A stretch of 64,000 nucleotides of DNA from a virus. Lineage: Duplodnaviria > Caudoviricetes. Numbering within the stretch: the stretch's first letter is position 1; each line of letters opens with the position of its first letter. Location: IMG/VR virus record IMGVR_UViG_3300033075_001228; one strand, given 5' to 3'. The notes beneath the pieces are model-generated. The model was not told where the DNA came from, made no database searches, and was given only the letters and a program-made list of their open reading frames with translations. Made by a program: the position numbers and the translations under genes. This document shows positions 1 through 64,000 of the stretch, piece after piece.

Positions 1-2
1 AG

Positions 3-761
3 TTCAAGAAGAACCATGCGACTTGGATGCGCGATAACGCCCCGACCTCGCGACGCGATGTGACGTTTGCCAGGATTCTTGAAACAGCAGAACGTGTTGG
101 TTTTAGCATGCCAGCAATTAGCTCTGCGCTAGACGTTACCTGGACGCTAATCTACGATCGTCTTGTTAGCAATGGATTTTCAACGTTTGAGAAATTTGTC
201 AAAGCATACAGCGCAGGTCAACGAGAATCGAATCTTTCGCCAGGTAAACCTGGGCTTTTGACCCGTGATCTATCGATTGACCTAATCAAACGAAATTTGG
301 TTGCTGACGACACTAAACGATCGTTGTGTGTAAAGCTTGGCTGCACAGTTAACGTTCTTGATAAGTTTCTTGATCGCCGTGCTCAGACCACATGGTCTAA
401 GCTTCGAGCATCTCTTGGATTTAAGGATGAAGAATCGTCCATCGTTAAAAATGTCAGCCGCCGCGCCCGCTCAGGAGGCAGACCCAAAGGTTCAATAACG
501 TCTGGGATTACTTTTCAGCACGTTTGTAATGCATATACGCCAGGGTTGACCCGGGTTCGTCTTGCTAAAAAGCTAAAGACTAGTGCATCTGTTGTGATGC
601 GTGCGTTAGGGGACGCTGGGTACAGGAAGTACAGCGTTTTTCAGAAAACTTACGATAACTGCAAGGTTGTCTCTGTCGAGTACGTCGGAGAGATGCCTCT
701 CTATGACCTGACAGTCGACGGTTACAAGAACTTTGCAACCGACAGCGTGATCTCGCACAAC
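3..761 (+). mobile_element. Intein 1 in portal (C-terminal part only)
   Basis: Block F/G motifs PLYDLTVDGYKNFATDSVISHN followed by Thr+1 (T-PEIAAALD). The N-terminus lies outside the window. Confidence 0.9.
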
Positions 762-3700
762 ACCCCTGAGATCGCTGCGGCCCTCGACATCTATGCAGAC
801 GAGACTTGGGCGCAGGACGAAAAGGGAAGGGCGCTTCACGTATACTCTGACAACGAGAAGATCAAGGAGGTGCTTGAGGACCTCTTTTACAACACATTAA
901 ACGTAGAGTTCGCCGGCCGGTCGTGGGTAAGAAACCTCGTCAAGTATGGCGATTTCTTTCTTTTCAACGATATCTCGCCTGAGTATGGCGTTGTCAATGC
1001 GTTTCCTGTGCCGGTCAACGAGATCGAGCGCGAGGAGAACTTTGATCGCGACGATCCGTTTGCTGTCCGCTACCGTTGGGTGACGCTCGGCAACAGGACC
1101 CTAGAGAACTGGGAGATCACGCATTTCAGGCTGCTAGGCAACGACATGTTCCTGCCATACGGTTCTTCGATCATCGAGCCCGCTCGCCGCATCTGGCGCC
1201 AGCTGATCCTGATCGAGGACGCGATGTTGGTGTATCGAGTCGTTAGGGCGCCAGAACGTAGGGTGTTCTACATTGACGTTGCCAACGTGCCGCCTGAGAA
1301 CGTGCCGATGTATGTCGAGGAGCAACGTAGGAACCTACGTACAAACCAGGTCATCGACAACCAGTCGGGTCGCGTTGACCTAAGGTATAACCCGCTTCCT
1401 ATTCACAAGGATACCCCAATTCCGTTGCTTGATGGTACTACGATGACGATCGAAGCGTTGTCGAGGAAGATGAACGAGGAAGTTGGTTGGGTTCCGTGGG
1501 TTTACTCGGTGCAGGATAAAACTCAAAAGCTGGTTCCAGGTAAGGTTATTTGGTGTGGGAAGAACTACACTGCAACAACCTTGATCAAGGTTTGGCTTGA
1601 CGACGGTTCATATGTTACCACAGCACCTGAGCATCCATTCGTTATGCGTGATGGTTCAGCGAAACGAGCTGATGGGTTGTTGGTTGGTGACAGTCTGATG
1701 TCAGCGTACCGTGACCTGAATAATCGCGGTTATGAACGTATTATTGAACCTTCTGGTGACCGCATTTCAACGCATGTTATGGTCGCTCGGGATGTTTATG
1801 CAGAAAAATGGTCAATGACTGACCAACCCGTTGTTCATCACAAGCATCCTGAACAGAAGGAGACGAATAAGCGCAATAATTCACCTGATAACCTTGAGGT
1901 CATGAACTTTTGGGAACACAAAAAGATGCATGCCGAGCACTGTGAGCTGACACTCAATACCCCTGAACGTTTAGCTGTTCGAGCGGTGCAGATGGCAGAA
2001 TACAACAGGTCGGCGCAGCACCGCGCTCGTACAATCGAAATCAATAAGCGTGATCGCAAGGCTGAGCGTATGGGTGAGGCATACAACGGAACAGACCTTC
2101 ATAAAGCACATAATGAAAATCGTCGACAGGGTCAGCATAAGTCATGGGATGCCAACAAAGCCAAGCGCTCTGAGGCAATGCAATGGATCATTCCTAATGA
2201 GGTCGTGGGGTTTGCGTTCGAAGCGATCAAAGCAAACCCAAAGATTGGTCGTGAAGAATTGACGAGCGCAATTAGGAATGACGCTAGCATGTGTTCCTTG
2301 CTAAAACAGGCAAACGCTCAGAACAATCGTTCGTTGCTGCGATTTCACGTCAATGCGATTGTTTCAAAGCTTGTTCGAACTAAGTGCATTCCAGATTCAA
2401 ATTACAGAACATTTCGTCAGTTCGCTGCGAATAATTCACCCCCCGTTAATCACCAGGTTGTTAAGGTTGAAATTCTTGAAAATGTTTCAGATGATGTCTA
2501 TTGCATGACTGTTGTCGGTCCTAACCATGAAGACGATCGACACAATTTTGCAGTTAATGGATTGGGTGGGGAAATACCAGACAACCAATTGAAATCATTA
2601 GTTTTTGTGTGGAACTCGGTTGATGAGGACTACTTCATCCCTGTTCGTGGCAGCGACACCGGGACAAGGATCGACACCTTGGCTGGCGGCCAGAACACGG
2701 CAGCCGTTGAGGACGTAGCATACATCCAGAAGAAGCTTTTTGCAGCGCTTAAGATCCCTAGGGCTTACCTTGGATATGATGAATTGTTGAGCTGCCTTAC
2801 AGCTGACGCTAAAGTGCCATTGTTGTCCGGAGAATCGGTGGGTGTTCATGATTTGGCCCAGCTCGATTGGTCTAAGAAACAAGATGTTTGGGTATACTCA
2901 GCTGATCCAACGACTGGCTGCATTGTCCCTGGACGTGTAACAAGAGCGTGGTTGACACGTGAGACGAATGAACTATATGACGTTGTCATTGATGACGGCG
3001 GCTGTGTTCGTGTAACCGCTAACCATCCATTCCTGTGTCGTGATGGCGTCTATCGTCGTGCAGATGAGCTAACTCCAGGCCAAAGCTTGATGCCTCTTTA
3101 CAGAAAACTGTCTTCCTTGGACGATGGCGATTTTCAAAATGGGTATGAAAAGGTGTTGGATAACGAGTCTGGGTCGTGGGTCTACACGCATCGTTTGGTT
3201 GCTAACGCGGGGCTTGTGGCTGATGATTCTTCACGCCTGAACGAACATTCATACGTAGTTCATCATGTAAACCACAACAAACGCGATAACTCTCCTAACA
3301 ACCTCATCAAGATGGGTAAGAGGGCTCACGCGCTGTACCATGCCACGCAGGCGAAGAACCTGTTGGCTGACTATTCGCGTGATCGCCTGCGTGCTGTGAT
3401 GCGTACCGATCAGTACAAGGCAAAACATAAGGTTGGTGTGAAGCGAGCTTGGGACGTAGATGATGGTTCACGTCGGCTTAATGTTGCTATGAACAATGCT
3501 AAGCATAAGCAAAAAAACGTTGACCTTGCGGCGGCTCGCGCAGTTGCTAACACCTGTGAAAATCGAAATGAATTTTACAGAAAGATTGGGCTAACGTACA
3601 CTGGCTTCCGCAACGCCTGTAAGAGGCAAGGTGTTAACCACGGTGAGTGGCTCACTAGCGTTTTTGGAAACAAAAAGCTGGGTATCAAGCGAAATCATTG

Positions 3701-4823
3701 CGTTGTTTCGGTCACAAAGGTAGTGTTGGATAAACCGGTGCCTGTGTACGACCTCGAGGTTGAAAATTGGCACAACTTTGCAGTTGACACAGGCGTCGCA
3801 GGTGGATCAATTATAGTCCACAACAGCAAGGCGACGTTGGCTCAAGAAGATATTCGTTTTTCTCGAACCATCAATGTCATCCAACGAACGATGCTGGCTG
3901 AGCTCAACAAGCTGGCGATCATTCATCTTTATGCGCACGGCTACGACGGCGAAGACCTTCAAAACTTTACGTTGCGGCTGTCGAACCCATCATCCGTCGC
4001 GCAGCAGCAGAAGCTTGAGCTGTGGAGGGCAAAGTTTGAGATCGCTGGCTCCCGTCCAGAGGGCGTTGTTTCAAACGAGTTTATCATGAAAGAAATCTGG
4101 AACCTTGACGACGACAAGATCCAGAAGATCATGCAGCAGCAGATCGATGAAAAGATCTTTGCAACCAAGCTTGAGTCAGCTGGAGCCGGCGGAGAAGGAG
4201 AGGCAGGCGGCGGAGAAGATTTGTTTGGTGGTGATCTAGGCGGCGCGGGCGGCGGCGGCGAGGCCGGAGAGGTGACGCCCGAAGAAACTGGCGGAGGTGA
4301 AGAAGAAACTCCACCTGAAGAAAATGCGGGGGAAGAGCCTGAAGAAGAAGCTGACCCCGGCGTCCAGCTTTTGACGTCAGGTGACGAGGAAGACGATCGA
4401 TTTCTTCAGCTCGCTAGCGACAATGATGGGCCAGCGATCAAGCCACAGAACCAGCTGGATAAAGCTCTTTACAACAGAGGCCGCCGTCGCACCCACGGCG
4501 CATCTAAGACGCATTTTCCTGACTTCGTCAAGATGACAGGCAACGATAGCGAGTCAATGAAGGACCCGACAGACAGCGGCTGGATGAAATCGGTCGTCAG
4601 CAACCCGTTAGGCGAGTCATACGCTGATAGGCCATCATCGCGGTTTAACGGCCTGTCTCCTGACATGTATGCAACGTTACGAAAGATGTCAGAGAAGCTT
4701 GGCATCGTTAACAAGCGTTCATCTGTGTTGTCAGAAGGAGTTGACGTACAAGATGAGATTGACGTTAGCCTAAAAGACGATGAAACTGATCTTGGCGACG
4801 ACTGGGATATCTCCGATGAGTAG
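3..4823 (+). CDS. gp20: Portal protein (T4 gp20-like), 5'-truncated by the window, interrupted by three inteins
   Basis: Extein motifs typical of T4-like portals: TPEIAAALDIYADE, LIEDAMLVYRVVRAPERRVFYIDV, EDYFIPVRG, IDTLAGG, KLFAALKIP, EDIRF. The frame is open from the window start, so Met27 is internal. It is followed by protease, scaffold and MCP genes. Confidence 0.95.
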   Translation, partial: FKKNHATWMRDNAPTSRRDVTFARILETAERVGFSMPAISSALDVTWTLIYDRLVSNGFSTFEKFVKAYSAGQRESNLSPGKPGLLTRDLSIDLIKRNLVADDTKRSLCVKLGCTVNVLDKFLDRRAQTTWSKLRASLGFKDEESSIVKNVSRRARSGGRPKGSITSGITFQHVCNAYTPGLTRVRLAKKLKTSASVVMRALGDAGYRKYSVFQKTYDNCKVVSVEYVGEMPLYDLTVDGYKNFATDSVISHNTPEIAAALDIYADETWAQDEKGRALHVYSDNEKIKEVLEDLFYNTLNVEFAGRSWVRNLVKYGDFFLFNDISPEYGVVNAFPVPVNEIEREENFDRDDPFAVRYRWVTLGNRTLENWEITHFRLLGNDMFLPYGSSIIEPARRIWRQLILIEDAMLVYRVVRAPERRVFYIDVANVPPENVPMYVEEQRRNLRTNQVIDNQSGRVDLRYNPLPIHKDTPIPLLDGTTMTIEALSRKMNEEVGWVPWVYSVQDKTQKLVPGKVIWCGKNYTATTLIKVWLDDGSYVTTAPEHPFVMRDGSAKRADGLLVGDSLMSAYRDLNNRGYERIIEPSGDRISTHVMVARDVYAEKWSMTDQPVVHHKHPEQKETNKRNNSPDNLEVMNFWEHKKMHAEHCELTLNTPERLAVRAVQMAEYNRSAQHRARTIEINKRDRKAERMGEAYNGTDLHKAHNENRRQGQHKSWDANKAKRSEAMQWIIPNEVVGFAFEAIKANPKIGREELTSAIRNDASMCSLLKQANAQNNRSLLRFHVNAIVSKLVRTKCIPDSNYRTFRQFAANNSPPVNHQVVKVEILENVSDDVYCMTVVGPNHEDDRHNFAVNGLGGEIPDNQLKSLVFVWNSVDEDYFIPVRGSDTGTRIDTLAGGQNTAAVEDVAYIQKKLFAALKIPRAYLGYDELLSCLTADAKVPLLSGESVGVHDLAQLDWSKKQDVWVYSADPTTGCIVPGRVTRAWLTRETNELYDVVIDDGGCVRVTANHPFLCRDGVYRRADELTPGQSLMPLYRKLSSLDDGDFQNGYEKVLDNESGSWVYTHRLVANAGLVADDSSRLNEHSYVVHHVNHNKRDNSPNNLIKMGKRAHALYHATQAKNLLADYSRDRLRAVMRTDQYKAKHKVGVKRAWDVDDGSRRLNVAMNNAKHKQKNVDLAAARAVANTCENRNEFYRKIGLTYTGFRNACKRQGVNHGEWLTSVFGNKKLGIKRNHCVVSVTKVVLDKPVPVYDLEVENWHNFAVDTGVAGGSIIVHNSKATLAQEDIRFSRTINVIQRTMLAELNKLAIIHLYAHGYDGEDLQNFTLRLSNPSSVAQQQKLELWRAKFEIAGSRPEGVVSNEFIMKEIWNLDDDKIQKIMQQQIDEKIFATKLESAGAGGEGEAGGGEDLFGGDLGGAGGGGEAGEVTPEETGGGEEETPPEENAGEEPEEEADPGVQLLTSGDEEDDRFLQLASDNDGPAIKPQNQLDKALYNRGRRRTHGASKTHFPDFVKMTGNDSESMKDPTDSGWMKSVVSNPLGESYADRPSSRFNGLSPDMYATLRKMSEKLGIVNKRSSVLSEGVDVQDEIDVSLKDDETDLGDDWDISDE
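1398..2615 (+). mobile_element. Intein 2 in portal (Pro1, class-3-like, HNH endonuclease domain)
   Basis: Interrupts the portal motif RYNPL|SVDEDYF. Starts PIHKDTPIPLLDG, block B TTAPEHPF, HNH VVHHKHP...NKRNNSPDNL, block F DVYCMTV, ends VFVWN|S. Confidence 0.88.
2793..3824 (+). mobile_element. Intein 3 in portal (canonical Cys1, HNH endonuclease domain)
   Basis: Starts CLTADAKVPLLSG, block B VTANHPF, HNH VVHHVNHNKRDNSPNNL, block F PVYDLEV, ends IIVHN|S. Flanks rejoin as ELLS-SKATLAQEDIRF. Confidence 0.93.
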
Positions 4824-4840
4824 TTACGTCATTATGATGC

Positions 4841-4847
4841 ATAGTTA
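4841..4847 (+). promoter_or_regulatory. Putative late promoter ATAGTTA (first copy of a recurrent ATAnTTA motif)
   Basis: The same motif recurs upstream of many structural genes (see finding). Confidence 0.55.
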
Positions 4848-4902
4848 CAGATGATTGACCAGGTGTTGTCGATTGAACTGTAACGCGAAGGGTTGACCAG
4901 TA

Positions 4903-5763
4903 ATGTCAAAGTCCCATAACAAAAAAAGAAACGTTGGGTTGCTATATGAGTTTTTGGTTGCGACCATCTCCCGAGCGCTTGTTGAAGGCGACCAGCGGCT
5001 ATCCTCTCGGGCGTTGCGCGTCCTAAAAAAGCACTTTAAGCCTGGCACGGAGCTGTACAAAGAGTTTCGTTTGGTCAATTCGCTTAGCCGTACGACTGTG
5101 ACAACCGAAGGAGTCGCGGTGTCAATCTTACGTGAGGCTAAACAAGCAGTAAGGTCACACGACGTTAAGGAGCTAGACAGGCAAAAGTCGCTCCTTATCA
5201 GGGACATCAATCACTTGATCAGGGACGAAAACTTTTACGACCAACACATCCAGGAATACAGAAGCCTGGCGACGATCCAGACGTTGATCAATGCCTGGCG
5301 TTCTGGCGATGACATTGGGGTCATTGCTGAGTATGAGGATCGCCTTGCGCGTCACCTGCTTGCTGAAAAAACGCCTCGCGTAGACACCCCGTTGTCAGAG
5401 ACATCGCCTGGCGAAAATAGGCTTTTGATGAAGGTGATGATGAAGAAGCTAAACGAGAAATACGCTGGTGTTCTTAACGAAATGCAGCGTTCTCTTGTTA
5501 GGGCTTACGCTTTCTCAACCGCAAACGACGACACTGTGACGATCAAGCTTAAGCTGGCAGAGGTAAAAACTGCGTTGCTAGAATCGATGGATGCGTTTGT
5601 GGCCAAAAATCCAGATAACGAATACGTTAACTCGAAGATGTCAGCGGCTCGTCAGCAGCTGCTTAACGAACAGATGGAATCAGTTGATGATGAAATGGTG
5701 GCTAGGTTTATGCTGTACGCCAGGCTAAACTCAGAGCTTTGCATGGAGGACGACAATGCTTGA
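4903..5763 (+). CDS. Hypothetical head-module protein
   Basis: 286 aa helical ORF between portal and protease; overlaps the next start. Confidence 0.75.
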   Translation: MSKSHNKKRNVGLLYEFLVATISRALVEGDQRLSSRALRVLKKHFKPGTELYKEFRLVNSLSRTTVTTEGVAVSILREAKQAVRSHDVKELDRQKSLLIRDINHLIRDENFYDQHIQEYRSLATIQTLINAWRSGDDIGVIAEYEDRLARHLLAEKTPRVDTPLSETSPGENRLLMKVMMKKLNEKYAGVLNEMQRSLVRAYAFSTANDDTVTIKLKLAEVKTALLESMDAFVAKNPDNEYVNSKMSAARQQLLNEQMESVDDEMVARFMLYARLNSELCMEDDNA

Positions 5764-6412
5764 AGCAAAAAACGATGTGAGGCTGCTAAGCTCTTGGGAG
5801 GTCTTTGACTACAACCTCGTCACAGAGGAGGTGTCGCCTGCACGCACCTTTAAGGACGAACGTGGGCAAAACGTAGATGTACCAGCGGTAAAAAAGTACA
5901 TCATGAAGGGGATCCTGCAGAAGGCGGACACCTTGAACCAAAACGGAAGGATCTATCCGCTGTCTGTGCTGGAGAGGGAGGTGAGGAACTACCAAAAGTT
6001 CATCATTGAGAACAGGGCGATGGGAGAGCTTGATCACCCTGACACCTCGGTCGTCAACCTGAAAAATGCTTCACACCTGGTCAAGGAAGCTTACATCAAA
6101 AACGGCACCGTGTACGGGACCGTTGAGATCCTCGACAAGACGCCGTCTGGAGCGATCCTTAAGGGGTTGATCGATTCTGGGGTAAAGCTCGGGATCAGCT
6201 CTAGGGGCGTTGGGTCGACTAAGAAGCAAGGCGAGTATTACGTTGTACAGGACGATTTCCAGCTGATCTGTTGGGATTTTGTATCGGAGCCATCAACCCC
6301 GGGAGCATTCATGCTCCCTGAAGGTAAGCAAATCAACGAAGTTGAATTGCGAAAGCTTCTTTCGAAGTCTGACAGGATCGATAGAACGCTGAATGAGATC
6401 TTGAGGAAGTGA
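5756..6412 (+). CDS. gp21: Prohead core protease (T4 gp21-like)
   Basis: Motifs GILQKADTLNQNGRIYP, GELDHP, LGISSRGVGS, DFVSEPS. Confidence 0.95.
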   Translation: MLEAKNDVRLLSSWEVFDYNLVTEEVSPARTFKDERGQNVDVPAVKKYIMKGILQKADTLNQNGRIYPLSVLEREVRNYQKFIIENRAMGELDHPDTSVVNLKNASHLVKEAYIKNGTVYGTVEILDKTPSGAILKGLIDSGVKLGISSRGVGSTKKQGEYYVVQDDFQLICWDFVSEPSTPGAFMLPEGKQINEVELRKLLSKSDRIDRTLNEILRK

Positions 6413-6416
6413 AAAC

Positions 6417-6818
6417 ATGACGCTTGACAATCAAAAAGGTGGAATCGGGTACGCGGCTGAGTTTCAGTCTTCAGCGTTGCCATACGTAACATCATCGACA
6501 GCTCCTGCCTCTGGATCACCGGTACGGTTTGATTTTCCTAAGGTGACGCGGTTTGTGACCGTTGCTAACCTTGGAACAACGACGCTTAGCTTTGGTTTTA
6601 CGCGTAACGGTCTTACGCTGAGCAGCAACAAGTATATCCTTAGCGGCAGCCAGGCTGTGACGCTGGAGCTGAGGGTAAAAGAGCTTTGGCTGCAAGGCGA
6701 AGGCGGCACCCCGCAGTACAGCCTTTGCGCTGGCCTGACAAACATCACTAGGGATGTGATGCCTGTGTTGTCAGGAACTCTTCCTGATGGAAATCCCGGG
6801 TGGCAGGGCGTAGGTTGA
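6417..6818 (+). CDS. Hypothetical virion protein (beta-rich)
   Basis: 133 aa Ser/Thr/Gly-rich ORF in the head operon. Confidence 0.65.
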   Translation: MTLDNQKGGIGYAAEFQSSALPYVTSSTAPASGSPVRFDFPKVTRFVTVANLGTTTLSFGFTRNGLTLSSNKYILSGSQAVTLELRVKELWLQGEGGTPQYSLCAGLTNITRDVMPVLSGTLPDGNPGWQGVG

Positions 6819-6835
6819 CGGATATACTTATCACT

Positions 6836-7528
6836 ATGCGGTGTGTGTATTTGATTCGTAACCTTATCAACGGCAAAGTCTATGTCGGTCAGACGAAGAA
6901 TTTTGCTCAACGTAAAGCAGGTCATCTGCGGCTAGCAAGACATCCACGGGCTGTTGGTGGAGAGAGGCCCCTCTATCGTTCAATGAGGAAGCACGGCATC
7001 GGTAATTTTACCTTTGAGCTGCTTGAGGAGTGTGAAGATCAGTTTGTTGATGAGCGTGAACAGTATTGGGTCGTTCATTTCGACTCGTTCAACCCGAAGA
7101 AGGGTTACAACCTGACGAACGGCGGTCAAGAATTTTCTGAAGAGTGCATTCATTTGATCTCAAAACGTACCCGTGAAGCCATGGCAAAAGGCGACCCTTC
7201 CTGGAAGGCACGTCAACGTGAGGCAATGAAGGACCCTGAGGTAAGGCGCCTGATCTCAGAGCGAACGAAGGCTGCGATGCAGCGTCCTGAGGTGGCTGAA
7301 AAATTGGATGCTTCTCGCGATGAAACATGGCGGCAGAGGATCAGCGAGACGTTAATGGGTCACGTAATTTCAGAAGAAACGCGGCAGAAAATCAGGGAAA
7401 CGTTGCGGTCTCGACCCAAAAAGAAGAAGCCATCATCAACATGCCAGAGATGTGGCGGTATGTTTGAGGTTCGAAAGAAAAATCAGCGGTACTGTTCTCA
7501 TCAGTGCTATTGGGGTCATGTGTCATGA
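6836..7528 (+). CDS. GIY-YIG homing endonuclease with NUMOD3-like repeats and C-terminal Cys cluster
   Basis: CVYLIRNLINGKVYVGQT, GYNLTNGG, SEETRQKIRE, CQRC...YCSHQC. ATG 6836 lies 5 nt after ATACTTA. Confidence 0.88.
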   Translation: MRCVYLIRNLINGKVYVGQTKNFAQRKAGHLRLARHPRAVGGERPLYRSMRKHGIGNFTFELLEECEDQFVDEREQYWVVHFDSFNPKKGYNLTNGGQEFSEECIHLISKRTREAMAKGDPSWKARQREAMKDPEVRRLISERTKAAMQRPEVAEKLDASRDETWRQRISETLMGHVISEETRQKIRETLRSRPKKKKPSSTCQRCGGMFEVRKKNQRYCSHQCYWGHVS

Positions 7529-7992
7529 AAACATCACGAGAACAACTAAAAGCGATTGTGAAGGAATGCTTGCTGGAGCTGCTTAGCGAGGGCATCGGTC
7601 CTGTCGCCGCACCTCGCTCCGTGCAACCACCAAAAGCTATCGCTGGCATCTCTGAGTCTAGGGGCGTCAGGCGTCAGCCAGCTTTTGACCCAAGGCTTGA
7701 TACGCCAGTGGGCTCTAGCAATGCTGCTCGGCAGCCTTCAGGTGCCCTTAAAGATGCAATCAAAAAGTCTGCTATGGGTAACCCCTTGCTGGAAACGATT
7801 TTTCGAGACACGGCAGAGACAACGTTGGCTGCACAGATGGAAAATGAAATTCCAACAACAGCCGCTTCGCAGCAGCAGCCTGGCTTTCAGGAGCAGTTTA
7901 ACGGCAACCCAGAGGATGTGTTTGGCGAAGCGACCAGCTCACGATGGGCACACCTTGCCTTTACAGAGCCACGCCTCAACAAAACGTCATAG
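7525..7992 (+). CDS. Hypothetical head-associated protein with N-terminal QLKAIVKE motif
   Basis: ATGA overlap with the upstream gene; begins MKTSREQLKAIVKECL. Confidence 0.7.
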   Translation: MKTSREQLKAIVKECLLELLSEGIGPVAAPRSVQPPKAIAGISESRGVRRQPAFDPRLDTPVGSSNAARQPSGALKDAIKKSAMGNPLLETIFRDTAETTLAAQMENEIPTTAASQQQPGFQEQFNGNPEDVFGEATSSRWAHLAFTEPRLNKTS

Positions 7993-8045
7993 GCTTGTCG
8001 CTGTTGCATACTTAGCTTCAGCACAACAACCAGAAAGGTGCAACA

Positions 8046-8315
8046 ATGACTGTTAAGAAGCTGACGTCTAATTTGCTAAAAAAGATCATTGAAGAGGAAG
8101 TCTCCAAGGGCTTTGGCAAAATGAAAGACGCTGAGGACGTGGCAAAGGACTCTAAGGAGCTTGATGCTGACGAGCAGGCCGATGCACTCGAGAAGCGTAT
8201 TGACTATGTCAAGGCGTTAAAGATTGAGGAAAGCCGCCTTGTGAGGCGCCTGTCAAAGCTTCGTGAGGCTAAAAAGTTTCACCTGAAGAAGATTGTTTCA
8301 GCCGTCTCAAAGTGA
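8046..8315 (+). CDS. Small head-associated protein (LLKKIIEEE motif)
   Basis: RBS GAAAGGTG; ATACTTA motif at 8008. Confidence 0.7.
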   Translation: MTVKKLTSNLLKKIIEEEVSKGFGKMKDAEDVAKDSKELDADEQADALEKRIDYVKALKIEESRLVRRLSKLREAKKFHLKKIVSAVSK

Positions 8316-8339
8316 AAGGCTGGCAGTAAGGGGAAAATC

Positions 8340-8849
8340 ATGTCTGGAACTGGAAAATACACAGTCTATGCGCCGCCAGCCAGCGACAAAAACACGCTTT
8401 TGAACAAGCTGTTTCGCAGCAACGACGCTACGCTTAAGTCACCCACGCAGGACCTGGTTGGCAAGGAGACGGATGCCAGGGAGCTGGTTGTTGACCTAGC
8501 AAAGGCAAGCTTGACCCCTGCGCATCAGGTTGGAGACCTAGGTCATTTTCCTTCTGGTGTCGACCTTAACTTTGCTGGAGCGCCAAACCTAAGCGACGTT
8601 CAGTGGGCAAACCCAGGGGATCCCGCAAACTCATTTGCGCCTGACATCTCATCTCCCGGACCTGGAAAAACAAACGGTCTCGATAAGGATGCAGATCCTC
8701 AGGTTAAGGTTGTGGACCTCAAACCATCGTATGTTCCAGGGGCGCCTGGAACTGGCACCAAGTCACCGTCTGAGACGAATGCTAAGGTTGTTGCTGCGAA
8801 CCTGCTGGGCGTTTCTACCAAGCTTGGCGACTCTGGCGGCAACGTTTGA
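8340..8849 (+). CDS. Hypothetical virion protein (Pro/Gly-rich)
   Basis: 169 aa ORF with RBS AAGGGG, inside the head operon. Confidence 0.7.
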   Translation: MSGTGKYTVYAPPASDKNTLLNKLFRSNDATLKSPTQDLVGKETDARELVVDLAKASLTPAHQVGDLGHFPSGVDLNFAGAPNLSDVQWANPGDPANSFAPDISSPGPGKTNGLDKDADPQVKVVDLKPSYVPGAPGTGTKSPSETNAKVVAANLLGVSTKLGDSGGNV

Positions 8850-8897
8850 GAAACTTAAGTTTGTGTTGTTGGTTGATAGTTACTTTGGAACGTTAGC

Positions 8898-10760
8898 ATG
8901 ACCATCTACGAAGAAGCGCTAGCAGACGTCAAAAAGATGAAGGAAGTCGCTGAGGCAAACGCCAAGCGTTCTATCCTTGAGGCTGTGACGCCAAGGATCA
9001 GGAACCTTATTGAGAGCGAGCTGCTACGTGAGAACGGCGACGAGGCAACAGATTCATTGAGCGAAGATGAAGGCGGCGACGCCAAAGACAAGCTTCTGAA
9101 TGACATCGTTGATGCATCTGCGTCTGACCCTGACATTGCTGATGCAATCACGCCGCCTGACGCAGAAGGCAAGGTGACGTTGGACCTTGATGCGATGCAG
9201 CTTGATCAGGAGCCTAACGAAGAAGCGTCGGAGTACGAGCTAAGCAATGAGTCATTTGATGCGCTAGCGCCTGTTCTTAAGGCGTCTAGCATCGGTCGTG
9301 AACGTGAGTTTGAGCTCGCGGTGTTACGAACCGGTGAAGACATAAAGAGGTTTGTGGCGGCTGGTTCGTTGGTCAGGGAGTCCAAAGGGTTTCAAACTAA
9401 AATCAACGAGATGATTCAGCGCGTGGAGGATATGTATGACTACGTGCAGGAATCACTATCAGATCCTGCAAAGGGTTCATACGAAACTAAGTTAGAGTCA
9501 TACTTCAAGGAACTAAGCAAGCTCCAGGAGTCAAAAATGTCGATGAAGAAGCTAATGAATGAAGAAGATGTCACGTTGAAGCTCACCGGCCTTCCGGACG
9601 AGATTGATCTTGACTCTGTTGGCGTTGATCTGATCACTGGTGACGAGTCTGGCGACGACGCTGAGGGTGAAGACCTCGATGTTGACGTTGGTGACGATGC
9701 TGAGGGATCTGATGACTCTGGCGACTCTGGTGACTCTGACGACCTTGATCTTGGTGACCTTGACCTTGGCGGTGACGAGGGGTCGGAGGACAATGACGAG
9801 GAAGGCATGGGCGAGAGCCGTAGGCTGAGCGACAACACGATCGTTGAGATCGATAGCGGCATGCTTCGTCGTGAGATCAGGAGGATGCAACGCCTCCGCG
9901 AGGAAGCTGCTCCGTCTGTCGACGGAAACGGCGTCTCAAGCAAGGAATTTGACGACTTCGGAGATGCTTCTAGCGATGGTAATGCGCTTGATGTCAACAC
10001 GCTTGGGGAGTCAGACGAGGACCTCGAAGAGCTTGAGCTAGTCGATGAGGACGACATGGTCCAAGTTGGTGATCGACGCACCCGTAACGACAAAGGCGGC
10101 AGCGCAACGTCAGTTCCTAGCGTAGACAAGAGCAACCCAGGAATGGCTGCTGAGTCGCTTCGCCGAAGGGCACGTTTTGAGGCCCGCCTTCAGGAGCGTG
10201 CAAGGGCCCGAGCTGTCGCCCTCAAGAAGGAAGCAGCAAGCCCACGAAACAAGAACAACCATCGTAAGCTTGCGTTGCTGAAGCGAGAGTACGCTGCGGT
10301 TGCAAAGCGATTTAACGAGTCGCTTAAGCGCCAGAACAAGATTTCAACGTTGTTGGCAGAGTCTGCCAACCTCGTCAAAGGACGCACCAACAATGGTCGT
10401 CTTGCACGGACAGCGGAGAACCAGTCCGTCAAAATGCTCCGCGATGAGTTGGCAGAAGCAAATCTGATCAACGTGAAGCTGATGTTCACCAACAAGCTGC
10501 TGCAGAACGAGTCCTTGACACCGCGCCAGAAGGCACAGGTGATCGAGCAGCTCGATGCCGCACAGACCTCAAGGGAAGCCAAGCTTGTCTACGAGAGCCT
10601 GTCAAAGACGCTTGCTGGTCCAACATCAAAGTCCTTGAACGAGAACCGTGACCGTCGTGTCATCGGGTCTTCCTCTAGGGCTACGCAACCGGCCTCTACA
10701 CCAGCCTTGAACGAAGGATATGAGGCGGCTCGTTGGGCCAAGCTCGCAGGTATCAAGTGA
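8898..10760 (+). CDS. Prohead scaffold/core protein (gp22-like role)
   Basis: Immediately upstream of MCP; very acidic middle region, coiled-coil C-terminus ending RWAKLAGIK; many L-x-E potential protease sites. Confidence 0.75.
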   Translation: MTIYEEALADVKKMKEVAEANAKRSILEAVTPRIRNLIESELLRENGDEATDSLSEDEGGDAKDKLLNDIVDASASDPDIADAITPPDAEGKVTLDLDAMQLDQEPNEEASEYELSNESFDALAPVLKASSIGREREFELAVLRTGEDIKRFVAAGSLVRESKGFQTKINEMIQRVEDMYDYVQESLSDPAKGSYETKLESYFKELSKLQESKMSMKKLMNEEDVTLKLTGLPDEIDLDSVGVDLITGDESGDDAEGEDLDVDVGDDAEGSDDSGDSGDSDDLDLGDLDLGGDEGSEDNDEEGMGESRRLSDNTIVEIDSGMLRREIRRMQRLREEAAPSVDGNGVSSKEFDDFGDASSDGNALDVNTLGESDEDLEELELVDEDDMVQVGDRRTRNDKGGSATSVPSVDKSNPGMAAESLRRRARFEARLQERARARAVALKKEAASPRNKNNHRKLALLKREYAAVAKRFNESLKRQNKISTLLAESANLVKGRTNNGRLARTAENQSVKMLRDELAEANLINVKLMFTNKLLQNESLTPRQKAQVIEQLDAAQTSREAKLVYESLSKTLAGPTSKSLNENRDRRVIGSSSRATQPASTPALNEGYEAARWAKLAGIK

Positions 10761-10810
10761 GCCAGGCTTTTTGATTTGATTTCATACCAAACACGAAAGA
10801 AAAGGACACA

Positions 10811-12706
10811 ATGAAGTTTTTCACTATCGATCAGTTGGCAGCTGGCATCAAGGACCGCCACGTCGGCGCCGAGCGTGCTCGCCTTGTTGAGAAGTGGAGC
10901 CGCACCGGCCTGCTTCGCGGCCTCGACGGCAACAGGCGTGAGACGATGGCACAGCTGCTTGAGAACCAGGCAGCACAGGTCCTCAAGGAGTCAAACGCTT
11001 TGTCGACCGGCGGCGGTGCGCTTGCATCGTCCGGACAGGTCCAGGGCTTCTCGAACATCGCTTTCCCGATCGTTCGACGCGTGTTCGGCGGCCTTGTCGC
11101 CAACGAGCTCATCTCGATCCAGACGATGTCCCTGCCTTCAGGCCTCATCTTCTACATCGACTACACCTATGGTTCGAACGTAGGCACCACGCAGTCAGAC
11201 TCAGGCACGTTTGAGACGTACTCTCGCGGCCAGTCGATCTACAACAACCCAGCGGGCCGCGGCGTGCAGTCAGGCTCTTTGGCGACCGGCGGTATGTACG
11301 ACCTCGTCAACGTCGGCTACACCAAGGTCCACTCTGGAACCATGGGCGTCTCCGGTAGCACCGCAGACGTCGGTGCATGGGGCGGCGTCAACGGCGATAC
11401 CTGGTCTTCAGGCCTTGTCCTCTCGGACTCTAGCCAGATGTCAGGCACCAACGGACGTATGTTGGGCTACGATCCTCAGGTCGAGGTTGACCTCGGTTCG
11501 AACGTTCTTGACGTTACCTTTGCACACCTGTCTGTTTCTCAGATCCAGACTGTGATTCCAAAGGGTGACTTCCTCGCTGTTGAGCAGATCTCGATCTTTG
11601 CGTTTGCAACGACCAATGGTGCAGTCGCATGGGGCGAGAGCTACCAGTCAGGCCGCGGCGTCATGAACCTTCGCCGCCTCAACAAGCGCGGAAACTGGAG
11701 CGGCTCGGTCTTCACGCCGGCTCCGCTCAACGGAACGCACATCCAGGTGGTCCTTAGGATCACCCCAGGCAGCACGGTTCCGGTCCTTGGCGCGACCACG
11801 AGGCTAAGCATGGCAATCGCTGACGAGGTTCAGCGTACTGACGGCACTGCGGGCGGCATCGGCTCGACCTTGACTGTTCCGTCGTTCGAGTCTGACTTTG
11901 GTACGTCACCGACCCCGGTGATCCCAGAGATCGACATCAAGATCGAGTCGATCGCAATCACCGCTACGTCGCGAAAGCTGCGTGCAAGGTGGTCGCCGGA
12001 AATGGCACAGGACCTCAACGCGTACCACGCCCTGGACGCCGAGGTCGAGCTGACCAGCATCCTCAGCGAGCAGATCGCTCTCGAGATTGACCGAGAGATC
12101 CTCAACGACCTGGTACTCCAGGCAAACGGCGCGAACATGTACTGGAGCCGTGCACCGGGCAGGTTCGTCAACAAGCTGACCGGCCAGGCACAGACCTTGG
12201 CATCAAGCCTCAGCATCGGTCCGCAGTTCACCGGCACCATCCGTGAGTGGTATGAGGGCCTGATCGAGACCGTCATCGACGTGGCAAACACCATCCATCG
12301 TAAGACCTTCCGAGGCTCTGCGAACTTCATGGTGACTGGCCCAGACGTCTGCACCATCCTGGAGAGCTCTGTGCTCTACAAGCCGAAGTTTTCGCTCGAC
12401 GGCGAAGGCCAGGTCGGTTCTCCGTTTACCATCGGAGCCGAGGCGATCGGCACGGTGTCGAACAGGTTCACGGTCTACAAGGATCCTTACTTCCCAAGGA
12501 ACAAGATCCTCGTCGGCTACAAGGGCGGAAGCTACCTGGAGACAGGCTATGTGTACGCTCCGTACGTCCCGCTGATCGTCACGCCGACGATCTTCGCTCC
12601 GGAGGACTTCACGCCTCGTAAGGGTGTGATGACCAGGTACGGAAAGAAAATGGTCAGGAGTGACTTTTATGGGACTGTGACCGTACTTGACATGAACATA
12701 ATTTAA
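10811..12706 (+). CDS. gp23: Major capsid protein (T4 gp23-like)
   Basis: QLLENQ, FPIVRRVF, RKLRARWSPEMAQDLNAYH, ALEIDREI, GYVYAPYVPL, PRKGVMTRYG; strong C/G third-position codon bias. Confidence 0.97.
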   Translation: MKFFTIDQLAAGIKDRHVGAERARLVEKWSRTGLLRGLDGNRRETMAQLLENQAAQVLKESNALSTGGGALASSGQVQGFSNIAFPIVRRVFGGLVANELISIQTMSLPSGLIFYIDYTYGSNVGTTQSDSGTFETYSRGQSIYNNPAGRGVQSGSLATGGMYDLVNVGYTKVHSGTMGVSGSTADVGAWGGVNGDTWSSGLVLSDSSQMSGTNGRMLGYDPQVEVDLGSNVLDVTFAHLSVSQIQTVIPKGDFLAVEQISIFAFATTNGAVAWGESYQSGRGVMNLRRLNKRGNWSGSVFTPAPLNGTHIQVVLRITPGSTVPVLGATTRLSMAIADEVQRTDGTAGGIGSTLTVPSFESDFGTSPTPVIPEIDIKIESIAITATSRKLRARWSPEMAQDLNAYHALDAEVELTSILSEQIALEIDREILNDLVLQANGANMYWSRAPGRFVNKLTGQAQTLASSLSIGPQFTGTIREWYEGLIETVIDVANTIHRKTFRGSANFMVTGPDVCTILESSVLYKPKFSLDGEGQVGSPFTIGAEAIGTVSNRFTVYKDPYFPRNKILVGYKGGSYLETGYVYAPYVPLIVTPTIFAPEDFTPRKGVMTRYGKKMVRSDFYGTVTVLDMNII

Positions 12707-12760
12707 TTGAACGTTATCAACCACTTAAGTGTGGTTGATATGGTCAATTGAGACTAGCTT

Positions 12761-12792
12761 GAAGGCCCTATAAACGTAGGGCTTTCGCTTTT
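12761..12792 (+). terminator. Rho-independent terminator after MCP
   Basis: Stem GAAGGCCCTA/TAGGGCTTTC followed by GCTTTT. Confidence 0.65.
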
Positions 12793-12836
12793 ATATTCAG
12801 TAAACAATCAACTGTAAAAGTGTTATGGTATAAACC

Positions 12837-13763
12837 ATGGAAGATAGAACCTGTAGGGAGTGCAACGAGGTGTTCAATGATCCTGAGCAAGTCAGGCGTC
12901 ACTTAAGAAAACATGGGATGACGTTTCAGCAATACTCGCTCCGACATTTTTATGGAGGTGTAGAGCCAACCTGTAGGTGTGGTTGTGGCCAAAAAACGGC
13001 TTGGAATGTGGCATCAAAAGGCTACGCTGAACACATACTAGGTCACCATGCATGGGGACGAAAGAAATCAGACGATGAAAAGCGTCGTATTGGTGAGAAG
13101 AACGCTGCCAATATGAAACGATTTTATGAAGAACACCCTGAACTTGCTGAAGCTCAAGCTTCTTTGATGAGACAACATTTGACACCAGAAATTGAAGAGC
13201 AACGCATTGAAGCAACTCGCCAAGCATACGCAGCCATGTCAAGTGCCGATAAACAAAGTTTTCGTGATAGAACGCGGCAACGCTGGATTGCTGGTGAGAT
13301 GAATGAGCCGCACGCAAAGGCAGCAGAAACATTCAAACAGAAGTCAACTAATGGTGATTACGATTTCTCAGAGCGGAACGAGAAGCTATCGAAAGTCATC
13401 TCTCAGAAATACGTCGATGGCACGTGGGAGTTTACAAAGGGTACATACGTCTCGACTAAATCTGGTCGCGAGTGCTACTATCGTTCCTCGTGGGAGTTGC
13501 TACTGATGCAGGAGTTGGATATTGATCCTGATGTCGCTGATTGGGAGAGCGAGTTCACATCAATTCCGTACGTATTTGATGGTTCACAACATCGCTATGT
13601 TCCAGACTTCAAGGTTGTGAGATCAGCGATCACACAGATCGTGGAGGTCAAGCCAAAGAACTTACGAAATATAGAGCGTAACATCGCTAAGCGTCAAGCA
13701 GCGCTAGCATATTGTGAGCGATTGGGGTGGCAGTATGTTGAGTGGGAACCAGCGACGAATTGA
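12837..13763 (+). CDS. TnsA-like PD-(D/E)XK endonuclease with N-terminal C2H2 finger and CxCGC module (probable free-standing homing endonuclease)
   Basis: CREC...HLRKH, PTCRCGCG, YRSSWE, HRYVPDF, VEVKP. Confidence 0.75.
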   Translation: MEDRTCRECNEVFNDPEQVRRHLRKHGMTFQQYSLRHFYGGVEPTCRCGCGQKTAWNVASKGYAEHILGHHAWGRKKSDDEKRRIGEKNAANMKRFYEEHPELAEAQASLMRQHLTPEIEEQRIEATRQAYAAMSSADKQSFRDRTRQRWIAGEMNEPHAKAAETFKQKSTNGDYDFSERNEKLSKVISQKYVDGTWEFTKGTYVSTKSGRECYYRSSWELLLMQELDIDPDVADWESEFTSIPYVFDGSQHRYVPDFKVVRSAITQIVEVKPKNLRNIERNIAKRQAALAYCERLGWQYVEWEPATN

Positions 13764-13795
13764 AATGCTGCGCGTCGTCTGGGTCTGACAACGGG

Positions 13796-14434
13796 ATGGG
13801 TCGCCTGAAGGGCGAATTATCACCCAACTTCGGACAAAGGAGAACCGCTGAGCAGCTCAAGAATTATTCGGAGGGCTCACGGAAGCGATGGGAACGGCAC
13901 GGTGAGAAGCTACGTGCCATGATGCAGACGCCTGAATATAAGCATTCCCAAACAATTGCTCAACGAAAATCGTGGGAAAATTCACCTGATCGTCGAATCA
14001 AAACTGCTTTTAGCGTCAGACGTTTCTGGTCATCCGACTCAGAGCTGACGAAACACCGCCGCCGTGAGGCGTCAGACCGAGCAATCGCCCTGCTCGAGGA
14101 GAACAAGATCGGGCCTCGTGCACCGTTCAAACAGATGTGGGTCGACAACCCATTCACGGGCAAGGAGGAGTTCATGCACTCGAGCTGGGAGACGGGCTTC
14201 CTGATGAGGTGCATCCACGAGGGCTACCCAGTCACCAAGGCACACGGCATCGTCATCGACTACCAGCAGGCTGACGGCTCATGGCACCGCTACCTGCCGG
14301 ACTTCAAGTCGATCGAGGAGAACGTCCTGTTCGAGGTCAAGGGCAACCTAACGGAGAACGACGAGCTCAAGCTCCGTGCCGCTGAGGCCTTAGGCTATGA
14401 AGTCGTCCTGGTTCGGGATACTTACGAACAGTGA
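13796..14434 (+). CDS. Second TnsA-like PD-(D/E)XK endonuclease
   Basis: MHSSWE, HRYLPDF, FEVKG; NUMOD3-like GELSPNFG near the start. Start uncertain (13742 GTG or 13796 ATG). Confidence 0.7.
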   Translation: MGRLKGELSPNFGQRRTAEQLKNYSEGSRKRWERHGEKLRAMMQTPEYKHSQTIAQRKSWENSPDRRIKTAFSVRRFWSSDSELTKHRRREASDRAIALLEENKIGPRAPFKQMWVDNPFTGKEEFMHSSWETGFLMRCIHEGYPVTKAHGIVIDYQQADGSWHRYLPDFKSIEENVLFEVKGNLTENDELKLRAAEALGYEVVLVRDTYEQ

Positions 14435-14563
14435 TGGTTCGTTTAGGTTAGTTTCATTGGCTTTGCATGAGCTAGCAACCATTTGATGACTTGTAAACCG
14501 ACATCGTTCATATGATTTGGTTCGATGACGATACTTAGCAGAGGCTAGGACAGGAGAAAGACG

Positions 14564-15031
14564 ATGGCACAGGTTGGTAACAGGGGTTTCATTGACGACG
14601 GCAGCTCAAACCTGACCGTCGCTGGTTCGACGACGACTACTTCTCTTTTGAACAACCCATTGACCCTCGCGGGCAGCGGGACGGTGTCGATCAGCTCACC
14701 AGCGTTTTACTACGTTCCTGCGTCCGGGGCGTCCGGCATGGGGTACTTCACCGGTTCAGTGCCGGCGCCGTCATCCTGCCCAGGTTCAATGTTGATGATC
14801 ACGGACACATACGGCCTGTTCAACTGGTTGCTGACAGGATCAGCGTACCAGAACGGCAAGGCCTTGTTCGTTCGTCCTTCTGGCTCGTTCCCTGGCATTG
14901 CTGTGTCGGCCCTTGGCGGCGGCACCGTCAGCATCCAACCGAGCGGTTCGATCATGATGATGTCAGACGGGTTCCGTTGGTGCATCATCGGCGGCACCGG
15001 CTCCTTCTCGCTGGCCGGCAACAACCTCTGA
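14564..15031 (+). CDS. Hypothetical virion/decoration protein, (S/T)GS-rich
   Basis: Strong RBS AGGAG; ATACTTA at 14531; followed by a terminator. Confidence 0.7.
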   Translation: MAQVGNRGFIDDGSSNLTVAGSTTTTSLLNNPLTLAGSGTVSISSPAFYYVPASGASGMGYFTGSVPAPSSCPGSMLMITDTYGLFNWLLTGSAYQNGKALFVRPSGSFPGIAVSALGGGTVSIQPSGSIMMMSDGFRWCIIGGTGSFSLAGNNL

Positions 15032-15055
15032 TCTAACACCTCGGGGTGTTTGGTG

Positions 15056-15092
15056 GCCCGCTGGTCTTCTTTTGGCCAGCGGGCAGGGTTTT
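15056..15092 (+). terminator. Rho-independent terminator
   Basis: Stem GCCCGCTGGTC/GGCCAGCGGGC followed by AGGGTTTT. Confidence 0.6.
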
Positions 15093-15124
15093 ATATTCAA
15101 TCCCGTAAAAAGTTTTCTGGTCCT

Positions 15125-15153
15125 TGTACACGGTTCCTGTGCCGTGTTACTGT
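15125..15153 (+). promoter_or_regulatory. Sigma70-like promoter TGTACA-N17-TACTGT
   Basis: Similar boxes at 40557-40585, 43252-43280, 56337-56365, 57572-57599 and 58473-58501, mostly before non-structural genes. Confidence 0.5.
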
Positions 15154-15210
15154 CTTCTTACTCGGTGAGGCAATGTTCTCATCGATGAAATGAGCATTTG
15201 GAGACAATAC

Positions 15211-15486
15211 ATGAACGACCAGACCAGAAACAAGAACGCCCGCATCGCGACCCGTACCGACAAGACCGGAAAGCTTCGTACTGAGACCCAGCGACGCGAC
15301 ATCGATTCGCCGCGCATGGCGGTCTCGACTGACAAGCGAAACAACAGCACCAACCTGTTCATCGACTTTCCGCAGTTTGACGGCGACGATGTCCGATACG
15401 TCCGGTTCAACGGCCGTGAGGCACGCTCGCTCTATCGCCTGCTTCGTAAGCACTACGGCCAGGCTGGCAAGTCACGTACCGCCTGA
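15211..15486 (+). CDS. Small basic hypothetical protein
   Basis: ATG 15211 with RBS GGAGA; flanked by its own promoter and terminator. Confidence 0.7.
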   Translation: MNDQTRNKNARIATRTDKTGKLRTETQRRDIDSPRMAVSTDKRNNSTNLFIDFPQFDGDDVRYVRFNGREARSLYRLLRKHYGQAGKSRTA

Positions 15487-15510
15487 TCAACACCAACGTA
15501 TGAGGCACAT

Positions 15511-15539
15511 GCCGGCTGCGTAGCTGCAGCCGGCTTTTT
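15511..15539 (+). terminator. Rho-independent terminator
   Basis: Stem GCCGGCTGC/GCAGCCGGC followed by TTTTT. Confidence 0.75.
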
Positions 15540-15557
15540 CTGTCAGGAGAACCAGCA

Positions 15558-16133
15558 ATGAAGCTGACAAAACGTGATGCACTTGCGCTTAGCAACCTGT
15601 TTGCTGTACACCAAACGCGATGGAGCCTTCCTCAGTGTCTCTTTGAGCTTCGTGACAGCCTCGAGGCGTACCTGCTAGGCGATCACAGTCAAATCTCTGA
15701 CGAAGAGCTTGATGAGCTGTGCATTGACGAGGAAGGAGCAAACGCTGCATCCTTTGACGATGATGATTTTGTCATCACGGAAGATGACGATAACCTTAAG
15801 AAGATGCCTTTTCTTTCGGCATCTGCGCTTGCTAAGCTTGACACCTGTCGCGCCAAGGTGATCGGCTCGTCAGTCGACGATCCTGATGTGACCGTGGCGT
15901 TGGGTTTTGCCCAGGGCAAAAACGGCAGGTGTCGCTTAACGATCAACACTGTCAAACACGGGTCGTCTAACACGGTTGTGTTTTTTCCAATGATGTTAAG
16001 TCGTGACGGCAGCTCATTCAGCTTTGCTGAAAAGGTCGGCGCCGGCAACGCGTGGCACACCTTCCACGTTTCAAAGTTCCCGCGCTCTTGGACAAAGCTG
16101 CTGGCACCTAACGTTACCTACGAAGTCAAATGA
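15558..16133 (+). CDS. Hypothetical protein
   Basis: RBS AGGAG; ATGA overlap with the next gene. Confidence 0.7.
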   Translation: MKLTKRDALALSNLFAVHQTRWSLPQCLFELRDSLEAYLLGDHSQISDEELDELCIDEEGANAASFDDDDFVITEDDDNLKKMPFLSASALAKLDTCRAKVIGSSVDDPDVTVALGFAQGKNGRCRLTINTVKHGSSNTVVFFPMMLSRDGSSFSFAEKVGAGNAWHTFHVSKFPRSWTKLLAPNVTYEVK

Positions 16134-16507
16134 AGCTAACCTTAAATCCCAAAGAGCAGCTGGCGCTATACGGCTACCTTCACCTTAAGCTAGGAAGCAA
16201 GGCTGATTCGTCTGATCCTGAGACCGTGCACCTGCAGCAGGTGTACCTGCGTCTTAGGTCGGCGATCGTGTCGAGCCTCGCAAGCTGCGACAATGTAAAC
16301 GACTTTGACGTCTGGATGAAGGTGCAACAGGCCAAACTGGCGCTCCTTGACAATTCCTCCGACAAACAGAAGGAAACCCCCGCAGGGCCCTCCACGCCGG
16401 CGCCTAGTGACATCTTGACTGACGATGAGGATGAGCTCGCGAGCGGTTCATACCCAAAGCCACAACGAACGTCATCGCCTGGGAAACATCGGCCTAAGAA
16501 AAGGTGA
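16130..16507 (+). CDS. Hypothetical protein
   Basis: Translationally coupled to the upstream ORF. Confidence 0.65.
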   Translation: MKLTLNPKEQLALYGYLHLKLGSKADSSDPETVHLQQVYLRLRSAIVSSLASCDNVNDFDVWMKVQQAKLALLDNSSDKQKETPAGPSTPAPSDILTDDEDELASGSYPKPQRTSSPGKHRPKKR

Positions 16508-16580
16508 AACCTCGACCCAGGATGTTGTATCTATAGATCAAAAGGAGATAGGACAAGTCAGGCCTGTTTTCACCTTTTAT

Positions 16581-16937
16581 GGGGGCGAAAAGGTTTCGAC
16601 GTGGCACAAAGATCCATTGCAGCAGGCACCGGTGCACGAGGGTCGGTTAAAACCCAAGTGAACGTTAGTTGCCAACGATAACGGCATCGTTTCCCTCGCC
16701 CACGCGGCCTGAGGGATTGGGTGTCCTGGTCGACCTCGAAACAGAATGACCGGGTGGCGCCAGCCGACGCTGGCAAAAACGTCGCCGGACGCTAAACGGA
16801 ACGTCTCACGGCCGAGACAGACGCTAAACAGTACGACCTAGCCTTGCCCGAAGGCGATCAAAGAGAGGGCCAAGCCTGTGGATGATGTGGTGGGACGGCG
16901 TGTTGCGGACGTGGGTTCGACTCCCACCGCTTCCACC
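16581..16937 (+). ncRNA. ssrA: tmRNA (one-piece); tag ORF 16671-16712 encodes ANDNGIVSLAHAA*
   Basis: 5' GGGGGCGAAAAGGTTTCGAC; 3' T-arm GTGGGTTCGACTCCCAC plus acceptor CGCTTCC-A-CC with a G3:U70 pair; internal tag reading frame ending in AA-stop; about 357 nt. Confidence 0.95.
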
Positions 16938-16973
16938 GTGTTTTAATTGAACGCTTTCAACGTATGAACAGAC

Positions 16974-17240
16974 GTGAGCAAAAGGTCAAAAGACCGATCG
17001 AAATCTAAGATCATGAGAAGGCCTAACGAGCAGCGTAACGCTGAGCTAATCCGTGTCCTTTCGCAGGATGTGTCAGGCATGGTTTTGAGCATGGCGTTTA
17101 AGGTTGTTACGTCAAACGGCTTTAAGCTACACGTCCACAGCCTGAACGGTGAACGCAGGAGTAGGCTCGTTGAGCACGACATGCTCAGGATCAACGTTGA
17201 GGTGACCGCAGGAATAGTTCGAAAGGCTTGGGTAGGCTGA
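16974..17240 (+). CDS. Hypothetical protein
   Basis: 88 aa ORF; C-terminal RINVEV..GIVRKAWVG. Confidence 0.5.
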   Translation: MSKRSKDRSKSKIMRRPNEQRNAELIRVLSQDVSGMVLSMAFKVVTSNGFKLHVHSLNGERRSRLVEHDMLRINVEVTAGIVRKAWVG

Positions 17241-17271
17241 GCCGTGGTATACATAACGGAGGGTACAAAGC

Positions 17272-17451
17272 ATGTCTGCAACAACTGAGGCGCTTTACGA
17301 CAAGATTCGTCAGCTTGAGAACGAGATCAAAGTGATCACTGAGTCAGGGCACGATCCAAAGGTTGCGCGAGACCTGCTCAAGCAGCTACAGGAGCAGCTA
17401 CGCTCGGCAAACGAGGCCTTGACGGAAGGCAAGACCCTGCTAAAAGGTTGA
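17272..17451 (+). CDS. Small coiled-coil protein, 59 aa (not in the ORF track)
   Basis: MSATTEALYDKIRQLENEIK...LTEGKTLLKG*; RBS GGAGGG; ATACATA motif at 17249. Confidence 0.7.
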   Translation: MSATTEALYDKIRQLENEIKVITESGHDPKVARDLLKQLQEQLRSANEALTEGKTLLKG

Positions 17452-17490
17452 CCTTTACCTTAGACAAGCGTGTTGGTTACCATCTAACCG

Positions 17491-18084
17491 ATGGCACCAC
17501 ACGGCTACATTCCTTTAATCAAGCAGAGACTTTACGCATCTGAGAGGCCCTCATTTCTGGAGGTCGGCGTCGACCGAGGCGTAACGTTTCTGTCGGTTGC
17601 TACGTTTTTGGCTCGGACAAAGCCTCAGTTTGTTGCTGTCGGCGTTGATGTCCTTGTTCAGGAGGCAACGCAGCTGCTCCTTAACAACCTTGACCTCCAG
17701 CAAGGGCAACAGGCATACCTCGTTAACGGTAACAGCCTTAGCGTCTTGCCGCAGATGGTCGAGCAGAAGATGAAGTTTGACGTCATTGTTCTTGACGGTG
17801 ACCACAACTATCACACTGTCTCAAACGAGCTCCGGCACGTCGCTGCGCTTCTAGGCGACAACGGAACAATCATCATTGATGACTATGACGGTAGGTGGTC
17901 TGAGAGGGACCTCTGGTACGCCGAGCGCCTCGGCTATGAAAATGTCATAGACACGACAAAGAAGGTTGAGACAGAAAAACACGGGGTCCGCCCTGCCGTT
18001 GATGAATGGCTAAGCGAGAACCCATCGTGGCGTCTCAGCAAGCCTATTCAAGGTGAGCCTGTCGTTTTGTCGAGGCTGGCATGA
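17491..18084 (+). CDS. Class I SAM-dependent methyltransferase (Methyltransf_24-like)
   Basis: FLEVGVDRG motif I, FDVIVLDGDH, GTIIIDDY, GVRPAVDEW. Confidence 0.85.
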   Translation: MAPHGYIPLIKQRLYASERPSFLEVGVDRGVTFLSVATFLARTKPQFVAVGVDVLVQEATQLLLNNLDLQQGQQAYLVNGNSLSVLPQMVEQKMKFDVIVLDGDHNYHTVSNELRHVAALLGDNGTIIIDDYDGRWSERDLWYAERLGYENVIDTTKKVETEKHGVRPAVDEWLSENPSWRLSKPIQGEPVVLSRLA

Positions 18085-18686
18085 GGCTCAAGCTGGTTCC
18101 ACTTGCAGCCGTGCTCGTTGCCTGTCACTGCGTTGATGCTCCAGCTGGTGCTGCCAACGTCAGCCAACCTGTTTCATCGCCTCCCGCGGCTACGTCAGCT
18201 GAAAAGCAACGCCCCAGAAACGTTTTGATCGTAGGCGACTCAGAGGCGTGTGCAGTCGGCGCGGTTGCATCTGACGTAGCAAACGAACAGGTTCCGCCAG
18301 ACAACGTTAATGTTTCGTGCAAGGCTGGTTCGACAGTCCAATACTGGAGCGGCCTGCACATGAAACACGCGTTGAGCCTCTACCCGGCGTCTGACGTTGT
18401 GTTGGTGTTTTTGGGGACAAACCATTACACGTCTAGGTCTGCGCCTGACGTCAAGCCTTTGCTTAGCGAGCTCGCCGCTCGTCGCCTTCCGTGTGTTTGG
18501 GTGGGGAATGTTGCCGTTCACGGAAAGTCATGGCCGATCAATGCCTTGCTAAAGGCAGCCGTTAGCCCACCTTGCAGCTACTTTGACTCTGAACGCGTAA
18601 AGCTCCAGGACGGCGTGCACCCGGACAGGACAAACGCAAAGCTGTGGTTGAGACAGGTTTGGGCAGCGATTCCACGAAAGGCGTAG
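18081..18686 (+). CDS. SGNH/GDSL-type hydrolase, probable lipoprotein
   Basis: Signal peptide MRLKLVPLAAVLVAC (lipobox-like); blocks IVGDS, LGTN, DGVHP. Confidence 0.8.
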   Translation: MRLKLVPLAAVLVACHCVDAPAGAANVSQPVSSPPAATSAEKQRPRNVLIVGDSEACAVGAVASDVANEQVPPDNVNVSCKAGSTVQYWSGLHMKHALSLYPASDVVLVFLGTNHYTSRSAPDVKPLLSELAARRLPCVWVGNVAVHGKSWPINALLKAAVSPPCSYFDSERVKLQDGVHPDRTNAKLWLRQVWAAIPRKA

Positions 18687-19543
18687 GGTTCAACGTGAAC
18701 GAAGACGACAAAAAGAAAGAACTTACTGAAGCTAAGCTGAGGTCTGTCGGCGTTGGGCAGGATGCTGTTGACGCTACGACAAACAAGGTCATGACAAGCA
18801 AGATCTCAGCGACTGACCTGAAAGCAGTGCTTGATGCCAAGTACGGTAAAGATGTAGAAGCTATGTTAAACAACACAGAAGGTGAGCGTGCTGATGCTTT
18901 TGAAAAAGCTGTCGTGTCGCTTGACATCGTTGCTGAGCTGAAGCGTCGTCTTGAGCAAAAGAAGAACGAAAATAAGAGCGACATCTATGATCAAAAGCTT
19001 CGTGATGACCTTAAAGAAGATGTGCAGCTTTCAAGGAATGTTGTCCGTGCCTTGATTAAGGAAAAAGAAGCCGTCGATGAGATCATGGAGCTAGCCATGC
19101 AACGACAACAAGACAAATGGATTGTGTTTGCTCCAGTTAACGGCTTGACGCCTAAGGATGCTGCCAAACGTGTCCTTAAACTCAAGGAGGAGTATGCTGA
19201 CGTTGAGCCCGTTGACCTGACTGATGCGTTAGATGACGTTGTTCCTGTTAGTGATGTTTACGTTGAGTGCATTCATCCGATCTTCAACGTTTCAAAGCCG
19301 ATAACTGAACAAAACGTGCCGCGTCAGATTTGGTTTGTTGTTCCTCCCACACCGTCGCCAAGGCAAGAAAGCAACGTTCTATTACGATATGTCAACGTTG
19401 ACAGCATGCCTAGGGAACTAAAGGATGTTGTCTCGTACTACATTAGCTTGAAAAACGACGACAACGCAACGTCTAGAAGCAGGTTTCGTGACGCTGTCGT
19501 TAACCTGATGAAATCAGCGGAGGCATCGTTAGACGATTCCTGA
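18644..19543 (+). CDS. Hypothetical protein (start uncertain)
   Basis: About 290 aa charged helical ORF. Confidence 0.6.
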   Translation: MVETGLGSDSTKGVGFNVNEDDKKKELTEAKLRSVGVGQDAVDATTNKVMTSKISATDLKAVLDAKYGKDVEAMLNNTEGERADAFEKAVVSLDIVAELKRRLEQKKNENKSDIYDQKLRDDLKEDVQLSRNVVRALIKEKEAVDEIMELAMQRQQDKWIVFAPVNGLTPKDAAKRVLKLKEEYADVEPVDLTDALDDVVPVSDVYVECIHPIFNVSKPITEQNVPRQIWFVVPPTPSPRQESNVLLRYVNVDSMPRELKDVVSYYISLKNDDNATSRSRFRDAVVNLMKSAEASLDDS

Positions 19544-19566
19544 CAACCAGTGAGCATATTTAAGAA

Positions 19567-20358
19567 ATGCGAACGCTTTACGTTGGTCTCTCAGGAGATG
19601 ATGTCAGGGCTTGGGAGTATTTTCTTCTTGGAATAAACCCATCCAGTGCAATTGTTGTTGATGGTGTATTTGACCAGGCGACGGCCGACGAAACAAGAAG
19701 GTTCCAAACAAGCGTAGGTTTTTCAGGCAAGGACGTTGACGGCGTCGCCGGTCCTGGGACGCTTGGAAAGGCAATGCAGCTTGGTTTCAACCCGTTGCAA
19801 GACGACAGGTTGACAGAAGACGGCCCCAACTGGCCACTTGCTCCAGCTCATGGGCCGATGCCAGCAGCTGAACGTCTTCAAACGTTTGGAACGTTTTCGT
19901 TTAGGCCCGCTGGAACAGCTGCAAACCCAGAGGCGATCGTCATGACAGACGACTGGGCAAAAAACAACATTGTGACCGCAGACGTCCCGCAGCTGCGAAA
20001 GCTCCGCGGCGTGAGCGGAAAGGTGCAGGTCCATGGGCTTCTAGAGAAACAGCTTGTCTCATTGTTTGATGCGTGGGAAGAGGCTGGTTTAGGTGACAGG
20101 CTTCTTACGTGGGGTGGTTCATGGGTGCCAAGGTATGTCCGAGGCTCTAGGACGCAGCTATCAAACCACTCCTGGGGAACAGCGTTTGACATCAACGTGC
20201 AGTGGAACATGCTCGGCACACAACCTGCGCTCAAGGGGCAAAAGGGTTCAGTGAGGGAGCTAGTCAAGGTGGCGTACGAGCACGGTTGGTACTGGGGTGG
20301 GTGGTTTAAAGGAAGACCTGATGGGATGCATTTTGAAGCCTTCAAAGTTGTAACGTAA
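19567..20358 (+). CDS. Endolysin: peptidoglycan-binding domain plus M15-family zinc peptidase
   Basis: VDGVFD...VDGVAGPGT (PG-binding), SNHSWGTAFDIN (SxHxxGxAxD), DGMHFE. Confidence 0.9.
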   Translation: MRTLYVGLSGDDVRAWEYFLLGINPSSAIVVDGVFDQATADETRRFQTSVGFSGKDVDGVAGPGTLGKAMQLGFNPLQDDRLTEDGPNWPLAPAHGPMPAAERLQTFGTFSFRPAGTAANPEAIVMTDDWAKNNIVTADVPQLRKLRGVSGKVQVHGLLEKQLVSLFDAWEEAGLGDRLLTWGGSWVPRYVRGSRTQLSNHSWGTAFDINVQWNMLGTQPALKGQKGSVRELVKVAYEHGWYWGGWFKGRPDGMHFEAFKVVT

Positions 20359-20376
20359 CATATACCTACATAGAAA

Positions 20377-22041
20377 ATGGCACTTATAACAGATCCAGAT
20401 TTTCTCACTGGCAGCATTGCTGACGATGGAACAAAGAACGTATTCATCAACACAACAGGCAGAACAATCAAGTTATATCAAACTGGTGCTTTGTCTACAG
20501 ATGGTGTTACGCTTAAGTGTGTGTATTCGTTCCTTAAAGAGCAATGGAAGAACGATCCAAATAACCAGAATTTAGCTGCGTTTCCGTTTCCGATGACACC
20601 GATTACCGATGAGAGCTTTGAGCTCATCGATGGGTGGGATTTTGCTAACGATTCTACGAGGTATTTGCTTAGGACTGCTGGATGGACTGTTAAAAATCAA
20701 TCTGCTGGTGCAGTTACGCAAAAATGGGCTGGAATCATTGGTCTAGGTAGTGTTCCTAGCACTGCTCAGCTTTACTACGATCAATTGTCCGGCGCTATCA
20801 ACATGCAGTTGACTGGGCAAGTCAACCAGGCCATTCAGATCTTAAGCGATTCAAACGGTGATGGAAACTTCGACTCTAACAACAGATCTAGCTTTAAGCT
20901 TTTTGTACGTGAGTATGCTCAGTTGTACGGCGGAGCAAGCTTGGTTGATATCGGTGTTTCGACGATGGACAGCCAGGCCTATCGTTTTCCGATCGCTGCA
21001 TCTACAGATCTTAAGATAACCCACACTGACAACCAGGTCTCTGGAACCAATTATCCATACAACGAGATATTGGTTAGGTACTTTACTGGTTCATTCAAGC
21101 GAGACGTTGATACGACCAATCTACCTCGCTCATTTGGCATTGTGATTGATGTTGGTACGCATTCGGGGTGCGATGGGCAATTCACAGCCGGACAAAACAC
21201 ACTTACGTCTTCAGCTGGTGGTATCTCTGGTTCTAACTTTGTCAACGGCACGCTCGTCATTCATTCTGGTTCAGCCAAAGGAACGTACAACTTAGCGGGC
21301 GGCGTCCCACAGGCGGGGGATCGGATCAACATTTCAACAACATTTCCTACGTCAATGACGAGCGCGTCGTATACGCTCTACAAGTCTGCGAGCTTAGGAG
21401 CGACTGCTGAACAAATCTATGAAAAGGTTCAGTATCTTTTACGACAGAATACACATATCAACTCAATCGCCACAGGTTCAACAAGTATAATTGGTAAAAC
21501 ATCTGACCTGTTGCTTCGATTTGTCGGTGACACGTTGGAAGCGGGTACGTTAAACCCCGTCAACCCAGCTTCAGGTAGCGCAAACGGAGTTATCATTGAA
21601 GGATTTTCAACGTCTGACACGAACAGGTTGACGTTTAGGGACATCGGAGGAACGAACAGAACGTACCCGTTCGTTGCGACATTGACGTTGAACTTTGGAA
21701 CAAATCTTATCAACGATGCAAATGCGAAGTATTGGGTCTATTTCACAACCCTTCCTGGCGGTAGCGATGATTTCGGTCAAGCAAACGCAGTGTTAGTTTT
21801 GGATAATTCAAACCTGGTGATGTCCGGTAACATCAGCGCTCAGTCATCTGTCCAAAGATCTTTCAACTATGACGGTAATAACCAGGGAGGTAGAACCCCT
21901 GGAACAGATGCTAGCGTGACAGCTATCGCTATTGGATTGGAAACAGGCCAATATGTTCGTGCTGAAGGAACGATTGCAAGATCGACAAGTAACACAATTT
22001 CTCTTGTCGCACCGTTGGAACGTAACTACAGCAACGCGTGA
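20377..22041 (+). CDS. Putative tail fibre/virion structural protein
   Basis: 554 aa, Ser/Thr/Gly/Asn-rich; first gene of the AT-richer block. Confidence 0.6.
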   Translation: MALITDPDFLTGSIADDGTKNVFINTTGRTIKLYQTGALSTDGVTLKCVYSFLKEQWKNDPNNQNLAAFPFPMTPITDESFELIDGWDFANDSTRYLLRTAGWTVKNQSAGAVTQKWAGIIGLGSVPSTAQLYYDQLSGAINMQLTGQVNQAIQILSDSNGDGNFDSNNRSSFKLFVREYAQLYGGASLVDIGVSTMDSQAYRFPIAASTDLKITHTDNQVSGTNYPYNEILVRYFTGSFKRDVDTTNLPRSFGIVIDVGTHSGCDGQFTAGQNTLTSSAGGISGSNFVNGTLVIHSGSAKGTYNLAGGVPQAGDRINISTTFPTSMTSASYTLYKSASLGATAEQIYEKVQYLLRQNTHINSIATGSTSIIGKTSDLLLRFVGDTLEAGTLNPVNPASGSANGVIIEGFSTSDTNRLTFRDIGGTNRTYPFVATLTLNFGTNLINDANAKYWVYFTTLPGGSDDFGQANAVLVLDNSNLVMSGNISAQSSVQRSFNYDGNNQGGRTPGTDASVTAIAIGLETGQYVRAEGTIARSTSNTISLVAPLERNYSNA

Positions 22042-22050
22042 TTGGAACGC

Positions 22051-24330
22051 ATGCCAGTAATTCGCGATATATCATGGTCATTTGAATCAGTCACAACAGA
22101 TGCTGGGGTAACTGTTCCGATGCCCGCGTATGAGGGTGACGATTTGCTTCTAGCCTTCATCCAGAGCGATACTGGAGCTCCTACTGTGACTGCGACTGGT
22201 TGGGCACAGGTATTTACGCGCAGCAATACTACGTCATTGACTGTGCTAAGAAAGATTGCAACTGGTTCTGTGGAACCAGCAACTGTAACGTTTGCAGCAA
22301 CTGTTAACGAAACGTATAACGGAGCGATCGTTTCAATCAAGAATGTTGATACGGCAACACCGATCAACGTTTCAAATAACGCAAACCAAGCTTCAGCAAA
22401 CAAGTTTGCATTTCAAGCAGTCACCACAACACGTGACAACTGTTTATTGATATGTGCTAGCGCAAATTCAGCAGTTGGGGTACCGTCGATCATTGAAGGT
22501 CCTGTTATTGGGATCTTGGGTGCAGATGGAGCAGCTGAGTCTCAAGGAATAGGTTGGACGATCGCGCCCTTTAGCGGTTCAACAAACGGTATCACCACTA
22601 GCATCAGCTGCTCTAACGTTGCCGCTGGTGCAGGTGTAAAAGCAGTCATTGCTATCAATCCGCCGTTGACTGGAACGTTGTTTGTTCCAACGTACTGCGC
22701 TAGTGATAGTTCGGTTTATGTGGATCCGATCAACGGAACGACTGCGTACAACGGCAATGCTGCGTTGGCTGCCACGGCTGATACATTGTTTGGTACTTCG
22801 TTAAACAGCATCACTGTTGCAGATGCGACTGTCGCTGCGGCTGCTGACACGGGTCTGAATTCGTTTCATTCAACCGGTCAACTAACTACGCCGTCTGCGA
22901 CCTCAAGTTGGGGTGGGGCGACTGTTGATTTGGCGGCGGGTAATAACGTAAACGTTACTGGGAAAAATGTCTTGGTTCACGTCGGGCCTTCGACCTCTGG
23001 ACAGACGCAGCGTTTTCCGACTGTTTCTTCAAGTCGTAAAGGAATTGCTTTTGGAATGTTGTCGTCAGCAGGCAACTATAAGGTCTGGTATGTTCACGGA
23101 AATGGAACACCTTGGGGTCAATCAAGAGATGTTCCATTGGTCATTAATTCAAGCGCCGTAACGAGCTCAGTGCTTCAGTCAGCAGGAACGTTTAATGCTG
23201 CTGCTGCTGATACATTTGGGTTTTGGGTATCATCAACAGGTGTTTCCACCACAATTTGGCAGTTTGCATCGTTGTGGGTGCTTGATACCACGATCATCGC
23301 TGGCGGTAATGTATCAGGATCAGTCAATATTGAAGGCATAACTAACGCCGCCGCCCGCGGTCATGAACGTCGATCTGTGATCCAACAAGGAGCAAACCAA
23401 GCGCTTGTTCTTCAGCCGTTACAATTTGGGAACGGTGGTACTAATCCAATTTACCTTGATCTAGACGCTACTGCCATAGAATTTCCACGTCAATACAACC
23501 TGTCAAAAAAGCAGATCGGTTACTGTAGCGCTGATAACGTAGCTGGTTTAACGTATTACGCTGGCAGCGGTGATACCATCAAGCATCGCAACAGCGTTGT
23601 TTCGTCACCATCGCAGTATCATTGGAGAATGCACGTTTCATCATCAGCTTCAGCCTCATATGATTTTTCTGGCCTGTCGATCATCGGCGCCGGTGATGTT
23701 CAGTTACGTAATGTGACAACGTTCTCTGACGTATCGTTTACCAATTGCGGCGTCATAACGCAAAACTCAGCTTCGCTATCAAGCTGTAACATCTCTAATA
23801 GCATTACATCATCGGCGGTCGTTTCAAACAACCCAGGCGGGATCTCCGATTGTGTATTCACCAGTGCTGGAACTGGTCACGCGATTGAGATTACGTCCGT
23901 CGGCGCATTTACGTTTTCTGGTAACGTTTTTTCTGGTTACGGTAGCACTGGCACCACTGACGCTGCCGTGTACAACAACTCTGGTGGTGCCATCACGATC
24001 AACGTGGTGAATGGTGGTAGTACTCCAACGTATCGTAATGGTGCTGGTGCTTCAACGACTGTCAACAACAACGTTAACGTTACGTTGACGGGTCTTAAGA
24101 ATCCAACTGAGGTTCGTGTATTCTCTGCGGGAACACAGACGCCTTTGGCTGGTCAAGAAGATGTAACGCTGGGTGAATTTACATTTTCAGTTGGATCAGG
24201 GGTAGCGGTTGATATTTCAATACTGTCGTTAGGATATCAAAACATGAGGATTTTAACGTACAGCACAACCTCTGACGTAACCCTTCCTATTTCACAACAG
24301 GTTGATCGACAATATGAGAACATAGCGTGA
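22051..24330 (+). CDS. Putative receptor-binding/adhesin protein with C-terminal beta-helix-like region
   Basis: Very Ala/Ser/Thr-rich; repetitive FSDVSFTNC/LSSCNIS/ISDCVFT/FSGNVFS beta-solenoid pattern. Confidence 0.6.
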   Translation: MPVIRDISWSFESVTTDAGVTVPMPAYEGDDLLLAFIQSDTGAPTVTATGWAQVFTRSNTTSLTVLRKIATGSVEPATVTFAATVNETYNGAIVSIKNVDTATPINVSNNANQASANKFAFQAVTTTRDNCLLICASANSAVGVPSIIEGPVIGILGADGAAESQGIGWTIAPFSGSTNGITTSISCSNVAAGAGVKAVIAINPPLTGTLFVPTYCASDSSVYVDPINGTTAYNGNAALAATADTLFGTSLNSITVADATVAAAADTGLNSFHSTGQLTTPSATSSWGGATVDLAAGNNVNVTGKNVLVHVGPSTSGQTQRFPTVSSSRKGIAFGMLSSAGNYKVWYVHGNGTPWGQSRDVPLVINSSAVTSSVLQSAGTFNAAAADTFGFWVSSTGVSTTIWQFASLWVLDTTIIAGGNVSGSVNIEGITNAAARGHERRSVIQQGANQALVLQPLQFGNGGTNPIYLDLDATAIEFPRQYNLSKKQIGYCSADNVAGLTYYAGSGDTIKHRNSVVSSPSQYHWRMHVSSSASASYDFSGLSIIGAGDVQLRNVTTFSDVSFTNCGVITQNSASLSSCNISNSITSSAVVSNNPGGISDCVFTSAGTGHAIEITSVGAFTFSGNVFSGYGSTGTTDAAVYNNSGGAITINVVNGGSTPTYRNGAGASTTVNNNVNVTLTGLKNPTEVRVFSAGTQTPLAGQEDVTLGEFTFSVGSGVAVDISILSLGYQNMRILTYSTTSDVTLPISQQVDRQYENIA

Positions 24331-24356
24331 TGCTATGTGTAGTATAAGCAGCAGGC

Positions 24357-24743
24357 ATGGGATACCAATTTGATGGCGCAAATAAGCTGATCATATTGAC
24401 AGCTGGAACGACATCATTCTCAGCCACAGATCTGTATTCACGATGGAAGGATTGGGTTCAAATATCCGACAACTCTAAGTACATATTTGCATTTACTAGC
24501 GTTGCTGGTGATCCCATAGGTTCCGGGCAAACGATTGCACCATACATCTTTCTCAACACGATTGATGGATGGCGAATTCGTCCGCAAGAAGTTGATCACG
24601 AGCTGCGGATTAGTGGAAACCTTTATTCGAACGACTCGTCGTTACCTTTGTTCGTGCAAACATTGGGTGATTACACAGTAACGATTATCATTGAACGCTC
24701 TAGCGCCGCGATCGTTGTTGGTGGTGGACGTGTGCTGAGGTAA
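24357..24743 (+). CDS. Hypothetical virion protein, related to the N-terminus of 20377..22041
   Basis: DLYSRWKDW...IDGW resembles CVYSFLKEQW...IDGW. Confidence 0.6.
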   Translation: MGYQFDGANKLIILTAGTTSFSATDLYSRWKDWVQISDNSKYIFAFTSVAGDPIGSGQTIAPYIFLNTIDGWRIRPQEVDHELRISGNLYSNDSSLPLFVQTLGDYTVTIIIERSSAAIVVGGGRVLR

Positions 24744-24746
24744 TCT

Positions 24747-25505
24747 ATGTGGTTTACACGCATGGATCAGGGTTTTAGGGGTTGGTTTGCAGCTGTTAAT
24801 CCAATGGGAACATTAGCAACTGGCTTATCGTCTAGTAGCTTTACAATCACAGTTCGTAATCCAGCAGACACAGCTTCAAGTACGCCAAGTGCCATTGAAT
24901 CAGGAAAACCCGGTCTTTATCGATTTGATGTTACATCATCGTATTTTTTGACACATGGTACAGGCGATTATGGGGTCGTGATTGAAGTCACCAACGGTTC
25001 GAACTCTGACGTGCTGTCGAATGTTTTAAGTGTTTACCAACATGATTTTGATACGTTGTTGTCATCATCGATCAGTATTTCATCGTCAAGCATTCAAACG
25101 TTAGTTTCAGCAACGTGGGATGCTAACATGAGTTCACATATTTTGTCTGGGACTGCTGGTGTGATGCTTAGAAGCGCGAGCTTGGGCCCGACACCAACGA
25201 TCGATTACCAACAAATTGCAACGTCTGTTTGGAATGAGCAGCTATCATTGCACACTGAACAAGGTTCCACAGGATTATCACTGTCTCAAGTATCTGGTAC
25301 TATTAGCTTGATTTCCAGCTCTGTTGGTCGTATGTCTGGTACGTTAGGTTTTCTTTACGACATAAACTTCGGTCGTTGGAGAATCATTTCAAATGAAATG
25401 ATCTTCTACAAAGATGATAATGCAACTGAGATAGTTAGATTTGCTCTTAAGGACAGCGCGGGCGCACCAACAATGGAGTCAGTCTTTGAGCGTGTTAAGA
25501 TCTAA
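24747..25505 (+). CDS. Hypothetical virion protein (Ser-rich)
   Basis: Two similar ATWD/SVWN...H..xG(T/S)xG repeats. Confidence 0.6.
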   Translation: MWFTRMDQGFRGWFAAVNPMGTLATGLSSSSFTITVRNPADTASSTPSAIESGKPGLYRFDVTSSYFLTHGTGDYGVVIEVTNGSNSDVLSNVLSVYQHDFDTLLSSSISISSSSIQTLVSATWDANMSSHILSGTAGVMLRSASLGPTPTIDYQQIATSVWNEQLSLHTEQGSTGLSLSQVSGTISLISSSVGRMSGTLGFLYDINFGRWRIISNEMIFYKDDNATEIVRFALKDSAGAPTMESVFERVKI

Positions 25506-25530
25506 CTAGCTAAACGAAAAGGCTTCAGTT

Positions 25531-25884
25531 TTGAAGATCATCACACGCGGGTTTGGTGGCATAGGCCAAAATAGCATAGTGACGCTGGGGTATGGTCCCA
25601 GCGTTGTTCAAGCTGTTGTTGATGGCATTGTTGAAATTTTCAAACCTCGCCAATCAGGCCGTCGCTCATCATCGTATGAACATGAGCTTGAAGATGTTAT
25701 TACCGTGTGGGCAAAATTGATTGAGGTCAATGAAATTCAACCAAAGCATGATATCGTTGGAAAGCAAATAGTTACACCTGACGAAAGCTCAACGTTAAAT
25801 GTCATGGTTGAGTTTGTGAAATCAGTTGTTGAACGTTTAATAAGACGAGTGACAGTTAGTTTTGTGCGTAACAAACGATCATAG
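25531..25884 (+). CDS. Hypothetical protein
   Basis: TTG start; IITRGFG/IVTLGYG repeat. Confidence 0.55.
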   Translation: MKIITRGFGGIGQNSIVTLGYGPSVVQAVVDGIVEIFKPRQSGRRSSSYEHELEDVITVWAKLIEVNEIQPKHDIVGKQIVTPDESSTLNVMVEFVKSVVERLIRRVTVSFVRNKRS

Positions 25885-25923
25885 TCATCGTTAGATTTAG
25901 CTGTTCACAACATAAATACTAGC

Positions 25924-26430
25924 ATGGATCACACTGATAGCATTGATGTAGATCTTGACGAACAAACAGAGCTGTTATTCAAGGTTAAAATCGAGGGAGC
26001 TAAGCAGGAAAAAGCAACAGTTAGGTTAGTGTGTGAAGGTAGCGATCACGCGTTGTTGTTTTCTGGCAAGTCGTTAGGACATGATGATTTGGTTCAATTC
26101 ATCATTCCTAGCCTAGCCTCAAAGACAAATGAGGGCCTTCACTCTGCCAAGATTGAAGTTATGATTGAAAATCGTTACTTCGTTCCAGTTAGCTTTTCGC
26201 TTAACGTAAAGAAAACCATCAAAGTTGTCGCTGAGTCAGTTACAGAAGCTAAGAAGTTTTTTCAACCAAACGTCGTGGTGAAAGCTGAACCAGTAACACC
26301 TACGTTAAAAGAACGTTACGTTCAAAAGTCTAAATTGGTCGAAGTCCAAAAGCCAGTTGAAGATCTTAACGAAGAATCGATCCTGACGTTAGCCAGCAAA
26401 TTCTTGCAGAAAAGCAAAACGAAACGCTAG
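25924..26430 (+). CDS. Hypothetical protein
   Basis: ATG 5 nt after ATAAATA (25912). Confidence 0.65.
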   Translation: MDHTDSIDVDLDEQTELLFKVKIEGAKQEKATVRLVCEGSDHALLFSGKSLGHDDLVQFIIPSLASKTNEGLHSAKIEVMIENRYFVPVSFSLNVKKTIKVVAESVTEAKKFFQPNVVVKAEPVTPTLKERYVQKSKLVEVQKPVEDLNEESILTLASKFLQKSKTKR

Positions 26431-26474
26431 CACCTTAGTAGCTATCAACGTTCCATACATATCGTTGAGGCTTG

Positions 26475-27680
26475 ATGGCAACGTTTACAGAAACGCTTAA
26501 CCCGACGCCGTTTGGGTTTTTTGACTCTGACGCTCAGTTTCAAACTGAGGCTGACGGCATGGTTACGTTTGTGAAACGTAAGCTAGGTGATGACGTGTTG
26601 TCTGTTGAGCTTACGAAGAAGGAGATCTGGGCGTGTTTTGAGGAGGCGTGCTGCGAGTATAGCCGCCTTGTGCACGAGATGAAGATCCAGTCTGAGCTTG
26701 TAAACGTCCTCGGCTTGCCAACTGGATCGACTGACCTGACAAACATCTACCCGCGCCAGTCGCTAGAGTTTTTGATTCGTCAAGCTGAGCCGTATGCAGC
26801 CGAGGCGTTCCTGGGCGGACCGTACGATGCGCAGCTTGGTTACATCGATCTGGTCCAAGGCCAACAGGACTATGACATCTATGATGACATCAAGAGCTTC
26901 GAAAGCGGAACCGTGGGGCAGAACCTCTGGCTCTCGATCCCGTCTGGTTCCCGCGGCCGCATGAAGATTGTTGAGGTGTTTCACTTTGAGCCGCTCGCCG
27001 CGCAGCACTTCCTTCTGAACGCAAGCAACATCACAAACTTCCTGGCTACAAACTTTAACTACGAATCATACGTCAACAGCACCGTCTTCTACGTGTTGCC
27101 CGTGTTTGAGGATGTATTACGTCGTGGCATGCTTGAGACTGCTTTTCGGGTGCGCAGGTCAAACTATAGCTACGAGATCATCGGCAGCCGCCTAAGGATC
27201 TACCCGGCGCCAGTGACAGACCTGCAACAAGGAAAGCTGTTCATTAAGGTGTTTGCTCAGCCTCCAAACCCCGTCAACCCGAGCGGCATCGGCGTCTCTG
27301 GCAGCGTAGACTCTACGTTGTACGGGATCTCTGGCCCTAGCAACGTTCCGCTTAACAACCTTCCGTTCACCACGATCACCCAGCCTGGTCGTCAGTGGAT
27401 CAGGCAGTACACCTTAGCGTTGGCAAAGGAGCTGCTGGGCCTGATCAGGGGCAAGTTTCAGACCGTGCCGATCCCGAACGCCGACCTGACGTTAAACGGT
27501 GAGGTTCTTCGTGCAGACGGTCGTGAGGACCAGGCCAGGCTGCGAGACCAGATCAAAGAATGGCTCGCAAAGCTGACGAACCAGGCGTTGATGGAGCAGC
27601 AATCGACACTCGCCGAACAGCTACAAAAACAGTTGAAATTTGTCCCCATGCCGTTGGGCAAAGCGATAACGATTGGGTAA
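26475..27680 (+). CDS. Neck/head-tail adaptor protein (gp13-like)
   Basis: RKLG..VLSVEL, WIRQYTLALAKELLG.IRGKF, LTLNG; lies upstream of the sheath genes. Confidence 0.8.
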   Translation: MATFTETLNPTPFGFFDSDAQFQTEADGMVTFVKRKLGDDVLSVELTKKEIWACFEEACCEYSRLVHEMKIQSELVNVLGLPTGSTDLTNIYPRQSLEFLIRQAEPYAAEAFLGGPYDAQLGYIDLVQGQQDYDIYDDIKSFESGTVGQNLWLSIPSGSRGRMKIVEVFHFEPLAAQHFLLNASNITNFLATNFNYESYVNSTVFYVLPVFEDVLRRGMLETAFRVRRSNYSYEIIGSRLRIYPAPVTDLQQGKLFIKVFAQPPNPVNPSGIGVSGSVDSTLYGISGPSNVPLNNLPFTTITQPGRQWIRQYTLALAKELLGLIRGKFQTVPIPNADLTLNGEVLRADGREDQARLRDQIKEWLAKLTNQALMEQQSTLAEQLQKQLKFVPMPLGKAITIG

Positions 27681-27806
27681 AGGTAGGCTACTGTGAAAAT
27701 GCTCATCGAAAGCAACAGGGGAAATATTCTTCGATCTTCACTACCAAATTAACAAGGCTGGCGCCATTGAGCCCGCCCACGCGCAGCCCCTCGCCTAGTT
27801 AGACTC

Positions 27807-28103
27807 ATGAAGCTAAAACTTGGAGAGCTTAAAAAGCTGATCGAAGCGTTGGTCGAAGGAACCATTGAGGTTTCGCCGCGCGGCCTAAGACCTGGTGACG
27901 TTTTGAACGGTCGATTGATTGCTCATGTGACCGTAGATCAAAAAAACAAAGGTTATGTTTTTGTAACTTACGATGACGGATCATCTGTTCGACTTCGAGC
28001 ACATAACCTCAAGTATAAGCAGGTGCCACGCATAGAACGTTCAGGGACGGAGAGCGATAAATATCTTCCCAAGATACCAGCAGGATGGGGTTCAAAGGGA
28101 TGA
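27807..28103 (+). CDS. Small protein with N-terminal ELKKLIE motif
   Basis: MKLKLGELKKLIEALVE; CTAGTTA 5 nt upstream. Confidence 0.65.
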   Translation: MKLKLGELKKLIEALVEGTIEVSPRGLRPGDVLNGRLIAHVTVDQKNKGYVFVTYDDGSSVRLRAHNLKYKQVPRIERSGTESDKYLPKIPAGWGSKG

Positions 28104-28606
28104 TCATACGACTTGGTGATCTGCGACGCATCATCAAAGAAGCCTTGCGAGAGGGCCCTGGGATTCGTCTTATCAGGGTTGGCGGCCTTAGCCCAGTGAA
28201 GCAGACGAACTCAGCAGCTCCTGAACGTAAGGGAGTTTGGGCGTTTATTTGGCCTTACCACGACGTGTTCCTGCTTGGTTCAACCGGCCCGGAGGGCGTT
28301 CACCCAGGGGAAGGAAAGACTCGCTTCGATCAGCTGAAAAGAGAGGGATGGCGTCGTTTCGTGCATCGCGGCATCATCTATACACGGCTTCCAGTTCCAG
28401 GCGCTGAAGTCGTCAACGGCTGGCATAAAACTGATGGTTCGGCGCTCGCAGCTTACATGACAAAGAACTTTGCGTCAATGACCAAACAGATTCGACAGAT
28501 GCAAAAGCAGGGTAAGCTTCACAGGAACGATGTAAACCCATTCAAGGTGTTCTCTAAGGACCAGTTTGAGGTGTTTGTCCCTCGACCTGACGAGGAGGGC
28601 TTCTGA
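28100..28606 (+). CDS. Protein with N-terminal DLRRIIKE motif
   Basis: ATGA overlap with the upstream gene; MIIRLGDLRRIIKEALRE. Confidence 0.65.
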   Translation: MIIRLGDLRRIIKEALREGPGIRLIRVGGLSPVKQTNSAAPERKGVWAFIWPYHDVFLLGSTGPEGVHPGEGKTRFDQLKREGWRRFVHRGIIYTRLPVPGAEVVNGWHKTDGSALAAYMTKNFASMTKQIRQMQKQGKLHRNDVNPFKVFSKDQFEVFVPRPDEEGF

Positions 28607-29283
28607 TGGCGCGCCTTTTCATCACCCCCCGAGAGCTAAACTTCATCAGCGATATCACAAAAGAGATCATCAAAGATGTCATCGGCCAACGCATCTACTA
28701 CTACCCGATCTCTGAGGCCAAGACGCTTACGCACGGTGTCTACAATGAGTCGATGCAGAAGGTGTTCGACAACCCTATCATCATCGATGCGCTTGTCGAC
28801 AGCAACTTTCAGGCTGACACAAAGATCGGTGCGTTTGGAATCGACCAACAGTATAGGTTGGAGGTCTACGTACAGTACCGTGACCTGGTCGCGAAGGGCA
28901 TCAACATCCAGATCGGAGACTTCTTTTCGTTCAGCGACATCTTCTATGAGATAACCGATGAAACGTTCATGAGGAACATCTACGGCCAGGCTGAGCACCG
29001 TGACGGAATAAAGATAGTCGGCACCAAGGCCCGTGCAGGCCAGTTTGAGGCCTTGCTACGTGGTCCAACTGACATCGCACGTCCTGAGCCAGACGCAGTC
29101 CAGAGGACGTTTGAGCAGCAACGTGGTCGTGTAGAAAACTCTGAGGGCCCAACGGGAGACGTTAGGGACCTCGTGAAAGAGGGTGTGTTGGATGAATCGC
29201 TGACTGGACCAAAGGAGGTGTCGCCTCGCGGAGCGGGAAGCGATGCATCACACCATGGCTCAAGCTTCTATGATGATGAATGA
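28606..29283 (+). CDS. Neck/head completion protein (gp14-like)
   Basis: YYYPI...HGVYNES, FGID, IGDFF..DIFYEI; position in the neck cluster. Confidence 0.7.
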   Translation: MARLFITPRELNFISDITKEIIKDVIGQRIYYYPISEAKTLTHGVYNESMQKVFDNPIIIDALVDSNFQADTKIGAFGIDQQYRLEVYVQYRDLVAKGINIQIGDFFSFSDIFYEITDETFMRNIYGQAEHRDGIKIVGTKARAGQFEALLRGPTDIARPEPDAVQRTFEQQRGRVENSEGPTGDVRDLVKEGVLDESLTGPKEVSPRGAGSDASHHGSSFYDDE

Positions 29284-29292
29284 GGTCAGCAG

Positions 29293-30588
29293 ATGGCAAC
29301 GCGTTTCAACAACAAAGGCAGACCAAACCTAGGGGTTTCAAACCTGCCGACTGGGTATGAAGGCGCCTCTGCACCTGACGACCTGACGATCCCAGCGGTT
29401 GGAATTGAAGACGTAGACGTAGGGCTGTTCAACCTTTTTGACAAGGAGATTGGGCTGACGGTGTCTGCAAGCGACCACAACAGGTTGGAGCTGAAAAAGG
29501 TCCCAGTGATCTTTTCTTCTGCGGAAAAGTGGGCGCTTAGCAAGCGACAGCGGGGGTTTCGCGATCAGACGAACTCTCTCATCTTGCCGTTGGTTACTGT
29601 AGTTCGTACGACTGTTCAGCAGCTTAATGATGACATAACTGGCCGAGGCATCAACCAACAGACAGGTGAGATCCATGTTCAAAGACGCTTAGATAAATCG
29701 GACAGAGGATACCAAGGCCTAATAAACAGGCTGATGCTGAATCACCAGACCAACCTCGCAGTGTCACCAACGCAGGCTGACACGGACCAGCTGTCAACAA
29801 ACCGTTCACTAGGCTCGTTGGCTTCAGATCCAACGGTTCGTGAAGGAGGGCTGATGCTGGCCGACCGCAGGAACGACGTGTATGAGACCCTGGTGCTTCC
29901 TGCTCCGCAGTTTTTCACTGCGGTGTATGAGGTTACGCTTTGGGCGCAGTACGTGTTTCAGATGATGCAGATCCTTGAACAGCTCATCGCTTCGTTTTTG
30001 CCTCAGGGAAACGCCTGGCGTGTGGAGACAAAGAAAGGCTACTGGTTCGTTGCGACCGTGGACGGTAACGTCTATAACGCGGAAAACAACTTTGAAGACA
30101 TGTCGCAGGAGGAAAGGCTGATCAAGTACAAGTTTACGATCAAGCTTCCTGGCTACATCCTGGCCACGAACGTCCCAGGCGCTCCAGTTCCGATCAAACG
30201 CTACGTATCATCGCCATCAATCTCATTTGACCTTGATGCCGGATCTAGCGAGGCCGTAGACCCGAGCCTGGTTGATGAGCCTTTTCTCGGCTCTGACGAC
30301 CCTACGTTGCCGCTTGATAGCTCTACGAGGCGCGCAGACCAGAGGAACACTGGACGCACGCGGCTTTACCCATCAGACGGAAACGTGTCGCCGGACGACC
30401 CTGCGTTGTTGAACAGGCCAAGGGGTCAACCGTTGGCCAGGTACAAGAAGTTAGAGACCCTGGACGGCAACGGACGTAAGACGACCAAATTTGTCAGGGT
30501 ATCATCCACAAATACGTTTGCCGGAGAGACGGTTTTTGCGCCTGACGCGGACCTTGGCTGGTTTACGATCGTAGTCAACAAGGGCTGA
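29293..30588 (+). CDS. Tail terminator/sheath stabiliser (gp15-like)
   Basis: KVPVIFSSAEKW, ILPLVTVVR, YEVTLW; directly upstream of the sheath. Confidence 0.7.
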   Translation: MATRFNNKGRPNLGVSNLPTGYEGASAPDDLTIPAVGIEDVDVGLFNLFDKEIGLTVSASDHNRLELKKVPVIFSSAEKWALSKRQRGFRDQTNSLILPLVTVVRTTVQQLNDDITGRGINQQTGEIHVQRRLDKSDRGYQGLINRLMLNHQTNLAVSPTQADTDQLSTNRSLGSLASDPTVREGGLMLADRRNDVYETLVLPAPQFFTAVYEVTLWAQYVFQMMQILEQLIASFLPQGNAWRVETKKGYWFVATVDGNVYNAENNFEDMSQEERLIKYKFTIKLPGYILATNVPGAPVPIKRYVSSPSISFDLDAGSSEAVDPSLVDEPFLGSDDPTLPLDSSTRRADQRNTGRTRLYPSDGNVSPDDPALLNRPRGQPLARYKKLETLDGNGRKTTKFVRVSSTNTFAGETVFAPDADLGWFTIVVNKG

Positions 30589-30652
30589 TCTAGGTTTTCG
30601 AACGAACGCACAATAGTTATTGTAGCGTTGATACGCTTAGAGGAAAACCGTA

Positions 30653-33600
30653 ATGACCGAACAGACTTTTAGGTCTCCGAACTTTTACGAACGTGAGATC
30701 GACCTCTCAGCCCCACAGCTGCGCGGCCCCGTTGGAACACCTGCCGGTGTCATCGGAACAGCCAACAAAGGCCCTGCATTCGTGCCTGTCACAGTTGCTA
30801 ACTTTGACGAGTTTGTTGCTACGTTTGGCAACCTTGACCCGAAGAAGTTTGGTCCTTATGCTGTCAATGAATTTCTAAAGCATCGTTCAGCGTTGACATA
30901 CCTGAGGGTGCTAGGCGCGGGAGCAAACAGCACTGACACGCACATTGCAACCACAGTTCAAAAGGGTCGGGTCAACAACGCAGGCTTCTACCTCGAGGGG
31001 TCGGCAGCCGCGCACGACAGCAGGGGCCGCCACGTAGGCGCAGTCCAGTTTTTGGCGGCCCGTCACATGTTGCAGACGAACGAAGCGTTTGGCCTGCCGA
31101 TGTTCACCGACAACCGCAGCTTTAGCGGCGGCTTTGCAAACGTTGTTCGCGGCATGGTTTTGATGGCGTCTGGAGCCAGGATGATGGTTCTTGACGGCAA
31201 CGAGAGTGCGGTCGGAGCGTTCACCGCGGCTGGCCCAGACGACCTTGCAACGCCTGTAGGCGGCAAGTTTAAGCTCGTCATCTCGTCTACGCTTGGCAAC
31301 GGATTCGTCAACACTGACAATAACCCTGGCGTCAGGATCCTGACCGCGTCGCTGGACCCATCGTCATCAGACTACTTCGGAAAGATCCTGAACACAGATC
31401 CAGACAGGTTTGTCCAAGAGCAGCACCTGCTCTACAGCGACTTTGCTGTCGACGACGAGCTTGCGACAGCTGTGTCTGTCGCTGTGCTGTCGGGTTCTGA
31501 GTCGACAAGCTCGACCTCAGGTGACACGAGCCTGGTCTTTAGGAAGGCGTTCGGAGCGTTTGACACCAGGTACCAGACGCCGCGTTCAACGATGTTTATC
31601 TCGCAGCCGTTCGGTGCGACAGAGTACGACCTGTTCTACTTCGAGTCGCTGGACGATGGAGAGTTTGCGAACAAGCTCTACAAGATTTCGATCACAAACA
31701 TCAAGGCTTCTCTTGATGAGGCCAAGCCGTATGGCACCTTCACAGTGCAGATTAGGGACTGGAATGACACAGACGCTAACCCGTTGGTCCTAGAGTCGTT
31801 CCCTAACTGCTCGCTTGATCCTCAGGCAGAGAACTATGTCGCTAAGCTAATCGGCGATCGAAAGGTCTACTACAACTTTGACTCATCGCTGCTCGAGGAA
31901 CGTCGCGTAGTGATGACAGGCAAGTACCCGAACGTTTCCAAGCTGGTTAGGGTTCGGGTCTCTGACCAGGTAGAAAACGCGCTCGTTCCTCAAAAGTCTC
32001 TGCCATTTGGTTTCAGGGGCATCGAGGTGCTGAAGACAAACGATTCGTTGCTCGACAGCAACTCATCTGTTCCACGAATTGTTGGCGTCCTGGGGGTTGG
32101 CTCAGGCTCAGCGTTGTCAGGTTCGATCCTTCCTCCTCTTCCGTTCCGGTTTAAGGTGACAAAGGGTGAGCTTCCAACGTCAACAGCTTTTGAAGGCCAG
32201 CCGGGTCCGTCTGAGCTTGCAAACAGCCAGCTAACGTGGGGCATTAAGTTTGAGCGTAACACTGTTCCGCTGAACCCAAACCTGTCATCTGAAAAGAACA
32301 AGCTGCTTGAGTCGTACACAAAGTTCTTGGGTATCAAGAAGCTTGACGTGCTGGTGACTGGTTCCGGCGCAGACCAGTTCAATGATAATAAGTTCACCCT
32401 AGCAAAAGTGGCGTTCTCAAACACAAGCATCACGCACCTGACTGGAACGATCAACGACCACATGCGAGAGGCTGCATACCTCCGTAACGGTGTCCTGGAC
32501 AACTCGCAGTACACGATCAACACCAGCATCGGCCGCCGAATCACGTTTGCAACAGTCTTGGCACAGGACTCGGCTGCCAACTTCAACAAGTGGTCTGCCT
32601 TCACAAAGTTCACCAACATGATGTATGGTGGCTATGACGGCGTCAACATCCTTGACCGTGACGCCAAGCGGCTTAACGACAAGTCAACGTCGTTTGACGC
32701 TGGCGGTGGAGCTGAATCAAGCTATGTAGCGCCAGGAATGCTGATCAATCCAAACGGGGCAGGTCAGTCAAACTCAACCGTGCTTTCATACACAACTGCG
32801 ATTGACATCATGACAGACCCGATGATGGTCAAGACAAACATCCTTGCCATCCCGGGAATCAGGGAATCGTTCATCACAGATTATGCGATGAAGAAGGTCC
32901 GTGACTACGGGCTTGCATACTATGTCATGGACATCCCGTCATATGATGACTCATCAAACAGGCTCTATGACGACTCGACTGCGCGCCCGGACGTAGACAA
33001 GACTGCGTCGGCGTTTGACACTCGCGCAGTTGATAACAACTACGCTGGCACATACTTCCCTAACGTCTTCATCGACGACCAGACGAACAGGCGCCGTGTA
33101 AAGGTTCCTTCGTCAGTCGCAGCGATGGGTGCATTGGCGTTTAACGACAGGGTGACGTACCCATGGTTTGCGCCAGCAGGATTCAACAGGGCTTCGTTGG
33201 ACTTTGTGAACAACGTTGAGGTAAGGCTTAACGTTTCCGACAGGGACACCCTGTATGACTCAAGGATCAACCCGATCGCAACATTCCCAAGGCTTGGCTT
33301 TGTCATCTACGGCCAGAAGACGTTGCAGGTTGCAAAGTCGGCGCTTGACAGGGTCAACGTGAGGCGCCTGCTTCTTGAGGTGAAGAGGATCATCATCGAC
33401 ATTGCAAACGCAATGGTCTTTGAGCAAAACACCCCAGCTGTCAGGAACAAGTTTGTCTCAGACGCTGTTCTTCAGCTAGGCCTGATCCAGGCACAGGCTG
33501 GAATTGAAGCGTTCAGGGTGATCTGCAATGAGACCAACAACTCTCAGGAAGACGTGGACCTCAACAAGCTAAACGGTCGTATCGTTGTTGTTCCAACGCG

Positions 33601-33661
33601 TGTGATCGAGTTCATTGCGATCGACTTCATTATCACGAACGCGGGAGTCCAGTTCGTTTAA
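30653..33661 (+). CDS. gp18: Tail sheath protein 1
   Basis: SPNFYEREIDLS, KGPAFVP, PWFAPAGFNR, INPI, GQKTLQ, ALDRVNVRRLL, FEQN, EFIAIDF. Confidence 0.95.
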   Translation: MTEQTFRSPNFYEREIDLSAPQLRGPVGTPAGVIGTANKGPAFVPVTVANFDEFVATFGNLDPKKFGPYAVNEFLKHRSALTYLRVLGAGANSTDTHIATTVQKGRVNNAGFYLEGSAAAHDSRGRHVGAVQFLAARHMLQTNEAFGLPMFTDNRSFSGGFANVVRGMVLMASGARMMVLDGNESAVGAFTAAGPDDLATPVGGKFKLVISSTLGNGFVNTDNNPGVRILTASLDPSSSDYFGKILNTDPDRFVQEQHLLYSDFAVDDELATAVSVAVLSGSESTSSTSGDTSLVFRKAFGAFDTRYQTPRSTMFISQPFGATEYDLFYFESLDDGEFANKLYKISITNIKASLDEAKPYGTFTVQIRDWNDTDANPLVLESFPNCSLDPQAENYVAKLIGDRKVYYNFDSSLLEERRVVMTGKYPNVSKLVRVRVSDQVENALVPQKSLPFGFRGIEVLKTNDSLLDSNSSVPRIVGVLGVGSGSALSGSILPPLPFRFKVTKGELPTSTAFEGQPGPSELANSQLTWGIKFERNTVPLNPNLSSEKNKLLESYTKFLGIKKLDVLVTGSGADQFNDNKFTLAKVAFSNTSITHLTGTINDHMREAAYLRNGVLDNSQYTINTSIGRRITFATVLAQDSAANFNKWSAFTKFTNMMYGGYDGVNILDRDAKRLNDKSTSFDAGGGAESSYVAPGMLINPNGAGQSNSTVLSYTTAIDIMTDPMMVKTNILAIPGIRESFITDYAMKKVRDYGLAYYVMDIPSYDDSSNRLYDDSTARPDVDKTASAFDTRAVDNNYAGTYFPNVFIDDQTNRRRVKVPSSVAAMGALAFNDRVTYPWFAPAGFNRASLDFVNNVEVRLNVSDRDTLYDSRINPIATFPRLGFVIYGQKTLQVAKSALDRVNVRRLLLEVKRIIIDIANAMVFEQNTPAVRNKFVSDAVLQLGLIQAQAGIEAFRVICNETNNSQEDVDLNKLNGRIVVVPTRVIEFIAIDFIITNAGVQFV

Positions 33662-33754
33662 TTCTGTTGATCAAGGCTTAAGTGATCTTTGCCTTGATCA
33701 ACAGATGTCGCGCAAGCGTTAGCATTAGAATAGTTAAACACGAGGAAATTTGGC

Positions 33755-36700
33755 ATGGCACAGCTAAAGTTTGGAAGCGCAGGGGTTGCGGCAAAGGAGA
33801 TTGACCTATCGGGTCCAGTTACGCAGCAGCCAGTTGGCGTTCCAGCAGGCGTCGTCGGCACAGCGCTTCAGGGGCCGGCATTTGTGCCGGTTACCGTAGG
33901 GCTGCTGAGCGACTTTTACGCAAAGTTCGGTAAGACTGACGGCAAAAAGTTTGGGCCGCTAGCGGTGTCTGAATGGCTACGAAACGCAGGTTCTGTTACG
34001 TACCTTCGGGTGTTGGGCGTCGGTGACGGTCTAGAACGCAATGCTGACGGTTCAGTGACGAACGCTGGCTTCACGGTGGGTGAGAACCAACCTCGTGCTG
34101 TCGATGGCGTCATGTTTGGCAACCCATACGCTACGTCTGGAAGCAACAGCGTTCCGGGCAGAACGTACTTTTTGGGTGCATTCATGTCTGAGTCTGCTGG
34201 TTCAACTGTCTTTTCAGACGCGGGCCTGTTAGGGGTAGGTGGTATCACACCGTATGGCACCGGCTCAGCGTTGCCGATCATTCGTGGCGTCTTGATGGCA
34301 GCCTCAGGCGTCATCCTCCGGCTGTCTTCGTCGGTCACTGCGTCTTCTGCGCCTGCTTCTACGTTGGTGGCCACCGAGCAGAGCTCACAGGGTGCACACT
34401 TTGGTGCAATTGTTTTGCTCGATGGTACCGTTGCTAAGCAGGACTTTGTGCTTCTATTGAACGGTCACAAGGGAACTGACTCGCTGTACCCGAACGTGAT
34501 CACGGCCTCGTTTGACATGACGTCGCCGAACTACTTTGCAAACGTCCTCAACAAGGATCCGCTGAAGTACCAGCAGGCGGGTCACTACCTGTATGCGCAT
34601 TGGGACCTTCACCCTTCGACCGCTGTTGTCACCGGCTCTGGCCTTCTTTCCACGGCTTCTGGCTCCGGGGCCTCAACTGCGCCTAAGGTCGGCGCTGAGA
34701 TCGCTGCGTTCATCACGACCGGTTCGACCGCAAGGAACGTCGGCAGCTCGGTGGTGCCAAACTACGAGTCGTTTACCGATAGGTTTGCACACGCTAAGTC
34801 ACCGTGGGTCATCTCGCAGCGCTTTGGCGGAGTAGCAACAGACCTGTTTAGGCTACACGCCCTTGACGCTGGGGCTGGCATCTCGACAAACTTCAAGATT
34901 TCGATTGAAAACATCGTTCCTTCGACTGACCCTGCGAACCAATACGGAAGCTTTGACCTGATCGTCCGAGATTGGAACGACAACGACGGCAACGTAAAGG
35001 CGCTCGAGCAGTGGAGAGGCGTGAACCTGGACCCAAGCTCAGACAGGTACATTGCTAAGGTCATCGGTGACGCACACATCTTCTACAACTTTGATCAGTC
35101 TGAGGCAGGACAAAAGATCATCGTCGACGGCAACTATCCAAACAAGTCTAATCTTGTCAGGGTTGAGGTCTCGACCGACGTTGACAACATGACCGTTGAC
35201 CCAACGGCGTTGCCTTTTGGCGTCAGGGGCGTCAGCCACCTGATGACGTCTGGCTCGGCCCCGATGTCCAGCCCGCCAGTTACGTCTAGCGCTGGCGTGT
35301 TGACGTCCAACCTGTTGAAGAGGGTGATTGAGGCTCCTCTGCCGCTAAGGAAGAACATCACGCAGGGTTCAGGCGCTAAGCTTAGCGTCAACCCGTTGCT
35401 TTACTGGGGCGTTCGTTTTGAGCACATCACCAGCTTAACGACTCCAAATGCCAGCACGTTGCAGGATAAGTCGCTTCTAAGCTTTGCAAAGTACTTCCCT
35501 GACTTCGCGGAGACAAACCAGAACTTCGTTGTGGGTGACAACGCCGGAACGCCAGCCACAGCTGAGAACGGCGAGATTGACGCGGACAGGTTCTGCAGAA
35601 ACGTCTTCTCCCTGGAGAACATCCAGGTCGTCACCAACTCTACCGGCTTGGCCGACTCGGCTGAGTGGGACCAGGCAACGTATGTCCGAGACGGCAACAT
35701 CTCGGCGAACGCCTCTGCCAAGACGCGAAGGCTCGCTTCAAGCGACTTCATCCAGGCAAACCGTCGTTTCATCAAGTACTCTTTCCTCATGCAGGGAGGG
35801 TTTGACGGCGTCAACCTCTTTGACAAGGATGAGTCTGAGATCAACAACAACGCTGTCGTTGCTGACATGAATGATGCAAACCGCGGCCGACAGGACGGAC
35901 CGTCGGTCAGGGCGTACATCAAGGCGTTGGACATCATGAAAAACGTGGTGAACACGGACATCCAGCTGCTGGCCATTCCAGGCATCAGGCACCCAGTCGT
36001 CTCAGACTCAGCGATTAGCTCGGTTGAAGAGCGTTTTGATGCGTTGTACCTCATGGACATCGAGCAACTCGATAACGCGGGTGACAACGTGATCTCTGAT
36101 AGCCAGCTACCTTCGGTCACGCTCACCGTCAACAACTTCCGTGACAGGGCGCTTGACAGCAGCTTCGCTGCAGCATACTTCCCTGACGTGGTGATGCCAG
36201 ATCCAAACACGAAGAGCAACGTCGTCGTGCCGCCTTCGGTCGTAGTCCTCGGCGCCTTGGCGCTTAACGACGCTGTCGGTCACCCGTGGTTTGCTCCAGC
36301 AGGAACAACGCGTGGCGCGCTGTCGACGACCCTTGAGGCCCGCGTGCAGCTGTCGAAGACAAACATGGACAACATGTATGACGTCGGCATCAACCCTCTC
36401 GTTGCGTTTCCAGGGAACGCAACCTCTGGAACCAACCCAAAGGGCGGCGTTGTGGTGTGGGGTCAGAAGACGCTACAGGCTGCTGCGAGCGCCCTTGACC
36501 GTGTGAACGTCAGGCGTCTCCTCATCGACATCCGTCGCCAGGTTCGTGAGATCGCAAACACGATCATCTTTGAGCCAAACAGGGAGTCCACGCTCGCCAA
36601 GTTCTCAGCTGCGGTCACGCCCCGACTGCAGAGGATCCAGGCGCTGTCTGGCCTTGAAAGGTTTAGGGTCATCATCGATTCGTCGACAACGACCCAGGCT

Positions 36701-36808
36701 GATGTGGAGAACAATACCATTCGCGGGAAAATCTTCGTGCAACCGACCAAATCGATTGAGTTTGTTTCGCTTGACTTCGTTGTCACAAACAACATCAACC
36801 AAGCATAA
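33755..36808 (+). CDS. gp18: Tail sheath protein 2 (paralogue)
   Basis: EIDLS, GPAFVP, PWFAPAG, GQKTLQ, ALDRVNVRRLL, FEPN, QPTKSIEFV. Confidence 0.95.
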   Translation: MAQLKFGSAGVAAKEIDLSGPVTQQPVGVPAGVVGTALQGPAFVPVTVGLLSDFYAKFGKTDGKKFGPLAVSEWLRNAGSVTYLRVLGVGDGLERNADGSVTNAGFTVGENQPRAVDGVMFGNPYATSGSNSVPGRTYFLGAFMSESAGSTVFSDAGLLGVGGITPYGTGSALPIIRGVLMAASGVILRLSSSVTASSAPASTLVATEQSSQGAHFGAIVLLDGTVAKQDFVLLLNGHKGTDSLYPNVITASFDMTSPNYFANVLNKDPLKYQQAGHYLYAHWDLHPSTAVVTGSGLLSTASGSGASTAPKVGAEIAAFITTGSTARNVGSSVVPNYESFTDRFAHAKSPWVISQRFGGVATDLFRLHALDAGAGISTNFKISIENIVPSTDPANQYGSFDLIVRDWNDNDGNVKALEQWRGVNLDPSSDRYIAKVIGDAHIFYNFDQSEAGQKIIVDGNYPNKSNLVRVEVSTDVDNMTVDPTALPFGVRGVSHLMTSGSAPMSSPPVTSSAGVLTSNLLKRVIEAPLPLRKNITQGSGAKLSVNPLLYWGVRFEHITSLTTPNASTLQDKSLLSFAKYFPDFAETNQNFVVGDNAGTPATAENGEIDADRFCRNVFSLENIQVVTNSTGLADSAEWDQATYVRDGNISANASAKTRRLASSDFIQANRRFIKYSFLMQGGFDGVNLFDKDESEINNNAVVADMNDANRGRQDGPSVRAYIKALDIMKNVVNTDIQLLAIPGIRHPVVSDSAISSVEERFDALYLMDIEQLDNAGDNVISDSQLPSVTLTVNNFRDRALDSSFAAAYFPDVVMPDPNTKSNVVVPPSVVVLGALALNDAVGHPWFAPAGTTRGALSTTLEARVQLSKTNMDNMYDVGINPLVAFPGNATSGTNPKGGVVVWGQKTLQAAASALDRVNVRRLLIDIRRQVREIANTIIFEPNRESTLAKFSAAVTPRLQRIQALSGLERFRVIIDSSTTTQADVENNTIRGKIFVQPTKSIEFVSLDFVVTNNINQA

Positions 36809-37511
36809 GAATAGTTGGGTTTAGATGATTGTTTACTGCCTAACAAACTTGATCAACGGCAAGCAATACGTTGGTCAAACGACCAAACCAGTTGAAGACC
36901 GTGTAAAGCAGCACGTTAGGGTTGCAAAACGTATGTCACGTAATCCAATTCATTGTGCTATCAGAAAATACGGAATTGATCAGTTTGCTGTTGCAGTCCT
37001 GCAATCGTGTAACACGCGTCAGGAGCTTAACGAAGCTGAGATTCGATGGATCAGCTTGTTAGAGACACGAAAGCTTGGATATAACCTTTCTGAGGGTGGC
37101 TCTGGGGTTAAAGGTCGAGGAATTTGGAAGCACACAGCAGAAAGCAAACAAAAGATTGGCGATAAAAATCGTGGCAAGGTTAGGTCTCTTGAAACTCGAA
37201 AGCTGATCAGCGAATCTGTTCATGCTGCCATGACGGACGAGCTTCGTTCGCTGATCTCAGCATCAACACGCTGCGCGCTAACTTTCGAGGTTCGTAGCAA
37301 AATTGAAAGAAACAATTACGCTAAACGTCGAAAGCAAATAGCTCAGCTAACGATCGAAGGACAGCGCATTGCTTTATTTAAGTCTGCGACAGAGGCAGCT
37401 GCCGTAACGAATACAAACAAAGGCAATCTTTGCGCTTGCGCCCGTGGCGAATGTTTTCAAGCGGGCGGCTTTCGGTGGGAGTATGTCACAAACAACATTA
37501 ACCAGGCATGA
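36781..37511 (+). repeat. 28-bp imperfect direct repeat (36781-36808 and 37484-37511) bracketing the GIY-YIG gene
   Basis: tgtcacaaacaacatcaaccaagcataa vs tgtcacaaacaacattaaccaggcatga; 25/28 identical; both encode VTNNINQA*. Confidence 0.92.
36825..37511 (+). CDS. GIY-YIG homing endonuclease (NUMOD3 and NUMOD1-like domains)
   Basis: IVYCLTNLINGKQYVGQT, GYNLSEGG, HTAESKQKIG, FKSATEAA...AGGFRWEY. Ends with a copy of the sheath C-terminus. Confidence 0.9.
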   Translation: MIVYCLTNLINGKQYVGQTTKPVEDRVKQHVRVAKRMSRNPIHCAIRKYGIDQFAVAVLQSCNTRQELNEAEIRWISLLETRKLGYNLSEGGSGVKGRGIWKHTAESKQKIGDKNRGKVRSLETRKLISESVHAAMTDELRSLISASTRCALTFEVRSKIERNNYAKRRKQIAQLTIEGQRIALFKSATEAAAVTNTNKGNLCACARGECFQAGGFRWEYVTNNINQA

Positions 37512-37525
37512 TGAAAGATAACGTG

Positions 37526-37846
37526 ATGAAGCTTACGAAAACACAGCTCGTGAAGATCATTCGGGAGACTGTCAGAAAGAAGATGAAAGTTGTCTCTGAG
37601 GTTTCACCGCCCAGGGGAACGATGCTTTCTACTCGCGCCCCCGCCGCGGCGGCGCTCGCACATCCCAATGTTGCAGGAGCGATCGAAAACTTAAAGGACG
37701 CAATGATGGAGGCGCTTGAGGAGCAGGTCTCACGTTATGCGCTCGAGGAGGTTGACCAGATCTTGCATACTGAGTTTCACAAGGAGCTTTATGACCTTGT
37801 TGAGGAGTGGTTGAACACCCTTGTGGAGAACGCTGAGGGAGTATGA
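37526..37846 (+). CDS. Small protein, MKLTKTQLVKIIRE family
   Basis: Shared N-terminal motif; acidic helical body. Confidence 0.7.
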   Translation: MKLTKTQLVKIIRETVRKKMKVVSEVSPPRGTMLSTRAPAAAALAHPNVAGAIENLKDAMMEALEEQVSRYALEEVDQILHTEFHKELYDLVEEWLNTLVENAEGV

Positions 37847-38181
37847 AGTTAACAAAGTTTCAGCTAAGGCAGCTCATCCGTGAAGCAATCGCAAAGAAGG
37901 TTGTCAAGGAAGGTCGCCTCAAAAACCCTGTCGTTGACCTCGTTGGCGGTGCGCTTGCGCAGCAGGTGAACGAGATGTTTGAAAACGCCAGCGAAACGCT
38001 TGAGAACAACGCATATGAGATGGTGCTGGGAACGCCAGACGCTGACGCTGCGTTTCCAAGCCGTTACGAGGACGTTGTAGAGTATTCTCGTGCATGTGCG
38101 GAGGTTGCTGTCAGCGACCTAAAGGATCAGCTGGAAGGGATTGCTTCAGGCATTCTACAGGAGCTCATGAAGCCAGTTTGA
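37843..38181 (+). CDS. Small protein, MKLTKFQLRQLIRE family
   Basis: Shared N-terminal motif; ATGA overlap with the upstream gene. Confidence 0.72.
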   Translation: MKLTKFQLRQLIREAIAKKVVKEGRLKNPVVDLVGGALAQQVNEMFENASETLENNAYEMVLGTPDADAAFPSRYEDVVEYSRACAEVAVSDLKDQLEGIASGILQELMKPV

Positions 38182-38236
38182 ATAATGATCGCTATCCAAC
38201 CGGTGGATTGGCTAACAGGCTGATGAAGAGTTTTCT

Positions 38237-38273
38237 AGGGCCCTACAAAGATGCGTAGGGCCCTTATTTGTTT
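38237..38273 (+). terminator. Terminator hairpin between convergent genes
   Basis: Stem AGGGCCCTAC/GTAGGGCCCT followed by TATTTGTTT. Confidence 0.6.
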
Positions 38274-39934
38274 GGTTGCAGCATCTTAAGGGTGACGTTG
38301 TTGCAGCCAAAGATCTTTACCACCTTTGCTTCAGCGGCGACCTCAGCCTCTGTCATGCCGCGGGAGCTGTCTGCCCTGTAACGAAACCTGTTGAACCTGC
38401 TGTGGAAGTCAGTCCACCAAAACCTGGGCGTCGTTTCTCCGACAACCGTCCACCCTGAGGCGATCCAAGACGCAGGACCACCTAGCCGAGTGTCAACATA
38501 CGTGATCATTCCTTGTTGTCCTTGGTTGGCTGTCCACGCCAACGCAGCCTTCGACAGCCTCGACAGTCCACCCGGGACTACCAGATCACGTTTGGTAGCT
38601 AACCTTGCGATCTCCATCAACTTAGAGTGCGTCTTGTGGAACGGATGCCTTAGGCTCATCACCATGACGAGCTCACCGTTGTGCTTAAGCCCGATGGCGT
38701 GCGATGCCTTCGTGTCGCCGTCAAGGTGGTTTTCATCAAAGAAAAGGCGACGTTCTTCAGTGGGAACGTCAACGACCTCGCAGGTCCTGGCCCCAACGCG
38801 GGAAGACATCCCGAGCATGTGCCGGATCATTGCCTCAACGAGGGGCCTACGTTCCGCCCATTCGTCCTGAAAAACATGGAACAGCTTGATCCCAGCCGCC
38901 TTGCAGGCAGCGGACTTGTTCTGGTGGTATACGTCAGACTTGTGGATGGAGCAGTGCCAGTATAAGCCGTTGTATTCGATAGCAACAGAGCGTGACGGGA
39001 TGAATACGTCGAGCTCTGCCCCTCGCTCTGGGCCTGCGATCATCTTTCTTGTGTTTCTCACCACCTCAACGCCGAGGGACTCAACGTATGCTGCGATCTC
39101 TCCTTGTGCCGCTGACCCGGCAGGGTCGCAGGAGTAGCAACGATGGTGCTGCAGCTGCCGCAGCGAGCTGTACGTCCTTGTCTTGCATGAGATGCATTCT
39201 ACGTAGATGTTTGTCGTTGCGTCGTTTACGTAGCCCTCGGCGCTCAGCAGCTTGAGGTTTCCGCCGCCCTCGATCCTTTTCCTAATCTCCTCGATGTTTA
39301 GTCGCTTAAGCTCATCGAGCCGTGTCCTGACCGCTGCGGTCTTGTGTGCCACAGACACAGCCTCTGCCATGGAGGCCACCCTTTCGTCAGTCTCCTTCGT
39401 GAGGCCCTTTGACCAGGGCGTGTATCTTCCTTGTTGGTAGGCGTCTTTTAAAGTTGTTGCAGCCGCGGCCACCCTCTCGTCGGTCTCCTTCGTGAGGCCC
39501 TTTGACCAGGCAACGATTTCGTCATCGGCGAAGGCTTTCTTTCGTCCTTCGCTGGTGGCCTTTGCCCTAGCGGCCACCCTCTCGTCGGTCTCCTTCGTGA
39601 GGCCCTTTGACCATGAAGCCTGGCCGCGCCAGTTGCTGCCGCGGGTCTGGGCGATCTCAGCGGCCTTTTCGTTGTCGTATACGCTATAGATGCTTGCGTT
39701 GTGTCCCTTGATCATCGAGCTGTAGCCGACCTTGTAGTTGATCCACTTTGTTTCTTTCCCACACCCGCACCTGCACGTCGCGGCCCCGTTCGCCTTGTCG
39801 AAGGCTTCCTTGGCTGACACGCCGTGTTCGGCCTCTATGTGTCGTTCGACTGCTGTGATACGTTTTGAGCTGAACCCACACAGCCCGCAGACGGTAGGCC
39901 CAATCGTTTGCTTCTTGGTTGGCATTGTCAGCAT
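38264..39934 (-). CDS. Hef-like homing endonuclease: Zn finger, WSKGLTKETDERV repeats, Vsr/DUF559-like nuclease, C-terminal GNAT-like domain
   Basis: CGLC...H...H, TCRCGCG, ELDVFIP...IEYNGLYWH, HVFQDEW, EIARLA...GGLSRL...ITYVD. Only substantial minus-strand gene; ATAGTTA on the minus strand just upstream. Confidence 0.8.
   Translation of the reverse strand: MLTMPTKKQTIGPTVCGLCGFSSKRITAVERHIEAEHGVSAKEAFDKANGAATCRCGCGKETKWINYKVGYSSMIKGHNASIYSVYDNEKAAEIAQTRGSNWRGQASWSKGLTKETDERVAARAKATSEGRKKAFADDEIVAWSKGLTKETDERVAAAATTLKDAYQQGRYTPWSKGLTKETDERVASMAEAVSVAHKTAAVRTRLDELKRLNIEEIRKRIEGGGNLKLLSAEGYVNDATTNIYVECISCKTRTYSSLRQLQHHRCYSCDPAGSAAQGEIAAYVESLGVEVVRNTRKMIAGPERGAELDVFIPSRSVAIEYNGLYWHCSIHKSDVYHQNKSAACKAAGIKLFHVFQDEWAERRPLVEAMIRHMLGMSSRVGARTCEVVDVPTEERRLFFDENHLDGDTKASHAIGLKHNGELVMVMSLRHPFHKTHSKLMEIARLATKRDLVVPGGLSRLSKAALAWTANQGQQGMITYVDTRLGGPASWIASGWTVVGETTPRFWWTDFHSRFNRFRYRADSSRGMTEAEVAAEAKVVKIFGCNNVTLKMLQPNK
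39374..39613 (-). repeat. Three near-identical 42-bp coding repeats (WSKGLTKETDERVA)
   Basis: Copies start at 39374, 39467 and 39572 (periods 93 and 105 nt, in frame). Confidence 0.9.
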
Positions 39935-40044
39935 CTAACTATTCATGCAGCCTGTTGTTTTGTGCGTTTTAAACGGACAAAATTGGCGATGACTCCTAAT
40001 TAGCATCGGGTGGTCATCACGCACCACCAAGGAGCTTTTTGAAC

Positions 40045-40533
40045 ATGGCTGAGACGCTTGATGTTACATCAATGTTGAATAACAAATTCGAACCAAAGCG
40101 GAAAAACCGCTGGGTCCTCATGATTGAAGGCATCGATGCCTACATCATCAAGACAGCGGCCCGACCGACGATGACGACCGAGGAGGTTGAGATCCCGTTC
40201 ATCAACTCCCGACGTTACCTTGCTGGCCTGTCAAAGTTCAACACCATGGCCGTGACGCTGCACGATCCGATCGCACCGTCGGGCGCCCAGCAGGTCATGG
40301 AGTGGGTTCGCCTGCACTTTGAGAGCGTGTCAGGACGGGCAGGCTACGCTGACTTCTACAAGCGTGACATCCAGCTGAAGGTGTTGGACCCCGTAGGGAC
40401 AGTTGTGGAACTTTGGGATATAAAGGGTGCTTTCATCACGGAGGCAAACTTCGGTGACCTGACGTACGAAGACGGAGGCGTAGCAGAGATTTCGCTAACG
40501 CTCCGCTTCGATAATGCGGTTCTGCAATTCTAA
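40045..40533 (+). CDS. gp19: Tail tube protein (gp19-like)
   Basis: FEPKRKNRW, LHDPIAPSGAQQVMEW, YKRDI, LDPVGTVVELW.IKGAF, ISLTLRFD. Confidence 0.9.
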   Translation: MAETLDVTSMLNNKFEPKRKNRWVLMIEGIDAYIIKTAARPTMTTEEVEIPFINSRRYLAGLSKFNTMAVTLHDPIAPSGAQQVMEWVRLHFESVSGRAGYADFYKRDIQLKVLDPVGTVVELWDIKGAFITEANFGDLTYEDGGVAEISLTLRFDNAVLQF

Positions 40534-40590
40534 GTAAAAGACTTTTCAACCAGGGTTATACAACTTCGGTGGGCCATGATACATTCTATC

Positions 40591-42237
40591 ATGGCCCACA
40601 GTCGTTTGAAGTGTCCAAATTGTGATGATGATTTCGGTCAGGAGGCACGGTTCCTTGATCACCTGACAGATGTTCATGGCGTTAGCGATCACCTGTCGTT
40701 GTACCTGCAGATTAATCACGATGGTGTTCAACCTACGTGCGGGTGTTCAGAAACGTGCCAGGAAAAGCTACCGTGGGCAGGTTGGAAGAAAGGCTTCGTT
40801 AGCAGGTTTGCACGAGGCCACAATGCAAAGGTCGATAGCACATTCCTTAACAAGGAACGTCAGGCAGAGATAGCAAAAAAGAGGATCGATGGCTTTCATT
40901 CTGGCAGGCTGAAATCGTGGAACCTTGGCTTGACGAAGGAGACTGACGAACGCATCAAGTTGTCAGCAGAAAAGACGTCCGTCACCCTTAAATCTGGGTA
41001 TGAATCAGGCTCAATTGCCAGCTGGCAGTCGTTAGATCCAGAAAGAGCAAAGTTAGCTAATCAAAAACAGTCTGCAACCAAAGCAACACGTTATGCTGCG
41101 GGTGAGCTGAAGGTTTGGAACCTTGGCAAGACAAAGGAAACAGATGAGCTTGTTGCAAGCATCGCTAAAAAGATTTCAGCACGGTATAAGCTGCCTGACG
41201 CAGGGCATCGTATCAAACTTGCTGACCTGCAGCAGCGTATCAAAAAGCATGAAAGTAAGTTTACTTTGTTATCAAACCTCGATGAGTATGTGACTAGACG
41301 TGTGCAAAGGTTAAGGTTTCAGTGTGTAACGTGTCAACGTGAGGTCACCAAAAGCCTAGCAATGCTAGAAGAAACACCAGTCTGCTTCGTCTGTCACCCG
41401 AAAGAGTCTAAGGGTCAGCTTGAACTGTTTGATTTTGTTAAAACGTTAGCTTTGGACGCAGTGCTTTCAGACAGGACAATATTGCAGGGGCTTGAGCTTG
41501 ATGTGTTTGTCCCTTCACGTAGGTTTGGCATCGAATATGATGGCTTGTACTATCATAGTGAAGAATTTGCGAGCAACGATCGCGCTGCCAAAAAGATGCG
41601 AAAGGCAGATGAAAACAACGTTGCAGTCCTTCGCATCTTTGAAGATGAATGGCGTGATAAACGTCTGATCGTAGAAGCGATGATCAAGCATCGCTTAGGT
41701 TTGGCGACCCATAGGATCGGTGCTAGGCAGTGTAAGCTTAAGGAGCTGACGTCGTCAGAACGTCGTGTGTTCATGGACGCATGTCATCTTGACGGTGACG
41801 TTAGGTCGAAGGCTGCATGGGGATTAGTCAGTGACGGTCAAATCATCGCAGCGCTATCGGTACGTCGACCATTTCATAAGATGCACAAAAATGCTTTAGA
41901 AGTTGCTCGATTTTGCCTAAAACCAGGGATCTCCGCTCCGGGCGCGTTGGCGCGTTTAGCTAAACACGCTCTGCAGCGTTCAAAGGAGATGGGTTACGAT
42001 CGGCTCATGACTTACGTGGACCGTCGCGTTGGCAAAGGTGAAGGTTACGTAGCAGCAGGATTCAAGGTCGTGCGTACGACAAAGCCACGGTTCTGGTGGA
42101 CTGACTACAAACATCGTTACGACAGGTTTTCTGTCCGTGCAGACGCAAAGAACGGGATCACGCAGGAACAAGCCGCGGAAGCTGCTGGCGTTGTCCGCGT
42201 CTGGGGCTGCCCAAACGTTTTGCTTGAGATGTCATAG
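40591..42237 (+). CDS. Hef-like homing endonuclease, paralogue of 38264..39934
   Basis: CPNC...H...H, PTCGC, WNLGLTKETDER, ELDVFVP...IEYDGLYYH, IFEDEW, EVARFC...GALARL...MTYVD. Confidence 0.8.
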   Translation: MAHSRLKCPNCDDDFGQEARFLDHLTDVHGVSDHLSLYLQINHDGVQPTCGCSETCQEKLPWAGWKKGFVSRFARGHNAKVDSTFLNKERQAEIAKKRIDGFHSGRLKSWNLGLTKETDERIKLSAEKTSVTLKSGYESGSIASWQSLDPERAKLANQKQSATKATRYAAGELKVWNLGKTKETDELVASIAKKISARYKLPDAGHRIKLADLQQRIKKHESKFTLLSNLDEYVTRRVQRLRFQCVTCQREVTKSLAMLEETPVCFVCHPKESKGQLELFDFVKTLALDAVLSDRTILQGLELDVFVPSRRFGIEYDGLYYHSEEFASNDRAAKKMRKADENNVAVLRIFEDEWRDKRLIVEAMIKHRLGLATHRIGARQCKLKELTSSERRVFMDACHLDGDVRSKAAWGLVSDGQIIAALSVRRPFHKMHKNALEVARFCLKPGISAPGALARLAKHALQRSKEMGYDRLMTYVDRRVGKGEGYVAAGFKVVRTTKPRFWWTDYKHRYDRFSVRADAKNGITQEQAAEAAGVVRVWGCPNVLLEMS

Positions 42238-42259
42238 GGGTGTGTGATAGTTATCGGTC

Positions 42260-42634
42260 ATGCGACTGACCAAACGACAGCTAAGGCTCCTGATCAACGA
42301 AGAGGTAAAGAACCTTTCTGAGGCTCCGCCGCGCCGGCCGCTCGGCCGCAGAAACTATGCATCAGGCTTCGGCGTCAAGGACGACAGCAGGAAGCTGATG
42401 AAGCTTGCTGACCTCATCGCATCGTTCTTTGACGACGCTGTTGAGAACATGGATATCTCGGGCGTCGTCTCGTCCATCGTGTCAGCCATCGAGGCGCAGG
42501 GTGACGGCCTGGACGGCGTTGACATGGACGCGTTGGAGGCTGCGGTCGTCAAGGTGTGGCAGTCTGACTACGCAAAGAAGGTCATGAAGCTAAGTGAGCT
42601 GGTCAGCGACGTTCGTGACAAGCTCGATCGTTGA
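42260..42634 (+). CDS. Small protein, MRLTKRQLRLLINEE family
   Basis: Shared N-terminal motif; ATAGTTA at 42247. Confidence 0.72.
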   Translation: MRLTKRQLRLLINEEVKNLSEAPPRRPLGRRNYASGFGVKDDSRKLMKLADLIASFFDDAVENMDISGVVSSIVSAIEAQGDGLDGVDMDALEAAVVKVWQSDYAKKVMKLSELVSDVRDKLDR

Positions 42635-42646
42635 ACGGAGCGTAAG

Positions 42647-42883
42647 ATGTTGACAGTGAAGAAGCTTCGGCGCCTGATCCGTGAAGAGCTTGACGCCTTG
42701 GAGTCATGGGAAGACAAGCCAAGGCAAGAGCGCCTGGCTTCGTTGTCAGAAGACGAGGAAGCTGCGCTTGCTGCTGCTTCTGCTTTGATGGATGCGCTTG
42801 ATAAGATCGGTGACTACGACCATTTTGAACAGGTTGGTCGCGTGCTCAACAGCATGCGTAAGACCTATCAGTCTGGTAGATGA
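42647..42883 (+). CDS. Small protein, MLTVKKLRRLIREE family
   Basis: Shared N-terminal motif; RBS GGAG. Confidence 0.7.
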   Translation: MLTVKKLRRLIREELDALESWEDKPRQERLASLSEDEEAALAAASALMDALDKIGDYDHFEQVGRVLNSMRKTYQSGR

Positions 42884-42921
42884 ATGATGAATGACGAAAT
42901 GACGAAATATCTATTGCTACC

Positions 42922-43209
42922 ATGAAGCTCACAGAACGACAGCTTAAGTCAATCATCAAGAAGGTAGTCGCTGAATCATTTGAAGATCCAGAGAATCTAT
43001 CCTCGGTGTGCAATCTTTCTGAGTTAAAGAGGCGAAACCCTAAGGCGTTTCAGGGGTATGTTGACATGTTCGTCGAGGACTGTCAAGACGAATTTTCGTT
43101 TGAGGACGGTAAGATCGTTGCATACCGTGAAGACGGCACCAAGCTTGAGTTTGATCCAAAGAGCACGTCTATGGACGTTGGTCGTGGCTGGAAGCCATCG
43201 CGGTGGTAA
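42922..43209 (+). CDS. Small protein, MKLTERQLKSIIK family
   Basis: Shared N-terminal motif; ATATCTA at 42907. Confidence 0.7.
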   Translation: MKLTERQLKSIIKKVVAESFEDPENLSSVCNLSELKRRNPKAFQGYVDMFVEDCQDEFSFEDGKIVAYREDGTKLEFDPKSTSMDVGRGWKPSRW

Positions 43210-43297
43210 TGATGAACGATATTAATTCGCTGTCATAGGCGAAACAACGTTTGAAAACCTCTGGGTTCGTGTAGTACGATGACCAGAGGTTTCTTGC

Positions 43298-43651
43298 ATG
43301 AAAATCCAGCATCACCAGCATAGTTTGATCGGCAACGAAACTAGCGTCGCTGCCGAGGCACTGGCAAAGATGACAAAGCTGTTCTCAGAAGGTCGCCGCC
43401 CGCCCCGGGCCGCGCTCGACAGGATCGTTAGCTTTTTTCATAAGCGAGAGACGCCAGTGTTTCTTGGCCAGGTCGCGCTTGACATAGGCTACTCGCTCGA
43501 CCAGACAGAGGCGATGCTAGAGGCGTTGATCGACGTCGGCATCGTGCGTCGCTTGACGTTAGATGAAAAGAAAAAGATCCACGACATGCACCCCAACGCG
43601 ATGGTGTATGCACTAACTTGCCAGGCCAAGCCAGGGTTAGCTGGCTGGTGA
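43298..43651 (+). CDS. Hypothetical protein, possible winged HTH
   Basis: LGQVALDIGYSLDQTEAMLEALIDVGIVRR resembles a wHTH; sigma70-like promoter at 43252-43280. Confidence 0.55.
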   Translation: MKIQHHQHSLIGNETSVAAEALAKMTKLFSEGRRPPRAALDRIVSFFHKRETPVFLGQVALDIGYSLDQTEAMLEALIDVGIVRRLTLDEKKKIHDMHPNAMVYALTCQAKPGLAGW

Positions 43652-43887
43652 TGCCCCGCGCCGGCCGCCAGCCGATGGACTTTGAGCAGCTGCTGGTGCT
43701 GCAGGATGAGCTAGACAGCCAGCTGTGTAACAGGCAGATCACCTGGGAGCAATATGAAAATGAGTGGCTGTCGTTGCTAAAGGCTGCAGGCTGGACGCAC
43801 AGCGAGTATGAACGAGAGATCGACGAAAGGTGGGACCGCCTCGACGCGTTGAGGACTAAGCCTTCACGTAGGTTTGGCATGGCATAG
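43651..43887 (+). CDS. Hypothetical protein
   Basis: Short acidic Trp-rich ORF; start uncertain. Confidence 0.5.
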   Translation: MPRAGRQPMDFEQLLVLQDELDSQLCNRQITWEQYENEWLSLLKAAGWTHSEYEREIDERWDRLDALRTKPSRRFGMA

Positions 43888-43967
43888 CAATTAGTCGGTA
43901 CGTCTCTTTGAGGGTTGTTACATTTACGACGCTAACGGTGAATGTTACAATCTTACGAGGAGACTGA

Positions 43968-44837
43968 ATGTCAGACGAACGTGAGCAACGAAACCAGGTT
44001 TTTGCTGCGGCAGCACCGCAGGTAGACCCTAGGATCCCGACGGTGTCAGCTGTCGACAAGGTCAAGGCGGAATTTGGCGTGGACATCCCAGTTGAGCTTG
44101 TCCCGCTTCCGTCAGGAGGCAAGGTCTACCCTCCTGCGCATCCATTTCACGGCAAAGACAGGATCGAGATTCGAGCGATGACAGCCCGGGAAGAAGACAT
44201 CCTGACCAACAGCGCCTTCCTTAAGAAGGGAACCGTCATCACTGAGCTGATCAAGTCATGCCTTGTTGACCGTAACGTTAACCCAAGGGAGCTGTTGACA
44301 GGCGACCGTAACGCATTGATGGTTGCGATCAGGGTGACTGGCTACGGCCATGAATACGACGCAGAGGTAGAATGCAACGAGTGCGGCGCAAAGACAAACC
44401 AGCAGTTCAACCTTGCGCAGCTGCCGATTGACTCGTTGGGGATCGATCCGATCGAGCCGGGTGTGAACCTCTTTGAGTTTAGGCTTCCATACAGCAAGAA
44501 GGTCGTCAAGTTTAGGTTCATGACTGGCCAGGACGAAGAAGAGATCGTTGCAACACAGGCAAAGCAAAAGAAGCTTGGGCTTCAGGCCGAGGCGTCAGTC
44601 ACCACGTCGTTGCTGTACAGCATCGTTTCGATCGATGGTGTAGACGACAGGTCAAAGATCGCAGGGTTCGCCAGGATGATGCCTGCACGTGACTCGCTGG
44701 CGTTACGAAACTACATCAAGGCCAACGAGCCTGGGATCAGGATGAAGCAGGAAACCACTTGCACGGCCTGCGGGCACACAGACGAGGCGGTGATGCCAAT
44801 CGGCATCCAGTTTCTCTGGCCAGGAGCGGGACGCTAA
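43968..44837 (+). CDS. Baseplate hub/tail assembly chaperone (gp26-like)
   Basis: VPLPSGG, MTAREEDIL, GDRNALM, two CxxC, FRFMTG, FLWP end; upstream of the tape measure gene. Confidence 0.8.
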   Translation: MSDEREQRNQVFAAAAPQVDPRIPTVSAVDKVKAEFGVDIPVELVPLPSGGKVYPPAHPFHGKDRIEIRAMTAREEDILTNSAFLKKGTVITELIKSCLVDRNVNPRELLTGDRNALMVAIRVTGYGHEYDAEVECNECGAKTNQQFNLAQLPIDSLGIDPIEPGVNLFEFRLPYSKKVVKFRFMTGQDEEEIVATQAKQKKLGLQAEASVTTSLLYSIVSIDGVDDRSKIAGFARMMPARDSLALRNYIKANEPGIRMKQETTCTACGHTDEAVMPIGIQFLWPGAGR

Positions 44838-45117
44838 CCAGGCATTTTTCGGGCTAGGACCAGCCGACAAGGAGCAGCTGATCCTTGAGCCTGCATTCAT
44901 TCTGATGTACTACGGCGGTTTCCTTTGGCATGAGACCTTGCACCTTCCTGTGTCATACAAACGTTGGTTTGTCGACAGGATCAGCAAGGAGCTAAGCAAA
45001 GGCGCAGAGCAGGGCACAAACCAGACGCGTGCCCTGCACCAAAACTCTCCTGACATTCGTTCTGCCCAGGGCATGACGAGGCCTCAGGCTCCTTCACGAT
45101 TGAGGCGCTTTAGCTAA
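44812..45117 (+). CDS. Downstream chaperone extension in the +1 frame (gp51/GT-like), probably reached by recoding
   Basis: +1 frame open from 44794: ...AFFGLGPADKEQLILEPAFILMYYGGFLWHETLHLPVSYKRWFV; first ATG (44905) is mid-domain. Confidence 0.55.
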   Translation, partial: FSGQERDANQAFFGLGPADKEQLILEPAFILMYYGGFLWHETLHLPVSYKRWFVDRISKELSKGAEQGTNQTRALHQNSPDIRSAQGMTRPQAPSRLRRFS

Positions 45118-45160
45118 CGTGTGGCCTGGGTCGTTGCGGCTAACATACTTACAGTGCAAG

Positions 45161-45502
45161 ATGGAAGACGAACGTAAGCAGCCTCTCAACGAGCTGAAAC
45201 TGAACCTTCTTGGTAAGATTTTTTTTGCAACGTGCGCTGCATGGCTAGTTGGCAAGGCCACGAACATGAAAATTCGTGGGACTCAGGACGAGGTTCAAGC
45301 TGTTGCTGATGCAATGATGGCATCAAGGCGTTTTCAGGATGAGCTGCGCCGTCCCGGAGCGACCGTTGAATCGGTCATGGAGAAGCTCGGTTTGAAGCAT
45401 GCATCAGCAAGGGAATTTGAGAGGATCCTTGGCATTGCATGGCCTCTCGTTGTTCTTATAACGTTGGGTGCCGCAGGTTTCATCCCTGTCGTCTCAGCCT
45501 GA
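45161..45502 (+). CDS. Hypothetical protein upstream of the tape measure gene
   Basis: ATG 45161 after ATACTTA (45145); hydrophobic C-terminus. Confidence 0.65.
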   Translation: MEDERKQPLNELKLNLLGKIFFATCAAWLVGKATNMKIRGTQDEVQAVADAMMASRRFQDELRRPGATVESVMEKLGLKHASAREFERILGIAWPLVVLITLGAAGFIPVVSA

Positions 45503-45520
45503 AGAATAGGTTGACAGGGA

Positions 45521-48500
45521 ATGGCGACGAAAGAAGAGCTTAGCGAACAGTTAGCTGTTACCCAAAAGCTAGCGGTAGCCGTTGAGTCGATGGCCCGCGC
45601 AATGGCCCGTGTTGAGTCATCGTACGACACACAGATTGCGTCCGTGGAAAAGCTGACGCGAGCAATAGAGCAGCTGCGAGGCGTTGACCTGAGCGGCCTC
45701 AACCAGACAAAGCTTTCGAACGTTCAAAAGGAGTTTAGGCAATCAACGAAGGAGGTCACCACGTTGTCGGGACGGCTCAAGGACCTCGGCAACAACATGA
45801 CCAAAAAGTTTCCCGTGGCCGCTGCTGCGACGACAGCTGCCTTAAGCGGCTTTGTGCAGGGGCTTCGTAACGTTGTTGCGGTGGGAAAGGTTACGAGCGG
45901 GTTCCTGTACGGCCTTGTCGACACGATGGGCTCTGTCTCCGCCAGCATCATCGCAATTCCATTCAAAATGTTTAACGCCCTTGTCGACACTGCTGCTGCT
46001 GCCGGCGGCGGAATGAACGAACTTGCCCAGGCGATTGAGAACCTTAGAAAGGAAATGGGTGACCTCAAGGGACCCGGAGCAAAGGCGGTAATTGACACCT
46101 CAAAGACGCTCAAAGGATTTTCTGACACAGGCCTGAGCACCTTCAGGGTGTTTGGAACGTTGGCTGAGCGGCTTGAGCTCGTGACGAAGGTCGCAGTCGC
46201 CATGGGCGCAACGTTTGGAACGCTTCGACATGAGTTTGAGAGCAACGGCGGTGCGTTGCTGGCGTTTCAGAAGGCGTTGGGCGTCTCTGAGGAGGGAATG
46301 AAGGCCATCGGCGACAGGGCGATCACCGTTGGAAAGCCGATGACAAAGGTCTTCATGGACATGACAAAGCAGACCTTGGCGCTTGGCAAGGCATTTGACA
46401 TCGACCAAAAGCTGATCGGCAAGGACATGACGAAGGCGTTGCTCGACGTCAGGCACTTCGGCGCGCTGACTGTCAAGGAGATAGGCCAGGCGTCTGTGTA
46501 TGCACGCAAGCTAGGCATCGAGCTTGACAAGATCGTCGGCACGCTTGATGCGTTTGAGACGTTTGACTCAGCGGCCGAGAACGCAGCCAAGCTTTCACAG
46601 GCATTTGGCGTTAACATTGATGCGTTCAAGCTCATGGAGGCGCAGAACCCAGCCGAGCAGCTGGACATGCTGCGAAAGTCGTTTAGGTCTGCTGGCGTTG
46701 ACGCAAGCCAGTTTACAAGGCAACAGGCAAAGCTGCTTGCCCAGACGACAAACCTTGACGAGGCGACCGTTCGTCAGGCGTTTTCAGCGAAAAACTACGG
46801 CGTCTCGCTGCAGGACGTCAGGAAGAAGAGCGAGGCCGCTGAGAAGCATGCGTTGACGCAGGCCGAGGCGATGTCAAAGCTTGCTGACAGCATCGAACGA
46901 ATGGTCAAGTCAGGCGGCGGACAGGAGGGCGGCTTTTGGCAGATGTTCATCAAGGGCATCCTTGGGGGCCTGCAATCGACGAAGGAGTTTAGGGAGATCA
47001 TCTGGAGCATCAAGCGTAGCCTGCAGCTCGTCTACTTTGAGGGCGTAAAGCTCGGCAAGATGCTGCCGAAGCTCATACCAGACATGGGCGAGTTCCTGAA
47101 GGGAATCAAGGAGTTTTTTGACCCTGCCAAGTTCACCAGGCTGTTTGGCGGCATCACCAAGGCAGTGACAGAGTTTTTGTCAGGCAAGATGGACTTCAAG
47201 GGGCTGATGGACCGCCTCCAAAAGGAGTTCTTTAGCTTCTTTGACAGCGAGTCTCCGTCCGGTAAAAAGATGCTTGACAGCTTCAAAAAGATCTTTCAGA
47301 AGCTTGCCAAGGTAACGGGCGAGGGAATAAAGTGGGCGTCTGACCAGATCGCCAACGGCCTTAAGACGTTGACAGAGTTTCTTAGGGACCCGAGCGCGTT
47401 CCTTGCCAAGGCCTCCGCCGGCGGCTCGGGCGCAATGAAGTTTGCTATTGAGACGTTGACGCCAATCGCTGAGGCGCTTAAGCACGCATGGAAGGTTCTA
47501 TACCCTGCGTTCAAGGAGCTGATGATCGTTGTCTGGGGCAAGGTCAAGGGCTTTTTCGCCTCGTCTGAGTTTCATGGCAGCATCACGCCGATGCTGCCAT
47601 ACATCGCTGGCGCCCTTTTTGGACCATCGTTGCTGAAGGCGTTGACCGTGGCAGCCATTTCGTCGCTCGGCAAGTCTGTCTTCGGCATGATAACCAGCGT
47701 CTTCACCGGTCCAGCGGCTGAAAAGGGCGCAGAAAGCGCAGCCAAGGGCTTGGGACGAATCTTTGGAAAGAGCTTTGGGAGCTTCGGCAAGTTCATGGGT
47801 CCGATCGGCATCGCGTTAGCGATCGCTGACGTGTCTGTCAACATCAAGAACGCAATGGACAAGTTCCAGGCTGACCTTGCGCCTAAGTTTGGTGAAACCG
47901 AGGCAAAGGTAGGCGCTGGCGCAGCTGGCATCATCAATGCATTGACATTGGGCCTGCTTCCAAAAAACTTCCAGGCAAAGATCGCAGAGACGATCGCCAA
48001 CCTAGCGAACAAGCTGTTTAAGGCTATTGAAGACTACTTTGGCGAAAAGTTCACCAAGCGGATAAAAGACTATGTTTCAAGCACGCTAGACATCTTTTCA
48101 TCCATTGGGCAGCTGATCAAGGACATCTTCGCCGGCAACGAGAGCGGCATTGCTGACAGCCTCGTTGTCGTTGGGCAAAAGATCATTGACAAGATAGGCG
48201 CTGAGATCATGCTGATGATCGAGCTGATCCCAACGTTAGCCGTGCAGATGCTGAAGTTTGGCTACAAGTTTCTCGGCAGCATCTTTCACGTGCTGTCAAA
48301 GGTGTTCGCAAAGGGCGATAAGATTCCTGTCTTTGGCTGGTTGTTTAAGGCGTTGTCCAAGATCCTTAATTTCATGGGTGACGTATACGAAAGCGTGAGC
48401 GTTGCGCTTGGAAAGCTTGCAGGCCTTTTCAAGGAAAACGGCGTTCTTGGAACGATTGGGGGCGTGTTTACCTCGATCTGGAACTCGATCAAGGCAGGAT

Positions 48501-49654
48501 GGAATGCAGTCGTTAACTTCTTCAAGGCAACCATTGAGCTGCTCATCTCGCCTTTTGTCAAGACGTGGAACGTCATCAAGGAGACATGGACAGCTGCTGC
48601 GACATGGTTTGACACAAACGTTGTCACCCCTGTGGTCGCAGTGTTTAAACAGGTGCCAACCTACATCAAGGAAAAATTTGCTGGTGCATGGATGAGCGTA
48701 AAGTCCGTGTGGACAGGCGTGACAACGTTTTTCACGGACAACGTTTGGTCGCCCATCAAAAAGGTGTTTGTCGGAGACGGAGAAGGAAACGGCGGCATCA
48801 TCGGCACGATCAAGGGAGCGTTCACTGGCGCCTGGGACGCTGTTAAGGAAGTCTTTAGCCTTAAGGCGATTAACGATCTCTTTGGCAAGGTTGTTACTGG
48901 TATCGCTAAGAAGCTTGATGAGCTCTTGAAGATTCCAGTCTTCTCTGAGATGATCGCTGTGGCCAAAAAGGTGTTTGACATCAAGAGCCCTTCAAGGGTA
49001 TTCATGAAGATCGGAAGCCAGCTGTCCGACGGCATGAGCCTTGGCCTTGCTGGGCTGCCAACAGAGGTCGGGAAGCGAATGAGCGAGGCTGCAAAGGTGG
49101 CTGCTAAAGGCGCAGCCCCAATCGCAGCCCAGGTCCAAAAAGCAACGCCACAAGACGTTAACGCTGCTCCGGGAGCAGCTGCGGTAAAGGGCGCTGCTGC
49201 GGTGGAGAAGCAGATGAGCGAGCTGCAGCAGAAGGCAGGTAGCATCACAGCTAACGCAAATGCGTTTGCCAACGCTGTCTCTAAGGGCGGCCTGGCGCCA
49301 GCCTTGAAGGCAGTCGAAGACATGGTCAAGCTCGTCAACCAGCTTAACGACACCCTCAACAACCTGCCAAAGATCGACATCAGCGCAAAGCTAGGTTCGG
49401 TTGCCAAGTCCGCTGGACTTGGTTCAAAGGGGTCATGGACGATCAAAAACAAGGAGGTTGTGCTTAACATCCACCTCAACGTGACAATGAACGTTGACGA
49501 GGTTGAAAAGGTCCTGATTCTAAGGAAGAACTCGTTGGTTCGTGACAGAATCAACCTCGCGCTAGACTCAGACAAGAACCTGCAGCCTGCCAAGCTGCCT
49601 GACAACCCGAACAGCCCAACACAGGTTCCGTTTGCTGCTTCCAAGGCTGAGTGA
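45521..49654 (+). CDS. Tape measure protein
   Basis: 1377 aa, Ala/Lys/Gly helical with periodic Trp/Phe repeats; lies between chaperone and baseplate genes. Confidence 0.88.
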   Translation: MATKEELSEQLAVTQKLAVAVESMARAMARVESSYDTQIASVEKLTRAIEQLRGVDLSGLNQTKLSNVQKEFRQSTKEVTTLSGRLKDLGNNMTKKFPVAAAATTAALSGFVQGLRNVVAVGKVTSGFLYGLVDTMGSVSASIIAIPFKMFNALVDTAAAAGGGMNELAQAIENLRKEMGDLKGPGAKAVIDTSKTLKGFSDTGLSTFRVFGTLAERLELVTKVAVAMGATFGTLRHEFESNGGALLAFQKALGVSEEGMKAIGDRAITVGKPMTKVFMDMTKQTLALGKAFDIDQKLIGKDMTKALLDVRHFGALTVKEIGQASVYARKLGIELDKIVGTLDAFETFDSAAENAAKLSQAFGVNIDAFKLMEAQNPAEQLDMLRKSFRSAGVDASQFTRQQAKLLAQTTNLDEATVRQAFSAKNYGVSLQDVRKKSEAAEKHALTQAEAMSKLADSIERMVKSGGGQEGGFWQMFIKGILGGLQSTKEFREIIWSIKRSLQLVYFEGVKLGKMLPKLIPDMGEFLKGIKEFFDPAKFTRLFGGITKAVTEFLSGKMDFKGLMDRLQKEFFSFFDSESPSGKKMLDSFKKIFQKLAKVTGEGIKWASDQIANGLKTLTEFLRDPSAFLAKASAGGSGAMKFAIETLTPIAEALKHAWKVLYPAFKELMIVVWGKVKGFFASSEFHGSITPMLPYIAGALFGPSLLKALTVAAISSLGKSVFGMITSVFTGPAAEKGAESAAKGLGRIFGKSFGSFGKFMGPIGIALAIADVSVNIKNAMDKFQADLAPKFGETEAKVGAGAAGIINALTLGLLPKNFQAKIAETIANLANKLFKAIEDYFGEKFTKRIKDYVSSTLDIFSSIGQLIKDIFAGNESGIADSLVVVGQKIIDKIGAEIMLMIELIPTLAVQMLKFGYKFLGSIFHVLSKVFAKGDKIPVFGWLFKALSKILNFMGDVYESVSVALGKLAGLFKENGVLGTIGGVFTSIWNSIKAGWNAVVNFFKATIELLISPFVKTWNVIKETWTAAATWFDTNVVTPVVAVFKQVPTYIKEKFAGAWMSVKSVWTGVTTFFTDNVWSPIKKVFVGDGEGNGGIIGTIKGAFTGAWDAVKEVFSLKAINDLFGKVVTGIAKKLDELLKIPVFSEMIAVAKKVFDIKSPSRVFMKIGSQLSDGMSLGLAGLPTEVGKRMSEAAKVAAKGAAPIAAQVQKATPQDVNAAPGAAAVKGAAAVEKQMSELQQKAGSITANANAFANAVSKGGLAPALKAVEDMVKLVNQLNDTLNNLPKIDISAKLGSVAKSAGLGSKGSWTIKNKEVVLNIHLNVTMNVDEVEKVLILRKNSLVRDRINLALDSDKNLQPAKLPDNPNSPTQVPFAASKAE

Positions 49655-49672
49655 TGCAGGATAGATTGAGCC

Positions 49673-49948
49673 ATGCTGTCAAAGAAAGAACTCATCAAGC
49701 GTTTAAGAAATGACCCGATGTACCTTGAGGCCCTTAAGATGGCCCAAACAGACGAGGAACGTCGCCGCATTATCGCCCTCACGGAAGGGTTTTTGTCAAG
49801 CTTTGTTGACTCAATGACGCCGCTCGCTGCTAAGGCAGCTAGCGATCCTGCATACGCTGAAAAACTTCGTGAGGCTCTAAGGACGCCCGGTCGTTTAATT
49901 AACGAGAGCGACGGCAACGTTGTTGACGATCAAAAGGCAAAGGGCTGA
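49673..49948 (+). CDS. Hypothetical protein
   Basis: 91 aa; TGATG overlap with the next gene. Confidence 0.65.
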   Translation: MLSKKELIKRLRNDPMYLEALKMAQTDEERRRIIALTEGFLSSFVDSMTPLAAKAASDPAYAEKLREALRTPGRLINESDGNVVDDQKAKG

Positions 49949-52900
49949 TGGCAGGTACCAACACGGGCGACGGCGGTTTTGAGATAGACGGCAAAGTTTA
50001 TAGCTTTGACGTGGGGGAGCTTGACGCCCCGGGCATTGAGCCAACAAACGAGGACAACGGCGACCTAAAGGTAGACAAGACTGTCAAGGACATCAGCAAA
50101 AAGACAAAGGTTACGTTAGGCACGTACTTAAGCCAGGCCACGAAGGGCGGTCATGGGTATGCATTAGGCACACCCAACGCATTTACTGTTGATCCTCCCT
50201 CAGATCCGGATAAGCCAAACGAGTTAAACACAAACGACGAAAAGGGCATGCCGGTTTCTCCGACGCCAACGACCAACAGCAGCCGTTACGTCGAAGCAGG
50301 ACCAAGGGCGCCGCAGGGAATCGGTGGCGTTGTTTTTGACTCTCCTGACCTGCGGGCGTCCGAGACGGCGTCACCAGACCCTGCTGCCTCGTTAACAACG
50401 TTGGGAAAAGGCAAGCAAGGTAAGCAGGTCGACGGCCACTCCCTTCTGCTAAACGTTTCCAAGGACCAAACGCCTGAGCCGATAGAAACGTACAGGTCGA
50501 CAGTGTTGACGACAAATCGTTTTACGTCTGCCGCCAGGATGTCGGAAAACAACAGCTACAGGATCGGAGACAGGACATATAACTCTGGCCACCTTAAACA
50601 GGTCGGGGTGATGCTGTCGTTGAGGGCCAGCCAGGAATTTCCCGCGGCGTTTAGCGAAAACGTTAACCCAGTCGCTGCAGCGTCTGTCATCGGTGCAATG
50701 TTGCCTAGCCCGGCCCAGCTCGGCGTGCTGAAGGTTCCAAACCTTTTGCTTGAGGCGCAAGATGCGTTAAAAAACCTGTCGATTTCCCCATATGAAACGG
50801 CAAAAGAACCGACAGTTGTTGAGATCTCTCCTTTGAACGGTCAGTCATGGGGTGCATTAAACAACGTGGAAGAGCCCTGGTCAGGAACGTTAAACCTTGG
50901 CATGGTCGCCACTGCCCTTGCGCTTCAGGTTGCGTTGCTTCTGGCGTTTGAAGGTTTGGGCGCAATGATCGGATTGATCGGCAACGGCGGCGGTCCCCCG
51001 GCGGCAGCAAGAAACCCAAATGGGTCATACACAAAAGGCAGCTACTACGCTGTGCCTACCGCTGACCCAAACAACGTCGGTTTTCCGCCAAACATCATGG
51101 CGTTGCTAGGGATTCACGGAACAAGGTTCCCGTTTGGCGATGCCCTTAGGGTGGGCACAGCAGCCTTTTTTGTCGGCGGCGATCGTGCAAAAGAGGGCGT
51201 CGGCAGCCAAATTGGCGGTGCGCTGTCGTCTGCAGTCACGGGGGCGTTGGCCGATAACTCTTCAGCCGGTCACCTGATCATCGTTTCTCGATTGATCATT
51301 CGGACAGGGCAGGCGATCGCTGCTCAGGTAGAAAAGATTGCGAATGCGTTTGTTTCAAACCCGATCTCTGGGACAAAGGGGATCATGGGTCTGATTGACA
51401 TAATCAAGCAATCAAAGCTGATCGCAGCCATCAACATCTTTACTGTTTTGGGCGATGCAATCCTTAGCGAAGACACCTTTAGCAAGGACACAGCAGGACC
51501 TACAGAAAAAGGCATGCATTCGACCATAGATTCGATACCTCCTGATGCTGCTGGAGCGAGCGTTAAGAAGAGCAGGCTTAAGAAGGCAAACGATCCAGTC
51601 GGTAACTCGCTTAAGCTTGCGTGGGCATCAAACAGGGCCCCGACGTCATACCTCATTCCAGAGTCAGTTGCCACCATGGCGCTTGCTGACGCCAAGCTCG
51701 GCGGGTTTAGAGGACCGTTCGGCGCGCAAGATCCAGACAGCAAAAGCCAGCTCATGGTGCAGACTGAGGCTGACCGTGTGTTGGCGGGCGCTCGCATACC
51801 GCGTGCCTCCACGACCCCTGGTGGGTTAGATGTCAAAAAGATCGAGTCGATGCTTGACTCTGAGTACATGCCCTTTTACTTCCATGACCTTCGGACAAAC
51901 GAGATCATCGGATTTCATGCGTTTCTAGCTTCCTTGTCAGATGATTTTACGGCAAGCTGGGAAACAACAGACGCATACGGACGTGTTGATCCGATCAAGG
52001 TCTACAAGAGCACCGTTCGTAGGATCGGGATGAGCTTTTACGTTGTCGCGACAGACGAAAAAGACTTTGATGAAATGTGGATCAAGATCAATAAGCTTGT
52101 TACGTTGTTGTACCCACAGTACACGAAGGGCCGCACGTTGACAGATGGAACAAATACGTCGTTCGTGCAGCCTTTCAGCCAGCTCATTGGGTCTAGCCCG
52201 TTAATTCGTATTCGTCTTGGTGACCTAATCAGGTCAAACTACTCACGGTTTGCGCTAGCCAGGCTGTTTGGCGCAGCTGACGGCGACATGAAGCTTAGCG
52301 GCCAAGCCATTAAATTCGAAGGTGCCCAGGGCATTGTCTCAGATCCCTCATCTGCCAAACAGGTCACTGACATCATAAACGCAGCACAGGCTGACCTTAG
52401 CAACACATATCACCTGACGTCAGCAGGATGGGCGTCTGCGATGGAACCCTTAGGCTCTGGGATGGCTGCGGGTGCAGCAGGACCCTCGTCCCCAGACCAA
52501 GCGCCAACGATGAAGATCGATGAAGGAGACCTGCCTTACTTTGAGTTTAAGATCAAGAAGCCGTTAGGCAACGGAATGGTTGCTGTTGAACCCACGGTCA
52601 TCTCTGCGACAGATCTTGTCGACAGGTATGGGTTTGAAACCTATGGTGCCACGCTTCAATACAACATCCTAACTGACAGGTACAACAACAAAGACAACCT
52701 GTCGACAAAGGTGGTCGGCGGGACGATCGGCTATGCAGTTCCTCAACATGCGCTTCGCCTGACGCCAAAGTCATTGAACAAGGTGTTTGCTGGCAAGCCT
52801 GGGATCGCTAACGCAGTTCAGAACATCGACCAGCTGTCAGCGTTCCTTGACATTGAGAAAAATGCGCTTGTCAAGTCATTTCGGGCGATACAAGGTAAAG

Positions 52901-53124
52901 GCCTTGCTGGGGTGATCGAAACGATGAGCTTTGACTGGTACGACAAGGTGCAGTGGGACATAAGGCCTGAACATCGTGCGCCAAAGACATGTAAGGTTAC
53001 GTTGACATTCGCACCCATCCATGACATCTCCCCAGGCATCGATCACCTTGGTTACAACAGGTCACCTGTTTACCCCGTCGGTGGTGCGATGGGCCAGGGT
53101 TTTGATCCAGACAAATCTACGTAA
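49948..53124 (+). CDS. Large baseplate protein with tube-initiator-like (gp48/gp54-like) domain
   Basis: YMPFYFHDLR..., W..TDAYGRVDPIKVYKST.R.IGMSF, PLIRIRLGD, CKVTLTF.PIH. Confidence 0.65.
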   Translation: MAGTNTGDGGFEIDGKVYSFDVGELDAPGIEPTNEDNGDLKVDKTVKDISKKTKVTLGTYLSQATKGGHGYALGTPNAFTVDPPSDPDKPNELNTNDEKGMPVSPTPTTNSSRYVEAGPRAPQGIGGVVFDSPDLRASETASPDPAASLTTLGKGKQGKQVDGHSLLLNVSKDQTPEPIETYRSTVLTTNRFTSAARMSENNSYRIGDRTYNSGHLKQVGVMLSLRASQEFPAAFSENVNPVAAASVIGAMLPSPAQLGVLKVPNLLLEAQDALKNLSISPYETAKEPTVVEISPLNGQSWGALNNVEEPWSGTLNLGMVATALALQVALLLAFEGLGAMIGLIGNGGGPPAAARNPNGSYTKGSYYAVPTADPNNVGFPPNIMALLGIHGTRFPFGDALRVGTAAFFVGGDRAKEGVGSQIGGALSSAVTGALADNSSAGHLIIVSRLIIRTGQAIAAQVEKIANAFVSNPISGTKGIMGLIDIIKQSKLIAAINIFTVLGDAILSEDTFSKDTAGPTEKGMHSTIDSIPPDAAGASVKKSRLKKANDPVGNSLKLAWASNRAPTSYLIPESVATMALADAKLGGFRGPFGAQDPDSKSQLMVQTEADRVLAGARIPRASTTPGGLDVKKIESMLDSEYMPFYFHDLRTNEIIGFHAFLASLSDDFTASWETTDAYGRVDPIKVYKSTVRRIGMSFYVVATDEKDFDEMWIKINKLVTLLYPQYTKGRTLTDGTNTSFVQPFSQLIGSSPLIRIRLGDLIRSNYSRFALARLFGAADGDMKLSGQAIKFEGAQGIVSDPSSAKQVTDIINAAQADLSNTYHLTSAGWASAMEPLGSGMAAGAAGPSSPDQAPTMKIDEGDLPYFEFKIKKPLGNGMVAVEPTVISATDLVDRYGFETYGATLQYNILTDRYNNKDNLSTKVVGGTIGYAVPQHALRLTPKSLNKVFAGKPGIANAVQNIDQLSAFLDIEKNALVKSFRAIQGKGLAGVIETMSFDWYDKVQWDIRPEHRAPKTCKVTLTFAPIHDISPGIDHLGYNRSPVYPVGGAMGQGFDPDKST

Positions 53125-53134
53125 GGCGTAAACA

Positions 53135-53431
53135 ATGGCAGTCAGCAGGTATTCACGAACACCAAGGCTCGATCTAGGCGCTCAGCTCGGAACGTCTGTC
53201 GCGGTCCAGAACATTCGATCTGCGATCAAGGATAACCAGATCCCAGTCAAGACGATCTTGCTTCGTGGGGCTGAGCGGTTAGACACGATCGCTGGTTCAG
53301 TTTACGGTGATTCACGGTATTGGTGGGTCCTGGCCGCGGCAAGCAACATCGGCTGGGGGCTTCAGGTTCCTCCAGGCACGATCATCAACATTCCTGATTT
53401 GGCTGCTGTCATTAAGATTGTGACGGGATGA
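53135..53431 (+). CDS. LysM-like baseplate protein (gp53/protein X-like)
   Basis: ERLDTIAGSVYGDSRYWWVLAAASNI...PGTIINIP. Confidence 0.85.
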   Translation: MAVSRYSRTPRLDLGAQLGTSVAVQNIRSAIKDNQIPVKTILLRGAERLDTIAGSVYGDSRYWWVLAAASNIGWGLQVPPGTIINIPDLAAVIKIVTG

Positions 53432-53434
53432 CAC

Positions 53435-56335
53435 ATGGCTGAAGACGTAACAACGCTTGACAGCATCTTTAGGATGATCACGCCCGCGGATCTGCTAGGG
53501 GCGCAAAAGCTTTCGTTGGGTAAGAAGGTTCCTTTGAGCATTCTACGAGAGCTGCTAGACATCGTTTTTAGCCTCGACGGCGCGCAAAACGTTGACAAGA
53601 TGTCAGAGTCGTTAGACGCCTTGCAAAAGAAGGTGACGGATCCAGCCGCTGCAGACCAATTCAAACGGATCATCCATTTTTACAAGACTGGTCAACCGTG
53701 TGCTGCGTTTGGCGACGCACCTTTTATGGCGCTTGACAGCGACGGAAAGAGCCCGATAAACAAGGTCACGTTTGACCAGATCGTTGGTAAAAACGTCAAG
53801 CTGTCTCCCAAAAAGAGCATGGGCATCATGCTGTGTAACTCTGGGTTTTTAAGTCCATCGGTTCGAAACGCTGAGCGCGTCGAGCTGTTCATGAACTTCC
53901 TGCCTAGCGTCGTTGCTTCACGTCTCACGCCCCTGCTCGAGGTTGAGTTTGCGTTTAACAGAAGCGTGCCAGAGCCAAAGGTTGCGCAGCCTCACATGTG
54001 GTCGCCAGGGTTGATGAAGTTTTTGTTAGGAGGTGATCAAAGCGCAGTGGCAGATCCTAACTCACCGTCGGCGACAATGCTTGGCCTACGAGAAACGCAT
54101 GACAAGGACAACAAACAGCTACACTCAATAGCTGGAATGGAGATGTTTACGTCGCCGCAGACGTTGGTCAACGTTTCGCCGGCTGCTAACGCCGGCAGGT
54201 ATGTTGACGTGTTAGATCCGTTTCGGCCATTGATGTCTATCGAAAGCTTTTCTGTAAACGTTGCGCCAACAGTTGGCCTTTATTCGTACAAGAAAGCAAC
54301 GCTTGTTTTTAAGCTTCATGACCGCACAAGGCTGTCAGAGATCGCAGACCTTGTGCGTCCCCAGGTATACCAAGACAGCTCTTCAGCACCAACGATCTGG
54401 ATCACATATGGGTGGCGCCACCCGTCCGAACCGGGAAACCCGTATGCAGACTTCATCAACGGCAACATGTTGGTGCGAGAGGCATACGGAATCATCAACA
54501 CACAGTTTTCGTTTGACCAGGTAGGCCAGGTGACGCTGACAATGTCGCTGTGGACGAAAGGCTTGCCTGAGATGCGGACGATGAACGTCAACGATGACGG
54601 TTCGTTGCAGGTCGTGAAGGAGATCAGGGACATCGCCCAGCAGGTCGCTCGCTACCGTAACGCGCTGGGCATAGGCCCAGTTGAAGGCGTAAACAAGGAA
54701 GTTCGTGGGTTTTTGCTTCTAGAGGCAGCTGAACGCGGATCATTTCCTGACATGTCGACAGACGACATCAAAAAGGCGCTTGATTCGCTGAAGTCAAGCC
54801 TTCGTGCACCTAACGCAAAGCTAGACAAGCAGGCAGCTGACGGCCTTTTGAAGGAGCTCAACAAGCTCTATAACCCTTCCGATAAAAGCTACCTTGACTA
54901 CAAGAAAAGGCTTGAGTCACAAGCGACAAACGTGACTAACGCTAGGTTTGCGGAGGTGATGAACGGCCCTGACCCATTTTTGCCGTCAGCTGCAAAGAAC
55001 GCAAAGAAACAGGCTGAGTCAAAGTCTGAGCCGCACCCGTTGACAACGTTGGTTGAGACGTTGAACGCCTACGCAAGCGACAACGACGTTAAGACCATGG
55101 TCAACCCAACCAACAAGTCAACGTCAGCGTTCAGAAAGAAAGCTGTTTCATTTGGCAAATTAGTGTCTGTCTTCACCGCCAATACGTTTAAGCAAATCGA
55201 TGAAATCGACGAGCTGCAGCTGTTTTTCTATCAGTTTAACGACCAGGCTGGAGCATGCGCTAGCGTTAACATCGCTGAGTTTCCTATTGAGATGCCAGTC
55301 TTTCTTGACCAATACCGCGATCACGTTGAACGAAAAGGATCAGAACGTGTAACGCTTGAGGAGTTTTTGCGGCTGGTCATCGATGCCCAGCTACATGACA
55401 CCCGTGCAATCGGCTACGGATTTAGGCAGTACTTTGCGCCGTATGACCCAGCGAACAAGCAGGACGCCAAGCTGAAGAAAGGGATCAATCCTGAACAGCT
55501 AGAGCTTGCGAGGGCGCAGTTTCGCATGCCGACGATCGAGGTGTACGTAGAGACAGTCTATTCGTCAACAGCGACAAACGACGTTGATAAGCTACATCAG
55601 TTTGAGGCGTCACCAAGCGTTTCAGGGTTTGCAAACGGCGGACGTGCAAGGCAATACGTTCGTATCATGCGTGTCCATATCTTTGACAAGAGCAACAATC
55701 CATACAAGCTGGCTGACGCTGTGCTACAGTCTGACGACAAGCTTTCGTTTGTGGAGGTTGACAACGCATACCTTCGCCAGCAGGTCCAGGACAAAAAGAA
55801 GACAGCCTCAGACGTATGGGCATCGTTGCTTAAAACGTTGACGCCAGATGCCAAGATCGATAGAACGAAAAACGGCAACGTTAGCAACCAACAGATCAAA
55901 GACTTTGTTTCAAAGATGGTTCCTACGATTGTGTATGGAGGCAATGCATCTAGCATCATCAACGCAAACCTTGCATCAAAACAGGATCCGTTGCTCGCTA
56001 CTACGCAGATGCAGGCCCAGGCTAAAGGCGCCGGCCAGCCTCAAGCGCTTCAAAGCAACGGCTCAGACGTCGGCGGCTTGCCGCTGAGGATCGTGCCTGC
56101 GTCCATGTCATTGACAACGTTTGGGTGCCCGCTGCTGATGTTTGGGCAGATGTTTTTCATTGACTTTAACACCGGAACAACAGTCGACAACATCTACGGA
56201 CTGACAGGCATCACGCACACGCTGACGCCTGGAAAGTTTGAATCAAACATGACATTGACGTTTGCTGATGCATACGGAAAGTTCTTTGGGGCACCGACCA
56301 TCATTGACTACGTTAAGTCTATGCAGGTGCCTTAG
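53435..56335 (+). CDS. Baseplate hub protein (gp27-like)
   Basis: ITYGW, FSFDQVGQV, SLTTFGCPLL.FGQ.FFIDF, YG.TGITHTLTPGKFES; follows the LysM gene. Confidence 0.7.
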   Translation: MAEDVTTLDSIFRMITPADLLGAQKLSLGKKVPLSILRELLDIVFSLDGAQNVDKMSESLDALQKKVTDPAAADQFKRIIHFYKTGQPCAAFGDAPFMALDSDGKSPINKVTFDQIVGKNVKLSPKKSMGIMLCNSGFLSPSVRNAERVELFMNFLPSVVASRLTPLLEVEFAFNRSVPEPKVAQPHMWSPGLMKFLLGGDQSAVADPNSPSATMLGLRETHDKDNKQLHSIAGMEMFTSPQTLVNVSPAANAGRYVDVLDPFRPLMSIESFSVNVAPTVGLYSYKKATLVFKLHDRTRLSEIADLVRPQVYQDSSSAPTIWITYGWRHPSEPGNPYADFINGNMLVREAYGIINTQFSFDQVGQVTLTMSLWTKGLPEMRTMNVNDDGSLQVVKEIRDIAQQVARYRNALGIGPVEGVNKEVRGFLLLEAAERGSFPDMSTDDIKKALDSLKSSLRAPNAKLDKQAADGLLKELNKLYNPSDKSYLDYKKRLESQATNVTNARFAEVMNGPDPFLPSAAKNAKKQAESKSEPHPLTTLVETLNAYASDNDVKTMVNPTNKSTSAFRKKAVSFGKLVSVFTANTFKQIDEIDELQLFFYQFNDQAGACASVNIAEFPIEMPVFLDQYRDHVERKGSERVTLEEFLRLVIDAQLHDTRAIGYGFRQYFAPYDPANKQDAKLKKGINPEQLELARAQFRMPTIEVYVETVYSSTATNDVDKLHQFEASPSVSGFANGGRARQYVRIMRVHIFDKSNNPYKLADAVLQSDDKLSFVEVDNAYLRQQVQDKKKTASDVWASLLKTLTPDAKIDRTKNGNVSNQQIKDFVSKMVPTIVYGGNASSIINANLASKQDPLLATTQMQAQAKGAGQPQALQSNGSDVGGLPLRIVPASMSLTTFGCPLLMFGQMFFIDFNTGTTVDNIYGLTGITHTLTPGKFESNMTLTFADAYGKFFGAPTIIDYVKSMQVP

Positions 56336-56371
56336 TTGTAAACGTTCTGCAGCGGATCGTATTGTCTATTC

Positions 56372-57601
56372 GTGGAGTTTTGCGTTGACTCCAAGGTGTT
56401 AGGAACAAAGAGCCACCTCATGTGGTCTCCTGAGGGATGCGCTTGGCTTGGCGAGGTGCCAAAAAACTGCTGGCACTTTAGCGGCAATGTCAAGCCGCTG
56501 AACGATTGGTGCATGGACTCGCTGCTGCGACTCGGTCAGGTAGACATAGGTTGCAACCCGCCAGAAAGGTACGTAAGGGTGATGCAACAGGTGGCGCCAT
56601 CGTTGCAAAACCCTCCGTGGGTCCACTGCATGCCAGCCGAGGCTCACCGTGCCTTTGTGAAAAACTTGTTAGCCAGGCTGGCTGATTCCCTTGTAGGCCT
56701 ACCGATCAATTATTTCCGAGACACCTGGGTGCCTGGAAACGAGGTCATGAGGGCATTGAAACCTGCGTTCATAAAATCAGCCAGGCTTGAGGAGCTAGTC
56801 AGGTTGAACGTCGGTAACGTTCAAGCGATCAAAACGTTTGCGCCGACCAGCGTAGCAGGGTTTGCAGAGCAGGTCACATACGACAGGTTTGGAACATTGA
56901 CTGGAAGGCTTACGGTCTCCTCGGGGCCTCACATCTTGACGTTAAAGCGTGAACATCGTGACATAATCGCTCCTTCAACCACAAGGGGAAGCATCATGTC
57001 GATCGACTTTGCTGCGTTGGAGGCGCGCATTTTGCTGTATGAAGCCGGGCATCGCTGCGACAAGGTTGACCTTTACGGTTCAATCGCTGCTGAGCTTGGC
57101 TACGATCGGAAAGCCGTTAAGGGTGCAGTCATAAGCGAGCTGTATGGAAGCTCAAAGCAGGCGTTAGGCGAGGCGCTAGGCATCAGCGGAAAAGAGCTTG
57201 ATTCGTTTGTGAAAAGGGTTAGGAACCATTTCAACGTTCAAGACCTCATGAAGCGGATCAAGGAGCAGTTTTTGCAGACAGGAAGGATCAACAATCGTTA
57301 TGGACGTCCAATCACGATTGACGAACCGCTTCCTCACATCTTCAAAAACTACTATGCGCAATCAACCGGTGTAGACGTGTCTTTGTTGGGCTTCAAACAG
57401 GTGATTGACCATCTGGCGCTTGTTACGCCGGATGTTAGGCCTCTGTTTTTGCTTCACGATGCGTTGTTTCTTGACGTACCGGCGCGATGTGTTGATGACG
57501 TCATGAAGGTGGGTCCCGTCACCGTCCCGGGGTACGTCCAAGCCTTCCAGCTTAAGGTTGAACGGTTGGTTTGTACACAGGAACAACGTGCAATAGCATG
57601 A
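56372..57601 (+). CDS. polA: Minimal family A DNA polymerase (polymerase domain only)
   Basis: TLTGRL, motif A IDFAALEARIL, motif B RKAVKGAVISELYG, NYYAQS, motif C LLHDAL. Confidence 0.8.
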   Translation: MEFCVDSKVLGTKSHLMWSPEGCAWLGEVPKNCWHFSGNVKPLNDWCMDSLLRLGQVDIGCNPPERYVRVMQQVAPSLQNPPWVHCMPAEAHRAFVKNLLARLADSLVGLPINYFRDTWVPGNEVMRALKPAFIKSARLEELVRLNVGNVQAIKTFAPTSVAGFAEQVTYDRFGTLTGRLTVSSGPHILTLKREHRDIIAPSTTRGSIMSIDFAALEARILLYEAGHRCDKVDLYGSIAAELGYDRKAVKGAVISELYGSSKQALGEALGISGKELDSFVKRVRNHFNVQDLMKRIKEQFLQTGRINNRYGRPITIDEPLPHIFKNYYAQSTGVDVSLLGFKQVIDHLALVTPDVRPLFLLHDALFLDVPARCVDDVMKVGPVTVPGYVQAFQLKVERLVCTQEQRAIA

Positions 57602-57606
57602 TCAAT

Positions 57607-58197
57607 ATGTCATTGACGCCTGAAGAGATTGAGAAAAACTGGCAGAGAATGCTAATGTTGCTAGGCAAGCTAGGAGATCGTTCTAGCGTTGCTATTGCAA
57701 TGGTCGAAGCGTTGGGCGAACGGTTAGCGTTGTGTCCTGCGTCTGCAAGACGTGATTACCACAACGCATTTCCCGGTGGGCTGGTTGATCACTCGCTTCG
57801 GGTGTTGATGAACGCTCGCTTGCTTGCTGGAGCGTTTTCTTGGGACCTTCCTAAGGAATCATTGATCGTTGGGTGTCTTTTTCATGACCTTGGAAAGGTC
57901 GGGGACCACGAGAACGACTACTACATTCCACAGACTGATCAATGGCGAGCCGACAAGCTAGGTGAGGAATACACCTACAACAAAGACATCCAATACATGA
58001 CAGTGCCTGACAGAGGGATCTTTCTCTGCCAGCACTTTGGATTGAAGCTTTCACAGGATGAGATGCTGGCTATCAAGCTAAACGACGGACAGTATGCAGA
58101 CGAAAATGCAGCATACAAGCTCAAGGAACCCAAGCTAGCAGACGTCGTTCACATGGCAGATCTCATCTCAACGAAGCAAGAAAAGGGGCTTTATTGA
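57607..58197 (+). CDS. HD-domain phosphohydrolase (YhaM-like)
   Basis: YHNAFPGGLVDHSL, LFHDLGK, HMAD. Confidence 0.85.
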   Translation: MSLTPEEIEKNWQRMLMLLGKLGDRSSVAIAMVEALGERLALCPASARRDYHNAFPGGLVDHSLRVLMNARLLAGAFSWDLPKESLIVGCLFHDLGKVGDHENDYYIPQTDQWRADKLGEEYTYNKDIQYMTVPDRGIFLCQHFGLKLSQDEMLAIKLNDGQYADENAAYKLKEPKLADVVHMADLISTKQEKGLY

Positions 58198-58229
58198 CCC
58201 AAACTAAGCGAGGTGTCAATATTTATGAC

Positions 58230-58475
58230 GTGAGTAGCTTTTTGCTTAAGCAGTACGTAAGGTTGCTTTTGCGTGAGCTGGATGGATCATTGTTAAAGCT
58301 GCCCGAAACAGCGATGGCTCGCGTTCCAAACCAGCTCATTGAGCCTCACGATCAGGAAAACGAAAACGAAGAAATAACTGAGTTTTCAGGCGCCAGTGCG
58401 GTGCCTGGTTACGTTGGTCCGTTGGGCATGGATCCCGACAAGCTAAACCGACGTAAAAATGCACGGAAAAAGTAA
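58230..58475 (+). CDS. Small protein with LLKQYVRLLLRE motif
   Basis: GTG 58230 just after ATATTTA (58219). Confidence 0.55.
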   Translation: MSSFLLKQYVRLLLRELDGSLLKLPETAMARVPNQLIEPHDQENENEEITEFSGASAVPGYVGPLGMDPDKLNRRKNARKK

Positions 58476-58545
58476 ACAAAACGTTCATAACATCGTATGA
58501 TCTAGACGCCCAGTAATGGGGTTTAGACACAAAGGAAAGAGGAAA

Positions 58546-59442
58546 ATGGCAATTGATCTAGAGGCGATTCGTAGGCGCGTAGCTGAGCTTAGCGGAAACA
58601 AGAAGAACTCGTCTATCCAAATGTGGAAGCCGGGCATCGGGGAATATAAGGTTAGGGGGCTCCCTTGGAAGAACCCCACGGAAGGGCTGCCGTTCATTGA
58701 GCGGTGGTTTTACTACTTTGTCAATCCTGGCATCCTGACACCAAAGCAGTTTGGTAAGCCCGATCCGATTGATGACCTCATCAGAAAGCTGTTCAGCTCA
58801 GGCAAACCTGACGACAGAATCGTGGCGAAGAAGATGCTTCCTAAGATGCGTGCATACATGCCCGTAATCGTCAGGGGCGAGGAAAGCAAAGGAGTCCAGG
58901 TTTGGTCGTTCGGCAAGCCGATCTATCAGCGACTTCTTGGGTTTTTTAACGAGGAAGACGTAGGAGACATTCTCGATCCGAACGAGGGCTTTGACCTTAA
59001 GGTCACCATCTCCCACACGCAAGGAAAGATGTTTAACGGCAAGCCTTCGTTGGACACGACTGTCGACGTTAGGAGACCGAGCAAGCTGTCTGACGATCCT
59101 GCCTTGTCAAAGCAGTGGTTGGACTCTGTTCCAAACCTTGATGACATGTATAAGCTCAAGTCGACCCAGGAGATCGAAGCGATCTTGAACAGCTGGCTGA
59201 ACGGCGGAGATGCATCGAGCAGCGACGGTACCTCACGTGACGACGGCTCATCAAGCGATGAGCTTGACAAGATCGCAAATGAGCTGAAGACGTCGCCTTC
59301 TGTTCCTGTGGCGGCGGCTGAGCCAAAGGCCAAGGCCAAGGCCAAGAAATCAGCCCCAACGCCTTCTGTTGATGATGAGCCCGCAGCGGCTAAGAAGTCA
59401 ATCGAAGATGCATTTGCAGAGCTGATGGAAGAAGACGATTGA
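58546..59442 (+). CDS. Single-stranded DNA-binding protein (gp32-like)
   Basis: YKVRGLP, VQVWSFGK, DILDPNEGFDLKV, acidic tail IEDAFAELMEEDD. Confidence 0.85.
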   Translation: MAIDLEAIRRRVAELSGNKKNSSIQMWKPGIGEYKVRGLPWKNPTEGLPFIERWFYYFVNPGILTPKQFGKPDPIDDLIRKLFSSGKPDDRIVAKKMLPKMRAYMPVIVRGEESKGVQVWSFGKPIYQRLLGFFNEEDVGDILDPNEGFDLKVTISHTQGKMFNGKPSLDTTVDVRRPSKLSDDPALSKQWLDSVPNLDDMYKLKSTQEIEAILNSWLNGGDASSSDGTSRDDGSSSDELDKIANELKTSPSVPVAAAEPKAKAKAKKSAPTPSVDDEPAAAKKSIEDAFAELMEEDD

Positions 59443-59564
59443 GCAAAGGCTAATCAACCTGCAGCTGTAACAGATAAGCAATGATCTGGCGCACATGATA
59501 GCCGGCAGCGGCACGTGCACCAGATCATTGTTTCACATTATGAACGGTAACACAAGGGGAAAGA

Positions 59565-60782
59565 ATGGCTAAAGCAAAGAAAGCGTCCAACGAAGCACAC
59601 GAAAAAAGCGCTAACGATGAGATTGATGACATCACAAAGCAGCTGATCTCCGACCTCAACAAGGAGTTTGGCATGCGAGTGGCGTATAACCTAGCCGAGG
59701 TCGAGGCGCCGACTGTTGTCAAACGTTGGCTCGATACCGGATCAATCCAGCTGAACTATGCCATTCGTAACGCATCTGGCGGCGGGTATCCGGAGGGAAG
59801 GATCATTGAGATCGCTGGTCCTCCGTCGATCGGAAAGTCACACCTTGCATACCACGCTGCAGCGTGTGCACAGGCGTTAGGCGGCATTGTCATCTACATT
59901 GACACTGAAAATGCTACGCCTCTCCTTAAGCTAAAGGAGATGGGGATCAACATCAAAAAGGGCTTTGTCTACATGGATGTTCATGCGACAGAGCATGTGT
60001 TCAAGGCGATCGAAGACACAATCTTGAAGGCAAAGTCGCTTGTGAAGGACGTACCTGTTCTTGTCATCTGGGACTCAGTCGCAGCCACGTCGCCGTTGGC
60101 AGAGCTAAACGGTGAGTATGAAGACACGACTGTTGGCCTACAGGCCCGCGTCATCAGCAAAGGCATGCGAAAGATCACTGGTGTAATTGGGCAGAACAAC
60201 GTAACGTTGCTTTGCCTAAACCAGCTGCGTGATGCCATTGGTGTCCAACACGGAGACCCACAGGTGACGCCCGGAGGCAAGGCGATTCCGTTTCATGCCT
60301 CTGTGCGCGTTAGGCTAAGCAGCGGCACGCAGGTCAAGGATTCGAAGGGAAACATCATCGGCATCCACGTCATCATGACGTTGAAGAAGAACAAGCTCGC
60401 TCCTCCGTTTCGCAAGTATGAGTTTGACATCATCTTCGGAAAAGGCATCGTTGAACACGAGTACATCTTCGATGAGGTTCGTGCATACTGCAGCACAAAC
60501 AAGGTCTTTGCTGACTATGAACACCCAAAGGATGGAAAAAAGAGGGTAGAAATCAACATCAGCGGAACGTCATCATGGAGGCTTTTCACTGTCACTGATG
60601 AGCAGACTGGCGAGGTGTTGATCGAAAAGAAGTTCTACAAGAGCGACTTTGACAAGATCATGTCAGATCCTCTTTACAAGCCTTTCATCGACAAGGCGAT
60701 CGAGGACACGTATGTGATCACTTCTGGCAAAGAGGCGGCTGATCATTCTTCATCCGAAGACGAGGTTTTTAGCGATGAGTGA
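59565..60782 (+). CDS. recA: RecA/UvsX recombinase
   Basis: [57 protein letters not shown]. Confidence 0.95.
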
Positions 60783-61215
60783 CATTGTCGTAAAGCTTAA
60801 AAGGAAGAACCTTGAGACGAACGTGCCTGCTTATAAGACTGCAGGCTCCGCAGGATGTGACGTCACTGCGACAGGATTTGTTGAGCTGGGACCAGGAGAG
60901 TCAGCCATGGTACCTACGGGCCTTTTTCTGGAGGTACCTGAAGGGTACGAATGCCAGGTTAGGCCTCGTTCTGGCCTTGCGAAAGACCACGGGGTGACTG
61001 TCCTAAATTCACCTGGAACTATCGACTCTGACTATAGGGGAGAGGTTCAGGTTTTGCTTCACAACACTAGCCGCGTAAAATACACTGTTGAACCAGGCGT
61101 AAGGATAGCCCAGTTGGTGTTTGCGCCCGTGGCTCGTGCCACATTTCAAGAACACGAAGAGCTGTCTAGCACCGCTCGTTCTGTCGGCGGCTTTGGATCA
61201 ACTGGAATGAAGTGA
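60775..61215 (+). CDS. dut: Trimeric dUTPase
   Basis: [34 protein letters not shown]. Confidence 0.97.
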
Positions 61216-61272
61216 TCGCTTCTGCCGTTGATCTTTGGGGTGACCCGGCATAGTATGTTAGGCACAAGTGCT

Positions 61273-62253
61273 ATGACAGAGGAAGAAATCCAACGACCTG
61301 TTCTCATTGTTGACGGTATGAACCTCTTCGTGCGTTCTTGGGCTGCGTACCCAACGATGTCATCCCACGGCTACCAGATGGGTGGCTGCATAGGCTTCCT
61401 AAAGACGCTGCGTCGTATCGTGTCTGAGGTTCAACCTAGCGTTGTGTATGTAGCGTGGGAAGGCGGAGGCTCACAGAGACGTCGTAAGCTGTACCCAATG
61501 TACAAGCTGAACAGGCGCCCCGAAAAGCTAAACAGGTTTTACGAGGGTGACATACCAGACACAGATGAGAACAGGCAACACCAGCTGATCACATTGCTAG
61601 GGATGCTAAAATGCATCCCTGTTTGCCAGCTATACGTTTCTGACTGTGAAGGCGATGACATCATTGCGTATCTTTGTTCATCGCCTTTGCGGAAAAAGGA
61701 AAAGATCATCGTTTCCTCCGACAAAGACCTCTATCAGCTCCTTAGCAAGGACACCAAGATCTATAGCTTGCATAAAAAAACGTTTGTAGAGGCACCTGAT
61801 GTTCTGGTGGAGTTTAGGGTTCAGGCGCATAACTTTGCCCTAGCAAAGGCGTTGTGCGGCGATCCGTCTGACAACGTTCCTGGCATCAAAGGCATTGGGT
61901 TCAAGACTGTATCTAAGATGTATCCGTTTCTTGGCACTGAGCAGGAAGCGTTGTTGCAGGATGTGATCAGCTATGCCGCAGCTCACATTGATGAGAGCGT
62001 AATTCATCGCCGTGTTGTCCAGCAGCAAGAAGACATCAAACGAAACTGGCATTTGGTTTTTCTTGACGGAAGCATGTTGTCTGCAACGCAAGCCGCCTCT
62101 GTTGAACATGTCATGAGTACATTCAAGCCTCGTTCTGATAGAATGGGGCTAATGAAGCTGTTGTTGAAAGATGGGATCAGCGATTTTGACGTAGAAAACT
62201 TTTTCTACTCATTCAACTGCATCAACAACATTGAGCATAAAACTGGTTCTTGA
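61273..62253 (+). CDS. 5'-3' exonuclease (FEN/T4 RNase H-like)
   Basis: LIVDGMN, YKLNR, EGDDIIA, SSDKDLYQL, GDPSDNVPGIKGIG. Start uncertain (61228-61273). Confidence 0.92.
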   Translation: MTEEEIQRPVLIVDGMNLFVRSWAAYPTMSSHGYQMGGCIGFLKTLRRIVSEVQPSVVYVAWEGGGSQRRRKLYPMYKLNRRPEKLNRFYEGDIPDTDENRQHQLITLLGMLKCIPVCQLYVSDCEGDDIIAYLCSSPLRKKEKIIVSSDKDLYQLLSKDTKIYSLHKKTFVEAPDVLVEFRVQAHNFALAKALCGDPSDNVPGIKGIGFKTVSKMYPFLGTEQEALLQDVISYAAAHIDESVIHRRVVQQQEDIKRNWHLVFLDGSMLSATQAASVEHVMSTFKPRSDRMGLMKLLLKDGISDFDVENFFYSFNCINNIEHKTGS

Positions 62254-62317
62254 TTTTGAGCACGTCATGCTTTGACGTCTGTCATGGGCTTTGTCCACCA
62301 AACGACCTGAGGAATAA

Positions 62318-63760
62318 GTGAGTAACCAATCAACAACGTTTAACGAATACGGAAAAGCCTTTCAGGAAAAGGTCATGCAGGCGCTGCTCGTCGACAAGCA
62401 GTTTGCTGAGCAGATGCTTGAGGTGTTTAACGTTGACTACTTTGACCTGAAATACCTTAGCTTCTTGTCAGATCGGTATTTTAGCTTTGCGAGGAAATAC
62501 AAGGTGTTTCCTACGTTGCAGATGCTCGTCACAATCATCCGTGACGAGCTAAAGGTTGCGACTGACGTCGCGCTGCGTGATCAGATCATCAGCTACCTGC
62601 AAAGGATGCGATCAAACCCAGATCCAGGCGACCTCCAGTATGTGAAGGAAAAGTCGCTTGATTTTTGTCGTAAGCAGGCGTTGAGGTCTGCGATTGAGGG
62701 TGCCATCGATGACATTGAGGCAGAGAAATACGACCAGATCGTAGAAAAGATCAAGAGCGCCATCTGCGTCGGAACAACCCCGGCTCTTGGACACGATTTC
62801 TTTGTTGACTATGACAGCAGGTTTACGTTGATGCAGCGAAACTGCGTCGCCACTGGCGTTGATGAGCTAGATCGTAAAGACATCCTCAACGGTGGCCTAG
62901 GATCAGGCGAGATCGGCGTAATCGTTGCTCCGACTGGCGTCGGTAAGAGCCACATGCTTACGTTTCTAGGCGCAAATGCGTTAAGGGCTAACGTTGACGT
63001 GTTGCACTATACGTTTGAGCTTTCTGAAGAAGCAGTCGGTCGTCGTTACGATTCTAACCTTTGTGACATTGATTCTAACGACGTCATTGACAACAAGGAA
63101 GCAATCATTGAAAAGTACAAGTCGATGAAGCTGGGGAGGCTTAGGATCAAGTACCTGCCGCCAAACACAGCGACCATCTACACGTTGAGAAGCCACATTG
63201 AACGCCTTGATCTTAAAGGATTTCATCCTGGGTTGATTGTCATTGACTACGCTGACATCATGCGTTCAACGCGTCAGTATGACTCGTTGAGGCACGAGTT
63301 AAAGCTGATTTATGAAGAGCTTAGGGGATACGCTGGCGAAAAGAAGGTCCCAATCTGGACAGCCTCGCAGTCCAACAAGGAAGGTTCCCAGACTGAGATC
63401 GTGGACCTGAGCAACATGAGCGAGGCGTATGGAAAAGCGATGGTTGCAGACGTTGTCATAGGCATCTCTAGGCGGTCGCACGAAAAAGCTGATGGCCATG
63501 GTCGTTTGTTCATTGCTAAAAACAGGGCTGGCCGCGACGGCATCGTGTATCCAGTGAAGATCGATACGTCTCGCAGCGTGTTTGAGATCTCAGGTCGCGC
63601 CAGCAACCCAGAAGAAACGATCAAGGAAAATGAAAGTGACTTTAAACGTGCGATCCGTGACAAGTGGAAGGAAGTTCAGAACGACACCGTTCTTCAACGA
63701 CGAAATCCACCTACGATTGATGGCGAAGATGTTTCAGACGTGACCAAAAAGAGCGAATAG
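62318..63760 (+). CDS. dnaB: Replicative DNA helicase (DnaB/gp41-like)
   Basis: APTGVGKS, YTFELSE, VIDYAD, WTASQSN, AKNRAG. Confidence 0.93.
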   Translation: MSNQSTTFNEYGKAFQEKVMQALLVDKQFAEQMLEVFNVDYFDLKYLSFLSDRYFSFARKYKVFPTLQMLVTIIRDELKVATDVALRDQIISYLQRMRSNPDPGDLQYVKEKSLDFCRKQALRSAIEGAIDDIEAEKYDQIVEKIKSAICVGTTPALGHDFFVDYDSRFTLMQRNCVATGVDELDRKDILNGGLGSGEIGVIVAPTGVGKSHMLTFLGANALRANVDVLHYTFELSEEAVGRRYDSNLCDIDSNDVIDNKEAIIEKYKSMKLGRLRIKYLPPNTATIYTLRSHIERLDLKGFHPGLIVIDYADIMRSTRQYDSLRHELKLIYEELRGYAGEKKVPIWTASQSNKEGSQTEIVDLSNMSEAYGKAMVADVVIGISRRSHEKADGHGRLFIAKNRAGRDGIVYPVKIDTSRSVFEISGRASNPEETIKENESDFKRAIRDKWKEVQNDTVLQRRNPPTIDGEDVSDVTKKSE

Positions 63761-63829
63761 GTATGGGAACCATGAGGGCTGGTCTAAGTTCACCTGACCA
63801 GCCTTGGGTTGTTTACGCCTCGGGAGACA

Positions 63830-64000
63830 ATGTTGATGAAGACGTTTAAGTACCGTGAAGTCCGTGAAGCATCGCTTAAGTACTTCAATGGTGATGAGTT
63901 GGCAGCGGATGTTTTTGCGGGAAAGTACGCCCTTCGTGACCTAAAAGGCAACATCTATGAGCTGACTCCATCTGACATGCATCGTCGCTTAGCGCGTGAG
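63830..64000 (+). CDS. nrdJ: Ribonucleotide reductase, probably class II (B12-dependent), 3'-truncated
   Basis: YFNGDELAADVFAGKYALRD...YELTPSDMHRRLARE matches, from memory, the N-terminus of NrdJ-type RNRs; RBS GGGAG. Confidence 0.75.
   Translation, partial: MLMKTFKYREVREASLKYFNGDELAADVFAGKYALRDLKGNIYELTPSDMHRRLARE

Follow-up and report, generated by a model that had tools for sequence, protein, structure and literature searches.

A T4-like portal gene interrupted by three inteins

The window analysed here, a stretch of 64,000 nucleotides from an uncultured virus (IMG/VR record IMGVR_UViG_3300033075_001228), opens inside a portal gene. The reading frame lies on the plus strand at 3..4823, is open at its 5' end and, on translation, stays open through 1606 codons. 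The host gene is the T4-like (gp20-like) portal of an uncultured T4-like myovirus and carries three inteins, the second of which begins with proline and is the subject of this study. The inteins, the extein segments and the motifs discussed below are as follows (slashes mark splice junctions):

3..761, plus strand: portal intein #1, C-terminal part, cut by the window start; canonical class 1 end SVISHN/T (ORF translation)
762..1397, plus strand: portal extein segment ending RVDLRYNPL, the N-extein of the Pro1 intein (Pfam Portal_T4, E 5e-60)
1398..2615, plus strand: Pro1 intein (#2), 406 aa (alignment, Pfam, model, empty-site alleles)
1398..1436, plus strand: block A, PIHKDTPIPLLDG; Pro1 (CCT, 1398-1400) replaces the class 1 nucleophile
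1533..1568, plus strand: hairpin motif VPGKVIWCGKNY with a second cysteine, Cys53 (TGT, 1554-1556)
1617..1655, plus strand: block B, TTAPEHPFVMRDG; Ala B7, His79 at B10 (1632-1634), Phe B12 (1638-1640)
1830..1931, plus strand: probable HNH homing-endonuclease core VVHHK...NKRNNSPDNLEVM...EHKKMH (alignment to the HNH region of intein #3)
2490..2555, plus strand: block F, DDVYCMTVVGPNHEDDRHNFAV; Cys369 at F4 (TGC, 2502-2504), H-N-F His382 (2541-2543)
2595..2615, plus strand: block G, SLVFVWN; Val G5, Trp405 at G6 (2610-2612), Asn406 at G7 (2613-2615)
2616..2792, plus strand: portal extein SVDEDYFIPVRG...DELLS; Ser+1 (TCG, 2616-2618) is the C-extein nucleophile
2793..3824, plus strand: portal intein #3, canonical class 1 HNH intein, CLTADAK...NHPF...VYDLEV...IIVHN/S
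3825..4823, plus strand: C-terminal portal extein, which has a long acidic tail rich in Gly and Glu, plus the stop codon

Intein #1 shows a Pfam Intein_splicing match at its C-terminal end (window 3-764), and intein #3 matches both Intein_splicing (54.8 bits) and HNH_3. Intein #3 is a paralogue of the Pro1 intein, with 33% identity over 222 aa. The portal extein is 41-44% identical to the portals of Microcystis phage Mel-JY01 and Flavobacterium phage immuto, and alignment to intein-less portals places the Pro1 insertion site within one of the most conserved portal motifs. A megablast search of INPHARED with window positions 1-6000 returned no cultured-phage relative.

Splice junctions and fold of the Pro1 intein

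Translation of 1398-2615 on the plus strand gives an insert that runs, in frame with the portal ORF, from Pro1 to Trp405-Asn406 and is followed by Ser+1. It reads PIHKDTPIPLLDG...TTAPEHPF...DDVYCMTV...SLVFVWN and then SVDEDYF; the proline start, the HPF of block B, the VYC of block F and the VFVWN/S of block G are all present as the earlier note had read them. Blocks A, B (His79), F (His382) and G as well as the Asn406/Ser+1 junction were all identified by alignment. Excision of exactly these 406 residues leaves exteins that match the intein-less portals of Mel-JY01 and immuto with no alignment gap. Two metagenomic empty-site alleles from close relatives (P0096 and P0117) read RYNPL-SVDEDYFIPVRG, which corresponds to the predicted ligated exteins with nothing between them. 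Furthermore, Cys1 of the Cys1 inteins found at the same site falls in the alignment column of Pro1, and residues 7..412 of an AlphaFold model (Pro1..Asn406) superpose on the first to the last residue of solved inteins. The insert is a real intein with exact junctions, and the coordinates proposed earlier hold to the base. We give next to no credence to a true N-terminal junction at a nearby Ser, Thr or Cys, which would turn the element into an ordinary class 1 intein: a Thr is indeed present at intein position 6 (PIHKDT), but it is the ordinary block A position 6, and a displaced junction is at odds with the empty-site alleles (RYNPL-SVDEDYF, no residue between), with the gapless alignment of the cultured-phage portals, and with the placement of Pro1 opposite both the Cys1 of the site-mates and residue 1 of the solved inteins.

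The AlphaFold2 model (mean pLDDT 80.9) adopts a HINT fold. In VIA-align comparisons it matched the NrdJ-1, Ssp DnaB and Mtu RecA inteins with Z 19-20 and an rmsd of 1.5-1.9 A over 138-147 residues. Overall, Z was about 20 to class 1 structures versus about 16 to WCT class 3 structures.

Conserved residues in a lineage of Pro1 inteins

Homologues at the same portal site are numerous. At E <= 0.001, a search of a large database matched 1045 proteins; of the 120 that were listed, 97 cover the intein and both flanking exteins at this site. Among the matches listed plus the window, motif extraction assigned 95 Pro1 inteins to this site and another 20 to a second portal site, whose motif is WxRNL/P...N/CKYGD (n=20 among the matches listed). 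The lineage therefore comprises at least 115 inteins at two portal insertion sites among the matches listed plus the window, and the counts for Pro1 inteins in the following two paragraphs refer to this set.

Pro1, the B10 His, the F4 Cys and the block F (HNF) His are each found in 115/115 members, and the terminal residue G7 is Asn in 112 and Gln in 3. Blocks A and B are separated by a hairpin, and position 53 at its tip is likewise Cys in 115/115 inteins of both sites. Alignment with the Cys1 relatives further revealed a conserved 6-residue insertion (G-x-x-G-E-x) in block F of the Pro1 lineage, where an Asp-Arg also precedes the H-N-F histidine. Cys369 (VYCMTV) shares an alignment column with the F4 Cys of nine WCT/NCT inteins. 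As far as sequence conservation can tell, Pro1 and an F4 Cys held throughout at two sites agree with the earlier suggestion of a class-3-like variant or an independent lineage.

Other positions vary. At this site B12 is Phe in 79, Tyr in 15 and Met in one, and it is Trp in 9/20 inteins of the second site; B7 is Ala in 95/95 at this site and Thr or Ser at the second. G5 is Leu, Val or Ile in 93/95 inteins at this site, with Thr in 1/115 overall. The +1 residue is Ser in 94 and Thr in one at this site, and Cys at the second (n=20). A penultimate His (G6) occurs in 0/115 members. Instead, this position holds K39, R13, L11, G10, W9 and further residues among the 95 inteins at this site, and a 95%-identical relative has Arg where the window intein has Trp. 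The penultimate position is thus unconstrained; the Trp-Asn ending highlighted in the earlier note is real in the window intein but does not characterise the lineage.

Codon use was compared across 18 distinct DNAs. Four Pro codons occur at Pro1, both Cys codons occur at F4 and at position 53, and Ser+1 is encoded by both TCN and AGC codons. The key amino acids thus stay constant, with synonymous codon turnover in the DNA beneath them.

Among the matches listed, the F4 Cys is also present in 9/11 Cys1 site-mates and in other class 1 HNH inteins, so its presence alone does not prove a role as nucleophile. Position 53, on the other hand, is Ala in 11/11 Cys1 site-mates and Cys in 1/19 class 1 inteins of site d (matches listed). 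Judged by these alignments, it is Cys53 that accompanies Pro1, and the F4 Cys is not restricted to Pro1 inteins.

The invariant Cys53, the 6-residue block F insertion and the Cys1 site-mates with F4 Cys are absent from the earlier note.

Endonuclease domain and mini-inteins

In the Pro1 intein, a probable HNH endonuclease and a helical domain, in that order, separate the N-terminal from the C-terminal part of the splicing domain. On the Pro1 intein alone, Pfam HNH_3 gives a weak score (E 0.065, 13.3 bits vs a cut-off of 24.8); the HNH region of intein #3, with which it aligns, scores 22 bits. The Intein_splicing model matches the isolated Pro1 intein with E 1.3e-8 and 35.2 bits, just under the gathering threshold of 35.8. 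Full-size homologues conserve the HNH region; the mini forms have lost it. These mini Pro1 inteins (173-276 aa) have no endonuclease and keep Pro1, the F4 Cys, the B10 His and the block F His. Since every one of these residues is kept, splicing function is what is maintained.

Comparison with known intein classes

With Pro1, the intein falls outside class 1, which has Cys, Ser or Thr at position 1. It also departs from class 2 (KlbA-type; PMC4031507) by Pro1, Ser+1, the F4 Cys and its portal host. Of the class 3 features given by Tori et al. 2010, it has the non-nucleophilic residue 1, the F4 Cys and Ser+1, and it has Phe instead of Trp at B12 and Val instead of Thr at G5. Hoffmann et al. 2020 define class 3 by the absence of Cys at the intein N-end together with a Cys at motif C2:4 (PMC7891396), and this operational definition includes the present intein through Pro1 and Cys369. 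The triplet of the window intein is FCV; Table S1 of Hoffmann et al. counts, without description, 7 nr inteins with the triplet 'FCV' (PMC7891396). PCI27525.1, the one nr member of the lineage that was checked, is absent from their accession list.

The WCT class 3 inteins (Bethlehem; Msm/Mch DnaBi1, PDB 6BS8, 6RIX) resemble the Pro1 lineage in the non-nucleophilic residue 1, the F4 Cys, the B10 His, the terminal Asn, Ser/Thr at +1 and their occurrence in phage host genes (PMC2807308), and the Bethlehem prototype also has Pro1. In contrast to the Pro1 intein, however, they have Trp B12 (Phe here), Thr G5 (Val here) and a penultimate His (none here), and they combine a LAGLIDADG endonuclease with insertion at a P-loop, whereas the Pro1 intein has an HNH endonuclease and lies in a portal motif. 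They also have neither the invariant Cys53 nor the block F insertion of the Pro1 lineage, and splicing-domain identity between the two groups is about 17%.

The prototype known as the Bethlehem 'DnaB' intein sits in gp11, the terminase, in the GenBank record (L026:4681-5703). Bethlehem gp52 (RDF), annotated as 'phosphoesterase', was considered as its host and rejected, as it carries a class 1 intein. The TerL intein of phiCbK was likewise rejected as a member of the lineage: it ends in His-Asn and follows the P-loop Lys, and its authors compared it with the Bethlehem intein.

The split intein AceL NrdHF (PDB 6ZGQ) shares with the Pro1 intein a non-WCT triplet (MCT) and the lack of a penultimate His (PMC7891396). 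As it is nevertheless proven class 3, the chemistry of the F4 Cys tolerates such deviations. Unlike the Pro1 intein, AceL NrdHF keeps Thr G5 and lacks the block F His; moreover, it is split, starts with Ala1 and resides in a ribonucleotide reductase.

The Cys1 HNH site-mates (P0108, P0035, P0073) occupy the same insertion site and have Ser+1. The Cys1 HNH inteins of the portal gene, including intein #3, show the same full-length architecture as the Pro1 intein, and many of them have an F4 Cys; the architecture recurs in the HNH intein in the dCTP deaminase of Aphanizomenon phage vB_AphaS-CL131. These Cys1 relatives differ from the Pro1 lineage in Cys1, Thr B7, Ala53, a usually present penultimate His and the lack of the block F insertion. 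Their splicing presumably follows the usual class 1 pathway.

Relationship to class 1 HNH inteins

In the splicing domain, the Pro1 lineage shares a mean identity of 35-36% with Cys1 HNH portal inteins vs 16.8% with WCT inteins. The Pro1 clade is monophyletic (SH-aLRT 99). The best trees, which are unrooted, nest it among Cys1 HNH inteins, and its sister in the best LG+G4 tree (unrooted) is formed by Cys1 inteins with F4 Cys. In AU tests, a split that groups Pro1 with WCT inteins is not rejected (p 0.80 with PMSF; p 0.27 with LG+G4, after tree searches of limited length); with the PMSF mixture model, a rapid unconstrained search overlooked a better tree. Identity, HNH architecture, fold and the best tree suggest that the lineage sits with class 1 HNH inteins and not with WCT class 3, with a WCT sister group unrejected by the AU test. 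A tblastn search of cultured phages with the Pro1 intein found distant class 1 HNH inteins only. Sequence searches of the PDB, with a single sequence and with a 15-sequence profile, gave weak class 1 matches and no class 3 match, which counts as weak evidence.

Most likely, the lineage arose from class 1 HNH portal inteins that already carried the F4 Cys, separately from the WCT class. Class 3 inteins form a monophyletic clade according to Tori & Perler 2011, as that work is cited in PMC3196547 and PMC4031507. More tentatively, and with a confidence that stays a little below even, we propose that class-3-type splicing arose a second time in class 1 HNH portal inteins. It may have done so via living Cys1/F4-Cys intermediates at the same site, ending in Pro1, the F4 Cys, a second essential Cys on the A-B hairpin and the block F insertion, without Trp B12, Thr G5 and a penultimate His.

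A candidate class-3-type splicing mechanism

We consider it probable, on the whole, that the element is a functional mobile Pro1 HNH intein that splices in a class-3-type manner via Cys369 and originated from class 1 HNH portal inteins. With Pro1 in place of the nucleophile, the usual first (thio)ester cannot form. Instead, Cys369 (F4), helped by His79 of block B, would attack the Leu(-1)-Pro1 peptide bond and generate a thioester-branched intermediate, from which the N-extein would be passed to Ser+1. Asn406 would then cyclise and release the intein, helped by His382 of block F rather than by a penultimate His, and an O-to-N shift would seal the portal. The catalytic surroundings differ from those of WCT class 3, with Cys53, the 6-residue block F insertion and the Asp-Arg instead. 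For the Bethlehem prototype, with Pro1, F4 Cys and Ser/Thr+1, class 3 chemistry has been established (PMC2807308), and in AceL NrdHF it works without Trp B12, the block F His and a penultimate His (PMC7891396).

Cys53 could, alternatively, initiate splicing itself or act with the F4 Cys in an obligatory relay, a chemistry outside classes 1-3; we regard this as unlikely. Cys53 occurs in every Pro1 intein, and Ala takes its place in all 11 site-mates, most of them with F4 Cys (matches listed plus the window). Cys53 is therefore the change that went with the loss of Cys1. Both Cys codons are in use at position 53. The class 3 intein DnaBi1 cannot splice without a second Cys, which it carries on the same A-B hairpin and which is capable of disulfide formation with the F4 Cys (PMC6195587). 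However, the co-occurrence of Pro1 and Cys53 represents one evolutionary event and not repeated covariation, because the Pro1 clade is monophyletic. In addition, F4 lies between both splice junctions in all characterised inteins (PMC2807308, PMC7891396), and Cys48 of DnaBi1, which is 11-12 A away from the catalytic Cys, was considered to have no direct part in catalysis (PMC6195587). Cys53 and the Cys48 of DnaBi1-like inteins also fall in different alignment columns. At the equivalent hairpin tip of Ssp DnaE, His48 reportedly binds zinc together with Asp F4 and Cys+1, as Sun and colleagues are said to have described in 2005.

A class-2-like course, with direct attack of the +1 residue on the N-terminal scissile amide and only an assisting role for the F4 Cys, seems quite improbable to us. 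As in KlbA inteins, a residue-1 nucleophile is missing and the penultimate residue is not His (PMC4031507), and the 20 second-site members among the matches listed have Cys+1. Yet Ser+1, present in 94/95 inteins at this site (matches listed plus the window), is a poor nucleophile for amide attack, and class 2 inteins, which need Asp F4, are without exception KlbA orthologues that have Ala1 and Cys+1 (PMC4031507). The invariance of the F4 Cys in all 115 members (matches listed plus the window) also speaks against a class-2-like route.

We see very little chance that the insert is a decayed intein which no longer splices and is tolerated by the portal or removed otherwise. The missing canonical Cys1 and penultimate His, together with a Pfam score of 35.2 bits for the isolated intein against a gathering threshold of 35.8, would fit such decay, but the frame is open through 1606 codons, and the remaining catalytic residues are invariant across sequences down to ~31-35% identity despite synonymous codon turnover. 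Furthermore, mini derivatives retain the splicing blocks, the insertion interrupts one of the most conserved motifs of an essential gene, and the same intein type occurs at a second site with its own Cys+1.

Implications of the proposed splicing via Cys369

A class 1 intein onto which the WCT triplet had been grafted failed to work as a class 3 intein, and a possible separate ancestry of class 3 was suggested on that ground (PMC7664689). The portal inteins offer a natural series in one gene, and partly at one site, from Cys1 with Asp F4 over Cys1 with Cys F4 to Pro1 with Cys F4 and Cys53. As this series includes small mini-inteins that should be easily expressed, the change of the first nucleophile becomes directly testable by swapping a few residues. 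The lineage further indicates that a large and evidently successful group can do without Trp B12, Thr G5 and the penultimate His. Should Cys53 and the F4 Cys act as a redox couple in the manner of DnaBi1, maturation of the portal might come under redox control. Protein engineering would also gain a useful tool in a fast mini-intein whose only requirement is Ser+1, with no cysteine at either junction.

The portal gene and its three inteins

The open reading frame at window positions 3 to 4823 (+; 1606 codons), inside which the window starts, encodes a T4-type portal protein (Pfam Portal_T4, E 5e-60). Downstream are genes for a prohead protease (gp21-type), a major capsid protein (gp23-type) and two sheath-like proteins, which identify the region as the structural module of a T4-like, uncultured myovirus. 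A search of INPHARED with window positions 1-6000 gave no close relative in culture; the nearest portals (41-44% identity) come from Microcystis phage Mel-JY01 and the immuto phages of Flavobacterium. Three inteins interrupt this single reading frame (a slash marks a splice junction).

Inteins of the portal reading frame
to 761, +, N-terminal portal intein, truncated by the window start, with the ending SVISHN/T
1398-2615, +, intein under study, Pro1, 406 aa
2793-3824, +, intein #3, a canonical class 1 HNH intein

In related portals from metagenomes, as many as four inteins occupy four sites, and the complement varies even among 95%-identical portals: the third site of one such protein, P0003, holds a different intein with Cys at F4 and a Ser-Asn ending. 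The C-terminal extein of our portal also contains a long acidic, Gly/Glu/Pro-rich low-complexity stretch (4140-4330), which is absent from the Mel-JY01 and immuto portals.

Junctions of the proline-first intein

Translation of 1398-2615 yields 406 residues, PIHKDTPIPLLDG ... TTAPEHPF ... DDVYCMTVVGPNHEDDRHNFAV ... SLVFVWN, followed by SVDEDYF, and every motif quoted in an earlier note on this sequence is found in its place. That note named a junction at a nearby Cys or Ser as one case that would refute its reading of an intein starting at Pro1 (1398); four independent lines of evidence exclude it. First, after removal of exactly these 406 residues, the exteins align without gaps to the intein-less portals of cultured phages. 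Second, two closely related metagenomic portals are empty-site alleles reading RYNPL-SVDEDYFIPVRG, which equals the predicted ligated product. Third, inteins with a first-residue cysteine (Cys1) at the same site place it in the alignment column of Pro1 and end in H-N/S. Fourth, the precursor was modelled with AlphaFold2 (mean pLDDT 80.9), and residues 7 to 412 of the model (Pro1 to Asn406) superpose on residues 1 to last of solved inteins (Z 19-20, rmsd 1.5-1.9 A). The element is thus a real intein with exact coordinates.

A large lineage of Pro1 inteins in T4-like portals

A large protein collection was searched with the intein plus short extein flanks, giving 1045 proteins at E <= 0.001. Among the 120 matches listed, 97 span extein, intein and extein at the same portal site, so that the homologues sought in the earlier note do exist. 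Inteins were extracted by their extein motifs from the matches listed and the window; the group counts are lower bounds.

Portal inteins by type and site
Pro1, site c (RYNPL/.../SVDED): at least 95
Pro1, same type, site b, the second portal site (WxRNL/.../CKYGD): at least 20
Cys1, site c: at least 11
Cys1, site d (the site of intein #3): at least 19

All 115 Pro1 inteins from the matches listed and the window share Pro1, Cys F4, His B10 and the His of the block F motif H-N-F. They terminate in Asn (112) or Gln (three), and position +1 is Ser (94) or Thr (1) at site c and Cys (20) at site b. G5 is Leu, Val or Ile, not Thr, and B12 is Phe or Tyr at site c and Trp in 9/20 at site b. At the penultimate position, His never occurs and there is essentially no constraint (K, R, L, G, W, V, M and others); the Trp stressed in the earlier note is therefore no lineage feature, its counterpart being Arg in a 95%-identical relative. 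The intein under study is typical of this proline-first HNH lineage, a large and uncharacterised group in T4-like portal genes.

The three Gln-ending inteins (L005:637-1821 and two others, ..GIVFVKQ/SVDED) are among the 95 at site c. Site b inteins (P0004, P0023, P0028, P0032, P0035, P0060-P0062, P0067, P0073, P0074, P0094, P0096, P0104, P0106, P0114, P0121) are of the same Pro1/Cys F4/Cys53 type, with Cys+1 and Thr or Ser at B7. That of P0094 groups inside the site c clade, which suggests a site switch. In the window, site b is empty (about nt 930-950, RNLVKYGDFF).

The same motifs recur in IMG/VR loci, in full-size inteins as well as in mini versions of 173-249 aa that have lost the endonuclease. 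In the mini-inteins of L013, L015, L016 and L019/L020, the HNH and helical domains are deleted to differing extents, while Pro1, Cys53, Cys F4 and the block F insertion are all kept; these natural mini-inteins are good candidates for biochemistry.

Relationship to known intein classes

Class 3 inteins were defined as having no nucleophile at the first residue, the Trp(B12)-Cys(F4)-Thr(G5) (WCT) signature, Thr or Ser at +1, and a block F Cys that is the obligate nucleophile and forms the first branched intermediate (PMC2807308). The intein under study has Pro1, as does the Bethlehem prototype, together with Cys F4 and Ser+1, but lacks Trp B12 and Thr G5; the triad is incomplete, as the earlier note had claimed. 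Under the looser definition of Hoffmann et al. (Cys at C2:4, no Cys at the N-end), nr contains 1701-1702 class 3 inteins, 82.5% with LAGLIDADG motifs; 1685 have the triplet WCT and seven, left undescribed, have FCV (PMC7891396), the triplet of our intein. PCI27525.1, the one nr member of the portal lineage that was traced, is absent from their accession table (PMC7891396). Class 3 splicing has been demonstrated experimentally for their AceL NrdHF intein, which has Met at B12 and lacks both the block F His and the penultimate His (PMC7891396). The phiCbK TerL intein was rejected as a lineage member, being a different intein with a His-Asn ending.

The prototype locus in GenBank is the Bethlehem terminase gene gp11, annotated only as "hypothetical protein"; the literature name "DnaB" does not match the record. 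Bethlehem gp52 (Mycobacterium phage, L024:7578-9296, -), annotated "phosphoesterase", contains a class 1 intein that begins with Cys, has Cys at F4 and carries Gly as its penultimate residue.

For phylogeny, the N-terminal 110 and C-terminal 80 residues were aligned and trait columns removed (181 columns). The taxa comprised the portal inteins, nine class 3 inteins from phage genomes (eight WCT, one NCT) and five additional class 1 inteins, namely that of Bethlehem RDF and four that contain an HNH domain. Pro1 inteins of both sites form a single clade (SH-aLRT 99), and a separate long branch leads to the WCT set. The best LG+G4 tree joins the Pro1 clade to a sister group made up of Cys1 inteins, all with Cys at F4. 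The Pro1 inteins share a mean identity of 35-36% with Cys1 portal inteins; with the WCT set the mean is 16.8%, no higher than that of the Cys1 inteins. The likeness to Cys1 site-mates extends through the HNH and helical domains, and the AlphaFold2 model matches class 1 structures at Z 19-20 versus 15.9-16.4 for four class 3 structures. The earlier note had proposed a class-3-like variant or an independent lineage: Pro1, Cys F4 and Ser+1 are indeed class-3-like, and trees, identity and fold favour a separate origin from the WCT class. This is the better-supported reading but not proven, since the trees are unrooted and the AU test on the 181 columns did not reject trees uniting Pro1 and WCT inteins (p 0.80 and p 0.27). 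The Pro1 lineage was probably derived from class 1 inteins of the same gene, and it offers natural intermediates for testing how an intein switches its initiating nucleophile.

Proposed splicing mechanism

Judged from sequence, splicing most likely proceeds via the block F cysteine in a catalytic environment unlike that of the WCT class. Cys369 (F4), aided by His79, would attack the Leu(-1)-Pro1 bond; the N-extein would pass from the Cys369 thioester to Ser+1; Asn406, aided by His382, would cyclise; and the ester would finally rearrange to a peptide bond. This class 3 route is suggested by a first position without a nucleophile, by the location of F4 between both junctions in solved or modelled inteins (PMC2807308, PMC7891396) and by the invariance of the F4 Cys in both sub-lineages regardless of the +1 residue. 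A class-2-type route, in which Ser+1 attacks the N-terminal amide directly, is chemically unattractive, and class 2 inteins require Asp at F4 (PMC4031507). Little room is left for a dead, non-splicing intein, given the essential host gene, the conserved insertion motif, the mini derivatives and the variety of codons under fixed residues (among 18 distinct DNA sequences, Pro1 is written with all four of its codons, every conserved Cys with both of its own, and Ser+1 with either codon family), which indicates protein-level selection.

A second cysteine, which the earlier note had not mentioned, occupies residue 53 (VPGKVxWCGKNY) in 115/115 Pro1 inteins; the position is Ala in 11/11 Cys1 site-mates, and only 1/19 site d inteins have Cys there. 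In block F, the Pro1 inteins have a conserved insertion of six residues and an Asp-Arg pair preceding H-N-F; the Cys1 relatives have neither. The F4 Cys is shared with 9/11 Cys1 site-mates and thus appears to predate the loss of Cys1; it also occurs in a site d subgroup (QTWCMEV ... SN/S), the HNH intein of an Aphanizomenon phage dCTP deaminase and the Bethlehem RDF intein. By the same comparison, Cys53, the block F insertion and the loss of the penultimate His appear to have arrived with Pro1.

A suggestive parallel is offered by the class 3 intein DnaBi1, which cannot splice without Cys48, another Cys that lies outside the blocks, between A and B; under oxidative stress, Cys48 and the catalytic Cys at F4 form a disulfide (PMC6195587). 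Cys53 is on the hairpin that also carries Cys48, though in a different alignment column. It may position or tune Cys369 or act as a redox latch; a part in the acyl relay is less likely. More speculatively, the block F insertion, with its invariant Glu, Asp and Arg, could substitute for the missing Thr G5 and penultimate His.

Other features of the structural module

Two adjacent genes (30653-33661 and 33755-36808) encode proteins of about 1000 aa, both with a C-terminal tail-sheath domain (Pfam Phage_sheath_1C), which suggests that the sheath proteins are duplicated or very large. The major capsid protein of gp23 type (10811-12706, 631 aa) matches Pfam Gp23 in two stretches, the best covering residues 367-622, so its N-terminal half may contain an insertion or extra domain.

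Follow-up and report, generated by a model that had tools for sequence, protein, structure and literature searches.

A free-standing GIY-YIG endonuclease gene that ends in a duplicated sheath gene 3' end in an uncultured T4-like phage

In the genome of an uncultured, T4-like phage with two sheath paralogues, a free-standing GIY-YIG homing endonuclease gene located directly downstream of the second sheath gene takes its last codons and its stop from a second copy of the 3' end of that sheath gene. The whole stretch of DNA that was analysed, 64 kb in length, is referred to as the window. The duplication is most likely the scar of sloppy recombination, comparable to the scars found in fungal mitochondria, and the fusion of the nuclease to the sheath end reveals no new mechanism. 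We consider it reasonably probable that the fusion goes back to a one-off illegitimate crossover in which an occupied genome recombined with an empty one and the two reading frames were joined in frame.

The locus and its repeat pair

The gene for tail sheath paralogue 2 (1017 aa; 33755-36808, plus strand), present in the ORF list, has its own TAA stop codon, and its product carries the Pfam domain Phage_sheath_1C at residues 912-1011 (E = 6.6e-7). The C-terminus of the protein, ...DFVVTNNINQA, is strongly conserved among orthologues, more than 100 of which, all full-length, have the same end point and share the sequence ...DFVV[TAS]NN... The ORF ends where its orthologues end and is complete without splicing. 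It is followed by a spacer of 16 nt (36809-36824, plus strand), which has the same length and a similar sequence in the relatives L240 and L241, and then by the nuclease gene (228 aa; 36825-37511, plus strand), an intact ORF with its own ATG. A spacer of 14 nt of the type seen at empty sites (37512-37525, plus strand) separates the nuclease stop from a small, fast-evolving gene (37526-37846, plus strand), which starts with MKLTKTQL and has a conserved N-terminus in relatives. If this gene started at 37508 instead, its start codon and the stop of the nuclease would overlap in an ATGA.

The GIY-YIG domain of the nuclease is located at residues 2-82 (Pfam PF01541, E = 2.5e-10, 40.9 bits at a cut-off of 22.6). 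A profile of the nuclease family matched the catalytic domain of I-TevI (1MK0/1LN0, E = 2e-11); this family profile was required, as a direct phmmer search of solved structures with the nuclease gave no match. Residues R26, E72, and N87 align with R27, E75, and N90 of I-TevI and are invariant in the family alignment (A1). The catalytic motifs are intact, and the protein is predicted to be active as a nuclease. A NUMOD3-like match at residues 102-129 scored 18.4 bits, below the cut-off of 20.4, and a match to the NUMOD-like DNA-binding part of I-HmuI at residues 184-219 scored 19.5 bits, below the cut-off of 27; the family profile matched the C-terminus of I-HmuI weakly (E = 0.074). The GC3 of the nuclease gene is 0.42 versus 0.62-0.67 in the flanks, a low value that would count toward a foreign origin.

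An Rfam search for introns at E values up to 1 over positions 36000-38500 found none, by which a group I intron was ruled out. An intein was also rejected, since the sheath ORF is whole and the nuclease follows its stop in a separate frame. The preliminary description had placed the element inside the sheath gene, which does not hold: in the window, as in L240 and L241, the nuclease gene follows an intact stop and the 16-nt spacer.

The two repeats are located at either end of the nuclease gene. Copy A (36781-36808, plus strand) consists of the last eight sheath codons and TAA and adjoins the 5' side of the nuclease gene, while copy B (37484-37511, plus strand) is a sheath-type 3' end with TGA, in frame with the nuclease. 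Over a 28-nt comparison the copies are identical at 25 positions, and each encodes VTNNINQA followed by a stop. The duplication as first described was thus confirmed with a small shift: the coding sequence of the repeat begins with GTC at 36782, position 36781 being a common T just before it, and the duplicated piece measures 27-28 nt. A repeat search returned the pair as family D17 (36781-36806 versus 37484-37509, 92 %). From copy A to copy B, three silent changes are seen: atc/att, caa/cag, and taa/tga. Because the copies are 703 nt apart, they are in different absolute frames, although each matches the frame of the ORF that it terminates. They share an exact run of at most 15 nt, across which excision by recombination between the repeats would be possible. 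A CNNNG motif (CTTCG; 36775-36779, plus strand) is present two bases to the left of the repeat; a motif as loose as this would occur close by in about half of all cases by chance alone. Its designation as a cleavage motif, by analogy with I-TevI, would be speculative, and in itself the motif is no evidence.

The nuclease ends in GGFRWEYVTNNINQA and the stop codon. In the nuclease family the ...GGF.W.Y end is conserved, and the native C-terminus consists of W-x-Y-[V/I] followed by at least five variable residues (alignment A1). Other GIY-YIG endonucleases are homologous only up to Y220/V221, the very position at which the repeat begins, and the last eight residues and the stop are supplied by copy B. 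The earlier reading that the nuclease ORF runs into a second copy of the sheath end and uses the stop of that copy is therefore correct.

Repeat pairs of this quality are rare in the window. Four pairs within 1 kb reach 25/28 identical positions, the other three of which belong to one array at 39360-39613, and no such pair was obtained in 20 shuffles of the window. Among 211 stop-to-stop ORFs of at least 80 aa, the sheath and the nuclease form the sole pair with at least six of the last nine residues in common. The chance that the structure is an assembly artefact at a short repeat, a concern raised in the preliminary description, is negligible. Three positions distinguish the copies, which do not reach the length of typical assembly words, and contigs from four other sequencing runs (L242-L245) independently gave both copies with the identical three differences, at 99.87-100 % identity to the window over 2.3-4 kb. 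The presence of the same structure in these four assemblies refutes an artefact.

Empty and occupied alleles in relatives

A total of 86 dereplicated sheath-2 junctions, each with at least 150 nt of downstream sequence, were compared. Eighty of these are empty, having the sheath stop, a short spacer, and the next gene, and six are occupied; in L247 and L251, found apart from this set, a GIY-YIG gene is present at the same spot. The carriers are the window lineage (L242-L245), L240, L241, L246, L247, L008, and L251. Within one sheath subclade, occupied and empty alleles are intermingled, which requires at least three gains or losses on the sheath tree. The distribution of the nuclease at this gap is patchy, and the gap after sheath gene 2 is judged to be a recurrent landing site for such nuclease genes.

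In empty relatives the next gene (MK[IL]T..QL) begins between a few and about 26 nt past the sheath stop. Copy B, the 14 nt behind it, and the next gene match the empty sites of L192, L250, L252, and many others, which bears out the earlier placement of copy B relative to the gene at 37526, at the position that the sheath stop has in empty relatives. The expectation that nuclease-free relatives would have the sheath running into the next gene held for the order of sheath stop, spacer, and next gene in the 80 empty junctions, but none of these relatives is near-identical to the window. The best nuclease-free relative is L250, with 93 % identity over the last 168 aa; across the whole sheath gene the best values are 80-82 %. 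A DNA search of a phage collection with positions 35800-38200 gave no match, and the phage matches at the protein level, all below 60 % identity, were of no use for the junctions. Exact-protein look-ups with the next gene and the sheath gave the same occupied structure or nothing, and a homologue search with the next gene returned this gene alone.

Nucleases of the same family are located directly after an intact sheath stop in L240, L241, L246, and L247, with 78-80 % (L240) and 54 % (L241) identity to that of the window. In L240 and L241 the order of sheath tail, TAA, a similar 16-nt spacer, and nuclease ATG is that of the left junction in the window; at the 3' end of the nuclease gene, its stop and the following start codon share an ATGA. 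The nucleases end in WKYIECNVT in L240 and in WKYISKDRSS in L241, and the tails in L246 and L247 are likewise unrelated to the sheath. No sheath-like tail was detected in any of these four nucleases, local alignments being no better than those with shuffled sequences (p > 0.1); for the sheath and nuclease tails of the window, 0 of 2000 shuffles were as good. The junction between Y220 and copy B was seen nowhere else among the relatives compared and is unique to the window lineage.

These carriers bear on the suggestion, made in the preliminary description, that the duplication is the strategy by which the element invades. As a general device, the nuclease would travel in a cassette with a replacement sheath end, be inserted among the last sheath codons, and take over the old end; in other carriers the downstream copy would since have disappeared or decayed. 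Mobile endonuclease ORFs of fungal mitochondria do behave in this way (PMC3630166), and the highly conserved sheath C-terminus would be a suitable target. However, no trace of a sheath-like tail is present in the four relatives that carry this nuclease family at the site, including L240 with its nuclease of 80 % identity, and in L240 and L241 the nuclease stop directly overlaps the start of the next gene. Moreover, L241 is the outgroup to the window and L240 by nuclease identity, so that absence of the duplication is the more parsimonious ancestral state. Such a device is quite unlikely. As the duplication is limited to one lineage, it represents a one-off junction rather than an invasion strategy.

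Origin of the junction

The two sides of the nuclease gene are of different types: the side of copy A is that of occupied alleles (TAA and a 16-nt spacer), and that of copy B is that of empty alleles (a 14-nt spacer). In the proposed crossover, a nuclease-carrying genome would have given the sheath end, TAA, the 16-nt spacer, and the nuclease up to ...WEY. This part would have been joined to a nuclease-free genome at a point 27 nt to the left of the homologous one, at a microhomology of 1-4 nt (T/GTC), resulting in a right-hand junction that is out of register in the window lineage only. The likely cause would be that the fast-diverging next gene offered no right-hand homology arm, leaving 'one-sided' double-strand-break repair; in phage T4, one-sided homing gives illegitimate junctions at microhomologies (PMC2988022). 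The sheath end of the recipient (copy B), its stop, and its spacer would have survived downstream. By luck or by selection the frame of copy B fits that of the nuclease, as a consequence of which the nuclease would have lost its own short tail and would now end in the last eight residues of the sheath and its old stop. We infer both the mechanism of recombination and which copy is native. No near-identical nuclease-free relative was found that would show the roles of donor and recipient directly.

The three silent differences fit two sheath alleles that met through recombination. Alternatively, a stretch of about 24-27 nt of the sheath end could have been copied locally onto a resident nuclease gene by template switching or slippage and have drifted since. 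The repeat is short, its copies are just 703 nt apart, relatives show that the nuclease can reside at the site without a duplication, and the two internal silent sites do not mark either copy as foreign. Nevertheless, in the nine repeat codons 17 of the 81 possible single changes are silent, so three of three silent differences would arise under neutral drift of an unselected tail with P ~0.01, although a nuclease tail should be free to vary. A divergence of about 11 % would need much time, yet the five assemblies are identical, and local copying does not predict a spacer of the empty-site type behind copy B at the native distance to the next gene. A local duplication is thus regarded as unlikely.

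For the crossover between two genomes, the stop codons and the internal silent sites disagree on which copy is foreign. The sheath stop is TAA in 5/5 carriers of the nuclease family of the window, whereas in close empty alleles it is TGA in 39, TAA in 7, and TAG in 2 cases; in L251, with a GIY-YIG gene of another family, it is TGA. The genomes of L240 and L241 are AT-rich, and the association of TAA with nuclease carriers is partly an effect of base composition. As to the two internal silent sites, L250 and L252, which are the nearest empty alleles, are like copy A (ATC, CAA/GAA), and the nuclease-linked tail of L240 is like copy B (T at the third position, CAG). The stop codon and the topology of the junctions favour a foreign copy A and a native copy B; the two internal sites, which are probably saturated, point the opposite way. 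The claims that the sheath received a 'recoded' end and that the target site was destroyed were not supported: no near-identical empty allele was found, and the internal sites do not tell the native copy.

The fractions of identical codons at identical residues between the window and L240 are 0.59 for the nuclease, 0.65 for the adjoining sheath tail, and 0.33 for the next gene, a contrast in which the sheath part comprises only 21 codons and the second downstream gene is intermediate (0.52). The sheath baseline against the equally AT-rich L241 is 0.31-0.36. This synonymous similarity would argue for co-transfer of the left sheath flank with the nuclease. The next gene is 49 % identical to its homologue in L240, with saturated third codon positions. 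A co-conversion test against L241 and L246 was uninformative because third positions are saturated everywhere. Three silent marks in the sheath end initially considered 'nuclease-linked' (AAA at 36749-36751, TTT at 36761-36763, and TAA) were downgraded, the same states being found in AT-rich relatives; the window and L246 alone are left as GC-rich carriers. A local drop in GC3 at the sheath end was not significant, 31 % of the 25-codon windows in the gene being equally low.

The captured tail might also have been kept as useful, whether by maintaining translational coupling to the next gene, by binding the nuclease in autoregulation, or by providing a repeat for clean excision. In L240 and L241 the stop of the nuclease overlaps the next start as ATGA, and the TGA variant in copy B likewise makes ATGA, at 37508-37511 and in the frame of the next gene; I-TevI, too, is an autorepressor acting on an operator that resembles its homing site (PMC2988022). 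An in-frame junction would arise in one of three cases anyway, the next gene has its conserved start at 37526 and not at 37508, and the exact run shared by the copies is just 15 nt, all of which makes retention for these functions rather improbable. The in-frame capture may even have been selected, rather than being a neutral scar, as it keeps the native context of termination and re-initiation for the next gene, with the 27-nt pair as a scar-free route for loss and re-gain and the left edge of copy B as the footprint of a cut about 28 nt upstream of the insertion; this combination, too, is doubtful at best. If the footprint reading were true, the free-standing nuclease would cut next to its own gene, unlike the seg enzymes of T4, which cut hundreds of bases away from theirs. 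The distance of about 28 nt would be close to the cleavage geometry of I-TevI, 23/25 nt (PMC2988022).

Comparison with known systems

The arrangement is not new in kind. In fungal mitochondria, endonuclease ORFs with duplicated gene C-termini have been described in atp6 of Allomyces macrogynus and in atp6, atp9, cox2, and nad3 of Glomus sp., and were explained by endonuclease-driven transfer between genomes (PMC3630166). As in those cases, an endonuclease ORF (of the GIY-YIG type in Glomus atp9) is located at the 3' end of a conserved gene and is flanked by two C-terminal coding copies with the same protein sequence and different DNA, here 25/28 nt identical. Unlike the fungal ORFs, the element resides in a phage, the duplicated piece is just 27-28 nt (eight codons and a stop), the upstream gene has its own stop and the nuclease its own start past a 16-nt spacer, and fusion to the nuclease concerns the downstream copy alone. 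Recurrence of the duplication in other carriers, as would be expected if it travelled with the element, was not seen in L240, L241, L246, or L247.

The seg genes of T4-like phages, known for 'intronless homing', are similar in that a GIY-YIG gene occupies a short space between conserved genes, is patchy among relatives, overlaps or abuts its neighbours, has a GC content below that of its host, and sits beside an essential conserved structural gene (PMC2988022). In the literature searched, no duplication of a neighbour's 3' end or its capture as a nuclease C-terminus was found for seg or mob genes. In one-sided homing of T4, homology on one side suffices and the other junction forms at microhomology (PMC2988022); the parallel here would be that the sheath arm is conserved, the gene downstream has diverged, and the new junction has a microhomology of 1-4 nt. 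The T4 work used an engineered intron system, while the event proposed here is deduced from its product alone. With the intron-encoded I-TevI of T4 the nuclease shares the catalytic domain and probably a modular layout with a putative C-terminal DNA-binding part, but it is without an intron, its C-terminal modules score below the Pfam cut-offs, and the overall identity is low.

The locus would offer a clean natural phage example of the product of imprecise homing, here a nuclease with a short duplicated gene end attached to it. The pattern would arise where one flank is conserved and provides homology while the other evolves fast and provides none. With at least three lineages of GIY-YIG genes having settled behind sheath gene 2 in an uncultured phage group, this recurrently used gap would constitute a defined target region. 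For annotators, the common C-terminal peptide is a caution, as it tells nothing about function. The case joins two fields that are seldom linked: 'intronless homing' and one-sided repair in T4, and the duplicated gene ends of fungal mitochondria.

The repeated sheath end and the nuclease gene

The window phage is T4-like: it encodes a gp23-type capsid protein (10811-12706), a gp19-type tube protein (40039-40533) and two tandem tail-sheath paralogues that match Pfam sheath models, sheath 1 (30653-33661) and sheath 2 (33755-36808, TAA stop). Additional nuclease genes adjoin structural genes in this phage. A 308-aa protein encoded immediately after the capsid gene (12837-13763) combines a C2H2 zinc finger with a TnsA-like/endonuclease I-like domain and is another nuclease beside a structural gene.

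The last 27 coding bases of sheath 2 and one preceding T (copy A, 36781-36808) are repeated at 37484-37511 (copy B), with 25 of 28 positions identical. Each copy is read in the frame of its own ORF and gives the same peptide, VTNNINQA, before the stop; the three differences are all synonymous. Across the 64 kb, 25/28 is reached by just four pairs no more than 1 kb apart, and the other three belong to a single repeat array (39360-39613); no such pair was obtained within 1 kb in 20 shuffles, and among the ORFs of the window no further pair sharing a C-terminal peptide was found. The array consists of three 56-nt units, spaced 93 and 105 nt and 80-100 % identical, inside a 556-aa minus-strand gene without Pfam match (38264-39934). 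Contigs of four other sequencing runs have the identical arrangement with the same three differences (99.87-100 % identity). The repeat noticed in the preliminary description is thus real, and an assembly artefact is excluded.

Copy B forms the end of a 228-aa ORF (36825-37511) that begins sixteen bases past the sheath-2 TAA. The ORF has a GIY-YIG domain (PF01541, E=2.5e-10 in Pfam) and weak matches to NUMOD3 and the I-HmuI NUMOD-like motif. A profile built from the ORF together with its eight closest relatives matched the I-TevI catalytic domain (1MK0, 1LN0) with E=2e-11, and the equivalents of the I-TevI Arg, Glu and Asn are present and invariant across the family alignment. No group I intron was found by Rfam between 36000 and 38500. 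Splicing is not needed for sheath 2, as its ORF ends exactly where the orthologues end. GC3 of the nuclease ORF is 0.42 versus 0.62-0.67 in both neighbours. By the I-TevI match, the lack of an intron and the low GC3, 36825-37511 is a seg-type homing endonuclease gene that is free-standing, horizontally acquired and apparently intact. The two genes 3' of it (37526-37846 and 37843-38181) are paralogues, each beginning MKLTK.QL..[IL]IRE; the first has no family match of note and diverges very fast among relatives.

Occupied and empty sites among relatives

With the sheath protein as query, scans of collections of viral and metagenome sequences gave 160 loci, and more were added by exact-protein look-ups. 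Among 86 dereplicated sheath-2 junctions with at least 150 nt downstream, 80 were empty and six were occupied by a GIY-YIG gene; two further occupied loci, L247 and L251, come from separate look-ups outside this set. In the empty junctions listed, the sheath ends ...DFVV[TAS]NN.. and a recognisable next gene, equivalent to that at 37526, begins MK[IL]T..QL a few to about 26 nt past the sheath stop. Nearest to the window among the empty alleles are L250 (tail VTNNINQQT; 93 % over the last 168 aa), L252 (tail VTNNINEA; 89 %) and L192. In L250, the counterpart of the next gene is apparently frameshifted at an A run (816-870), perhaps through a sequencing error, perhaps because the gene is really broken.

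The nuclease family of the window occupies the same site in four other lineages, L240, L241, L246 and L247, with nucleases 78-80, 54, 46 and 46 % identical to that of the window, respectively. Two other, distinct GIY-YIG lineages lie in the gap after sheath 2 in L008 (about 4040-4850) and L251 (2382-3167). The L251 nuclease is about 33 % identical to that of the window and follows a TGA sheath stop after a 32-nt spacer. On this NCBI metagenome contig the sheath (1-2349) is called at 511 aa only, with a minus-strand gene immediately upstream; the region may be rearranged or the sheath truncated. In a tree built from the last 400 residues of the sheath, the carriers fall within one 16-member subclade, mixed with 12 empty alleles, a distribution that requires three or more gains or losses. 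Homing endonuclease genes usually show such patchiness. GIY-YIG genes were also seen upstream of sheath 2, apparently between both sheath paralogues (L008:102-860; L009:1065-1778, the same as L165), so that such genes seem to land on either side of sheath 2. In five relatives, a stretch of about 460-550 nt splits sheath 2 itself, lying between query residues 126-157 and 131-168 (L056:444-994, L059:3427-3965, L060:444-982, L208:4390-4850 and L223:4465-4943); it may represent an intron, a small intein or an insertion of another type.

Origin of the fused nuclease end

The left junction is alike in the window, L240 and L241: the sheath TAA is followed by 16 nt of spacer, similar in sequence, and then by the nuclease ATG. 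Conservation of the nuclease family ends at W-x-Y-[V/I], after which a few variable residues follow (WKYIECNVT-stop in L240, WKYISKDRSS-stop in L241), and tblastn alignments of the window protein with phage endonucleases end at residue 220-221. Local alignment of sheath and nuclease tails was matched in 0 of 2000 shuffles for the window but was no better than shuffles in L240, L241, L246 and L247 (p>0.1). Among these carriers of the family, the duplication is peculiar to the window lineage. A duplication that is ancestral and the general strategy of the element is accordingly improbable, being absent from four carriers, one of them close. The idea of a general, splicing-free way into the sheath gene falls with it; the proposal that a replacement sheath end came in with the nuclease and the old end was captured in frame is probably right in part, for this one lineage.

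The window thus has the left junction of an ordinary occupied allele and, from copy B rightwards, the layout of an ordinary empty one; its sole new junction is the join of Y220 to copy B. The duplication probably arose by a crossover between a nuclease-carrying genome and an empty one, the simplest event yielding the product. The right-hand crossover would have fallen 27 nt left of the homologous point, at 1-4 nt of microhomology (contexts ..TAT GTC.. and ..GTT GTC..). In phage T4, homing with one-sided homology yields illegitimate junctions at microhomologies (review PMC2988022). Conservation of the sheath C-terminus is 85-97 %, while the next gene of the window is 49 % identical to that of L240, with a saturated third-position identity of 0.29; as this gene evolves very fast, the right-hand homology arm is often missing.

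Of the 81 single-base changes possible in the nine repeat codons, just 17 are silent, and three silent differences out of three have a probability of about 0.01 if a nuclease tail free of selection drifted neutrally. Between two sheath alleles, both under selection, they are expected as a matter of course. Local copying of the sheath end followed by drift is therefore unlikely, also because the empty-site spacer follows copy B. Where the window and L240 have the same residue, the codon is also the same in a fraction of 0.59 for the nuclease and 0.65 for the 21 sheath codons next to it, versus 0.33 in the next gene and a sheath baseline of 0.31-0.36 against L241, which is AT-rich like L240. This suggests that sheath tail and nuclease moved together.

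The sheath stop is TAA in all five carriers of the nuclease family, versus TGA in 39, TAA in seven and TAG in two of the close empty alleles; copy A has TAA and copy B TGA. The two internal silent sites point the opposite way, copy A resembling the nearest empty alleles and copy B the L240 sheath tail, but they are probably saturated at such divergence. The TAA association and two more "nuclease-linked" silent states are partly an effect of base composition, since the L240 and L241 genomes are AT-rich and AT-rich empty relatives share these states. The GC-rich carriers, the window and L246, have AAA (36749-36751), TTT (36761-36763) and TAA (36806-36808) where most GC-rich empty alleles have AAG, TTC and TGA; these states, at sites picked post hoc, could be co-converted or protective silent changes. 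A local GC3 dip at the sheath end was not significant. No nuclease-free relative close enough to fix polarity was found by sheath and next-gene look-ups in phage, viral and metagenome collections.

Compatible with such a crossover, selection may have favoured the capture for coupling to the next gene, as a binding site or as an excision route. Circumstantially, L240 and L241 have the nuclease stop overlapping the next-gene start as ATGA, and copy B with its TGA creates an ATGA as well; selection for any of these functions is nevertheless unlikely. Two bases to the left of the repeat there is a CNNNG motif, and the repeat length of 28 nt is reminiscent of I-TevI, which cuts at distances of 23 and 25 nt from where it inserts (PMC2988022); both features could easily be coincidence.

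Comparison with mobile endonuclease ORFs of mitochondria

No report of a similar duplication beside a free-standing phage endonuclease gene was found in the open-access phage papers searched. Structures of this kind have already been described in mitochondria and are not new. In the mobile endonuclease ORFs of fungal mitochondria (Allomyces atp6; Glomus atp6, atp9, cox2 and nad3; Rhizopus atp9; Mortierella cox2), the endonuclease ORF lies at the 3' end of a gene between the inserted and the native copy of the C-terminal coding sequence, sometimes with everything in phase (PMC3630166). The arrangement in the window matches these, but it occurs in a phage and the repeated piece is tiny; the sheath gene retains its own stop and the nuclease its own start, the nuclease is fused with the downstream copy alone, and the duplication is not carried along with the element.
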